Source: Chiloscyllium plagiosum
Taxonomy: Eukaryota
Direction of reading: 5' to 3'
DNA: 64,000 bases
Assembly: GCF_004010195.1 (NCBI RefSeq)
Contig: NC_057719.1
Span: 13,051,727 to 13,115,726, forward strand
Made by a program: the position numbers and the translations under genes. This document shows, piece by piece, positions 1 to 64,000 of this stretch (its first letter is position 1; every line of letters begins with the position of its first letter). Below the pieces are notes generated by a model. That model was not told where the DNA came from, did not search any database, and worked only from the letters and a program-made list of their open reading frames with translations.

Positions 1-590
1 GCAACTCATTCCACACGCACACCACTGTCTGCGTGGAATGGTTGCTCCTTAGTTCTCTTTTATATCTTTCCCCTCTCACCTTAAACCTACGCCCTTTAGT
101 TCTGGACTCCCCCACTCCAGGGAAAACACCTTGTCTATTTATCCTATCCATGCCCCTTCATGATTTTATAAACCTCTATAAGGTCACCCCTTCAGCCTCC
201 GACGCTCCAGGGAAAACAGCCCTAGCCTATTCAACCTCTTCCTATAGCTCAGATCCTCCAACCCTGGCAAAATCCTTATAAATCTTTTCTGTACCTTTCC
301 AAGTTTCACAACATCTTTCCGATAGCAAGGAGACCAGAATTGTATGCAATATTCCAACAGTGGCCTAACCAATGTTCTGTACAGCCGCAACATGACCTCC
401 CAACTCCTGTACTCAATACTCTGACCAATAAAGGAAAGCATACCAAACGCCGCCTTCACTATCCTATCTCCCTGCTACTCCACTTTCAAGGAGCTATGAA
501 CCTGCAGTCCAAGGTCTGTTTGTTTAGCAACAATCCCCAGGACCTTACCACGAAGTGTATAAGTCCTGCTAAGATTTGCTTCCAAGATGA
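1..590 (-). mobile_element. CR1/HER1-type LINE, RT C-terminal and 3' fragment (decayed)
   Basis: ORF 184..459 reads [19 protein letters not shown]...KVQKRFIRILPGL...LERRRLKG, the CR1 ORF2 C-terminal signature. Near-identical to copies at 10330-11680 and 49340-50095. Confidence 0.92.
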
Positions 591-599
591 ACATTTCCC

Positions 600-3190
600 A
601 TGAACCACCACCCTCTGTCTTGTTTCAGCTAGCCAAAAACACTAAATCACCCTCAATCCCACGCCTCCGTATTTTGTGCACTCCCCTACTGTGGGGAACC
701 TTATCAAATGCCTTGCTGAAGTCCAAATGCACCTCATCAACCACTTTACCTTCATCTACCTGTTTTAGATTAGATTAGATTACTTACAGTGTGGAAACGG
801 GCCCTGTCTCTGGCGCTGTGAGGCAGCAGTGCTAACCACTGTGCCACCGTGCCGTGTTTGGTGACTAGCTCAAAGAACTCAATAAGTTTTGTGAGGCATG
901 ACCTATTCTTCATAAAACTGTGTTGACTATCCCTAATCAACTTATTCCTCTCGAGATGACCATAAATCCTATCTCTTATAACCGTTTCCAAGACTTTACC
1001 CACAACTGAAGTAAAACTCACTGATCTATAAATTACACACTGGTCTATAAATTACTATAGAGTTGTCTCTACTCCCCTTCTTGAACAAGGGGACAACATT
1101 TGCTATCCTCCAGTCTTTTGGCACTATTCCTGTAGACAATGACATAAATATCAAAGCCAAAGGCTCTGCAATCTCATCCTTTGCTTCCCAGAGAATCCTA
1201 GGATAAATTCCATCCAGCCCAGGGGACTTATCTATTTTCACACTTTCCAGAATTGCGAACACCTCCTCCTTGTGAACTTCAATGCCGCCTGTATCTCAGT
1301 ATTTTCCTCAACAACATTTTCTTTTTCCAGTGTGAATACTGTCGTAAAATATTCATTTAGCACTTCTCTTATTTCCTTAGACTCCACGCACAACTTCCTA
1401 CTACTATCCTTGATTGGCCCTAATCTTTCTCTATTCATTCTTTTATTCCTGACAGACCCGTAGAAAGCTTTAGGGTTTTCCTTGATCCAATCTGGCAAAG
1501 ACTTCTCATGACCCTCCTGGCTCTTCTTAGCTCTCTCTCTATGTCTTTTCTGGCTAACTTATAACTCTCAAGCACCCTAACTGAACCTTCACGTCTCATC
1601 CTAACATAAGCCTTCTTCTTCCTCTTGACAAGAGATTCAACATCTTTAGTAAAACCACGGCTCCCTCGTTTGACCACTTCTTCCCTGCCTGACAGATATA
1701 TACTTGTCAAGGACATGCAGTAGCTGTTCCTTGAACAAGCTCCATATTTCAATTGTGCCCATCCCCTGCAGTTTCCTTCCCCATCCTATGCATCTAATCG
1801 CATCATAATTGCCTTTCCCTCAGATAAAACTCTTGCCCTTTGGTATATACCTATCCCTTTCCATCACTAAAATAAACATAACTGAATTGTGGTCACTATC
1901 ACCAAAGTGCTGACCTACCTCCAAATCTAACACCTGGCCAGGTTCATTACCCAGTACCAAATCCAATGTTGCCTCGCCCCTTGTTAGCCTGTCTACGAAT
2001 TGCATCAGGAAACTCTCTTGCACACATTGGACCAAACTGACCCATCTAAGATACTCGATCTATGGTATTCCAGTCAATATTTGGAAAGTTAAAGGCCCCC
2101 ACAACAACTATCCTGTTACTCTCACTCCTAACCAGAATTATCTTTTCTATCCTTACCTCTACATCTCTGGAACTATTCAGAGGCCTATAGAAAACTCCCA
2201 ACAGGGTGACCTCTCCTTTTCTGTTTCTAACCTCAGCCCATACGACCTCAGTAGATGAGTCCTCAAAATGTACTTTTTGCCACCATAATACTGTCCTTGA
2301 TTACCAATGCCACACTCTTTTACCATCTTCCCTATTCTTACTGAAACACCTAAATCCCGGAACCTGCGACAACCATTCCTGTCCCTGCTCTATCCATGTC
2401 TCCGAAATGGCCAGGACATCGAAGTCCCAGGTACTTATCCATGCTGCAAGTTCACCCACCTTATCCCAGATGCTCCTGGTGTTGAAATAGACACACTTCA
2501 AATCACCTTCCTACCTGTCGGTGCACTCTTGCGACCTTGAAACCTCATTTCTGACCTCACTACTCTCAACCTCCTGGACACTGGAGCTACAATTTAGATT
2601 CCCATCCCCTGTTGAATTATTTTAACTCTCCTGTAGAGTATTAGCAAATCTCCCCCCCCAGGATGTCGATAACCGTCTGGTTCAGATACAGACCATCCTC
2701 TTTGTAGAAGTCTCACCTACCCCAAAAAGAGCCCCAATTATCCAGGTATCTGAATCTCTCCCTCCTGCACCATCCGTGTAGCCATGTGTTCAGCACCTCT
2801 CTCTCCTTATTCCTTGCCTCGCTAGCACGTGGCACAGGCAACAAGCCAGAGACACCAACTCAGTTTGTCCTAGCTCTAAGTTTCTACCCTAGCTTCCTGA
2901 ATTTCTGCCTTAAATCCCCATTTCTCTTCCTATCTATGTCGTTGGTGCCTATGTGGACCACAACTTGGGGCTGCTCCCCCTCCCCTCAAGGATCCTGAAA
3001 ACACAATCCGAGACATCATGAAGCCTGGCACTTGGGAGGCAACACACCAATCGGGAGTCTCTCTGGTTCCCACAAAGCCTCCTATCTCTGGAGTCCCCAA
3101 TGACTAATGCTCTGCTCCTCTTCTCCCTTCACTTCTGGGCAACATGGACAGACTCTGTGCCAGAGGCCTGTACCCCATGGCTTACCCCTG
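600..3190 (-). mobile_element. CR1 LINE with ORF1 esterase remnant, APE endonuclease and RT N-terminus (frameshifted)
   Basis: CVYFNTRSI...LAISETW (2301-2501), LDLVLGNEPGQV...GDSDHN (1820-2035), KSPGLDGIYPRIL...DWRIANVVPLFKKG (1026-1262). Minus strand near 2930-3040 reads ILEGEGEQPQVVVHIGTNDI, an SGNH esterase-like ORF1 motif. Confidence 0.92.
766..854 (-). mobile_element. Internally deleted HE1-type SINE (89 bp) inserted in CR1
   Basis: tRNA-like head (CGGCACGGTGGCACAGTGGTTAGCACTGCTGCCTCACAGCGCCAGAGAC) joined almost directly to the tail GGGCCCGTTTCCACACTGTAAG(TAATC)n. TGTTT is duplicated at 761-765 and 855-859. Confidence 0.88.
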
Positions 3191-3195
3191 CTATG

Positions 3196-3770
3196 TGAAA
3201 TTTGAAAAGGTTCAGAAAAGATTTACAAGGATGTTGCCAGGGTTGGAGGGTTTGAGCTTATATGGAGAGGCTGAATAGGCTGGGGCTACTTTCCCTGGAG
3301 TGTTGGAGGCTGAGAGGTGACCTTATAGACATGTATAAAATCATCAGGGGCATGGATAGGGTGAATACTCAAGTTCTTTTCCCCAGGGGTGGGGTAGTTC
3401 AAAACTAGAGAGCATAGGTTTAGGGTTGGAGGGGAAAGATTTAAAAGGGACCTAAGGGGCATCCTTTTCACACAAAGGATGGTGCATGTAGGAATGAGCT
3501 GCCAGAGGAAGTGGTAGAGGCTGGTACAATTACAGCATTTAAAAGGCAACTGGATGGGTATATGAATAGGAAGGGTTTGGAGGGATATGGGCCGGGTGCT
3601 GGCAGGTGGGACTAGATTGGGTTGGGATATCTGGTCGGCATGGACGGGTTGGACCGAAGGGTCTGTTTTCATGCTGTACATCTCTATGACTCTATGACTG
3701 TATGACATCTGGTCAACATGGACAAATTGGACTGAACGGTTTGTATCTGTGCCATACAGCTCCATGATGC
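3196..3770 (+). mobile_element. CR1/HER1 LINE 3' end with (CTATGACT)n tail, plus a second decayed tail
   Basis: Reverse complement of the 3' ends at 15530 and 49340. Ends TCTCTATGACTCTATGACTG, followed by a partial repeat of the tail. Confidence 0.9.
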
Positions 3771-3907
3771 AATGATTTTGGAGGGCTCTGGCTTACTTTA
3801 ACAATTAGCCAGGAAGAGTCTGAGGATCAAAACATAAGCTAACCACTGGATTCAACTTCCCCTCCGGATTTCATAATCATTTGCAATGAACACAATTTCC
3901 TCTGACA

Positions 3908-4646
3908 TGTAACAACACGGGGTAAACCCCTCTGCTAGGGGTTGAGACCAGGCACACAGAAAAGATTCACCCCGTGCTATAATCTGTGAAAATTCAAAAG
4001 GCAAAGAACTATCCCAAAGTCACTACTTAAACTACAAAAAAATTTACAAACTTTATTCTTTACATCTAACAGAATATTAACTAACAACTATTTACAACTG
4101 CTTTCTCTAAACCTATCTTTTACCTCCCTCTCTACAACGCTGGTTTGAGAAAATCCCCAAATAAGATTTACTGAAAAATTCAATTTCAAAACCAGCCAGC
4201 TGTCAAATCTTCTCTGTGTAAGTTTCTCTGTAAATTCTCTCTCCAGGTTGGTTTTGATGTATTTTTCTTCTCCGGACAGGGTTCTCGCAGAGAGCTCGTA
4301 CTCGCAGCCTACATCTGTTGGTCTTTTGACAGTTCTCTTTGCCATTCTTGCTAACTGTTCAAAATGTCTGATTTATATACCCCAAAATATCGGATCATTT
4401 AATTGGGTTTAATATCACTAAAATACTAAAGTTGAACTTGATTGGAGTTTAGTATCTTGGGGCATAATTTAAATGGATTGGCAGAATTTGAATTTGGTTT
4501 TGTATCCAGGCAACTCAGCTAATCTAGTTATTAGACCAAATGTTACATTATTACCTTGTTCAGAACACTTTACTGTGTCAGGTAGTTCTGCTAGCTTGCT
4601 TTTCAACTCTCTTAAAGGTACAGTACACATCTTCCCCTTCATAACA
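3908..4646 (-). mobile_element. Probable solo LTR
   Basis: Termini TGTAAC...ATAACA. Flanks GACA/GACT (4-bp TSD, one mismatch). Minus-strand TATA-like TATATAAA near 4375 and AATAAA near 4055 lie in the expected order. No coding similarity seen. Confidence 0.65.
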
Positions 4647-5063
4647 GACTCGACCCCCAGACATTTTATTCCTGTACCATGGACACATCCTTCCTTCTCA
4701 ATAAACATATAAAACCTACTCTGCACCAACCTCCCCCCACATTGACCCATCCACGCACCAGTTACTTTCACCTTCTCACCTATATGTCATCCTACACCTG
4801 CTATGGTATCCTCTTACATACCCATTTGCCACCCTACATTCATCTGGTACCCTACCCCATCACCCACCTGCCACCCCAGCAATCAGCTAACCACCTGCCA
4901 CTGCTACTGCCTTATTCATCTGGCATCGTCCCTATTTACCAACCTGGCACTGAACCCCATCGCCTCCCTGAGCTCCCTCTGCCTTACCTCCTTACCTTCT
5001 CTCAGTAGCTGTCAAAGGGGGTTTGAGCTTTCAACATTTTATTTACTGGAATATAATGGATAC

Positions 5064-5653
5064 TGCTGTTAAAAAAGGGGAGGCCTTTGAGTCACCATCC
5101 ACCCCGCTGCCGCCCGCATGCTTTACTGGACTGTTCCTGTTGTAATGGATACTGCATGAGATGTACCACTGTGAAAATTCCTTCTAAGACAAATGGGCGA
5201 CTGGAAACATGTATTCCATTCAGAACACTTGGCCTTAATCAGGCCTGCCACTTCAGTCCAAAGCAGTACTCTTTCAGCCTGGCATGGGAGTCTCTCGTCC
5301 TGGCATGGACTCAGTGTGGCCTTCTGGTTTTGAGATGTTTCCTCAAGGTGCAGTCCCACTATGGCTAAGCACTTAAGGAATACTATAATGTTTGAAAATA
5401 CAGCTGTATTTCCTACTTAAAACCAAGCAGGTCTGTAATGTGTAACTTTTAACCGTATTGTGTATGTTTTGTGATGTACAATAATTACTGCAATGTTTAA
5501 CCTTTAACTTTTTTTTCTTCCTACCTTATTGTTATGATTCTGTAGCTAGGTATTTGTACCTAAGATGGCCTTGTGTGGCAATGTTTATACACTTTTCACT
5601 GTACTCCCTGTACTTGAGTACGCATGACAATAAAATCAAAATCCAACCAAATC
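5064..5653 (+). mobile_element. Composite non-autonomous repeat with Rex1-like 3' tail (copy A)
   Basis: GGACTCAGTGTGG at ~5307, T-rich spacer, GTACCTAAGATGGC at ~5556-5569, then CTTTTCACTGTACTC...CATGACAATAAAATCAAAATCC. These motifs are shared with 33885-34330 and 55185-55441. 5' boundary uncertain. Confidence 0.55.
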
Positions 5654-6929
5654 TTCTGCACAGTTAAAGACCAAATTTAAGAACATATGCTCCCAGCAGA
5701 GAACTAAGATCTTCAGAAGCACATATCAGAATTTTCCATCTATTTCATTTGGGCTGTGTAATGGTCAAACATTAACTGTTCTTGCATGTATCCTCTGACT
5801 GGCTTATTCTAACATTTTGAAAGTAGGCTTATTGTCTTTTCCTTGTGTTTTATATTTGAGTAGTTGCTGTATGCATTAAACTTATCAATATTTGAATGAC
5901 TCTGTTCAGACAAACATGCCTGACACCAGCAAACTCCTCAGATACTTATTGCCATCTGTGGAAGAGAATTAACCGTCTTCCCCATTGCTTATCTTAACAA
6001 TTTTTTTCAAATCTCATCGCTGCTTCTAACCTGTAGCTGAAGAAACTGTTTTCGTCATTCATGCAGGGAGCCCTGTTCACTCTTACAAACGTTAAAGGAA
6101 AATATTCCCCCACCAACCACTCACTCCTCTTTTGTGATGACTCTGACCCCTTCCTGGAGTTCAGAACTGTCCATGTTTCACATGTCTTGTGAAGGAGCCT
6201 CTCTCAAAATAAACAAGGGAATTGAAGAAACCATTTCTGGCTGTATCTTAGTAAGAGACAGCTGTGCACCAACCTACTGCTTAAATTACTTACTGTCAAA
6301 TAATTTTTTTCTCTCAAGTGAAAAGACCCCAGGCAGTAGAGTGAAGATATAAGGATGTCTGGTCTCCGAGAGTCTGCTACAATGTCAATGATTATGAATT
6401 GAGTATTCGGTCCAAACATGTTACACACCCAGCTTTCCCTTTCTCAAACAAGGTAACAAGATATGAAAATAAATTAACTCCTTAATCGACAGTGGTCATT
6501 CCAGAGATTGTCTTGTTTTTCCCGAGAATTTGATGGCAATTTGGGGTTGGGGAGCAGGATAAAGGGGTGAAGGTGGAATAGAGCTTGTAGCAGGAACAGT
6601 GTAAGAGTTCAATGGGTTGGCAGCTACCAAAGTGGCAGATAGATGGCAGTCGAAGTTTAATGAAATGGAATGTGAAGCAATGGATGCTGGAAGTGGAAAT
6701 AGAGAACAAAAATTCCGTTTAAGCAGTTAGATGTCACAGTAATTGGATCCTAATGTGACTGGACACAAGTTACTGACTGCAGAGTTCCAAAGAGAACAAC
6801 AATTCTGCTCAAGAGAAAAAGGTTGATCGTTAGTTGGCAAGTTGGCACTGATGAACCAAGGTGTTGGCTTGGAGAATGAATCAGGGAGGCTGTTGTCTTC
6901 CATACTTTCCTTTTAATTTGGCAACAGAG

Positions 6930-7330
6930 CTGGGGTCTCCTGGTTACTGGTGAGGTGGTGGCAGCAGCTCCTGGTTACAGTAGGCCTGGATCCAAGGACT
7001 CCCGGTTGCAGTAGGCCCAGGTCCAGGGACTCCTAGTTGTAGTAGGTCCGAATCTGGGGACCCCTTGTTGCAGTAGGACTGGATCCAGGGACACCTGGTG
7101 GCAGTAGGCATGGGCCCATGTGCTCCTGGTTACAGTAGGCCAGGATCCAGGAGCTCCTGGTTACAATAGGCCCGGTGCAAGACCCGTTGCCCTGATTCCA
7201 GGGTGCCCTAGTTTCAGTAGGCTTGGATTTGGGTCCCCTCGTTGTCGGCAAGGCGGTGGCGGCAGTGGAGCCAGGGGCTCCTAGTTGTGGGGAGAGTGTG
7301 GGTCCAGCATGGGACCTGGCATCAGTGCCC
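6930..7330. repeat. Degenerate ~31-bp GC-rich minisatellite
   Basis: Recurrent unit like GGATCCAGGGACTCCTGGTTGCAGTAGGCCT, roughly 10 diverged copies. Confidence 0.8.
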
Positions 7331-8407
7331 GGTTGGCGAGGTGGGCCCAGTGACGAAGCGATGGCTCCTGGAGAGTGGTGACTCTGACGTTGATGAGTCT
7401 GGTGCATGGGGCAGCTTGGGTACCATTGGTTAGACAGTTCAGGGCTCAGGACTCATGGTGGACGTGGCAGAGGGAAGTTGGACTCTCTTTGTTTTATCTT
7501 TTTATTCTTGAAGTATTTGAATGGTGGTGGATTGTGGAGACAGTTGAAACTGATCACTGGACTTTACTGGGTTGCTCATTGTGGAAAACAAGTGGAAATA
7601 GATCAATCATCAGAAAAAAAAGGTTCAATGCTTCAGGTCCTCTGGAGGCAAGGTGGACATATCCAGGCATCCACTGCGACAGAAGCCCACAGGATGCCCT
7701 GTATGGCAGTCTCTCTCTCCACTAATCCTCACCCTCACCTGTTGCAGAGTTAAAATCAGCAGTAGTGAGGTGAGATCTAGCCCTAAAGTAAGCATTTGTT
7801 GCCCACATAAGGCTCTCAAATAGTGCCAGGTCAGCAAGGTCACTGACTGACCTTCCCATCTTAGACTTAGTCAGGGTAGAGGCCGAAAAGTAATGTAACA
7901 GGGATCCCCCCACCTCTCTCCCTGCCTGAGTAATTGCTCCTGCCACCAAGTTCGCCATTGGAGGGGAAATGTCATACTGTCCAAAGTGTTTCCAGCTAGA
8001 CAGACAAGAAATGAGGGTTGGCACAAGATTTAAATAATTGCATAGGAGGTAAGAAAATGATCTTTCACACCAAAGTGTGGAATTCTCTCTCACAAAACAT
8101 CAATAGATCAAACTCCATAAATTACTTAAAAGGGCATTAGATAGTGACTTCATTAACATGAATATTGATGACAATAGGGAGGCAGCGAGGAGAGTAGAGT
8201 GAGGCTCGTCAGTTCAGACAAGTGGAACTGGCGACACTCTCTCTGTCGTTGGAGATGCCTGGCACTTGTGCTACATAGTTGTTACATCACGCTTATCAGT
8301 CCAAGTATTGTCCAAAGCTTGCAATGTAAACCACTTCATGAAGGAATTGTGAATGGAGCTGAGTATTGTGTAACCATCAACAATGATCCTGTCATCCCCT
8401 CCCTCTG

Positions 8408-8755
8408 GGAGGTAGTGGCATCATGATAACACCACTGGGTGAGTAATTCAGAAGTCCCAGACTGTCAATTTGAACATGTGGGTTCAAATCCCAGCCATTG
8501 CAGAAGGTGAAATGTGAACTCAATACAGTCTCGGATTGAAAACTAATCTAATGGTGACCATTGTCATTAAATAAAACCATCACTAATACCCTTTAGGGAA
8601 GGAAATTTTTCAAGCTCACCCAGTTTGGCTTACACATGACTCCAGGATCTCAGCAATCTGGTTGACTCTGAGATGGCACTGAGAACCACTCAGTTCAAGA
8701 GAAACTAGGGATGGGTAATAAATACTAGTCTAGGGAGCAACACCCATGTTCCATT
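8408..8755 (+). mobile_element. tRNA-derived SINE, MetaSINE-like
   Basis: B-box GGTTCAAATCCC, core CACTAATACCCTTTAGGGAAGGAAAT...CATGACTCCAG...TGGTTGACTCT, and tail AGGGATGGGTAATAAAT shared with the second LINE family. Confidence 0.65.
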
Positions 8756-8879
8756 CTCTCAATGCCTTCCTATTATTCTCTGACCTTCATTTCTCATGTC
8801 ATAGAGTCATAGAGTCATACAGCATGGAAACAGACCCTTCCGTCCAACAGGTCCATGTCAACCACAAACTCAAACTAAA

Positions 8880-9040
8880 AGTTCTCTTGGCAATACTTTG
8901 AAGAAGATGGGTATTATACTTGGTGATCTGGCCAAGCTCTGAAAATGATTATCTGATCATTCACACATTGCAGTTTATAGGAACTTGCTGTGTGAGCTCT
9001 GGCTGCTGAACCTCTGATGTCGCAACATTGATTATCTGTT
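8880..9040 (+). mobile_element. DeuSINE (SacSINE1-like) fragment, old
   Basis: GATTATCTGATCATT...CATTGC...GGAACTTGCTGTGTG...TGGCTGCTG matches the copy at 18440-19060. Confidence 0.5.
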
Positions 9041-9137
9041 GAATCTTCTCTGCTGAGTCTCATTTTGAGTGTTTGGCTTTGAACTGTTCCAGACTCCCAG
9101 GCAAAGCACTGCTGTGGTTTGTCACTGCGTTCTGCAT

Positions 9138-9269
9138 GATGGCTGACCAGGAAACTCTCCCAGTCTTACTGACCTCTACAGGATGGCTGACCAGGAAACT
9201 CTCCCAGTCTTACTGACCTCTACAGGGTGGCTGACCAGGAAACTCTTCCAGTCTTACCGTCTTCTGCAG
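9138..9269. repeat. 44-bp tandem triplication
   Basis: GATGGCTGACCAGGAAACTCTCCCAGTCTTACTGACCTCTACAG occurs twice exactly (9138, 9182), with a diverged third copy at 9226. Confidence 0.95.
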
Positions 9270-10189
9270 GTGCATTGAAAGAATTTACAGGCTGGTCGAT
9301 ACTTTGAAGAATCTTGACATTGGGCTGTGGAGAAAAGGAGCCATTTCAAAAGAAAATGGAAATTTATGAATAAATGCATGACCAGCACTTTGAAAAGTGT
9401 GTTGGTTAACATGATGGTTTGTCACTGCTGGGTCTGTTGTTTTGATTGTATTGTGAATAAATAGGCATGGGAATGATGCAGTTTCAGAACACATGGAGTC
9501 ATCGCTCTGCTGGAGTCCACTAACACCATTTCATTCATGATGTGTAAGCTAGTTACAGAAACAAGATCGATTAAGTGGTATGGGGTACCTTTAACACTGG
9601 CCCCAGAGATCATGCCTTTCTGACTCCCTTGCAGCTGCTACTTTGTCGAAATCATGATCAGAATTGTTTCTAAATTCCAGTGAAGGCCTTTCAATGTTTG
9701 AATGAGATGATTGCCTTCGCTTGTTGATGACAATTATTATTTGTTCTGCAATTACTTTCTCTTTCTGCTTCATTCAATGCTCTAGCTTCCTGGGTTGGAC
9801 ATCAAGGATCATAATGCAAAATGAACAAACAAGTATTCGGAAAAAAAAGACTCCCATTACTCTGGGCCAGTTGCCATGAAAGCCATTAACAACCAGAGAC
9901 TTGGCTTGAACTGGTATTTCATTTGCAGAAATTATTCTGCATTGTCTCTTCCCTCATCGTTGTTGTTTTCTTCCTAATCACGTTATCTCCTTGAGAAAGG
10001 CTCCTGTGAATTGAAAACTCAATGCAACCCAGAAAGAAGTTACAGTGCATTATATCCTTGCTTGCACTGTGTCTGGATTGCATATGATTATATTGGATAC
10101 ACGGCAGAGAGAGAGAGAGAGAGAGAGAGACAGGCCACTCAGCCCAACCAGTTCATGCTGCATTTGAACCTCTTCCTATTTTTATAAAA

Positions 10190-10322
10190 ATCGAAAGAAC
10201 TGTGGATGCCATAAATCAGAAACAAAAACAGAAATCGCTGAAAAGCGCTGAATAGGGCTGGCAGCATCAGTGGGGAAAAATCGAGGTTAATGTTTTGGGT
10301 CCAGTGACCCTTCCTCTGATGT
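10190..10322 (-). mobile_element. Short Penelope terminal-repeat-derived element
   Basis: AAAACAGAAATCGCTG...GGCAGCATC...GTTAATGTTTTGGGTCCAGTGACCCTTC. Same family as 13675, 20975, 30460, 36770, 37080, 48800, 52260 and 60235. Confidence 0.65.
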
Positions 10323-10329
10323 ATCTTTA

Positions 10330-11680
10330 TCCTCTGGCAGCTCAATCCATACACGCACCAGCCTCTGCATAAAACATTGCCCCTTAGGTCCCTTTTAAAT
10401 CTATCCCCCCTCAGCTTAAACCTCTGCCATCTAGCCTTGGGCTCTGCCCTCACCAATCCTAGGGATAAGACCTTGTCTATTTACCCTATCAATGCCCCTC
10501 ATGATTTTATCAGCCTCTATAAGGTCACCCCTCAGCCTCCAACACTCCAGGGAAAACGGCCCCAACCTATTCACCCTCTTCCTATAGCTCAAATCCTCGA
10601 ACCCTGGCAACATCCTTGTAAGTCTTTTCTGAACCCTTTCACAACATCCTTCCGATAGGAAGGAGATCAGAATTGCACGCAATATTCCAACAGTGGCCTA
10701 ACCAATGTCCTGTACAGCCACAACATGACCTTCCAACTCCTATACTCAATGCTTTGACCAATAAGGAAAGCATACCAAATGCCTTCTTCACTATCCTATC
10801 TACCTGCGACTCCACTTTTAATGAACTTTGAGCATGCACTCTTTGTTCAGCAACACTCCCCAGGACCTTACCATTACGTGTATAAATCCTGCCCAGATTT
10901 GCTTTCCCAAAATATAGCACCTCGCATTTATCTAAATTAAACTCCATTTGCCACTTCTCAGCCCATTGGCTCATCTGATCAACTTCCCCTGATACTCTGA
11001 GGTAACCCTCTTCACTGTCCACCACACCTCCAATTTTGGTGTCATCTACAAACTTACCAAACATACCTCATATGTTCACATCCAAATCATTTATGTAAAT
11101 GATGAAAAGTTGTCGACCCAGCACCGATTCTTGTGGAACACTGCTGGTCACAGGCCTCCAGTCTGAAAAACAACCCTGCACCACCACCCTCTGTCTTCTA
11201 CCTTCGAGCCAGTTCTGTATCCAAATGACTAGTTTTCCCTGTGTTACATATGATATAACCTTGCTAACCAGTCTACCATGAGGAAACTTGTCTTATGCCT
11301 TACTGAAGTCCATATGGATCATGTCCACTGCTCTGCCCTTATCAATCCTCTTTGTTATTTCATCAAAAAACTCAATCAAGTTTGTAAGACATGATGTCCC
11401 ATGCACAAAGCCATGTTGACTATCCCTAATCAGTCCTTGCCTTTCTAAATATATGTAAATCCTGTCCCTCAGGATTCCCTCCTACAATTTGCCCACCACT
11501 GACATCAGTCTCACTGGTCTATAGTTCCCTGGCTTTTCTTACACCTTTCTTAAACAGTGGCACCACATTAGTCAACCTATAGTCTTCCAGCACCTCACCT
11601 GTGACTATTGATGATGCAAATATCTCAGCAAGAGGCCCAGCAATCACTTCCCTAGATACCAACCGAGTTCTAGGGTTCTC
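10330..11680 (-). mobile_element. CR1/HER1 LINE, RT region
   Basis: KFVDDTKIGGVVDSEEG...WAEKWQMEFNLDKCEVL (10639-11064), the CR1 FADDTK motif. Confidence 0.93.
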
Positions 11681-11970
11681 ATAGAGGTCTACAGCATGAA
11701 AACAGGCCCTTTGGCCCAACTTGCCTAGGCCACCCAGTTTTCACAATTTAAACGAGTCCCATTTGCCTGCAATTGGTCCATATCCCTCCATACCTATCCC
11801 ACCCATCCTGTCTAAATGTTTCTTAAATGATGAAAATGTACTCGCTTCCACCCCTACCTCTGCAGCCCATTCCTGACGTTCGTCACCCTCTGTGTGAAAC
11901 AATTGCCCCTATGGACCCTTTTCTATCTCTCCCCTCTCACCTAAGCCTATGACCTCTAGTTTTAGACATC
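11680..11970 (-). mobile_element. CR1 LINE 3' UTR fragment (second copy)
   Basis: CATAGAGGTCTACAGCATGAAAACAGGCCCTTTGGCCC start, same layout as the other CR1 3' ends. Confidence 0.75.
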
Positions 11971-11973
11971 CCT

Positions 11974-12380
11974 CTGTGTGTCTGTGCGCATATGTCTGTG
12001 TATGTGTATGTGTGTATTTAGGTGTCTGTGAGTGTGTACGGATGTGAATGGCTGTGTCTATGCGTGTCTCTGTGTATATCTATGCTTGTGTCTATATGTC
12101 TGTATGTGTCTGTGTGCGTGTGTCAATGTGTTTGTGTCTGCATGTGTGTCTGTGTCTGCCTGTGTGTGTGTCTGTGTGTGTGCATTTTTGTGTCTGTGTG
12201 TGTTGTGTGTCTCTGTGACTCTGAGTGTTTGTGTGTGTTGTGTGTGTCTGTGTTTTGTGTGTTTCTGTGACTGTGAGTGTGTATGTGTGTATGTCTATGT
12301 CTCTGTATGTATGTGTGTTTCTGTGTGTGGTTGTGTGTGTGTGTCTGTGTCTGTGTGTGTGTGTTTGTGTCGATGTGTGA
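11974..12380. repeat. Compound (TG)n/(TGTC)n microsatellite
   Basis: About 400 bp of interrupted TG repeats. Confidence 0.97.
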
Positions 12381-13007
12381 CTTGGATGAGGTGGTAGTGC
12401 GTGTATGCCATGATCTGCAGTCTATCCAAAGTACGTAAATTGCTCAAAGCTCAATTAAACCCATAAGTGACCCTGACTATGCTAAAACACATTGAAGTGG
12501 GCATGTGGGCTGGAGTGAGCAGAACCAAAATTGTTTACCCGACATGAAGGAAGGAGTATTATCTTTGGTGACTACCCCCAACCTCAGGGCTTACAGGGAG
12601 AGAGTCAGTATAGAATGGGATGGGCTGAATGGCCTGTATCTGCACAAGTAGGGCTTTTATGATTCTAGGTTAGTACCTCATTCCTTACCACCTGCACAGC
12701 TTTTAAAGCCCTCCCCTTCTTTCCTCCCAATTTGAAACCCCTACATAGATGGCAAAACCCGATCTGTACATAAAAATGTAGAAACAGGAGTAGGCCATTC
12801 AGCTCCTCAAGTCTATTCTGCCATTCAATGAAATCATGACTGGTATGTGGCTGAACGCCATTTACCTGCCTTTGGCCTGTAGTCCCTTAATACGTTTGCT
12901 ATGCAAAAAAAATTTGTCTAAGATTTAACAGTAACAACGTACCCACTGCCATTTGTGGAAGAGAGCCCTAAAGCTTTCCCACCCTTTGTGTGTACAACTG
13001 CTTCCGA

Positions 13008-13291
13008 ACACGGTAGCACAGTGGTTAGCACTGCTGCCTCACAGTGCCAGAGATCCGGGTTCAATTTCTGCCTCTGTGTGGAGTTTGCACATTCTTCCCG
13101 TGTCTGCGTGAGTTTCCTTTCACAGTCCAAAGATGTGCAGGCTAGATGAATGGGCCATGCTAAATTGCCCGTAGTGTTAGGTAAAGGGGTAAATGTAGGG
13201 AAATGGGTCCGGGTGGGTTGCTTTTCGGAGGGTCAGTGTGGACTTGTTGGGCCGAAGGGCTTTTTCCACACTGTAAGTAAGTAATCTAATA
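13008..13291 (+). mobile_element. HE1-type V-SINE, nested in a CR1 3' fragment (~12770-13310)
   Basis: A/B-box head, core CACAGTCCAAAGATGTGCAGG and tail CCACACTGTAAGTAAGTAATCTAAT. Confidence 0.92.
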
Positions 13292-14968
13292 AAAAAATTC
13301 TCTCCTGAACCAACGTTCCCGTCAGAATCACCTGGTTCTGGGGGTGCCCACTGGGGCTTCCTTTATGCAGTCCCAGCAATGGCCACTATGGAGTTGTGGC
13401 GCTGTCAGGAATGCTGTCCACTATGATTGTCCAGCAGCCCCAGAGGGTGGTACCTCTTGCCAGTGAGGGGACAGTTATCCACTCTGCCCTAATTTAAACC
13501 ACCCTCGTGCTTTAGCCTATTGGGGGTGGATCTGCTCTCCCTCGGGCAACTTTTATTGTATGTTTTTGTCCAATGATTTGACACTATGTCCACTTGATAT
13601 ACAGTGTTGACTGTGAACATAGAATATTAAAGCTCCCCCCAATAAAGGCTCAGCGGTTAATCACCAAACCCTACAGAAAGGCAGAGAATGCTGGAGAAAC
13701 TTGACAGCATCTGTGAAGAGAAACGGAATTGATAGTTTGAGTCCAGTACGACTGCTCTTCAGAAAACTAGAGAAGCTTCCTCTGCCACCTTGGGACTTTT
13801 GCCCCTCAGATTGGCTGTCAGCTCCAACAGACCTGGCAAAGCCATAACTGGGTCATGGATGCTGCCAGGACTTTAGGCCCGTCCTACACAGTCCTACACA
13901 CATACCAAGTAGATGGGCCCAATGGATCCGAGGATACAGGTAAGGTTAAGGATGGGGAGGGTCTTTCCAACATGGGGTGGGGGTAACAAAATGGAGGGAC
14001 AGGAGAAGTGATATCAAAGTCCAGGCAAGAAAGTCAGAAACAGGTACTATTTTCTGAGGCAGTTTCCTGTGCGCAGAGGGACTGCCTGAAGTTAGTACCC
14101 CTTTCCTTTCTACCCTCTTAAAAATAAATTTTATAAAATGGACTGTCTTCTTCTGCTGGCTTGCTTTTTACAGGCTCGATAAACTCCTGATTATTATTTA
14201 TTTATGGTGGGTAGGCTGATTTGGAATGCATCCACCCACTGCATTATCAGAGTCAGCTTAATGGGAACAAGGTCGTGAATTGTGCCAAAAACAATCCTGA
14301 CAGCGGCATGTTAAATCTAGCCCTAACATTCAAGATTCACATGAAATAAATACAAGTTAACAGGCAAATCACTGACTATGTTGTAAATGGATCATTGCAA
14401 TCAAGGCTAATTCCACCTAAATCTTAATGACACTATGACAATTGATCTCATGAAAACTCTATCTCCTTTTCAAGAAGTTGCTCATCTTCATTTCTAAGCA
14501 CCTTGCCTTGGAACACCTTCAAAGGCTTTCTGGTTAGGATTGCCTCAACAACTGTTCACCTCGTGGTAGTTCAATCTCTTCTCCTGAGTCTGAGTTGCCC
14601 AGAACTCCCAAACATTTAATTTCCTGCACAGCTTTAGCTTTTATTAAACAGCTTCACTGAGCTCTCTCCAAATTTCTCCAGGCTGCCATCTTTCTCAGCT
14701 GCGTCTAGTGAAAACTACACAGCACAGCTCAGGAACAGGCCCTTTGACCCTCCAAGCCTGCAGCACCACATTTTGCCCTTCCATACTAAAACTGTCTTCA
14801 CTTACAGGGTCCGTATCTCTCTGTTCCCTTCCTATTCATGTATTCGTCCAGGTACTTCTTAAATGCTTCCACCACCTCCTCTGGCAGCACGTTCCAGGCA
14901 CACACCACCCTTTGTGTGAAAAACATGCTTTGCACATCTCTTTAAAATGTTCCCCCCACCCTGCACCT

Positions 14969-15468
14969 TGTTGGACTTTGGGTCAATCTCCCAGCTTACT
15001 TTCCTCTATGTGTGAGCCGAGTCCTGCGTGTTCTTTCAATGAAGCAATAGGAGAAGATATTCGGTCTCACACTCTTGGTTTATTTTAGCAGTAAGTGGAT
15101 AAAGTATACAGAGCTCTGGGTCTAGGACTTCTCGTCCCTGACAAATAGCAAAGTGTGTCAATTCACGAAGTCCGACGTATTCCTGTCCCTGACCCAGTCT
15201 TTTATACAGTACAGAATGTCATGCAATCACTGAGGTGGGATTGTCTTCTGATTGGCTGTTGATCTGACTCCATTCTCCGCCTTTTCGCATTCCCGGATGT
15301 CTGACCCTATGTGACCTCCTCTTGCGCGCGAAACAATCTCCACCGTTTGCTCGCACACTCAAGGGCCACACTACACACCGTGCTAGTCAATGGCCAAGTA
15401 CAGAAACAACTGAAACAAATATATCATTAAAGGCTTCTGAATGCCTCGAACTAAGCCATATATTTACA
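14969..15468 (-). mobile_element. Solo LTR (500 bp) inserted in a CR1 3' UTR
   Basis: TG...CA termini with exact ACCT duplication (14965-14968, 15469-15472). The host CR1 (from ~14710) resumes in register. Minus-strand CCAAT (~15250), TATAAAA (~15205) and AATAAA (~15080) are in order. Confidence 0.85.
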
Positions 15469-15529
15469 ACCTTGAACCTGTGTCCTCTAGTAATTGACCC
15501 CTCCACCCTGGGAAAAAACCACATTCATT

Positions 15530-17130
15530 GAGTCATAGGGTCACAGAGATGTACAGCATGGAAACTGTTTGGTCCAACCCGTCCATGTCAACCAGATATC
15601 CCAACCCAATCTAGTCCCATCGGACAGCACCTGGCCCATTTCCCTCCAAACCCTTCCTATTCATATACCCATCCAAATGCCTCTTAAATGTTGCAATTGT
15701 ACCAGTCTCCACCACGTCCTCTGGCAGCTCATTCCATACACGTTCCACCCTGTGCGTGAAAAAGTTGCCCCTTAGGTCTCTTTTATATCTTTCTCCTCTC
15801 ACCCTAAACCTATGCCCTCTAGTTCTGGACTCCCCAACTCCAGAGAAAAGACTTTGCCTATTTATCCTATCCATGCCCCTCATAATTTTGTAAACCTCTA
15901 TAAGGTNNNNNNNNNNNNNNNNNNNNNNNNNNNNNNNNNNNNNNNNNNNNNNNNNNNNNNNNNNNNNNNNNNNNNNNNNNNNNNNNNNNNNNNNNNNNNN
16001 NNNNNNNNNNNNNNNNNNNNNNNNNNNNNNNNNNNNNNNNNNNNNNNNNNNNNNNNNNNNNNNNNNNNNNNNNNNNNNNNNNNNNNNNNNNNNNNNNNNN
16101 NNNNNNNNNNNNNNNNNNNNNNNNNNNNNNNNNNNNNNNNNNTGACAAAAAGTAGAGGACCCAGCATCGATCCTTGTGGAGCTCCACTGGTCACAGGCCT
16201 CCAGTCTGAAAAACAACCCTCCACCACCTTCCTCTGTCTTCTACCTTTGAGCCAGTTCTGTATCCAAATGACTAGTTCTCCCTGTATTCCATGAGATCTA
16301 ACCTTGCTAATCAGTCTCCCATGGGGAACCTTGTCGAACGCCTTACTGAAATCCATATAGGTCACATCTACTGCTCTGCCCTCATCAATCCTCTTTGTTA
16401 CTTCTTCAAAAAGCTTAATCAAGTTTGTGAGACATGATTTCCCATGCATAAAGCCATGTTGACGATCCTTAATCAGTCCTTGCCTTTCCAAATACATGTA
16501 CATCCTGTCCCTCAGGATTCCCTCCAATAACTTGCCCACCACCGACGTCAGGCTCACTGGTCTATAGTCCCCTGGCCTGTCCTTACCACCCTTCTTAAAC
16601 AGTGGTACCACGTTAACCAACCTCCAGTCTTCCGGCACCTCACCTGTGACTATCGATGATACAAATATCTCAGTAAGAGGCCAGCAATCACTTCTCTAGC
16701 TTCCCACAGAGTTCTAGGGTACACCTGATCAGGTCCTGGGTATTTATCCACCTTTATGCTTTTCAAGACATCCAGCACTTCCCACTGTAATATGGACATT
16801 TTTCAAGGTGTCACCATCTAATTCCCTACATTCCATATCTTCCAAATCTTTTTCCACATTAAATACTGATGCAAAATACTCATTTAGTATCTCCCCCATT
16901 TTCTGCAGCTCCACACAAAGGCTGCCTTGTTGATCTTTGAGGAGCCCTATTCTCTCCCTAATTATCCTTTTGTCCATATTTGTAAAAACCCTTTGGATTC
17001 TCCTTAACTCTATTTGCCAAAGCTATCTCATGTCCCCTTTTTGCCCTCCTGATTTCCCTCTTAAGTATACTCCTACTGCCTTCATACTCTTCTAAGGCTT
17101 CACTCAATCTATCCTGTCTATACCCTACAT
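15530..17130 (-). mobile_element. CR1/HER1 LINE, RT and 3' end, spanning a gap
   Basis: YRPVSLTSVVGKLLE...QHGF...YMDFSKAFDKVPH...SGAPQGSMLGPLLF (ORF 15898..16638). Confidence 0.95.
15907..16142. other. Assembly gap (N run)
   Basis: Run of N. Confidence 1.
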
Positions 17131-17134
17131 ATGC

Positions 17135-17400
17135 ACTTCATTCATACCACTCACAATCTTGTAAACCTCTATCAGGTTGCCGCTCAACTCCTGCGTTCCA
17201 TTGAAAACAAACCCAGTCTAACCAAATTTTCTTCAGAGCTAAAATCCCCAATACCAGGCAATATCCTGGTAAGCCTTCTATACTCTCTCTAAAGCATCCA
17301 CATCCTTCTGATAGCGTGGTGACCAGAATTGTCCACAATATTCCAAGTGTGGCCTAACTAAAGTTCTATAAAGCTGCAGCATAACTTGTCTGTTCTAACA
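17135..17400 (-). mobile_element. CR1 fragment, different subfamily
   Basis: Minus strand corresponds to the VRPHLEY..QFWSP to DLIEVYKI region. Confidence 0.8.
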
Positions 17401-17754
17401 CTCTTGTGGGGTTCTTCTTCCCATTGTCCGAATCACTGAACTACCAATGGCTCCCAGAAGTTTTAATGAAGAATGTGGAATGAAACCCACCCTGCTGTCT
17501 GACCCAGTAGTGAACCTTCACAGCTACTGCCTCTGCTGTTTGATTTCAAGTACCTATGTACATTGGAGGTTGTCTAAGAAAAATAAACAATAAAATTCTC
17601 AGCTGACCTTGGAGAAACCTGTGTGGGGAGCCCAAAGCAGCGGAGCAGATAAGTGGCGAGTTTTTTTTTTGTAAATCTATACTAGTGAGTAGAGTGGGTT
17701 CTTTTTGATCATATATTTTTAATCAGATCTGGCTCTTGATTAAACTTGCCTCAG

Positions 17755-17981
17755 CTTTTTCATGCAGAGGGTGTATGGAATGACCTGCCAGAGAAAATGG
17801 TGGAGGATGGTATAATGACAACATTTAAAAGACATCTGGATGGGTATGTGAATAGGAAGGGTTTAGAGGGATATGGGCCAAATGCTGGCAAATGGGACTA
17901 GATTAATGTAGGATATCTGGTCAGCATGGATGAGTTGGACCAAAAGGTCGGTTTCCGTGCTGTATATCTCTATGACTCTAA
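17755..17981 (+). mobile_element. CR1/HER1 3' end
   Basis: Ends TCTCTATGACTCTA and matches 3470-3700. Confidence 0.88.
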
Positions 17982-18439
17982 GCTGTTTCCACAGCTTGGA
18001 GACATTACTCTTTAGAACTTCTCTTGAACCCAAACTGCTTGGAGTGAACTAACAACCAGCACCTGAGATGTTTGGAGCCACGTCAATTTTGTTCCAATCA
18101 GCGCTATCTCAGTAAATAGAGAAGTTAAAACCAGAAAACCTTCTTAACAGCACCAACCTCCCTTGCCATGATGACTGAGCTTTTAGCATAAATATCCCTC
18201 AAATGTAATTCCTTCTTTAATCCACTGAAGTAATTTTGTTCTCCAGCCCTTTAGAGTTTGCTGAATTCATTTACTAATAATATCCGAAAGAAACAATTTT
18301 TTTAGACTACTGTTACTGAAAGCAGTGCTGAGCCCACAACTTCAGCTCAGCCGGGCTACATGCTGTTTCTGATCCCACCTCCTTAGCTGTTAACCTTTTA
18401 AAACCACATGACGCCAACTTTTTATGTGTAATATACCTC

Positions 18440-19060
18440 CATCTTTTGAATGAGATGTTAAATCAATGCCCAGTCTGCCTGTTTGGATGCATATAAAAGA
18501 TCCCAACACATATTCCACAGACAAACACAGGACTTCCTGCCATGTCTGGAGCAATATTTATCCTGCAATTAATAATTAATAAGTTAAACATATTATCAGG
18601 TCATTATAGAATTGCTCTTTCTGGGAGCTTTACACTATGCAAGTTAGCTGCTGCTTTTCCACATCACAGTAGTGACTATACTTGGTGGCTCAGTGGTTAG
18701 CCCTGCTGCCTAACCACTGCCCTAGGGTCCTGGGTTCAATTCCAGTCTCAGGTGACTCTCTGTGTGGAGTTTGCATGTTTCCCTGTGTCTGTGTGAGTTT
18801 CCTCTAGGTGCTCCAGTTTCCTCCCACAGTCCAAAGATGTGCTGGTCAGGTGAATTGGCCATGCTAAATTGCCCATTGTGTTAGGTGCATTAGTCAGAGG
18901 GAAAATGGGTCTGGGTGGGTTACCATTCAGAGGGTTAGTGTGGACTGGTTGGGCTGAAGGGCCTGTTTCTGCACTGTAGGGAAATTAATGTAATCATTAA
19001 TTGCAAAGTGCTTGTGGATGCCATGATGTTATGAAAGATGCTATATAAATGTAGTTCAAT
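18440..19060 (+). mobile_element. DeuSINE (SacSINE1-like) interrupted by an HE1 SINE
   Basis: GAATGAGATGTTAAA...AAAAGATCCC...CAATATTTATCC...AGTGACTATACTT, then the insert, then AAAGTGCTT...TGAAAGATGCTATATAAATG. Confidence 0.7.
18684..18994 (+). mobile_element. HE1-type V-SINE
   Basis: GGTGGCTCAGTGGTTAG...GGTTCAATTCC...GGGCCTGTTTCTGCACTGTAGGG. Confidence 0.92.
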
Positions 19061-20014
19061 CCCTTCAAGCAATTGGTGGGAGTATGCTCACCAATAAATT
19101 CAGGTTAGTCATAAGACTACAACTCTCTATTTTCACCATTAATCAGCAACTGGGATCTTGCCAAAAGCTTCCTGTTAATTCAAGTGTAAAATATAAGCTA
19201 CATTTGTTCCACTCTGCTGAATAACTTCAAAATGCTTAGTAATTTTATTTTCATTACATTTGAAGAAAATGAGGAAAAAGTTCATCAGCGCTCAAATGTC
19301 CTGAAGGCATTTGCAAAATATTTATCGAATGGCTACAGCATGTTTGAGAGGAATTTTTTAAAAAAAGCTCCAAGATAAATTTTTCACACTCTCATTCCCT
19401 CTATTTTTTCCTTTCATCTTTCTCTCTCTGATGTTCCCATTATTATACTTTTCTCTCTATCAGAACACTTTCTTTGATGACTTTAGCCATTGTGCCTAGA
19501 GCAGAAATGTAAAGTTAATTTTAAGTGAGTCAAATGTGATTGTGAACCAGGAAATGGAGATGCGGAGATCTCTCTAAGGATTTTCAGAGGTAAAATAAGT
19601 ATGCTCATACTGGTGATAGCAAGGCTATTTTGTGCACAGAACAGAAGAAATAGTTTAAACAAAAAGGCTTGTATAAAGCAGTGACACTCCTTAAAATTTG
19701 ATTGGATTTAGATTAAGTTATAATAGACAGGTGGAACTGTAGCTGACTGCACTTGAAGAGAGACAGATGATTGAAGAGTGACACCTTGGGTCATGCCATT
19801 TATTCGCACTGCTTCGAGCTCAATCACATCCTGCCACAGTCCCATTTTCCATTATCACGATTGCTACAGGATGATACTTTAATATTTAAACAAATGTTCT
19901 CCAGGGCATTCGCATTCACACAATGCAGAGACACCTTTTCAGCGTGAAGGGTGAAGAATAATGGAGCCAAATATCAGTCGGCAGCATTAAAGATAGATTG
20001 TCACAGAGGCTTGC

Positions 20015-21460
20015 CTGGGTCAGAGTTAGGGTAGTAAGGTCAGAGAGGGGTCAGCAAGGTCAGACAGTGAGGTGCCGAGGTCAAAGACGATTCAGTATGG
20101 TCAGAGGCAGTTTGGTTGGTGGTGATGGAGACAGTTCAGTAGGATCAGAGAGAGAGAGAGATTGTTGAGGTCAGGAGGCATGGCTCAAGAGGGTCAGAGG
20201 TGGATTGTGAGTTTAGAGAAGATTCAGTAAATTCGGTAGGGAGAGAGATTGCTGAGGTCAAAGTTGGTCCAGTAAGGTCAGACACATGTTGCTGAGGTCA
20301 AGGGCATGTCAATAAAGTCAGAGATAGGTTTTTGAGGTCAAAGACTGTTCAGTAGGGTCAGGGATAGGTTTTTGAGGTTAGAGATTGTTTAGTAAGATCA
20401 GGGATAGAATTTTGAGGTTGGAGAAGGTTTAGTAGGGTCAGGGATAGGTTTTTGAGATCAGAGATAGTTCAGTAGAGTCAGGGATAGGTTTTTGAGATCA
20501 AAGGTAGTTCAGTAGAGTCAGGGATAGGTTTTTGAGATCAGAGATAGTTCGATAGGGTCAGGGATAATTTTTTTGAGATCAGAGATAGATCAGTAGGGTC
20601 AGGGATAGATTTTTTGAGATCAGAGATAATTCAGTAGGGTCAGGGATAGATGTTTGAGGTCTGAGACAGTTCAGTAGAGTCAGGGATAGGTGTTTAGAGA
20701 TCAGAGATAGTTCAGTAGGGTTAGGGATAGATTTTTGAGATCAGAGATAATTCAGTAGAGTCAGGGTTAGGTTTTTTGAGATCAGAGATAGATCAGTAGG
20801 GTCAGGGATAGGTATTTTGAGATCAGAGATAGTTCAGTAAGGTCAGGGATAGATCTTTAAGATCAGAGATACATCAGTAAAGTCAGGGATAGGTGTTTTG
20901 AGATCAGAGATAGTTCAGTGGAGTCAGGGATAGATTTTTGAGATCAGAGATAGTTCAGTAGAGTCAGGGTAAGGTTTGACAAAGGGTCAGTTAGACTCGA
21001 AACGTCATCTCTTTTCTCTCCTTACAGATGCTGCCAGACCTGCTGAGATTTTCCAGCATTTTCTCTTTTGTTTTCAGGGTAATGTTCTTTGAGATCAGAG
21101 ACAGTTCAGTAGAGTCAGGGATAGGTGTTTTGAGATTAGAGATAGTTCAGTAGAGTCAGGGATAGATGTTTGAGGTCAGAGATGGTTCAATAGGATCATT
21201 GACAGTTTTCTGAGATCAGGAATGGTTCAGTAGAGTCAGGAACAGGATGGTAAGGTCAGGGAGAAGTCATGAAGGTCAAAGATAGGTTGGTGAGGTCAAG
21301 GAGAGGTCATCAGGATTAGAGACAAGTTGGGATAGTCAGCGAGAGCATTAGTGATTCAGAGATAGAATGAGAATACCAGACAGGGGTTAACTAAGTCTGA
21401 GACAACTTGGTTAGGTCAGAGACGGTGGCATCAGGATCAGAAATGGGTCAGAAACGTCAA
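20015..21460. repeat. Minisatellite, ~40-bp dimer of ~20-bp subunits
   Basis: Core ~20370-21180 with unit GAGATCAGAGATAGTTCAGTAGAGTCAGGGATAGGTTTTT. Flanks decay to ~20-bp (A/G)GGTCAG units. Confidence 0.92.
20975..21075 (+). mobile_element. Short Penelope-derived element inserted in the minisatellite
   Basis: TTGACAAAGGGTCAGTTAGACTCGAAACGTCA...ACAGATGCTGCCAGACCTGCTGAG, flanked by the direct repeat TCAGGGTAA(G/T)GTT. Confidence 0.75.
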
Positions 21461-21824
21461 AGCAAAGGAATCCAGCTCAGACACTGGGTAGAAATGTTGA
21501 ACTTCCTGAAGGTTTTGCAATGAGTTCATGGGCCTGCACCAGGTGGATAAGATGGCAGTACGTTATTTAGTGTGGGGACATGGGATGTGTTGGTGGTGAG
21601 GATTGGAGGACAGTGGCAGCACTTTGAGACACCTTAGTGTTGTATAAGGTAGCAGTACTGAAAGAGTTTAGAAGAGGTGGCATTAGCTGTACCTAATCTA
21701 ATGAAGTCACACACTCTTTTAGAGAGTAGATAGGAAGTTTCACACTAGCTTTCAGACAGAGCGAATATATTTTATTCAGCCTCTGGGTATCTGAGCAATT
21801 ATGCCTGACGAATAATGTAATCGT

Positions 21825-22435
21825 TTTTTAAAATTCATTTGTTGGGACGTGAGTGTTGTTGGCTGGGCCCAGCATTTATTGCTCGTCCCGAGTTGCCCTT
21901 GAGAAGGTGTGGGGTGAGCTGCCTTCTTGAACCACTGCAGTCCACCTGCTGTGGGTTGACCCACAATGTCATTAAGGAGGGAATTCCAGGATTTTGACCC
22001 AATGACAGTGAAAGAATGGGGATATATTTCTAAGTCAGGATTGTGAGTGGCTTCGAGGGGAGCTTGAAGATGGTGGAGTTCCCATACATTTGATGCCTTT
22101 GTCCTTCCAGATGGAAGTGGTCGTGAGTTTGGAAAGTGCTGTCTGAGGATTTTTGGTGAATAGCTGCAGTGCATCTTGTAGATAGTACACACTGCTGCTA
22201 CTGAGTGTCGGTGGTGGAAGGAGTGGATGCTTGTGGGTGTGGTGCCAATCAAGTGGGCGATTTTGTCCTGGATGGTGTCAATGTTCTTGAGTATTGTTGG
22301 AGCTGCACTCATCCAGGCAAGTGGGGAGTATTCTATTACACTCCTGACTTGAGTGTTGCAGATGGTGAACATGCTTTGGGGAGTCAGGATGCGAATTACT
22401 TGCTGCAGTATTCCTAGTCTCTGCCTGCTCTTCAT
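21825..22435 (-). mobile_element. Second non-LTR LINE family, RT C-terminus and 3' end
   Basis: QVRSVIEYSPLAWMSAAPT...DTIQDK, tail GCAATAAATGCTGGGCCCAGCC...ATGAATTTTAAAAAA. Clade not assigned (CR1/L2/Jockey group). Confidence 0.85.
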
Positions 22436-23104
22436 TTCTGCTCGCCTGGATTAATTGATCATGATAACTAAGAATCATACCTTATTCTGTAAAGACTTTA
22501 TGGCAATGTAGTCTCTAGCACTGATCATTAGACAGGTCAGAGACAAAGCATAGACAAACTATATGCTGGTAGAGGTGGTAGATAGAGCCAGTATTGGAAA
22601 TCAAGGTGATACACCATGGTGATCAGTGGTAGGTATTCAAAGTCCATGCAGAGGTCTCACCACAAATAGATGAAGATTCATAGGAGAGCGTTTTGAAAAT
22701 AAGTGTGTTTACCACTTTAGGAGCATTATTAATTTTGGAAGATACACATGGTCAGTCAGCAACTGAAACATAACTAATCACAGAGATAGACAGCAGTAAC
22801 CATGGAAGCAACAGGGCATGCTCAGCATTGCAAAGACAAACTCTCATCAAGCAGCTGGTAAGAAGTATGGGGAAAGACTGTGGTCTTACAAAGGAAAGAA
22901 AAGCTATCTACACTGAGAAAAAGATAGAGACCTTTATGAAGGAGGCACTAGAGTGAGAAAGAAAAGTCTCCAGAAGGAAAGGTAACCATTTCAAAGGGAA
23001 ACAAAGACAACTTTACAAATATGATATAATGAGTTTTGAGAAGATTTGTAGTTCAGGTTGAGGTTCTGGATGTAGGTTTGCTTGCTGAGCTGGAAGGTTC
23101 ATGT

Positions 23105-23142
23105 CAGACGTTTCGTCACCCTACTAGATAACATCTTCAGTG
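23105..23142 (-). ncRNA. Minimal type I hammerhead ribozyme motif
   Basis: Minus strand: CA CUGAAGA U GUUAUC UAGUAG GGUGAC GAAA CG UC UG. Conserved core, stem II, GUC cleavage triplet and a very short stem III. Confidence 0.65.
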
Positions 23143-23248
23143 AGCCTCTGGACGAAGCACTGCTGATGATTCCTGCTTTCTATTTATGTGTTTGCATAAA
23201 CATATAAATAGAAAGCAGGAATCATCAGCAATGTTTCGTCCAGATGCT

Positions 23249-23286
23249 CACTGAAGATGTTACCTAGTATGGTGACGAAACATCTG
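23249..23286 (+). ncRNA. Minimal hammerhead ribozyme motif
   Basis: CA CUGAAGA U GUUACC UAGUAU GGUGAC GAAA CA UC UG, with CG changed to CA in stem III. Confidence 0.55.
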
Positions 23287-24612
23287 AACATGAACCTTCC
23301 AGCTCAGCAAGCAAACCTGCATCCATGACGTAACAACCCAAAGCAGAAAGCAAGGGAATGATAAAAGAGGCTCACAACAAGCATTGTGTCATGGAGATCA
23401 GGCTCCATGAAGGTGGAGCTGCAAGAGATTATGAAAGGCTAGAAAAGAAATTGAGACTGGGGCAGCAGATTTGGGAAGGCTTTGCAATTTATTTAAGCTA
23501 GAAAAAAAATACATTTAAAGTCATCTAGTGAAGGAGTCTAGCAGAAGAAGAAAAGTCAGGAGAAACTTAAGATTTCAAAGGACCGCAAGTGACGAATGAG
23601 ATTTTGCTTCCAACAGGGGGATTAACTTTTCATGTTGTGGTAATGCTTCTGCTATCCCTTGTAATATGACAACTACTTGTGGCTGGTATGGTATTGAAGA
23701 ATTCAATAGAGTACTTAGCACAGCACACTTTATATCCAAGCAATATATTCAGAGTCACATTTGTGCCTGGGCAGGTATTAGGCTATTCCAGTATGAAGAA
23801 CAGTACAGCATGCCATGCTTCATGTGGTCCAAGTTAAGATGGAGTCTGAAACCTTTATACCTCCAGGTGACAAGCAATGATAAAGCAAAGATATAATTAG
23901 CACATCTCTTAATGGTATACTGATATTCTAACTGTAAAACATAATGCAACAGTGACTGAATAATTAAACCACACTTTTGGCAGGAAGAACCTGAATGTCT
24001 GCAGCCAGAGTACTTTATTTAAAAAAAATTGTCTGGATGAAAGTGCTTAGTATTATAGACTGTGAAAAGTAGTTAAACATCCATTCTGCCTTGGGAAGAA
24101 ATGGAGGCCTTCCAAATTAACTGCAGAAGGTGGGAAAACTTGGAAGATGTGGGGAAATCCAGTAAAGAGTGCAGAGGTACAGTATTACAAAGGAACAGAT
24201 TTATAAATCATTACAGAATATCATTGTGGCTTTGCCTTCACCAACTGGACTGCAGTGATTCAAGAAGGCAGCTCATCGCCACCTTTTGAAAGGTAACCAG
24301 GGATGGACAATAAATGCTGACCCAGAAATCAGTGGCCACATCCTAAAAATGAACTTAAAAAATGCTATTAGAATTTAACGCTTTATTAAAAGACCAGCAA
24401 ATAAAGAAAATACTGAACAGAACATAACAAGCTCCATGTCAATTGAAATTAAAATAACATTTGTGAATGCAAATGTATACAAGAACAGATTGCAAGCAAT
24501 ATTTGAGTGGTACAGTCATGTTACAATAATAAGAATAAATATGCAGATTTTGAAAAGCTGGAAGGAGAAATCAAACATCCTGACAAATTCACTATCTCAT
24601 ATAGAGTATAGA

Positions 24613-24918
24613 TTTTTAGATTACATTACAGTGTGGAAACAGGCCCTTTGGCCCAACAAGTCCACACCGCCCCGCCGAAGTGCAACCCATTCCCCTACAT
24701 TTACCCCTTACCTAACACTACGGGCAATTTAGCATGGCCAGTTCACCTCACCTGCACATCTTTGGACTGTGGGAGGAAACCGGAGCACCCGGAGGAAACC
24801 CACGCAGACACGGGGAGAATGTGCAAACTCCACACAGTCAGTCGCCTGAGACGGGAATTGAACCCGGGTCTCTGGAACTGTGAGGCAGCAGTGCTAACCA
24901 CTGTGCCACCATGCCGCC
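24613..24918 (-). mobile_element. HE1-type V-SINE, full length
   Basis: Reverse complement of the copy at 26138-26450. Confidence 0.95.
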
Positions 24919-25437
24919 CATATACACACAGAAGATTGGATGTCATGGACGAAGTAATACTTAAGCGACACAATTGCCTCAAATGCAAACAAAAGTGTAG
25001 ATGTTGTACATAATATTAGAACAATAAAAAGCTGAATGTTCACTCATACAAAGTGCTCAATGTAATTGGAGCTCCTCATTGGAAAAGATATCTGAGGGAT
25101 TCATAGACACAGTTGATGATCCTAATGATTGAGGATTCACAGAAACTGCTCATGTTGATGGACATCCTGTTACCATTGATATGGAGCTGAGCATAACTCT
25201 CCTTTCAGACCAGTTACCATGGTTAAAGAATCAAATGTTACAGCTTAGAAGGGTAAGACAATGTGGTTTAACCGGAATAACTGTCAAGAGCAAAGGAATA
25301 TGACAAGTCACACTGGAACACAGGGAGTATAAGACAGTTGAAAAGGTTTTATACAATTTACAGTCAACTGTCCTCACTTTTAAGCCAGCATTAATATTTG
25401 GGCAGCAGTATTCTCAAGAAATCTGAAGAAATTCTGG

Positions 25438-25892
25438 TCAAAGGACTAGCCATACTACCATATATCAAAAACATTTCTGAACTGACAGCCAGACTACTGC
25501 GACCACTAGGACTCATAACAGCACACAAACCAACAGCCACTCTCAGACAACAACTCACCAGAACGAAGGACCCGATACCCAGCATGAGCAAAACCAACGT
25601 AGTGTACAAAATCCCATGCAAGGACTGCATAAAACACTACATAGGACAAACAGGAAGACAGCTAACGATCCGTATCCATGAACACCAACTAGCCACGAAA
25701 CGACATGACCAGCTATCCTTCGTAGCCACACACTCAGATGACAAGCAACATGAGTTCGACTGGGACAACATTACTATTATTGGACAAGCCAAACAGAGAA
25801 CAGCCAGGGAATTCCTAGAGGCATAGCACTCATCCACTGATTCAATCAATAAGCACATCGACCTGGACCCAATATACCGGCCACTGCAGCGG
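25438..25892 (+). mobile_element. Penelope-like element, GIY-YIG endonuclease fragment
   Basis: LPYIKNISE...NVVYKIPCKDC..HYIGQTGRQL..RIHEH...AREFLEA*, with a premature TAG where the copy at 60570 has TGG. Confidence 0.93.
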
Positions 25893-26119
25893 CATCATTT
25901 GTTGCTCAAACCTTTGAGACACCTTACTTTCCTTGGATAATCTGAGGTAAAGTGGACATGTTTCAGGATCCAAAGTGACAACATTAGATTTTGTGCAAAA
26001 TACAGCAAGAAATTATCTAGTCAGGGCACCTGCAGAGTGGCAATGGAGTGCTCTATTCCAGCATCAAACTTGGTGAGCAACTGGCTTGGATCATATTTAC
26101 AATATGTTCACAGTACAGT

Positions 26120-26450
26120 GGGCGGCACCGTGGCAATGGGCGGCACGGTGGCACAGTGGTTAGCACTGCTGCCTCACAGCGCCAGAGACCCGGGTTCAAT
26201 TCCTGCCTCAGGCGACTGTCTGTGTGGAGTTTGCACGTTCTCCCGTGTCTGCGTGGGTTTCCTCCGGGTGCTCCGGTTTCCTCCCACAGTCCAAAAATGC
26301 GCAAGTTAGGTGAACTGGCCATGCTAAATTGCCCGTAGTGTTAGGTGCAGGGGTAAATGTAGGGGAATGGGTCTGGGTGGGTGCGCTTCAGCAGGTTGGT
26401 GTGGACTTGTTGGGTCGAAGGGCCTGTTCCCACACTGTAAGTAATCTAAA
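26120..26450 (+). mobile_element. HE1-type V-SINE with duplicated 5' tip
   Basis: GGGCGGCACCGTGGCAAT directly precedes GGGCGGCACGGTGGCACAG. CpG-rich, probably a young copy. Confidence 0.95.
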
Positions 26451-27039
26451 AAATGAGCAGAAATCCACAAGCTTGATGCTGAAATGAGGCACAATAACAT
26501 GTAAACGGCCTTGACTATTCACTGCTCTGAACTGTCACTAGCTGCTTGCTTGTTCCTCTGTGTAAGTCAGAGATGCTGGCAGCTTCCAGGTCTGCACAAA
26601 ATGTATGAGAAAGAGTGAATGAGTGAGAGCTAAGGAAGTGAGCTTAAAGCCATAAGATGCATCCTGTGTGAATACATGAGATGCCTCTGTGTTCCTGCGT
26701 TCCAAAATGGCCAGCTATTTTTAGGTGGTAAGGTGGCTCAGTGGTTAACACTGCTGCCTCACAGTACCCAGGGATCCCAGTTTGATTGCAGCCTTGGGTG
26801 TGGAGTCTGTGTGGGTTTCTGCTGGATACTATAGTTTCCTCCCAGAGTCCACTCCACTTGATTCTTTCTGAAATAACTCCATGAATATGCAATTATTGCT
26901 TATATATGACCAACAGCTTCTTATCTGATCCAATGATTCAATCAGAAAGCCTGTAGCTTTCAGTTTGATAATTAGCCTTTTAGGTGGAACTTTCAAATGT
27001 CTTCTTGAAGGCAGAGTGCATGTGGATCTTTCCACAGTC

Positions 27040-27665
27040 CACTGTTTCTCTCCATGCCTCTGGGCTGTGCTACCTCCTGTATAATGTTCTGGTTTTACTG
27101 AGGCAATCTCTCCTGCATATTAAAATTCTCCTGGTTTTCCTGAGCCGGTCTCCTGTAGATTATAATTCTCCCTCTTTTAAATTGTCGATCTCTCTCTCCC
27201 TCTCTCCTATATATTGTATTACTCCTTGTTTCACTGGGTTAGTTGCTCGTGTATACTATGGTACTCAGTGTTTTACCAGACTAGTTTCTTCTCTATATCC
27301 TGATATTCCTCCAGGTATTCGTGGGCCAGCCCCTCCACTGTATATAATACTCACTATTTTATTGGACGAGTGTCTCTCCTAAATGTTAATGTTCTTTGGT
27401 TTACAAAGCCACTCTGGTGCACTATAATGCTCCCTGTTTACCGTGTTGGTCTCTATCCTGTACATTTTATTACTTCCCATATTACTGGTTGCTCTCTCTC
27501 CCGTATGCTATAATGCTCCCTATTTCACTGGCCCAGTCTACTTCCTGTATAGCGCAATACTCCTTACTTTATGGGCTGCTCTCTCTCCTGTGCAAATCTA
27601 TGTAATGCATTTTGCTTTTACCTGGACCGTTACTCTTCAAGATATAATGCCTGGTATTATTGATG
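27040..27665. repeat. Old degenerate ~41-bp minisatellite
   Basis: Recurrent TATAATGCTCC...TTTCACTGG...TCTCTCTCCTGTA motif at roughly 40-bp spacing. Confidence 0.75.
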
Positions 27666-27704
27666 TGCTTTTCTTTTCCTTATGTATTGCTTTGCTTTAT
27701 TTCA

Positions 27705-28330
27705 GCTAAGCCATAAATCAATGTATCTGCGGAGGTGCTGTGATTGGAGTTGTGTGTTTGTTCTCCCTTCCATTTGTTAACCTGCAGTGTAATTTCTTAG
27801 ATCAGGCTGGATGTGTGATGAGAGGGGCCAGTGCATCTTCACTGTGATAGATCAATGCTATTACTGTTCCTGAGCGATTCACAGCCAATGTGATTACAAG
27901 CAGCAGTGGATGAAAAATATTCCGTGCGTAATCAAAATTGCCTCACAGGTCCTTTGCTTTGTGGAGTCAGTGATGCTTTGAATTGTGTTCGATGTTAGTC
28001 AAAGAACCATTTAATGTGGTTTGTCATGAAAAATTTTGACAGTGAGAGACGGGTGACGGAGAAGCATGGCGCCCATTTACAAATCAGCCGCTAAATCAAT
28101 GACCGTGAAGAAACTAAGGTGCACTTGTTCCAAATGCGGGAAATGAGTCGCTCACCAGAATTGGATTAGATTCCTCTTCGAGCATCCTAGACACATGACA
28201 GAGCTGTTTACCATAATGACTAAAATATTTAGCTTAGGATTTCTATTAAAGGACCCCTTTCTGATATTGAGCCTCCCCTGTCTCTGATTCAACATAAGGG
28301 AAACTTGTCCTGAAAAATACCGTGTTTCTT
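27705..28330. promoter_or_regulatory. Candidate conserved non-coding enhancer
   Basis: Repeat-free. CCATAAATCA at 27711 reads TGATTTATGG (Pbx-Hox consensus) on the minus strand, TGACAG (Meis) at ~28038, and several retained CpGs. Conservation not tested. Confidence 0.4.
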
Positions 28331-28454
28331 GCTGCAGCAAAGCCTCATTCATTACTCACAAGTAGCTCACAGTGGACAAGTGAAACTGAGGTGAGAAATC
28401 AGATATGGCCCTATTGGAATCACAGAGAAAACTCAAAGAGCTTACTCCTGTTTC

Positions 28455-28788
28455 ATAGAACCCCTACAATGTGGAAACAGGCCATTCGGCCCAACAAACC
28501 CACACTGACCCTCTGAAGAGTATCCCACCCAAACCCGTTCCCCTTTCGTATTACTCTACGTTCACCCCTGACTAATGCACCTGACCTACTGAATGCTATG
28601 GGCAATTTCCCATGGCCAATTCACCCAACCTGCACACCTTTGGATTGTGGAAGGAAACCGGAGCCCCTGGAGGAGACCCATGCAGATACGGGGAGAATGT
28701 GCAAACTCCTCACAGACAGTCGCCTGAGGCTGGGATCAAACTGGGTCCCTTACGCTGTGAGGCAGCAGCGCTAACCACTGAGCCACCA
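28455..28788 (-). mobile_element. HE1-type V-SINE variant
   Basis: CATAGAACCCCTACAATGTGGAAACAGGCC...GCTAACCACTGAGCCACC. Confidence 0.9.
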
Positions 28789-28809
28789 CTGACTGGAAAT
28801 CACTGGCTA

Positions 28810-29465
28810 GGCCAGCATTTAATGCCTAGGAGAAGGTGGCTGCGCAATACTTTCTTGAACCTCTACAGTCCACATGGTGCTAGCACTCACTATGGAGGGG
28901 TTCAAGGGGTTTTCCCAGTGACAACGAAGAATCAGCAATATGTCTCCACATGGTTTGGAGGGGAATTGGCAGGCAGCGGTGTTCCCATATACCTTCTGCT
29001 TTAATCCTTCTAGTTAGCTGTGGTTTTAAGTTTAGACTGCCATACTGAATGAGCCTTGGTGAATTCATGCAGTTCACCATGTTTGCATTTTCTCTGGAGA
29101 AAGTGAGGACTGCAGATGTTGGAGATCAGAGTCAAAAAGTGTGGTGCTGGAAAAGCACAGCAGGTCAGGTAGTATCCAAGGAGCAGGAGTGTTGATGTTT
29201 CAGGCACAAGCCCAACATTCCTGATGAAGGGCTTATGCCCAAAATGTCATTTTTTTTCCTGGAGTCAGGTAAGGCTGGCTCTTCCCTCCCTTAAGGAACA
29301 TTAGTGAACCAGATGGGGTTTTCCTGACAATTATTTCATCATTTAACTCTGAACTTCAGATTTTTAAAAAATTCACATCAATGATAAGATTTGAACATGG
29401 CTCACCAGAATATCACCTAGGTCTCTGGTAGTCTAGCGCCAAGACCATTAGGCCATCACCTCCTG
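28810..29465 (-). mobile_element. Cluster: second-family LINE 3' end, Penelope terminal element (29096-29250), MetaSINE-like fragment (29260-29465)
   Basis: Motif matches to 21825-22200, 47085-47215 and 8408-8755 respectively. Confidence 0.7.
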
Positions 29466-30634
29466 TCAGACAGAATGGTTTCTACGTTCACTTCCAAACA
29501 CCCTTCTCCTGCCCAAATTCATCCCGTCTCACTTTGTTTTTGTTTTATGAATTTTGCTGTTAGGCTCTATGGGGTAGGGGTGGGGAGTGGTGCTGGAGAG
29601 TCACAGGGTTCCTACTCCGACAAAGGAAAGGTCGACAATTCCAATCTCAATATGCCTATGTCAGCCTTCGTGTTATTTACAGCACAAACAGCCCTCTGCC
29701 TCTCAATCATTGCCGAGCGTCTGTGTGAATGTGCATGTGTGTGCATACAACTCCCTCTCTTCATTTCAACGCAAACACACCACCTCCCCTCTCAAAAACT
29801 TTTCGTACCAGCCAATTAATGAATGCTCCCAAAAACCTAGGCAGGCCCTGGGGAGGTGAATGGAAAAAGCAACAGACCACGAAAAATAATGTGATTTTAA
29901 TTCCAGTGCTGATTACCTTTTTCAATGTCACTTACTTTATACAGGCTAAGAAAAGCCACACAATACATAAGTTTCACCCTGCTGTAGGTAGATAAGGCTA
30001 GGCAGGATTCATTCATTCTCTATCTGTTGTTAATAATGGATGTGCTATGCTTGTTCTAATTGATATAAGCAGCCTACTTTCTGCACGCAATGCAGATAAA
30101 CACTTCGATGAGTTTCTATTCTGCTGTTTTCTTTCATGGCTTTTATCTTTTGAACTCAGCACTATGAAATGCTCAGAGACCAGCACTTTTTATGTTAATG
30201 ATTCCCATCTTATATACTCAAGGCCACTTTACGTGAACCTTTTAACATCACTAAGCCACTAGATCACAGGAACAGCAGATAGGTCTATTCTGTAGAAAGG
30301 CAACTGTATAGTCAGCAAGGCAGCTTACTTCTTTTTAATATACTTTCCTTTTTTTTAAAAAAATCTTTCAACTCCCGCTTTAATTGTAGTTCTGCGGTTT
30401 GCACCCATTCTCTTCACATCCTCTTGGTCCTCTTGAATCCACCCTGTTCAGAAAAAAATGAAAATGAGATATGCTGGAGATACCCTACAGGTGAGGCAGC
30501 ATTGGTGGAGAGGGGGAAAGAGCAGAGGTTTAGGGTTTGATGACTCCTCATCAGTTCTGTAAGGGAGGACTTGCCTTGCAAATCCATCTTCAGGTGCTTG
30601 GCAATGAACTACTCTGAAGCATAGTCACTGCAGG

Positions 30635-31762
30635 TTGCTGGAGATCAGTCATCTCAGGAGAAAGTGAGGACTGCAGATACTGGAGAGTCAGAATCGAAAG
30701 GGCGCTGCTGGAAAAGCACATCAGGTCAGGCAGGATCCAAGGAGCAGGGGAGCTGATGTTTTAGGCATAGCCCTTTATCAGTTATCTCAGCTCCAGGGCA
30801 TCACTGCAGGTGCTCCTCAGGGTAATGGTTTAGACCAAACATCTTCAGCTGCTCCATCAACGACCTTCCCTCCATTATAAGGTCAGAATTTGGGATGTTC
30901 GCCAATGGTTGCACAATGTTCAGCACCATTTGCAGTCCATGTTCAAATGCAATAAGATCTGGACAATATCCAGGCATGGACTGGCAAGTGACAAGTAACA
31001 TTCGGGCTGCAGAAATGCCAGGCTATGACCATAGTCAATCAGAAACTATCCAACCATCACCACTTGACATCGAATAATGTTAGCCATCACTGAATCCCTC
31101 ACTATCAACATCCGGGGGTGATCATTGACCAGAAACTTAACTGGATTCAGCACACAAACACAATGGCTACAAGAGCAGATCAGAGGCTAGGAATATTGCA
31201 ATGAATAACTCACCTCCTGACTCCCCAAAACCTGTCCTCCATCTACAAGGCACAAGTACAATGTAATACTCTTGCCTGGATGGGTTCAGCTCTAACAACA
31301 CTCAAGAAGCTTGACATCATCCAGGACAATGCAGCCTGCTTCATTGGCACCGCATCCACATTCATCGACTCCTTCCACCACTTACACTCAGTAGCAGCAG
31401 ACTGTACTATCTACATGATGCACTGCAGAAATTTACCAAAGATCCTTAGGCAACACCTTCCAAACCCTGACCACTTCCATCTAGAAGGACAAGGCAGCAG
31501 ATTCATGGGAACACCACCACCTGAAATTCCCCTCCAAGTCACTCACCACTCTGACTTGGAAATATATCGCTGTTACTTTACTGTGATTGTGTCAAAATCA
31601 TGGAATTCCCTCCCTGAGGGCAGTATGGATCTACCTACCGAAGGGAGATTGCAGAAGTTCCAGAAGGCAGCTCACCACCACCTTCTCATCCCAAGTTGGG
31701 ATGGGCAATAAATGTTGGCCAGCCAGTGATGCCCACATCCCACAAGTGAATAACAAAAAATA
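30635..31762 (+). mobile_element. Second-family LINE (RT to 3' end) with a Penelope terminal element at 30657-30780, splitting a minus-strand DeuSINE
   Basis: GCTCCTCAGGGTA (PQG motif), TLKKLDIIQDNAACFIG, tail GGGATGGGCAATAAATG. ATCAGT(C/T)ATCTCAG is duplicated around the inner insert. DeuSINE-like sequence lies at ~30600-30635 and ~31770-31890. Confidence 0.85.
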
Positions 31763-31989
31763 TAAACATGACAACCAATTTACACATAGCAAGGTTCAAC
31801 AAAAATTGATGAAATGGATGATCCATAAAGCTGTTTTTGGTGCCATTGATAAGGAAAGAATATAAGTCGCAACACTGGGAGAAATCTATTCTGGAACCTG
31901 CAACAATCCTATATTGAGAATGAATGCTCTCACAGTGGGACAGTGAAGTTTACCAACAGTATCAATTCTTGACAAGTACGTTAATAGTA

Positions 31990-33170
31990 AGGTTGATAAT
32001 GGGAAGACAATAGATGTGGTATACTTAGATTTTCAGAAGTCTTTTCATAAAGTCCCTCACAGGAAGTTAAGTAGCAAAATTAAAGCAAATGGGATAGAAA
32101 GTAATGACTGGCATTGGTTAAGGATTTATTAGCGTACAGAAAACAGAGATTAGGTACAAATGGGTCTTTCTTGTGTTGGCATTCTGTGACTAGTGAAGTT
32201 CAGCAAGGAATAATATTTGGGCTGTAGCTGTTTATAATTTATATTAATGATTTGGAGGTGGGATCCAAATATAGTATTTCCAAATTTGCAGATGGTAGAA
32301 AGCTATGCAGGGAATGTGTGTTGTCAGGAAGGTGAAAAGCAGTTTCAGGAGGATTTGGATGGATTTAGTGATTGGGAAATTGATAGTGGATTCAATATAA
32401 TGTGGAAAAATATGAGGTTACCTAATTTGGTAGGAGAAACAGGTGTTCAGTATATTTCTTAAATGGTAAGAGGCTAGGAAATTAGGTGATCTTGTTGATA
32501 AGTCACTGAGGGCTAACATGCAGGTGCAGCAAGATATTAGGAAGGCTAATGGAATGTTAAGCTTATTGCAAAAAGATTTGAGTACAGGAGTGCTGAAGTC
32601 TTGCTTCAGTTATATCCAAAGATTGGTTAGACTGCGTTTGGAGTATTATGTGCAGTTTTCATCTCCTTACTTCATAAAGGAAATTATTGCCCTGGAGGGA
32701 CTGCAGTGAGAGTCCACCAGACCTGTTTCAGAGATGGAGGGACTGTTCTATGAAGAGAAATTGGGCAGACCGAACCTGAGGTGATTTCACAGAAACTGAG
32801 AATACTTAGAGGGATAGACAAGGTCGAAGCAGGTAAGATGCTTTCTCTGGTTGTGGAGTTTAGATTCAAGGGGACAATTTAAAAATAAGGGAAAGGCAAT
32901 TTAGGGTTGGAGATATGAAGAAATTCTTGCACTCAGAGGACTGAATTCCTCAGAGGGCTGTGGAAGCTCGGTCTTTGAGTATGTTTAAGACAATCTTGAT
33001 AGATTTCATATTTTTTAATGGCAGATTGAATGTAATGTGGAAAAAATATGAGGTTATCTAATTTGGTCAGACAAACAGATATTCAGTGGATTTCTTAAAT
33101 GGTAAGAGGTTAGGAACCTCAGTGCCCTTGTTGCTCAGTCACTGAGGGCTAACATGCAGGTGCAGCTCGG
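31990..33170 (+). mobile_element. Old CR1 LINE, RT region
   Basis: GATGTGGTATACTTAGATTTTCAGAAG (DVVYLDFQK), KFAD and LVRLRLEYYVQFSSP. Heavily decayed. Confidence 0.85.
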
Positions 33171-33389
33171 TAAACATGACACCCAATTAACACATAGCAA
33201 AGTAAAGGTATTGAAGTGTTCCATTGGCCATGAAATGATAGAGCATGCTCAACAGCCAGAATGGCCTTCTCCTGTTCCTATCTTCCTAAACTGAGGTAAC
33301 TCTGAGGGATGACACTTTAATTTAATCCATCCTGTTTGGACTAAAACCCAAATTCCACAAATGAAAGAGCCCTTCAAGATTGTTTTATG

Positions 33390-33770
33390 ACTTTTTTTTA
33401 TTTGCTCATGGCACATGTGCATCACTGATGGGGTCAGCATTTATTGCTCATCCTTAAAGTGACCCGGAGAAGGTGGTGATGAGCTACCTTCCTGAACTGC
33501 TGCAGTTCCTATGCTGTAGATGGACCCACAATGCCAATATGGAAGGAGTTCCAGGATTTAGACCCAGCAACAGTGAAGGAGCAGCGATATATTTCCAAGT
33601 CAGGATGGTAAGTGATCTTGCAGACTGAAGTTGGGATTTGGTTTGGGCTTTGGGTTAATGATATTCCCATTTATCTACTGCCCTTGTCCTTTTAGGTGGT
33701 AATTGCTGTGGGTTTAGAAGGCTGATGGAACCCTGGTGTGACAGCACAGTGCACCGTGTAGATGGTGCTT
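33390..33770 (-). mobile_element. Second-family LINE 3' end
   Basis: Matches 21825-22200. Confidence 0.8.
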
Positions 33771-33884
33771 AATGATGAAGTGGGTTTTGTGTAATTAAAA
33801 GCCATTCAAGAAATGAATCAGTTTCATTAATATTCATTTGGTTTTTGTTCCATTTTTAGCCACTGTTTAAGCCAATGCCAGCGA

Positions 33885-34330
33885 ATGAATAAATTAGCTT
33901 TATTGTCACATGTATTCACATGAGTACAGTGAAAAGTTCAAAAGTCGCCACTTATGGTGCCATCTTAGGTACAAGGTACCTCAGCACAGATTCTTCAGTA
34001 TACGTTCTTAGGAAAAAAATTAGAAAAATAAAGAATTGAAAAGTCCAGCATTACAGATGGTAGGAATTAATTAGAAAATAGGGAAATAAAATGTTCACAA
34101 CAATGGTCCTTCTAACTCAGTCCACACTGGCACCCAGCCTCCAGTCCGCACTGGGCCTTGACTCCAGACCGGACCAGGCATCACCCTGAGGCTCTTGAGA
34201 CCATTCTGGAATCACCTTGAGGCCAGAAGTCAGTGCTGCGGCCATGCCGGACCGAGAGACCACCACGCTGGGCTGCTGCTCTGAGACAATGAGAGTTACC
34301 AACAGTCCGACACTGCCCTGGAGTCTCCAG
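33885..34330 (-). mobile_element. Composite non-autonomous repeat with Rex1-like 3' tail (copy B)
   Basis: Minus strand: TGGCCTCAAGGTGA...CCAGTGCGGACT...CCAGTGTGGACT, T-rich spacer, GTACCTAAGATGGC, then CTTTTCACTGTACTCATGTGAATACATGTGACAATAAAGCTAATTTATTCATTC. Confidence 0.7.
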
Positions 34331-35149
34331 TAATTTCCAGGGTACCCCACCAATCTGTGGGAACAAATCGTTGAGGCCTTACATTCGATAAATGTTGGAT
34401 TTTCCATTAGTCATGAAGCAGTTGGGAGATGGATTGAGCAAGTTGTTCAGAGGCCCAGGTTAGCGGTCTGGGTCAAATATCACCCTAGCAGCTGGGGAAT
34501 TTAAACTCATTCAATAAAGCTGGGAATTGAAAGCTAGTTTTGTTAATGATAGCTTGGTTATTTTTTGAAAATAAATGTACTTTAGAGATGAAAATCTGCC
34601 AACAATATCCGTTACCTATATATGGTTACAGATGTACAGGTGTAATGAACTCTGAAATGGCCTAGCACACCATTCAGTCCAAAAACAATAAGAGATGTTT
34701 GACTTGCTGATGATGTTCAAATCCCATTGATGAACAATTAAAACAAAACTAACTTATTAGATATTACTATTATAGAATTTTAGAGATTGATATCACAGAA
34801 GAAGGCCCTTTGGCCCATTGCATCGGTGCTGGTCAAAAACTATTCTAATCCCATCTTCCAGCATTTGGCTCATTGTCTCAGCATAACGAGTGCATGTCTA
34901 AAGCATTATTAGACTATTAATTCCTGTTTTTTTTCAAAATTGAATTCAAATTCCACCTTCAGCCATAGTGGGATTTGAATCCAGGTCCTAAAGCATCATC
35001 TGATTTTTTTCTCCCCTGTTTTAATAATCCAACACTTATACCACTAGGCCATCATCTCCCCTCATGGTGGATAGAGTTAGTGGTACAATGATTGATGTTC
35101 TTTTCCTTTGAATCAGTGAAACTCTACATTAGCACCTACAATAATATCA

Positions 35150-35930
35150 AGACTATAATTAATACAGGATTGCAGACAAAAACATCAAACTGGTATGTGG
35201 CGAAATGGAAATCAATTTTTAAAATTTCTTAATGAAAGTCCTGTAGGTGGGAGCTAATGCCTCATTAAACGTCTCTTTCTCTCTGTGAGAAGGAGGTTGC
35301 TAGGGGCAATGAGTTGGGAGGGTAGGGGACGTTATATTTAGTGTCATGCCATTCTGTGCATTGGAAGAGGAAGAAAGATTTAAGGCATCAATCAACTAGT
35401 GGGCAATTAATTGTATGAATGTTTGCATCTCCAGCTGTCTGAAATGAAAAGCCAATTTCACTCACACCTACTCTTTGAGCACATCTTCAGTTCGCAGTGA
35501 GCAGAATGTGTGCCAGGTTTTGGATGGAATCCAGTCTGACTGACATGGCTAATTGGCTCAGTGCAGTCTTCCTCAGGAGAGAGTTCATGGCCTCATTTGG
35601 TCCCAGGGAGACCCTGGTGACACAGGACATTGAGCCTTCAGTACCAATCAGCATGTGCATTATTAGGAGCAAATTAAAACTCATGTGCGCATGCAATTAC
35701 TCAGCTCATTTGTCTAAGAAGATTCTCAATTACTTTAGCTGCAGCTCGGCTGAGGATGCTGGTGTCCCATTCAATTAATAGCTGTTCCACATTAAAGAAA
35801 AGCAAGTTAAGCATCATTAATGTTGCTCGTGATACAGTTTTACCTCATAAATAGGCCATTTCATTTCATAACCTTTTTATTCTTAAAAGGTGTCTCATTT
35901 CTCAAGTGCTCCTGTTATACTGAAGCTGTA
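35150..35930. promoter_or_regulatory. Candidate conserved non-coding enhancer
   Basis: Repeat-free and dense in TAAT/ATTA homeodomain cores (CAATTAATTG, GCTAATTGG, CAATTAATAG, CATTAATG). Conservation not tested. Confidence 0.35.
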
Positions 35931-36056
35931 TTGTGCTGTGTTCCACCAGGCTCCTGACTGTAACCTCCCAGCTGCGAGTAAGGTTTTGAGAACTGAGGAA
36001 ATGAGCCATAGATTGTGGAATATACAACCTCTGCCCTGTTGGCTAATGATGAGATT

Positions 36057-36602
36057 CATAGAATCATAGAATCTCTCCAGTATGGAAGCAGGCCTTTTGA
36101 CCTAGCTAAGCCACACTGATCCTCCAAAGAGTATCCCACACAGGTCCACTCCCCTACCCTATCCCTGTATCCCTGCATTTCCCGTGGCCAATCTTCCTAA
36201 CCTCCACATCTTTGATTTGATTTATTATTGTCACATGAGCCTCGGTACAGTGAAAAGTTTTGTTTTGTGTGCAGTACAGGCAGATCATACCATAAAAAGT
36301 GCATTTAGGTCATGGAAACAGAGCAAGGAACATAACGTTACAGCTGCAGAGAAGGTGCACAGAGAGTGAGATTAACATTTAAATTTAAGAAGTCCATTCA
36401 GATGTGTATTAAAAACAGGGAAGAAGATGTTCTTGAATGTATTTGTGTATAAACTTGACATCTTTACACTGTGGGAGAAAAGCCCAGAGGAAACCCATAC
36501 AGACATGGGGAGATTGAGCAATTGCTACACAGCCCTGCGAGTGGGATTGAACCCAGGTCCCCAGTACTTCAAAGCAGCAATGCTAACCACTGCACTACCA
36601 TG
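36057..36602 (-). mobile_element. HE1-type SINE split by a Rex1/Babar insertion
   Basis: SINE 3' half at 36057-36213 and 5' half at 36460-36602. Confidence 0.8.
36214..36458 (-). mobile_element. Rex1/Babar-type LINE 3' end
   Basis: Minus strand encodes FKNIFFPVFNTHLN, like the Rex1 C-terminal FKNSFFP..IRLLN, then tail CTTTTCACTGTACC...CATGTGACAATAATAAATCAAATC. ACATCTTT is duplicated on both sides. Confidence 0.7.
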
Positions 36603-37242
36603 CTATCCTAAGTAGGTGTTTCCACTTACACTTTGTACACTTGCACATTGATAGTGAAGGGCAGCAGTACCAGCAGTGGTAGTTCATGGAGACACCCTTC
36701 AAACACGGAAAACTGAGCCATTTGCTCTTCAAAATCACGAAAGGCAAATTGTTCTGACAAGTTGTTTTAGAATGCTAACTCGGTTTCTCTCTCCTCGAAT
36801 GCTGGCTGAGTTTCTGCTGCTTTTTAATTCCGACTTCCAGCATCTGCAGCATTTTGCTTTTATTAGAATCGACCCGGTGATGTTGTTGATGTAATTTATC
36901 TGGATTTTCAAAAGACCTTTGGAACTAGACTAATCGATAGGGTCATGGAAGGTGAAGCCAACAGCAGAATGGATTGTTAGTTCAAGGGACAAAGCAGAGG
37001 TAGTGAGCTTTGGCAGGAAGAATGGGGAAGTCACAATTTACTTGGCATGTGGATCTTCAGCATCAGTAAAAGAACAAAAGGACAGAAACAGAAATTGTTG
37101 AAGAAACACAGCAGGTCTGGCAGCATTTATGGACAGAAAACAGTTCTAACATTTCAAGTCCAGTGTTAACTCTGCCTTCTCTCCTGTTCCAGCCTCCTCT
37201 TAACTTGCATGCCAGTCAAAAATCTGTGTACATGTTCATGCA

Positions 37243-37672
37243 ATACATAGAAATATAGAGGTGCAGGAGTAGGCCATTCGGTCCTTCGAGCCTGCACTAC
37301 CATTCAATACGATCATGGTGGATCATGCAATCTCAGTATCCCATTCCTACTTTCTTCCGAAACCCCTTGATCTCTTTAGATGTGAGGGCCACGTCCACTT
37401 CCCTCTTGAATATATCCAACCAACTGGTCCCAACATCTTCCTCTGGGAGAGAATTCCACAGGTTCTCTGAGTGAAGAAATTATTCCTCATCTCAGTCCTG
37501 AATGGCCTCCCCCTTATTCTTCGACTGTGACCCCTAGTTCTGGATTTCCCCAACATCGGGAATATTCTTCCTGCATCTAGCCTGTCTAGTTCCATCAGGA
37601 TTTTATATGTTTCTATGAAATTCCCCCCATTCTTCTAAATTCCAGTGAGTACAAGCCCAGTCGATTCCAGTC
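37243..37672 (-). mobile_element. CR1 3' end
   Basis: LDRLDAGRIFPMLGKSRTRGHS...FRTEMRNNFFTQR. Confidence 0.88.
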
Positions 37673-38519
37673 TTATATATTTAAGTATCAAGAAAGGAAT
37701 GATAGGCTGAATCTTTTTACTTTTGAATGGTAAAAGGCTGTTGTGGATCACCAAAGAAGGCAGCCTCAAATGGACCATAAACACTAGCTGTTTGGGCGAG
37801 ATGGCATGGATTTGTGCCATACATCCGATGTTAACCCCTGACAATTATCGCTGGTGCATAATGCAATGTCCTGCAAGTAGTTAACTGTTCACTGCTAATT
37901 CCATCCTTTATATATTACATCAAAACAGTGAGGTAGCAGAGTTATAATAAAGTACAATTAACCGTGTTTAATAGTTTCTAGTCCACTGCTTCCTCAGTTG
38001 GAAAAACTGCTTCAATTGCTTTTTAAGAGTGTAAATTAGCTGTGAATAATAGTTTAACAGGCTGTAATTATTTCAGGGTTTTCAATCTCAGAGATTTTGC
38101 CTACATAGGAGTCTCTTTCATTTAAAACCTGCCCTTCACAAAGACCCCTCCATTACCATAAAAGAAGCAGGCTTGAAATTACACCATGTGAATATCAGAT
38201 TGTAGGTACAATTTTTTTGTCTACCTCAACTGAGACACTAACCCGTTAATTTCACATAATTAAACTATTAATGCATTCACTTTGATGGGGCATCCTGCGC
38301 ATTGGGGGGAACAAGTACAATTTGGGTCCATTGCTTTGCTGAACAACACACGTAGTCTACAAAGGTGTAACTCTGTACTTCGGGATGCTTGATGCAGTAA
38401 TTCTTTGCTCCACTTTGACCTGTCTGTCCTCAGCCTTCAAAACTGTTCCAATGAAGCTCAGTGTAGACTCAAGGAATGACACTACATAATCAGATGAGAC
38501 ACTTTGCAACCTTCAACAT

Positions 38520-38850
38520 TGGGCTGGATTCACTGGTCAGCACTGAAGAGTATGCTGCTGATCTTGGGACCCATGCTCAATTCCTCGGGTGACGTCTGTG
38601 TGGAGATCTCTTTGTGTCTGCGTGGTTTCCTCCTGGTACTCTGGTTTCCTCCTACAGTCCAAAGGTGGATCGACCCTGCTAAATTGCCCTTAGTGTCCAA
38701 GGATGTACAGATTAGGTGGGTTAGGCAGGAGGAACGCAGGGTTACAGGGATAGGATGGAGAGGGGGTCTGGGTGGGATACTATTCAGAGGGTTGACATGG
38801 ATCTGATGGGCTTAATGGCCTGCTTCCACACTGCAGGGATTCTATGATTG
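38520..38850 (+). mobile_element. Diverged HE1-type SINE
   Basis: Core CTGGTTTCCTCCTACAGTCCAAAG and tail GGCCTGCTTCCACACTGCAGGGATTCTATG. Confidence 0.75.
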
Positions 38851-39364
38851 CCAGAAGCTGTCTACAACAATCTGCCATTCTTTGTTACACTGATGCCTCC
38901 TTCACTGATAGCATTCATATTTAAATCTAGTGTTGGATTAATGCGATTCTTTGCAATGCTGCATAGTGATGTGAGCAGGAAAGAAAACAGCCAATCACTT
39001 TGAAGGATTCTCATGCACAGCAAAACAGGAAGTTAACAGCAATTAATGACTAACTTAAAATTTTAGTTAATGAAATAAATCCTTATTGGGATAGGATAGA
39101 AGCCATTGCTTTAGATGACTCTTCTCGGATTATGCTTTATTTCACTCCATCACCAGAGCATATTATTTCCTTTTCTTGAAATGCATCTATTGATGCTATC
39201 AGCATCAGTTGCTTCCCTTAGTGGAAGGGTTGGTATTCTATATACCCTCAGGGTAAAGTGGCTTCCTCTGAATTCACAACTGGATTTATGAGTGACATTT
39301 AGTACATGAAGCTTCATTGTGAGTTATAGCATCAAACAAAATTTATTTGGCAAAAGATGAGCAT

Positions 39365-41090
39365 AGATTCATCGACTCATACAGTGCAGAAAAGGTTCTT
39401 CGGCCCATTGAGTTTGCACTGCTATTACTACCACTAAAAGTGCGTTAATCCCAATTTCCTGCACTTGGCCCGTATCCTTGAATATTATGATATTTGAAAT
39501 GCTCGTCCAATTATTTTTTAAAGGTTGTTAGGTTTCCAGCCTCCACTACCTTCCCAGGCAGTGCATTCCAGATTCCCACTGTCTGCTGAGTGAAAATGTT
39601 TTTTCCCAAATCCCCTCTGAATCTTCTGCCCCTTACCCTAACAATGTGCCCCTCATGATTGATCCCCTCAACCAAAGGGAACAGCTGCTCACTATTCACC
39701 CTGTCCACACCCCTCACAATCGCATACATCTCAATCATGCACCTCGTCTCAGTCTTCTCTGCTCAATAGAAAACAATCCAAGCCTATCTAGTCTCTCCTT
39801 TAGCTCAATTTCTCCATCCCATGCACATCCTGGTGAACCTCCTCTGGACCCCCTCTAGTGTTATCACATCCTTCCTGTAGTGAGGTGACCAGAACTGCAT
39901 GCAGTGCTCCAGCTGGGGCCTGACCAATGCTCTATACAACTCCAACATTACATCCTTGCTCTTATACTCAGTGCCATGACTGATGAAAGCAAGTATCCCA
40001 CATGCCTTCTCAATTATCCTGTACATAAGGTCAAAAGACATAGGAGCAGAAATTAGGCCATTCAGCCCATTGAGTCTGTTCTGCCTTTCCATCATGGCTG
40101 ATAAATTTCTCAATTGCATTCTCCTGCTTTCTCCCTGTTACCTTTGATCCCCTTGATACTCAAGAACCTATCCATCTCAGACTTAAATATACTCGATGAC
40201 CTGGCTTCCACAGCCTTCTGTGGCAATGAATTCCAGAGACTGACCACTCTCTGGCTGAGGAAGTTTCTCCTTATCTCCATTCTAAAGGGTCTTCCCTTTA
40301 CTCTAAGCCTATGTCCTTGGGTCCTCTTAAGGGTTCCTTCACCGTAAGTCCCCTTATCAAGTCTGCCTCATTTCATAACATCCAGTATTGCCTGTTCCCT
40401 AGTGGGCTCCACAACAAGCTGCTCCAAAATGCCATCTTGTAGACATTCCACAAATTTGTTTTCTTGCAATTCACTATCAACCTGATTTTCCAAGTCCACC
40501 TGTAATTTGAAATCCCCCGTGATCACTGTAACTTTGCCTTTCCTACACATCTTTCCTATCTCCTGGTGGATCTTGCGGCCTAGCTCCTGACTACAGTTTG
40601 GAGGCCTGAACATAACTTGAACTGTGGGTTCTCTCATCTTTGCGGTTCCTCAATTCAACCCACACAGATTCTACACCGTGTGACCCTACTTTGTTTCTTA
40701 CTATTGATTTAATTTCATTTCTTACTAATAAGGCGACCCCACCCCTCTGCCCACCAGCCTATCTTTTCGATAAGATGTATATCCATGAATATTCAGCTCT
40801 CAATCCTGATTCCCTTGCAGCCATGATGTCCACTACATCATACCTTCCAAATTCGATTGGCGCCACAAGTTCCTTATACTACGTGCATTCAGGTATAACA
40901 CTTTCAGTCCTGTATTAACCGCCCCTCTTCTCATTGTCATCCAATTGTTCAGTGTAAGTGTGATCCGCCGACTTCAGGGATCTGTGAATTATTACTTCAA
41001 GATCCCTCTGTTCCTCTAAGTTACCCTGTGTCCTTTCATTCATTAAATATATTCCCTTATCTTGTTTCTTCTTCCAAAGTGCATCAGGCT
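39365..41090 (-). mobile_element. Nested CR1 fragments (RT C-terminus, second 3' end, endonuclease piece)
   Basis: LYRALVRPQLEHCMQFWSP (39805-40119) and FRPPN...ITGDFK...EPTREQAILD (40368-40637). Confidence 0.88.
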
Positions 41091-42963
41091 ACAAAGAGGT
41101 ACAGTGGATTTTTCAAAGTTCGCCACCAACACAACCATTGCTGTTGATGACATGGACTTAAAGATTGGAGGGCATAGTTTTGAAGTCAGTCAACGACATC
41201 AAGTCTTGGACCTGTAAACTGAGAGAGGATTGGGACAGGCTCGTGGGGGAGGTGGATCCAGCGCTGATGAAATTCACTGCAGCGCAGCGTCAAGTGAAAC
41301 ATGATTTGTTTGTTAAGAAACATGATGAGAGAAGGTGTATGCTGATTGGCACAATTTTAAAGAGACGGATGGGTTTGCTTGTGTGTGTGTCACTGCAGGA
41401 TAGCTTATCAGCCTATAATACTCTGTACTTTAGAAACTGAGGTCCCAGCTTTTGTTCCCAGGTAGGGTGCACAGAGGCAGTTCAATCCCTCGCCCCACGA
41501 ATCTGGCCTTTAAAATTGACTGGCTGCACTCCCAGTTTTCAGAGTGGAGTGAGGAACTGGCCTGGGGACATGGGAAGGGCTGAGGGAGCTATCAGTTGGT
41601 GAGGTGGGTTGAGCAGAGAAACTGTCTTGGTGGCCAAGCGTCATGCCCAACAATCAAAGTTAAAGAAATATAACACATTTCTCCAATTCCCATTCCTCAT
41701 ACTCATTCACCCCCTGCTGACCCAATCGCACTCCCCATATTTCATTCATGTGATTCCATGCTACCAAATACACTATACCCATCCCCTCATGCTTCCATGT
41801 CCCTCTATCCACCTGCCATGGCACCTCAAGTGATCTGATGCCTCTTTTTACATCCCCCATCCCTCGTGCCCTCACATCACTCTGTCCACCTCCACTCATA
41901 CCCCATGTCTCCGATAAGTCTGTGCCAACTTAGTGCCTACCAACCTTTTCCCTTCACCTACTGTGCCAACTTGCCTAGGATCCACAAGTATCCAATTACA
42001 GGAGAAAAATGAAATCCTGTTTTTTTAAATGACTATATCATGGACTACACTGTATTGCAAAAAAGCACTCATACACAAAACAAAACACATTTTGACAGGT
42101 CGTGACACATTTTACACTTCAGGAAAGGCCATGACAGTTCTTGCCAGTTTGACAGTTCTTGACAGGTTTGATACTTTTTAAAATTCATTCATGCGATATC
42201 CTGGGTTTACCAGCATTTATTACCCATTCCTAATTGTCCTTGTTAAAGTGGTGGTGAGCTGCCTTCTTAAACTGCTGCTGGATTGGAGATACACTTACAG
42301 AGCTGTTAGGAAGGGATTTCCATGATTTTGAACTTGTGAAAGAGATATTCAGTTCTGAGCTTGGCTGGTGTATGTCCTGGAGTGGTGTTCCTGTCCATTG
42401 GCTACACTTGTCCTTATAACGTATGGAGCTCTCAGGTTTGGAAGGCTCTGTCGAAGAAACCTTTCTGAGTTTTGGAAGTGCAACTTGTAGATGGTACGCA
42501 CCATCAGTCACGAGGGAGTGAATACTGAAGGTGCTGGATAGGTAGCCAATCAAATGGGCTGTTTTGACTTTGATGGTGTCGCATTCTTGAGTGCTTTTGT
42601 AGAGCACTCATTCAGGCAAGCGGAGAATAATCTATCACATGCTTGTCCTGTGCTTTGTAAGTGATGAACTGCCTTCAGACAATATGGAAATGGGTTTCTT
42701 GCCAAAGTATTCTCATATTCTGCTTGCTATTATAGCCACTGAATGTAAATGATTGGTCCAGTTCAGTTTCTTGTCAATGGTAACCTCAGGTTGTTGATAG
42801 TGACGGATTCAGTGATAGTAATGCCATTGAATGTCAAGGGATGATGGTTAGATTCTCTTTAGTTTGAGATAATAATTGCTTGCATTTATCTGACACCAAT
42901 GTTACTTGCTTCTTATACCCAAGTCTGAACATTGTCCAGATCATGTTGCATTTGAACATGGAC

Positions 42964-43273
42964 TGGCGGCATGGTGGCTCAGTGGTTAGCACTGCTGCTT
43001 CACAGCACCAGAGACCTGGGTTCAATTCCAGCATCGGGCAACTGTCTGTGTAGAGTTTGCACATTCTCCCCATATCTGTATGGGTTTCCTCCGGGTGCTC
43101 CAGTTTCTTCCCACAGTCCAAAATAAATGTGCAGGTTAGGTGAATTGGCCATGCTAAATTGCCCATAGTGTTAGGTGGGTTGGTCAGCGATAAATGTAGG
43201 GGGGGGTGCGTTGCTGTTCAGTGGTCTGTTGGGCCGAAGGGCCTGTTTCCACACTGTAGGGAATCTAATCTAA
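42964..43273 (+). mobile_element. HE1-type V-SINE nested in LINE
   Basis: Full head, core and (TAATC)n tail. Confidence 0.93.
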
Positions 43274-44318
43274 TATCTGAGGAGTCACAAATGATGATGG
43301 TCATTGTGCAATCATTGGTGAACATCCCCACTTCTGACCCTGTGAGGGAGGGTCAGTCATTGATGAAGCAGTTGAAGATAGTTGTACCTAGGATACTACC
43401 CTGAGGAACTCCTGAAGAGATGTCCTGGAGCTGAGGAGACTGACCTCCAGCAATTACATTCAAAATCAACCTTGATTTCGATAGCAGTCTGGGACTCAGC
43501 TCTTCTGAACCAAAACTGTAATTTGGTCAGAAACTGTGTGCCCAAACTAAGCATCAGTGAACACTGGATGGCACTGTTGATGACCACTTCCATTACTTTG
43601 CTGATGATCGAGAGTAGACTGATAGGGAGGTAATTGGCTGGGTTATATTTTTTGGCTATTTGAGAAGAGGACCTCCCCAGACCACTTTCCACATTGTTGG
43701 GTAAATGCCATCTGTCACATACAGAACAGCTTGTCTGGGTGTGTGGCAGGTTTGGGAGCATCTGTCTTCAGTACTATTGCCAGAATGTTGTCAGAGTCCA
43801 CTTTCTTTCAGTATCCAGTGTCTCCAACCATTTCTTGATATCACATAGTGTGAATTAAATTGGCCAAAGACTGATATCTGTGATGCTGGGGACCACTGGA
43901 GGAGGCCAAGATGGTTCATCTGCTTTAGACTTGTGGCCGAAGGTTAATGCAAAAGCTTCAGCTTTATCTTTTGCACTGATGTAATGGTCTCCCCATCATT
44001 GAGGATGGGGATATTTGTGGAGTTACCTCCTCCTCCGGTGAATTCTCTAATTGTCCACGACCATTCGTGCCTTGATGTGGCAGGACTGCAGGGCTTAGAT
44101 CTAATCTGCTTGTTGTGGAATAGCTGACATCTGTCTATCATTTGCTGTTTATGCCATTTGGTATGCAAGTAATCTTATTTGGTAACTTCACTAGGTTGAC
44201 ACCTCACATTCAGATGGGACTGGTGCTGCTCCCGGCCTGCCCACATGTAGTCTTCATTATAAAAGGGCTGATGATAAGGTACAACGAGGGATACAATACA
44301 AGCCATGACAAACTGTGC

Positions 44319-44635
44319 TTTAGATTAGATTCCCTACAGTGGGAAACAGGCCCTTTGGCGCAACCAGTTCACACTGACCCTCTGAAGAGTAACCCACCCA
44401 GACCGATTGCCCTCTGACTAAAGCACCTAACACTACGGGCAATTTAGCATGGCCAATTCACCTGGCCTGCACATCTTTGGACTGTGGGAGGAAACTGAAG
44501 CACCCAGAGGAAACCCACACAGACACGGGGAGAGCGTGCAAACTAGCCACAGGCAGTCGCCCAAGGCCGGAATCGAACCTGGGACCCCTGATGCTGTTTG
44601 GCAGCAGTGCTAATCACTGAGCCACCGTGCTGCCC
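44319..44635 (-). mobile_element. HE1-type V-SINE nested in LINE
   Basis: TTAGATTAGATTCCCTACAGTG...CACTGAGCCACCGTGCTGCCC. Confidence 0.93.
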
Positions 44636-46557
44636 CATTTTAATATAGTTCTGTTGTTGCTGATGGTTCACAACTCCTCATGGATGTGCAGGTTTGAGTT
44701 CCTGGAATTGTTTGAAATCCATCCCATTTGGTACTCGGTGGTTGTGCCACACAACACATTGGAGGCTATCCTCAAGGTGAAAGCCACAAGGACTGTGTGA
44801 TGGTCACTCTTATGTTCAATATGAAGGAGTACTGATTCACCAGCTGAGGGTGGGTGATAGGTTACAATCTGCAGGAGGTTTCCTGGCCCAACCTGTACCT
44901 AATGCTATGAGATATCACGGGTCGAAGTTGAGGACTGCAAGGCAATTTCCTCCTTCCCCATAAAGCACAGTTCTGCCACACCTGGAGAGTCAGTCTTCCA
45001 CTATCACTCCTGGACATACCCAATGTGGCTGGAACATTGTACCTAAGGTTTAATTCCATGAGTATGAATATGTCAGACTGTTATTTGACTAATCTGTGGG
45101 ACAATTCTTTCAATTTATCAGTAGCCTCCAGAATGTAATAAGGAAGGTCACGTGGGGCGGACAGTGCTGGGTTTGTCATTGTCCTTTCCTGTGCTGCCAT
45201 GATTCCCATTGATCCGGATTTCATTCCTCGTTTTAGACTTTGCAATAGCTTGATACATCTGAGTCATTTGCCAGGCCATTTCAGGGTGTAGTCAGAAGTC
45301 TACCACATTACTGCATGTCAGGAGTGACATATCAGCCAGACCATGTAGGAGTGGGAGATTTCATTCCCCTAAAGGACATTAGTCAGTTACAATAGGCAAT
45401 AGTCACCGTTGTCAAAGAGTGTGGTGCTAGACCCCACCAGTACCCTTCCACTGACACTCTCATTCGTTTGGCTGAACTGGTCCCCACCCTCAATAATACC
45501 TCCTTTGAATCTTCCCATGTCCTCCAGACCAAAGGGGCAGCCATGGGCAACCCAGTTATCTGTCTCTTTGTTGAGTACATGGAACAGTTCATCTTCTGCA
45601 ATTACACAGGCACCATTCCCCACCTCTTCCTCCACTACATCAATGACTAGATCAGTATCACCTCGTGCTCCCCTTCCTGGACCTCACCAACTCCATCAAC
45701 GGTGATTGATTCAACACTGACATTTTCTACAAGCCCACTGACTCCCACAGTGACCTGGACTACACCTCCTCCCAGAGTGCCTCCTGTAAAAATGGTCCCA
45801 CTTATTCCCAATTCCTCCGCCTCTGCTACATCTGCTCCCAGGAGGACCAATTCCACCACAAAATATATCAGATGGCCTCCTTCTTCAAAGACTGCAATTT
45901 CCTCTCCCACTTGGTCAATGATGTCCTCCAGCACATCTCCTCCACTTTCCGCACCTTTGCCTTTGAACCCAACCAACCACAACAAGGACAGAACCCTTTG
46001 GTCCTCACCTTCCACCCCACCAACCTACGGACATATCGCATCATCCTCCACCATTTCCGCCACCTACAAACAGACCCCACCACCAGAGATATATTTCCCT
46101 CCTCACCCCATCTGCGTTCAATAAAGACCATTCCCTCTGTGACTCTCTTGTCAGGTCCATGCCCCTCACCACTCACCCTCCCCTCCCGACACATTCCCCT
46201 GCCACCGCAGGAATTGCAAAATCTATGCCAACACCACCCCCTTATCTCCGTCCAAGGCCCCAAAGGATCCTTCCACATCTGTTAGAGAACATCTTTGGGA
46301 GACATGGATGAAACAACCTCCCCATTGCCCCGTGGCCGAATACTTTAATTCCCCCTCCCATTCCCCCAAGAACCTGCAGGTTCTGGGTCTCCTCCCAAAG
46401 TCTGGAGGAAGAACGCCACATCTTCTGCCTAGGACCCTCCAACCACACGGAATCAATGTAGATTTTACCAGTTTCTTCATTTCACCTCCCCCCACCTTAT
46501 CCCAGATCCAACCTTCCAACTCGGCACTGACACTTGAGCTGTCCTACCTGTCTATCC

Positions 46558-47029
46558 NNNNNNNNNNNNNNNNNNNNNNNNNNNNNNNNNNNNNNNNNNN
46601 NNNNNNNNNNNNNNNNNNNNNNNNNNNNNNNNNNNNNNNNNNNNNNNNNNNNNNNNNNNNNNNNNNNNNNNNNNNNNNNNNNNNNNNNNNNNNNNNNNNN
46701 NNNNNNNNNNNNNNNNNNNNNNNNNNNNNNNNNNNNNNNNNNNNNNNNNNNNNNNNNNNNNNNNNNNNNNNNNNNNNNNNNNNNNNNNNNNNNNNNNNNN
46801 NNNNNNNNNNNNNNNNNNNNNNNNNNNNNNNNNNNNNNNNNNNNNNNNNNNNNNNNNNNNNNNNNNNNNNNNNNNNNNNNNNNNNNNNNNNNNNNNNNNN
46901 NNNNNNNNNNNNNNNNNNNNNNNNNNNNNNNNNNNNNNNNNNNNNNNNNNNNNNNNNNNNNNNNNNNNNNNNNNNNNNNNNNNNNNNNNNNNNNNNNNNN
47001 NNNNNNNNNNNNNNNNNNNNNNNNNNNNN
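46558..47029. other. Assembly gap (N run)
   Basis: Run of N. Confidence 1.
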
Positions 47030-47088
47030 TCCCCCAGCCCCACCCCCTCCCATTTATCTCTCAGCCCCCTTGTGCCTCCCCCTTATTC

Positions 47089-47116
47089 CTGATGAAGAGC
47101 CTATGCTCGAAACATC
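47089..47116 (+). ncRNA. Minimal hammerhead ribozyme motif
   Basis: CUGAUGA A GAGC CUAU GCUC GAAA CA UC in the Penelope terminal repeat. Confidence 0.5.
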
Positions 47117-48109
47117 GATTCTCCTTCTCCTCGGATGCTCCCTGACCAGCTGTGCTTTTCCAGCACCACACGCTTTGACTCTTATCTCCAGCATCTACAG
47201 TGCTCACTTTCTCCCAATCGTTGCCATTGGACTAGCTTTTTATTTCTAGAATTTGTTTTATTGAATTCAAATGTCACCCTCCGCTGTGGTAAGATTTGAA
47301 TTCATTTTCCCACAGTATTAGCCTAGGCACTGGATTATTGATAGAGTGACAGCATCACTGCCTCCTCACTTCTTGACAGTTCTTGATAACTTTGACACTT
47401 CTTGACAATTCTTGAAGGATTTGTCAAATATTTAACAGTTTCATAGCTTCGAGTGACATATACTTTGTTTGAGCACATTCTTCTGTACAGATAACAATCC
47501 CAAATGATACCTGAATTACCCCATCTGACAAATAAAGTGTACCTGATCCTCAGCATGAATACTTGAGCCTCACTCCCAATGTGTCCTGGGTCTCCAAAGG
47601 AATACTGTAGCTATTCCAAAGAAACGTGGTGAGACCAGACCATTCCTGAGCTGCTCTGTCTTCTACACTTTGTGATTAATGCAGTGGAGGTTACCCAAGT
47701 GGGATTTTGATGAAGATAGCTGATCATTTAAATGGACAGCTGCCTCTGGGATCTGTATATGAGTCAAGCCTGACCTAACTCCTGGAATAAGACTGTCATT
47801 TCAGGCCATTATTGTCATGTTGGAGATGCTCACAGATATGGAGAAGACCTGGAACATAAAACAAAATCTAGGATATTACTCTAAATAACATACAACACTC
47901 AGTCAGTTCTGATTGGAGCTCTATATCCAACTCTGTCCACCAACCTTTAGATAGGAATTGAAGACTTTAGTTTGGATATGGTTCCGAGGTTGAGGAATGA
48001 CAATTACACTGACAGACTGGGGAAACTGGGGTTGGTCTACAGGCAATAGCAAAAGCTATGGAGATTGTGGCTTTTAAAATCTTGAAGGATTTAGAAAGAG
48101 TGTCTGCCC

Positions 48110-48650
48110 AGTCTATCTGTGCCATGGAACACTACCCTCGATGTAGCTGTGGGGGTGAGAGACTGTCACACATCTCCTTCTGGAATGTGCCTTTGCAAAG
48201 GACGTCTGGAGGAGGTTGTGGTGCACTTTGCCAGGCAGCTCCGTGACGCAGGACTCTGTACTTGTCCCTAGGATGCACACCAAACAAATATCTACTGTGC
48301 CTGGAGGACCATCAACTGAGTGAATGGCAATCTTTGGTTTGCCTGAAACGTGTTGGTCTTCCAGAGTGTGGAGTTGACTCTGACCTAGTGTTGCAGACTG
48401 GCACATTCCAAGGTCCAGGGCTACGTGCTGAGGGATGCACTAAAGCTTGAGGCAGCTGCCACCAAAGCACAGTGGGCAAAGACGTTTCTGCCAAAGTTAA
48501 ATGGGGGTCCGTTCAGTTAATGGACCCTCCTTGTGCCTCAAATCATGGTCCAAGTAAGAGATGCCTTTGGTTTGTTTGGATAGAGTTAAACTTCAGTGTT
48601 TGTTTGTTTCCTTGATATGCTACTGTACAGAACCCAACTGTATTTGTGGC
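48110..48650 (+). mobile_element. L1/Tx1-clade LINE, C-terminal zinc-finger fragment
   Basis: Joining frames gives PRCSCGG(E)TVTHLLLECAFAKDVW (CCHC-type finger). Flanked by old CR1 3' sequence. Confidence 0.65.
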
Positions 48651-48935
48651 TAAGTGTGTGTGTTATAAAAAGAATGATGGGAAACTATTTCCAACACCTG
48701 AAAGGTTGACAGATTGAAGGTAAAGATTAGATTAAACTGTTGACCTCAACCACTCTATGACTATTCAAGAAAGAACTCGAGGAAAGTTTTGAAACTAGAG
48801 TTGAAATTGCTGGTGAATCTCAGCAGATCTGGCAACATCTTTGGAGGGAGAAAAAGAGTAAATGCTTCGAGTCTGATGACTCTTCTTCAGAACTTTGTTT
48901 CAGTTTAGAGGACATTTTTATTTCACGCAAAGTGT

Positions 48936-49255
48936 AGCACGGTGGCTCAGTGGTTAGCACTGCTGCCTTACAGTGCCAGGCACTGGGTTCAAATACAGCC
49001 TCGGGCAACTGTCTGTATGGTTTCCACATTCTCCCTGTATCTTTGTGGATGCCCTCCGGGTGCTCTGGTTTCCTCCCACAGTCCAAAGATATGCAGGTTA
49101 GGTGTATTGACTATGCCAAATTGCCCAGTGTCCAGGATGTGTAGACTAGGTGGATTGGGCAGGGGGAAAGCAGGGTTAAAGGGTAGGCAGGTGGGTCTGA
49201 ACGGGATGCTCTTCGGAGGGGCTGTCTGGCCTGCTTCCATACTGTAGAGATTCTG
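48936..49255 (+). mobile_element. HE1-type V-SINE
   Basis: GCACGGTGGCTCAGTGGTTAGCACTGCTGCC head and conserved core. Confidence 0.9.
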
Positions 49256-49339
49256 AGTGGTTTAGAAATTGGAATGTACTGCCTGATGGTCATGGATTTA
49301 ATTTCAATAGCATCCTCCTAAAAGGGATTTAGATATGTG

Positions 49340-50095
49340 GAGTCATAGAGACGTACAGCACAGAAACAGACCCTTCGGTCAACCCGTCCATGCCGACCAG
49401 ATATCCCAACCCAATCTAGTCCCACCTGCCAGTACCCGGCTAATATCCCTCCAAATCCTTCCTATTCATATACCCATCCAGATACCTTTTAAATGTTGCA
49501 ATTCTACCAGCCACCACCACTTCCTCTGGCAGCTCATTCCATACATGTATCACCCTCTGCGTGAAAAAGTTGCCTTTTAGGTCTCTTTTATATCTTTCCC
49601 CTCTCACCATAAACCTATGCCCTCTAGTTCTGGACTCGCCCATATCAGGGAAAAGACTTTCACTACTTATCCTATCCATGCCCCTCATGATTTTATAAAC
49701 CTCTATAAGGTCACCCCTCAGCCTCCAGGGAAAACATCCCAAGCCTGTTCAACCTCTCCCTATAGCTCAAATCCTCCAACCCTAGCAACATCCTTGTAAA
49801 TCTTTCCTGAATGTTTTCAATTTTCACAACATCTTTCCGATAGGAAGGAGACCAGAATTGCACGCCATATTCCAACAGTGGCCTAACCAATGTCCTCTAG
49901 AGCCGGAACATGACCTCCCAACTCCTGTACTCAATACTCTGACCAATAAAGGAAAGCATACCAAACGCCTTCTTCACTATCCTATCTACCTGCGACTCCA
50001 ATTTCAAGGAGCTATGAACCTGCACTCCAAGGTCTCTTTGTTCAGCAACACTGCCCAGGACCTTACCAATAAGTGTATACGTTCTGCTAAGATTT
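49340..50095 (-). mobile_element. CR1/HER1 LINE 3' fragment
   Basis: RLRGDLIEVYKIMRGMD...RTRGH...FFTQRVIHVWNELPEEVV. Confidence 0.93.
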
Positions 50096-50859
50096 ACTTA
50101 GAAGAGGAAAATCTGTGGGGACAGGGCTGGGAAACAGGACTGAGTGGATTATTCTCTGAAACATCTAATGCAGATGCAATGGGCTTAGCAAGCATTCAGT
50201 AGAGAAAGGTAAAATATCACAAATATCAGAAATGCAAAATTCTAGAGGTCCAAGCTGCTTCATCTCTCTTGTCAGGGATGTTCAGTCAGAAAGAGAGCGA
50301 TATATCGCAGAAGACTTCCTTCCTCTGACTATCCCACCACTTAAATCCAACTTTGCAGAATTTGAATCAGTCTAATCTCCAGCTTGTAACAGATGTGAAA
50401 TAAGCTGGTTTTCAGACATTTGTGCACTGTGACTTGATTTTAAGTGACAAATGCTAAAGCGAACTGAGATAGGAAACACTCACTTTCTCACAAATACTCT
50501 AGTGAGTACTTAAAAGAAAAATGTAAAATATTAAATAAAGATTAATGTTCAAACATATAAATCGGGGAGATGTGGGGGGATTCCGGGTGTGTGGTACATG
50601 CAGACAATTTCAAATTGTAAAGGAAATTCATGCAGATCCTCCACTGAGTCAGTTGGCAAAGATGGGCATTGTATGTTCTGGTGCTCATGAGGGACTGTGC
50701 CATGGCAAACTAAGGGCAGATATAACACATTGAAAACTGGAATTTCCAGAACCCAAATGTCTTGGGAAACCTCTGCCATATTATCAAAATCTATGACAAA
50801 AGGTTACAGCATAATGAGAAACATTGGCTAGTCGAGTTCTTCCTTATTCACATAGAATG

Positions 50860-51040
50860 GATAGAATCCCTACAGTGTGGAAACAGGCCATTTGGCCCAA
50901 TAAGTCCATACTGACTCTCTGAAGAGTAACCCACCCGGCCTATTCCCCAACTCTATTACTCGACATTTCCCCTGACCAGTGCACCTCTTCTATATATCCC
51001 TGAACACCATGGGCAATTTAGCACTGCCAATTCACCCACA
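50860..51040 (-). mobile_element. HE1-type SINE 3' half
   Basis: ATAGAATCCCTACAGTGTGGAAACAGGCC...GGGCAATTTAGCACTGCCAATTCACC. Confidence 0.8.
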
Positions 51041-51485
51041 CTGAGGGAAATTGTCTTGGGGAGCCGTGTAAAATCGGTTGTCTTTCATTCTGTCTGAATG
51101 TGCTGAGGCCAAACAGCATTCTTTACTGACCTATTTCACACAGAAAATACAGAGCCCTTCCAACTCAGAATTGTTTAAAAAATGATTGAGATGGGGATTG
51201 AAAGATAAATTCAAAGGGTTCAATGAAGTGATTTGAGAAGAAACTTGTGTTTAGTCCACACCAGAGGGGCTGAATAGCCTGCTTCCATGCTACAAAGATC
51301 TGTGCAATTCTCCATCATTGACGGAGTATGTTTTTCAAAGTGCGGTGCAGGGGGGTGCTGTCTTTTACATACGGTATTAAACTGAGGTTCACCCCATCCC
51401 TCCGCCCAGCTGTCGCTCTGGTGGAAGTGTAAACGCTCACAGCAATACTTCCAAGATGAAAATAAGAATTCTCCACAGTGACCTG

Positions 51486-52139
51486 TATTATGGACCTGAC
51501 CAGAGCCCCTCAAAATATATTAAGAAGAAAGCCTAAACACGAACATTTTCTTATTTTTTTGATAAGTGTAAGGCGTTATGTTCCAGATGCAATTTGATTG
51601 GTCAAACTATCAGTCTTTAAACAAACCACAGTTTATTCATATACTATTGTTAAAATATGACAAAGGAAAGAAGAAATTGGAATAACAACTCTCTTGGAAA
51701 AATAAACAGAATAATAGATTATTTAACTACTAAGCAGTAAATGTTCCAATATCGTAATATCCCATATACACAACCTCGGTAAATGTAAATTCGGTAAAAT
51801 AGATTGTCTCACATATAATTCTCTAGTCTAGGAGGAAAGAATATCAAGAGAAAACTCAGAGAGACAGAGTAGCAGGGAGAAATGTATTGCAACTTCTAAA
51901 CCCAGCTTCAAGATCCCAGCAACTGTTACTGTAGAACTAAAACTAAATTCCTTGTTCTGTGGGAACTTGACCCCACCCATTCAGGCTGCTTTTATTGTTC
52001 CAACTTTTTAAAAAATCCCAAGGCCTCACACGCTGTTTATTGGATTCAAACAGAGAGCTCAACACCTCTCTATCTTAAAACTTCTCTTGAATTAAAGAAA
52101 AGGACAAAATACACCTTTTAAAGCCATTGTATTGTTACT
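51486..52139 (-). mobile_element. Probable solo LTR inserted in a DeuSINE
   Basis: ACCTG duplicated at 51481-51485 and 52140-52144. The host DeuSINE (~51340-52240) reads through once the insert is removed. Termini TATTATGG...TGTTACT are decayed relative to TG..CA. Confidence 0.6.
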
Positions 52140-52254
52140 ACCTGTTCAAAATGTATTTCTCAATCAACATTATTTTCCTGAATTTGCTCTGTGCAAGTTG
52201 GTTTCTGAGTTTCTCACATTGCAAATATTTGACTACAGAACAATTCACAGGTGA

Positions 52255-52440
52255 GAAAAACAAAGAAGTGCAAATGCTAGAAATATGAAACAAAAATAAA
52301 AATTGTTGGAAAAACTCAGCAGGTCTAGCAGCATCTGTGGAGAGAGAAACAGAGTTAACATTTTGGGTCCAATCTGAAGCATTAACTCTGCTTCTCTCTC
52401 CACAGATGCTGCCAGAGTTTTTCCAGCAATTTCTAATTTG
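52255..52440. mobile_element. Inverted pair of short Penelope-derived termini
   Basis: GCAGCATCTGTGGAGAGAGAAACAGAGTTAA followed by TTAACTCTGCTTCTCTCTCCACAGATGCTGC. Confidence 0.8.
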
Positions 52441-52811
52441 CAAGAATACACAGTATTTACTTTAAAGTGCACGGAGCATCCTGGTATCTATATGTCAGTT
52501 TCTTATTTAAAACAATGTCTTTTCCAAGGTACAACATTCAGAACTGAGCAGTAATGTTATAGTCATAGAAATCCACAGCAATGATAAAGGGCCTTCTGCC
52601 CATTGAGTCTGCACTGGTTAAAAATAACCTCCTCATCCCATTTTCCAGCACTTGGCCCATAGCCTTGTATGCTTTGGCACTACAAGTGTGCATCTAAAAT
52701 ATTATGAGAGTTTCTATCTCTATCCAGCTTACAGGCAGTGAGTTCCAGATTACCACCTGCCTCTGGGTGAAACGATTTATCCTTATGCCTCCGCTAAACC
52801 CAAAAGCTTGA

Positions 52812-55184
52812 ACTCCCAGCCTCAGTGTAGACTCACACTCCCGACCTCAGTATAGACTCACTCTCCCTGCCTCAGTGTAGACTCACTCTCCCTGCCTCAG
52901 TGTAGACTCACTCTCCCGGCCTCAGTGTAGACTCACTCTCCTGGCCTCAGTGTGGACTCACACTCCTGGCCTCAGTGTGGACTCACACTACCGACCGCAG
53001 TGTAGGCTCACTCTTCCTGCCTCAGTGTGGACTCACACTCCCGGCCTCAGTGTGGACTCACACTCCCGACCTCAGTGTAGACTCACTCTCCCTGCCTCAG
53101 TGTAGACTCACTCTTCCTGCCTCAGTGTGGACTCACACTCCCGACCTCAGTGTGGACTCACACTCCCGGCCTCAGTTTAGGCTCACACTCCCGGCCTCAG
53201 TGTAGACTCACACTCACGACCTCAGTGTAGACTCACTCTCCCGGCCTCAGTGTAGACTCACTCTCCCTGCCTCAGTGTGGACTCACACTCCCGGTCTCAG
53301 TGTGGACTCACACTCCCGGCCTCAGTTTAGGCTCACACTCCCGGCCTCAGTGTAGACTCACACTCACGACCTCAGTGTAGACTCACTCTCCCGGCCTCAG
53401 TGTGGACTCACTGTCCCGGCCTCAGTGTGGACTCACTGTCCCGGCCTCAGTGTGGACTCACTGTCCCGGCCTCAGTGTAGACTCTGCCTCCCGGCCTCAG
53501 TGTGGACTCACTCTCCCGGCCTCAGTGTGGACTCACTCTCCCGGCCTCAGTGTAGACTCACTCTCCCGGCCTCAGTGTGGACTCACTCTCCCGGCCTCAG
53601 TGTGGACTCACACTCCCGGCCTCAGTGTGGACTCACACTCCCGGCCTCAGTGTGGACTCACACTCCCGGCCTCAGTGTGGACTCACACTCCCGGCCTCAG
53701 TGTGGACTCACACTCCCGGCCTCAGTGTGGACTCACACTCCCGGCCTCAGTGTGGACTCACACTCCCGGCCTCAGTGTGGACTCACACTCCCGGCCTCAG
53801 TGTGGACTCACACTCCCGGCCTCAGTGTGGACTCACACTCCCGGCCTCAGTGTGGACTCACACTCCCGGCCTCAGTGTGGACTCACACTCCCGGCCTCAG
53901 TGTGGACTCACACTCCCGGCCTCAGTGTGGACTCACACTCCCGGCCTCAGTGTGGACTCACACTCCCGGCCTCAGTGTGGACTCACACTCCCGGCCTCAG
54001 TGTGGACTCACACTCCCGGCCTCAGTGTGGACTCACACTCCCGGCCTCAGTGTGGACTCACACTCCCGGCCTCAGTGTGGACTCACACTCCCGGCCTCAG
54101 TGTGGACTCACACTCCCGGCCTCAGTGTGGACTCACACTCCCGGCCTCAGTGTGGACTCACACTCCCGGCCTCAGTGTGGACTCACTCTCCCGGCCTCAG
54201 TGTGGACTCACACTCCCGGCCTCAGTGTGGACTCACACTCCCGGCCTCAGTGTGGACTCACACTCCCGTCCTCAGTGTAGACTCACTCTTCCAGCCTCAG
54301 TGTAGACTCACACTCCCAGCCTCAGTGTAGACTCACTCTCCCGACCTCAGTGTGGACTCACTCTCCCGGCTTCAGTGTGGACTCACTGTCCCGGCCTCAG
54401 TGTGGACTCACTCTCCCGGCCTCAGTATGGACTCACTCTCCCGGCCTCAGTGTGGACTCACACCCCTGGCCTCAGTGTAGAATCACACTCCCGGCCTCAG
54501 TGTAGACTCACTCTCCCGGCCTCAGTGTGGACTCTCGCTCCCGGCCTCAGTGTGGACTCACTGTCCCGGCCTCAGTGTGGACTCACTCTCCCGGCCTCAG
54601 TGTAGACTCACTCTCCCGGCCTCAGTGTGGACTCACTGTCCCAGTCTCTGTGTAGACTCACTGTCCCGGTCTCTGTGTAGACTCACTGTCCCGGTCTCTG
54701 TGTAGACTTACTCTCCCGGCCTCAGTGTGGACTCACTGTCCCGGCCTCAGTGTGGACTCACTCTCCCGGCCTTAGTGTGGACTCACACTCCCGGCCTCAG
54801 TGTGGACTCACTCTCCCGGCCTCAGTGTGGACTCACACTCCTGGCTTCAGTGTGGACGCACACTCCCGGCCTCAGTGTGGACTCACTCTACCAGCCTCAG
54901 AGTGGACTCACACTCCCGGCCTCAGTGTGGACTCACTCTCCCGGGCTTAGTGTATACTCTCACTCCCGGCCTCAGTGTAGACTCACACTCCTGGCCTCAG
55001 TGTAGACTCACTGTCCCAGCCTCAGTGTGGACTCACTCTCCCGCCCTCAGTGTAGACTCACACTCCCAGCCTCAGTGTAGACTCACTGTCCCAGCCTCAG
55101 TGTGAACTCACACTCCCGGCCTCAGTGTGGACTCACTCTCCCAGCCCCAATGCGGACTCACTCTCCCAGCCCCAATGCGGACTC
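52812..55184. repeat. 25-bp minisatellite, about 95 copies
   Basis: Unit CACTCCCGGCCTCAGTGTGGACTCA, nearly perfect at ~53600-54270 and diverged at both edges. Confidence 0.98.
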
Positions 55185-55441
55185 GATTCCTGGCCTCAAG
55201 GTGAAGCTCAGTGTGGTCTGTGTGGGTAGTACTGATATTCTGTACTCTTGTTTCTCTATTTTTCCAATTTATTATTGGACATTTAATTTCTTTATTTTTC
55301 TATCTTTATTTCCATTTGAATTTGTACTTACGCACCTGTACTTTGGTAGCTTGGTACCTAAGATGGCCCCCTAAGTGATAACTTGTAAATGTTTCACTGA
55401 ACGCATGTGAGTACATGTGACAACAAAGTGAATTCAATTCA
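55185..55441 (+). mobile_element. 3' part of composite repeat with Rex1-like tail (copy C)
   Basis: TGGCCTCAAGGTGA, T-rich spacer, GGTACCTAAGATGGC, then TTTCACTG...GTACATGTGACAACAAAGTGAATTCAATTC. Confidence 0.7.
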
Positions 55442-55712
55442 CTTTTATTCACTTCAATTAAATCCATGCCCCGGTCATTGAAGGGAAAAGTGTCTTCCTG
55501 TCGACACTATATACACCCCTCATAATTTTATACATCTCATCATGACCCCTCTGCTTTGAGGAAAACAACTACAGTCTGTGCAATCTCTCTCAATAACTGA
55601 AACTCTCCAGGCCAGGCAGTATCCTGGTAAATCTCTTCTCCACCCTCTCCAGTGCAGAAATGTCCCCCCATGATGTGGATTCTTGAACTGCACACCATGC
55701 TGCAGCTGTGCT

Positions 55713-55853
55713 GAAGTGGATACTGCAGATGTTGGGGATTAGAGCCAAGATTGGAGTGGTGCTGGAAAAGCACAGCAGGTCAGGCAGCATCCAAGGAGCA
55801 GGAAAAGCGACGTTTCGGGCAAAAACCCTTCATCAGGAATGAGGCCATTCCTG
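55713..55853 (-). mobile_element. Penelope terminal element with intact hammerhead core at 55809-55836
   Basis: Minus strand CUGAUGA A GGG UUUUUG CCC GAAA CG UC. Flanking TG(C/T)AGCTGTG duplication. Confidence 0.75.
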
Positions 55854-56079
55854 TAGCTGTGGCCTAACCAACATTTTATACAGTTTCAGCATGTCCTCCC
55901 TGCTCTTAAACTCTCTGCCTTGACTAGTAGAGACGAGTATACCATATGCCTTCTTAACTGCTTCATCTGTCTGCCCTGTTACCTTAAAGGACTGGTGTAC
56001 ATACACACCAAGCTCCATCTGATCCTTGGCACTTCCCTGGGTTCTACTATTCATCACATCTTCCTTGTTTTTCTACATA

Positions 56080-56830
56080 ATTGAAACATGGTTGTCATTT
56101 TTTTATTCCCAGCCCCAATCCATCTTGAGATTTCTTCTGTAAAACATACTGCATTCGTCAAATTTGTAAAGAAGTTAGAAAATTGTTTCAACTGCAATCT
56201 AACAGAATTTGTAATGATATTCAACTTATCCCCACACAGCTTGTTCCATTCAATATACCTACAATAAACTTAATATTTACGAAATGCATTCTACGTCAGC
56301 TATACAGACTGATGGTGAAAACGATTTAAATTATATGACATGCCCTAACCCCACTTTAGATAATGAAGGACTTGCCCTTACTGGTTAAATACAAGTCTCA
56401 TTTATATTATGGTAATTGAAGGTCTATTATTTATTATGCGCTTTTAAGTGACAAGAGATCTCACCTGATCTGCTGCAATTGACAATGGAGCTGTTATTTA
56501 TGATGTACAACCCTATTGTCTGAGGGATCCCATTATTTAAAATATAATCCATTAAAGTGCACTGCAAATATTGTCATTTTGCCAGGCTTTCCCCATAACT
56601 TTCCACAGTGAGAGAGATATTCCTCAACAATCTCAAATATGTTCACAGGCTGTTTTCACCGGAAGCTGTGACTGGGCTGCTTAAACAGTATTATAATGAG
56701 TTGAACAACGATAGGCGAGAGAGAAAAGTGGTAATGAATAATTATGCTAATTTCTTGAAATAAAATGTGTTGTCGTTACTCAGTAGGCTAAACTGATGAA
56801 TAATTAATCTATCTATAATGTCTTTGGTGA
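56080..56830. promoter_or_regulatory. Candidate conserved non-coding element
   Basis: Repeat-free AT-rich island with Sox-like ACAATGG/TATTGTC, TTTATGA and multiple TAAT motifs. Conservation not tested. Confidence 0.3.
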
Positions 56831-57192
56831 GCATTTAAATTAGACAAATAGAGCACATATCTGGATGATTGAAATTCAGAGTGACAGTAGTCTCTGGGCA
56901 GTATTGAGGAGCAGCTGCCAATGTTTCATAGGCTTTTTTTTGAAGCAGAAAACTAGATTTCTTCTTGATAAGGTAACGAGAGCCACTTCCCTCTCCTCGG
57001 TTTCCTGCATACAACCAGGCTAGGAAATAATGCACCTGATCTCCAGTTCCATGCAGAATTTCAAATTGAGGAGGAACCCCTGGCAACAATAATGCTTCCT
57101 TCAACTTCCTGTTGGCTTCTTGTTGATACGGCGATGGGGAGTTTGGGGATCTCATTGTCTTCTTCCTTTGCCCAAATGTTCCCCTGTTTTAA

Positions 57193-57907
57193 TGTAAGTG
57201 ATGGCCCATGCTGAAGAAGATATGAACAAAATGGAGTCCATTAAACACACTGCACCATTCACCAATATCACCATTAACTCATGTGATATCATAGACTTTA
57301 TAACTTAATAATTGTTCATGGATCGAATGAATCAACAAAAAGATAAACTGTTACACACGGAAAGAAGTGACAATAACTCTGTCTGGAATAAACTGTTAAG
57401 GGACTAAGATAAGCTGTTAGATACAGATTGAAAACAATTAGCCATGTCTTGGAAATGAAGAAATTGAGATTACATAAACTGCCCTGTCATCTGCTTGATA
57501 ACTGGCTGCTTTATTGCTATAAGGACAAGGATTGTATTTAAAGAGTTAATCACATGAAAGCTGTGTTTTCAACAGACACTTACAGCCAAATGTAACAAGG
57601 AACAGGAAAGCTACTTCTGATAAGGAAGTAAGTTGCAGTCTCAAGGGATCCAGAAGAGTGATCAATATGTTGGATGAAAGGACTCTAAAGAATCATCAAT
57701 CCTACCACATCTTGGACCTGAAGGATGAGAATCTGTATAAGAATCGGAAAGTATAACTCCCCTTCAGCAGAACTCTTGTGAACAACCTTGCATAAGGATT
57801 GGACCCTGGACACATCCAGAGACAGACACTGTTGGTGGAATTGTAGCTAAATTCCATCATTAATTGGGTAATAGCCAAGTTGTGTTGTGAGGTTTAACTT
57901 TCTTACT
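57193..57907 (+). mobile_element. Possible LTR-like sequence
   Basis: Starts TGTAAG and ends CTTACT, with AAAATGGAGTC near the 5' end and TATTTAAA at ~57535. No TSD found. Confidence 0.3.
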
Positions 57908-57944
57908 TGAGAGATCTTATTCCTGATAAGTGAAAAAAGGGAGT

Positions 57945-59988
57945 TAGGTTGGAAGCTAAAAGGCAGGATGAGCCGAATAGTAGTCTCAGGATTGCTACCA
58001 GTGCCATGGGCTAGTGAGGCTAGGAACAGAGAGCTAGTGTAGCTGACCACATGGTTGCAGAGATTGTGTAGGAAGGAGGGCTTCAGACATATGGATCATT
58101 GGGATACCTTCTGGGGAAGGTGGGACTGTACAAAGAGGACGGGTTGCACCTGAACTGGAGGGACACTAATACCCTGGGTGGGAGGTTTGAGAGGGCTCTT
58201 CAAGAGAGCTTAAACTAGTTTGGCAGGGCTACAGATCAGAAGATGGAGTAGCTGGTGAACGGGCAGATACAATGTGCGTGAGTCTGAAGGATAGACAGTG
58301 ATAATGCAAAGTTGCAGTCAGTGTGGATGGATTGAAGCGTGTCTATTTTAATGCAAGAAGTTTCAGAAACAAGGGTGATGAACTTATAGCATGGAATCAG
58401 TACTTGGAACTACAATGTTGTGGCCATTACCGAGACTTGGATATCACAGGGGCTGGAATGGTTTTTGGATGTTCCAGGGTTTAGATGTTTCAAACGGAAT
58501 AGGGAGGGAGGTAAATGAGGTGAAGGAGTGGCATTGCTGATCAGGGATAGTATCACAGCTGCAGAGAGGGGGGTTGTCGAGGAGGGTTTGTCTACAGAAT
58601 CAGTATGGTTGGAAGTCAGAAACAGGAAAGGAAAAGTCACTTTATTGGGAGTTTTCTAGAGACCCTCCAATAGCAACAGAGACATGAAGGAGCAGATTGG
58701 GAGGCAGAGTTTGGAAAGGTGTAGCAGTAACAAGGTTGTTGTCATGGGTGACTTCAACTTCCCTAATAATGATTGGAACCTCCTAAGTGCAAATAGTTTG
58801 GATGGAGCAGATTTTTTCAGGTATGTCCAGGAAGAATTCCTGACTCAATATGTAGGTAGGCTGACTAGAGGGGAGGCCATATTGGATTTGGTGCTTGGCA
58901 ACGAACCAACTCAGGTGTCAGATCTCTCATTGGGAGACCATTTCGATGATAGCGATCGTGACTCCCTGACCTTTACTATAGTCATGGAAAGGGACAGGAG
59001 CAGATCATATGGGGAAATATTTAACTCAGGAAGGGGGAATTACAATGCTATTTTATGCTGTGGAGCATAAAATGGGAGCAGATATTCTCAGGGAAATGCA
59101 TGACAGAAATGTAGAGGTTGTTTAGGGACTACTTGCTGCGAGTGCTGGATAGGTTTGTGTCACTGAGACAAAGAAGGAATGGTAGGGTGAAGGAATCTTG
59201 GATGACAGGAGATGTGGAACATCTAGTGAAGAGAAAGAAGGGAGCTTACTTAAGGTTGAGGAGGCAAGGATCAGACAGGGCTCTAGAGGGTTCCAAGATA
59301 GCTAGGAACCAACGAAAGTATGGATATAGGAGAGTTACAAGGAGGCATGATAAAGCCATGGTGAGTAGGATTAAGGAAAATTCCAAGGCATTCTACATTT
59401 ATGTGAGGAACAAGAGGATGGCCAGCGTGAGAGTAGGGCTGATCAGGGATAGTGGAGGGAACTTGTGCTGGAATCGGAGGAGTTGGGGAAGTCCTTAATG
59501 AATACTTTGCTTCAGTATTCACTACTGAGAGGGACATTGTTGTTTGTGAGGACAGCATGAAACAGGTGACGTGTTAGAATAGGTGGATGTTAGGAAGGAG
59601 GATGTGCTGGAAATTTTGAAAAATATGAGGATAGATAAGTCCTCTGGGCCAATCGAGATATACCTAAGATTACTGCGGGAAGTGAAAGAAGAGATTGCTA
59701 CGCCTTTGGCAATGATCTTTGCATCCCCACTGTCCACTGGAATAGTATGAGATGATTGGTGTGTGTCAAATGTTATTCCCTTGTTCAAGAAAGGGAAGAG
59801 GGATATTCCTGGGAATTACAGACCAGTCAGTCTTACATTGTTGGTGGGCAAATTACTGGAAAGGATTTGGAGAGATAGGATTTATGATTATTTGGAAAAG
59901 CATAGTTTGACTGGACATAGTCAGCATGGCTTTGTGAAGGGCCGGTCATGCCTCACAAGCCTTACTGAATTCTTTGAAGATGTGACTC
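57945..59988 (+). mobile_element. CR1 LINE: ORF1 esterase end, endonuclease and RT N-terminus
   Basis: DGLHLNWR-like motif at ~58138, VVMGDFNFPN...ILDLVLGNEP...DSD and NYRPVSLT...QHGFVKGRSCLT. Confidence 0.93.
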
Positions 59989-60291
59989 TTGGATAGGCAC
60001 ATGGATGATAGTAAAATGAAGGGTATGTTGCTTAGTTTGATCTTAGAGTAGGATAAAAGTTCAGCACAACATTGAGGGCCGAAGGGTTAAAGTCAACTCA
60101 CAACACTCATCCATCTCAACTTTAAATCCCTGCCTTGGTTCCCTTGCTTTAGGTTCCTTACCTGTTGCCTACTGCCTGGGATGTGGTCACAAATGGGCAC
60201 GTGTTTGAATTGTTGTCATTGATAATTAGTACTGGCCAGCCCCTGGACCCGCAATGTTAACTCTGCTTTCCCTCCACAGATGCTGCCAGGC

Positions 60292-60815
60292 TTTCTGGCT
60301 GTGTTTGGTCTGCTTGTCGTGGTTTGTTCTTGAGGAATCTGCGCACTGTGTTTTTTGAGTATCCGTTCTTCTTGAATACGTCGTATAGGTGGTTCTCCTC
60401 TGTTTTTCGAAGTTCGTCTGTGCTGCAGGATACACGAACACCAGCTAGCCACAAAAAGACACGACCCTCTCTCCCTCGTAGCCCTACACAAAGATGAAAA
60501 AACCCACCATTTCGACTGGGACAACACATTTATCTAAGCAAAGACATGCCAGAGAATTCCTAGAGGCCTGGCACTCCAACCACAACGCCATAAACAAGCA
60601 CATAGATCTAGATGCCATTTATCAACCTCTCAGAAAATGAACAGGAAATGACATCACCACAAACCCCAGGAACCACATCCAGGAGAAAGATATAAATAGA
60701 AAGCAGGAGACAACAGCTTTACTTCACTTGGAGGTCGCCACTGATGATGTTACCTAGCCAGGTAATGAAACGTCTGGATATCAAACCTACAGCTCAGCGA
60801 GCAAACCTACACCCT
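60292..60815 (+). mobile_element. Penelope-like element with inverted 5' segment
   Basis: 60292-60428 on the minus strand reads CSTDELRKTEENHLYDVFKKNGYSKNTVRRFL. 60429-60640 on the plus strand reads (I)HEHQLATKRHDPLSLVA...AREFLEAWHS, followed by the terminal repeat. Confidence 0.88.
60738..60777 (+). ncRNA. Minimal hammerhead ribozyme motif
   Basis: CCA CUGAUGA U GUUACC UAGCCA GGUAAU GAAA CG UC UGG. Stem I CCA/UGG, 6-bp stem II and a GUC site. Confidence 0.7.
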
Positions 60816-60839
60816 AATGTTTGTTTTTGTTTCAGATTT

Positions 60840-61760
60840 GACCTGGAAGAGGGCACTGTTGATATGATCAGCAAGATGTCATGAAGATTGGTGGAGTAAC
60901 AGAAAGCATAGGGGACTGTCAAAGAATACAGGAGAATACAGATAGATTGGAGAGTTGGGCGGAGAAGTGGTGGATGGAGTTCAATCCGGGCAAATGTGAG
61001 GTGATGCATTTTGGGAAGTTTAATTCTAGAGTGAATTATACAGTAAACGGAACAGCCTTGGGAAAACTTGATGAGCAGAGTCATCTGGGAGTTCAGGTTG
61101 CTACACAGGTGGATAGAGTGGTCAAGAAGGCATATGGTATGCTTGCCTTCATTGGACGGGATATTGAGTATAAGAGCTGGCAGGTCATGTTAAAATTGTA
61201 TAAGACATTGGTTCGGCTGCATTTAGAATACTGTGTACAGTTCTGGTAGCATATTACCAAAAGGATGTGGACATTTTGGAGAGGGAGCAGAGGATGTTGC
61301 CTGGTATGGAAGGTGCTAGCTATGAAGAGAGGTTGAGTAGGTTAAATTTGTTCTCATTAAAAAAAAATGAGATTGAGGGGGAATCTGATTAAGGTTTTCA
61401 AAATCATGAAGGGTATAGACAGGGTAGATAGCGATAAGCTTTTTCCCAGGGTGAGGGGAAAATAACGAGAGGTCACGCTTTCAAAGTGAGAGGTGAAAAG
61501 ATTAAGGGGGATACACACGGCAAGTACTTTACGCAGAGATGGTGGGTGTCTGGAATGCGTTGCCAGAAGAGGTGGTAGAGGCGGCATGGTAAATTCATTT
61601 AAGATGCGTCTGGTCAGATGCATGAGTAGGTGGGGAGCAGAGGGATACAGATGCTTAGGAATTGGGCGACAGGTTTAGACAGTAGATTTGGATTGGCTCA
61701 GGCTTGGAGGGCCAAAGGGCTTGTTCCTGGGCTGTAAATTTTCTTTGTTCTTTGTTCTTG
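60840..61760 (+). mobile_element. CR1 LINE, RT to 3' end, (TTCTTTG)n tail
   Basis: WAEKWWMEFNPGKCEVMHFG...LYKTLVRLHLEYCVQFW. Confidence 0.93.
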
Positions 61761-62717
61761 TTCTATTTCCAGCATCTACAGTTCTTAGTTTCATTTCAAC
61801 TATCTATATTGTTAGATGCTGTTAGATCCACAAATCCCCAAATCCGATGGAGGTGTAGCATAATAGGTTCCTGTTGTTTTCGAGAATGTCAACAGATTTG
61901 AAGAATTGCAACATGGCAGCATTCAGCAGTAAAACAAAAGATTTATGTTCTCTGATGTTTTTGGAGAACAGATGATCATCAGTGTCCACATTTACCCAAA
62001 CGTTTGTGTTATCACTAGTTATTCTAACTTTCCCTATGAAGGCCATTCTATACCCAGGATCCATTCTCATCCAATTAGCACTGTGTACCACGAGGTCAAA
62101 ACATTGAACGTTTTCAAGAAAGAATTAGACATAGTCTTCAGGACCAAGGGGATCAAAGAGTATGGGGAGAAAGCAGGAACAGGGTATTGAGTTGGATCAA
62201 ATACAATGGGGGAGAACACTTAAAGGGCCGAATGGCCTAATCCTGCCCTATTTTCTGTGTTTCAATTACCCCACATTTGTATGTTACTATTTATCTCCTC
62301 ACTGACTGCATTCAGCAGATGTTCAGTCAATGCAACTTCCAACAAGTATGTTGAGAGTTATTTAATGTGAGAGGCGTGAGGCTTCATAAGATGGCTACAT
62401 TTTAAACTGTTTCCTTTAATTCAATGTAAAATGGAGTAGTGTGACTGTCCTGTAGTTCTACCCAAAAATAATGGTGTGTGCCTTGGCTGCCACTGGGGGA
62501 ATGGGGAGCAGGGTAAATCCTGATTGCAACTCTCATGCCAGCTTTCATGCCAAATGCAAATAAGTAACAGCTGGCTTTGCTACCGTCTCATAACAATGCA
62601 GTACAACCCTGAATCACTTTGGGATATATCGAACTCCTAATTACAACACACATTCTTTTTTGAAAAAAAGGACATACAGACATGAGATAACTGTGAATGT
62701 AACTTCAGCGGCTGTCT

Positions 62718-62791
62718 GGAGACAGAGAGAAAGAGAGAGAGAGAGAGAAAAAGAGAGAGAGAAAGAGAGAGAGAGAAAGAGAGAGAAAGAA

Positions 62792-62824
<33 letters not shown>

Positions 62825-62835
62825 AAGAGAGAGAT
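62718..62835. repeat. (GA)n purine microsatellite
   Basis: Interrupted GA repeats. Confidence 0.97.
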
Positions 62836-62987
62836 GCCAGCTAGACAACAAGCCAATAAAACAGAAACACAATGGATTTCAACTCGTCTGCAATGTCAAG
62901 AAACTTGAAATTGACTGTTTAACTATCAGTGCGCCACTACCTACTCTTCATGAAAGACTGGAGAATGATCCATATATAGAGTCATAG

Positions 62988-63304
62988 AGCATGGTAGCGC
63001 AGTGGTTAGCACTGCTGTCTCACAGCGCCAGGGAGCTGGGTTCAATTCCCGCCTCAGGCAACTGTCTGTGTGGAGTTTGCACATTCTCCCCGTGTCTGTG
63101 TGGGTTTCCTCTGGGTGCTCCGGTTTCCTCCCACAGTCCAAAAATGTGCAAGTTAGGTGAATTGGCCATGCTAAATTGCCTGCAGTGTTAGGTGAAAGGG
63201 TAAATGTAGGGGAATGGGTCTGGGTGGGTTGCTCTCCGGAGGGTCGGTGTGGACTTGTTGGGCCGAAGGGCCTGTTTCCACACTGTAAGTAATCCAATCT
63301 AATC
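62988..63304 (+). mobile_element. HE1-type V-SINE inserted in a minus-strand CR1 3' end (~62975-63640)
   Basis: Full SINE, preceded by ATAGAGTCATAGAG and followed by CR1 3' UTR. Confidence 0.93.
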
Positions 63305-64000
63305 CAAACAAATGCTATGGTTCAACTCATCCGTGCTGACCAGACTTCCCAATCTGACTTTGGCCCATATTCCTTTAAACCCTTCCCATTCATACACACA
63401 TCCAGATGCCTTTTGAATGTAAACACACCAGCCTCCCCCACTTCCTCTGGCAGCTCATTCCACACGGACCACTGTCTGCATGAAAAAGTTACCCCTCAGG
63501 TCCTGTTTAAATTTTTCCTTCTCACCTTAAACCTCTGCCCTGTAGCTTTGGACTCCCCCACCCGATAAAAATGACCTTGTTTGTTCATCCGACCTTTTGC
63601 CCCTCATGTTTTTTAGAAACCTCTGTCAGGTGACCTCTTTTCCACTAGTTATGTTGGCTTCCCCTTTAAGGCTCGCTCATTTATTGTGCGTCACTGGCTT
63701 GATGCAGATGGCTGTCATGTCTTAATCACTGCAGAATGATCTCTGCTCCATGAAATTCTCCGAAATCTTCGACTAGCCAAATTGGTGCAATCATGAGGCT
63801 TGATTGATACATGGGCTGAGTTAATAAGCATGTACTGTGGTAGAGAGGCTTGGATCTCATCAGGCTGCAACTCACTCCTCTCCTTTATGCAAAAAAAAGG
63901 AGCGTTCTTGACAAATTACAGACCTGTCAAAGCTCTCTACTAGAGATGAAAACAAAATAACATAAACTGGGGTTTAACACAAAAAGAAATGTAACATAAA

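Follow-up and report, generated by a model that had tools for sequence, protein, structure and literature searches.

The locus raises the question of how a 25-bp minisatellite came to stand directly in front of a stretch that ends like a LINE, and whether the two belong to one mobile element. It lies in a 64,000-nucleotide stretch of DNA from Chiloscyllium plagiosum, called the window here, and all coordinates are positions in this window. A sequence-only reading had taken the array for the expanded VNTR of a composite retroposon of SVA-like design. The analysis indicates that the array, the body behind it and the tail are one insertion, called copy A below. In addition, there is roughly an even chance (0.5) that copy A belongs to an old non-autonomous, LINE-tailed retroposon family whose GC-rich part gave rise to minisatellites, which then expanded at their own loci. 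The features on which the argument rests are collected in Table 1.

Table 1. Features of the array-bearing copy A, its host element and related elements in the window.
Feature	Position	Strand	Basis or remark
Host CR1-type LINE, left half: last ORF2 codons and 3' end	52558-52798	-	nhmmer model 7-262, E 7.6e-23; tblastn
About 11-13 bases between host and array (5' junction), either added nucleotides or decayed host	52799-52811	.	no convincing target-site duplication
25-bp minisatellite, 95 units in a single register	52812-55185	+	TRF, unit-by-unit comparison
Homogeneous core of the array, 26 units	53612-54261	+	unit-by-unit comparison
Degenerate GC-rich end of copy A: TGGCCTCAAGGTGA, identical in copy B, plus one more unit-like core	55186-55222	+	alignment
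T-rich spacer, common to copy B and to copies elsewhere in the genome	55223-55345	+	alignment, reads
GTACCTAAGATGGC module, invariant in copies A, B and C, missing from stub D	55346-55389	+	alignment
LINE-type 3' end: TTTCACTG, short hairpin, TGTGACAA(T)AAA, short oligonucleotide repeats	55390-55441	+	
Host CR1-type LINE resumes: ORF2 upstream of the break	55457-55710	-	nhmmer model 310-556, E 6.4e-32; tblastn
Copy B: spacer and tail as in copy A, with a longer degenerate GC part and no array	33880-34345	-	
Copy C: GC block common with copy B, different middle, same tail as copy A, no array	5277-5645	+	
Stub D: insertion of ~250 bp inside a tRNA-type SINE, different body, last ~45 bases as in copies A-C	36214-36460	-	

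When run on the window, TRF delimits the array at 52812-55198, with a period of 25, 95.5 copies, 91% matches and no indels. The units are far from equally similar. The core carries a single substitution across its 26 units, or 0.04 differences per unit, and the flanking groups of 32 and 37 units average 2.1 and 2.5. Moreover, a block of four units is repeated 150 bp further on (53162-53261 and 53312-53411). The perfect core, the ragged edges and the block duplication together point to growth of the array in place. At the 3' end the last units decay into TGGCCTCAAGGTGA (55191-55204) and one further unit-like core, and both the TRF bounds and the motif positions (55191-55423) confirm that the array runs directly into the modules shared with other copies. 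An assembly artefact at this junction is ruled out by record 2 of X1 and record 9 of X5 among the public reads; the length of the array is given as assembled, since an artefact is excluded for the 3' junction only and the window contains 708 N. A coding reading of the array was dropped. The open frames of 249-324 aa that cross it exist because the 25-mer has no stop codon, and the Pfam match to LRR_10 (E 1.3e-8) includes no stretch that passes by itself.

The array and body of copy A are flanked by two colinear halves of one minus-strand LINE, which is assumed to belong to the CR1 clade. The halves were identified by tblastn and by an nhmmer profile built from 11 copies in the window, whose match to the right half covers 55475-55710; Pfam found RVT_1 alone in a related copy of this LINE elsewhere in the window. 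Both searches bear out the earlier observation that the block interrupts a CR1 element that resumes behind it. The break does not lie in the 3' UTR, where it had been placed, because translation puts it within the last ~55 codons of ORF2. About 10-15 host bases are missing or unrecognisable at the break, allowing for a 12-bp deletion relative to organism C. Organism C has 12 extra bases at 55476 compared with the window and with organism B, and these restore the length of the CR1 frame; the difference could possibly serve as a marker for the order of the species splits. Short palindromic or dispersed repeats occur at 55712-55836, 23045-23349 and 52293-52439, one of them inserted in the right CR1 flank. 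No target-site duplication above chance was found at copies A, B or C, the best match across the junctions being 7 of 8 bases. This absence counts for little because target-site duplications of the L2 and CR1 clades are 3-5 bp long (PMC4245944) and truncations and extra 5' bases occur.

Behind the array, ~250 bp of body and tail are common to the two other copies in the window. The order of the modules is TGGCCTCAAGGTGA, a T-rich spacer (55% T), GTACCTAAGATGGC (55354-55367) and CATGTGACAA (55414-55423). The recurrence of these modules at ~33885-34330 and ~5064-5653, noticed earlier, is upheld, on the minus strand for copy B and on the plus strand for copy C. The units there are scattered and do not form an array: none of the 24 TRF rows of the window is a tandem array in copy B or copy C. 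In the tail region the alignment scores are 201 for A-B, 85 for A-C and 100 for B-C, and the maxima of 1000 shuffles each are 53-56. The corresponding scores of the GC parts, 45, 37 and 55, are reached by 0 of 1000 shuffles, the maxima of 43, 36 and 48 being barely exceeded. Between TGGCCTCAAGGTGA and the spacer, the degenerate GC-rich end of copy A is 78 bp shorter than the matching stretch of copy B, and within the spacer the majority letters of other genomic copies in the reads often agree with copy B. The alignments of copies A, B and C and the reads thus support a family made of a GC-rich part, a T-rich spacer and a LINE-type tail. They do not support a composite of named parts with a common 5' head.

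No common 5' head was found. The array adjoins the host CR1 with ~13 bp between them, and truncation could have removed a head. The Pol III promoter head that defines a SINE is not seen in copies A, B and C, which may be truncated; neither an A box nor a B box was detected in them, and such boxes were found in a control SINE. ARAGORN returned 0 tRNAs and Rfam 0 matches, and none of the 53 frames around copies A, B and C, stub D and a fifth element matched a Pfam family at its own cut-off. The other pattern scans gave 0 matches. Three matches to the tail motif, two loci in metagenomes and one in viral contigs, were rejected: they are one and the same coding sequence, which is unrelated and gives no BLAST match against the window. 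The papers searched contain no account of such a shark family, which may nevertheless already stand in a repeat library such as Dfam or Repbase.

The tail itself resembles the 3' end of a LINE. Two pairs of its hairpin (55398-55415) are broken in copy A. In the reads of other copies the majority letters at 55400 (232 of 283) and 55403 (266 of 287) differ, and with them the hairpin has all seven pairs. In no single copy is the hairpin more stable than its shuffles (z of -1.84, -0.75 and +0.39). Within the module at 55346-55389, just before the tail, other copies read AAGATGGCGCC. Some Rex1 and L2 elements presumably begin with such a word, a binding site of YY1. A solo LTR reading was dropped, the ends of the element being variable short oligonucleotide repeats. 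The LINE from which copies A-C would have their tail may be of the Rex1 type.

Stub D has no AAGATGGC module and shares with copies A-C the last ~45 bases only. Its 5' end reads as the short peptide TNTFKNIFFPVFNTHLNG, which may be the end of a LINE ORF2; the likeness is presumably to the end of a Rex1-type ORF2. The peptide matched no Pfam family, its Atlas scores are below 0.8, and it is too short to be placed in a clade. Stub D also bears on a different explanation of the body, namely that an autonomous LINE subfamily of the Rex1 or L2 group has this body as its long 3' UTR, that the copies are 5'-truncated before ORF2, and that a motif of the UTR seeded the minisatellite. The absence of a SINE head and of a Pol III box is consistent with this, as is the drop in read depth from tail to spacer, which 5' truncation would produce. 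Moreover, there is a weak alignment between the spacer of copy B and the 5' part of stub D (7 of 500 shuffles, against 105 of 500 for copy A and 167 of 500 for copy C). However, stub D has its apparent ORF2 end ~200 bp from the tail and a different body, and no trace of ORF2 was found upstream of the tail in the three window copies, over at least 450 bp in copy B and 2.6 kb in copy A. A UTR origin of the body is considered rather unlikely. Elsewhere in the window, decayed reading frames interrupted by a run of N lie at 45403-47249. These frames are assumed to resemble the end of a Penelope-type reverse transcriptase.

The relationship between the 25-bp unit and the GC-rich part of the family was examined in several ways. 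Unit-like words in copies B and C are scattered, with 13-14 matches of 18, and 52 such words occur in the window outside the array. They form three clusters in copy B and two in copy C, and 0 of 300 shuffles did so for either copy; a GC-rich control gave counts of 16 and 167 of 300. The unit aligns colinearly to the GC block of copy C with one 5-bp gap, at a level reached by 75 and 207 of 10,000 shuffles for two variants of the unit. Against the matching block of copy B the alignment is not significant (3,701 and 4,409 of 10,000 shuffles). Among 6,058 blocks of the window, the highest score belongs to a copy of a tRNA-type SINE (33), above copy C (30) and copy B (28). Because the likeness is modest in copy C and non-significant in copy B, and the SINE is equal or better, the derivation of the unit from the GC part is likely from its position and unproven from sequence. 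The central part of the tRNA-type SINE (63061-63115 and 44490-44545) is as unit-like as copies B and C, which may reflect chance or a shared origin. Other tandem repeats in the window include a 40-bp minisatellite of ~1.4 kb with degenerate edges (20017-21480), a 44-bp repeat of 2.9 copies (9131-9257) and, at 47367-47423, repeats with units of 10 or 29 bp.

Judged from public reads, the genome contains many more units than copy A can explain. Runs of three organisms contain the right flank, and four of the 24 runs listed were placed on 55110-55560 at 80% likeness. From the raw reads of another individual (X19; 1,934 Mb), 2,254 were placed on this stretch. Their depth is ~1,700 on the units, drops to 4.8 immediately behind them, and is ~10 on the spacer and 0 over a low-complexity part, where reads get cut; it then rises to 94 on the AAGATGGC module and to 329 on the tail. 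The units make up ~0.013% of the read letters, ~190 times the expectation from the array of copy A alone, on the assumption of ~1,700 unit reads of 150 bases, a number estimated from peak depth. For a genome of 3.0-4.0 Gb this corresponds to 395-527 kb of unit DNA, where the array of copy A alone predicts 8-11 reads, and to at least 510-680 copies of the tail. Most unit reads are variants other than those of copy A. The letter at 55137 differs in 1,287 of 1,705 reads, and among the 24 of 689 loose ends listed, the ends close in CAA, CAG or CCAT instead of CAC.

The X19 depth of 4.8 at the junction, compared with ~1,700 on the units, suggests that most arrays may lie without such a body, although a comparison made at a threshold of 80% to a decayed copy is weak. 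It is also what would be expected if the 25-bp family were a minisatellite in its own right, possibly descended from the tRNA-type SINE, that spread at the DNA level and landed in a similar motif of copy A or converted it. The match of the unit to that SINE, as good as its match to copies B or C, points in the same direction. Nevertheless, this would require two insertions at one point of the CR1 element, the array grades into the family's own motif, and the same junction occurs at a second locus. Independence of the array is thus the most improbable of the explanations considered. The second locus is represented by record 1 of X1, from the species of the window, which extends from units across the junction to the spacer (55112-55263) and differs at 33 of 153 positions (78% identity). 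Since the record for the copy A locus in the same run has 1 difference in 406, record 1 must come from elsewhere. Record 17 of X9, from organism C, also joins units to the body, with 23 differences in 177 positions (87% identity), and may be a third locus or the orthologue of copy A. Among the 24 of 3,861 pieces listed, there is one clear second units-to-body locus. The proposal that the family seeds minisatellites gains from the excess of units and from this locus, and is held back by a likeness of unit to body that is modest overall and non-significant in copy B.

The reads also date the insertion. Record 9 of X5, the orthologue in organism B, covers 55113-55560 with 24 differences and 10 gaps, and ~three units are visible in it. 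Record 24 of X9, the orthologue in organism C, contains the junction of tail and CR1. Each of the two is ~5% diverged, which indicates that copy A was inserted before the three species separated.

A further explanation follows the SVA2 and SVA design more closely. Here a master RNA would carry a long array, perhaps with a 5' head or promoter upstream, and retrotransposition would have done most to spread the unit DNA; copy A would be 5'-truncated inside the VNTR, and copies B and C would be older subfamilies. The start of the array at most ~13 bp from the host break is what truncation inside a VNTR would leave. In addition, much of the unit DNA of three species has one period and register, and the second locus has units on the body. 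Against this, two of the three window copies have no array, the units are homogenised locus by locus, and no head is seen. Summed contig depths give units/tail ratios of ~7 and 9 in organisms A and B against 0.75 in organism C; such sums cannot be read as copy numbers, but the ratios agree with an array that grew in place later on. This explanation, with its array-bearing master RNA and a spread of units mainly by retrotransposition, is rather unlikely. It is similarly rather unlikely that sharks have a VNTR retroposon of their own, independent in origin from primate SVA, in the form of a headless non-coding RNA in which GC-rich units of 25 bp are followed by the T-rich spacer and a tail of Rex1 type, and which would have distributed about half a megabase of minisatellite across the genome. 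If the array does travel in RNA, the family would be a non-primate counterpart of SVA2. Behind a GC-rich array of 31-bp units (6968-7172, 6.6 copies) within a plus-strand element at 6930-7560, a GC-rich body precedes a T-rich stretch, a layout like that of copy A. The alignment scores of this element to copies A, B and C are low (27-35, without a shuffle control), and no tail was recognised. If this element shares the layout, there would be a class of VNTR retroposons rather than a single family.

The preferred reading, a LINE-tailed retroposon with minisatellites grown in place, can be put as a series of steps. The family would borrow the last ~45 bases of a LINE, comprising the hairpin, AATAAA and short repeats, and the sharing of this tail suggests that the reverse transcriptase of the partner LINE copies it. 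The upstream part would be GC-rich and variable in length, with degenerate copies of a motif like the 25-bp unit. Copy A, probably 5'-truncated in this GC part and holding one or a few units, would have entered the end of the CR1 ORF2 before the three shark-like species separated; the insertion and its age are shown by the alignments and the reads. A few extra 5' bases may have been added at insertion, as in inserts of the L2/CR1 clade. The run of units would then have grown and been homogenised in place through slippage, unequal exchange or conversion. The same growth at other loci would yield a dispersed minisatellite family with locus-specific variants. Its abundance and its variants are seen in the reads, whereas the number of loci and their link to the element are for the most part conjectural. 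On this reading, a cartilaginous-fish case is added to the short list of dispersed minisatellites tied to a retroposon. The minisatellite family can be measured, at ~0.013% of the genome and with orthologous loci in three species. As it stands, the result is one of repeat annotation, with no sign of host function.

Several known systems share parts of this organisation. Ohshima (2013) described SINE/LINE pairs with shared 3' ends, among them SINE2-5_NV/Rex1-24_NV and the shark pair HE1/HER1, and where a non-coding element and a LINE have a tail in common, trans-mobilisation is usually indicated (PMC3747384). Similarly, the non-coding copies A-C end in the ~45 bases of the LINE-like stub D, but unlike these pairs they have no detected head derived from an RNA gene. 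Among the table rows of that paper compared here, there is no shark family with a Rex1 tail. As described for Rex1, a conserved 3' UTR is followed by oligonucleotide repeats (PMC6274825), and the conserved 3' stretch of copies A-C likewise passes into short oligonucleotide repeats. Minisatellites derived from Alu, B1 and MaLR have short units born within a retroposon between short direct repeats (PMC6947457). They are described as expanding by slippage, conversion or unequal exchange, as the array considered here may have done, and they differ in parent element and host lineage.

The resemblance to the VNTR composites of primates is partial. In the descriptions of SVA2, SVA, LAVA, PVA and FVA, GC-rich tandem units lie upstream of a unique 3' part, the elements are non-coding and the array becomes longer or shorter at the DNA level (Lupan et al., 2015, PMC4432496; Kojima, 2018, PMC5753468). 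All of this has probable parallels in copy A. The parts that define SVA are absent. Copy A has no 5' CT-hexamer head, no Alu-like or SINE-R part, no poly(A) tail, in whose place there are oligonucleotide repeats, and no long target-site duplication of the L1 type (13-15 bp). The units of the composites are 30-50 bp in those accounts and 25 bp here, and most visible copies lack an array, which was found in one of the three window copies and, in the reads, at one further units-to-body locus. SVA2 and the VNTR composites are, moreover, described there as hominoid-specific (PMC4432496; PMC5753468). Copy A thus does not qualify for the SVA group; its way of working might resemble that of SVA2, provided that the RNA includes the array.

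The SINE-derived satellites (sSats) of squamates, as characterised by Vassetzky et al. (2023, PMC10702118), appear to be a closer published model for copy A than SVA. In the portions of that study relevant here, an sSat consists of an array and a longer end piece in which the sequence of the parent element continues to its terminus. The corresponding stretch of copy A is 55186-55441, which matches copies B and C and hundreds of other copies. The sSats occupy many loci, have units more alike than the copies of the parent and longer loci that are more uniform, and show locus-specific variants and an abundance that varies between related species; the 25-bp family probably resembles them in these respects, its abundance and its variants being seen in the reads. 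In contrast, the units of sSats are 70-290 nt long and come from tRNA-headed SINEs (PMC10702118), while the unit here is 25 bp, no tRNA head was detected and the likeness of unit to parent is only modest. Overall, the organisation of copy A, an array joined to the terminal stretch of its probable parent, seems closer to that of the sSats than to that of SVA.
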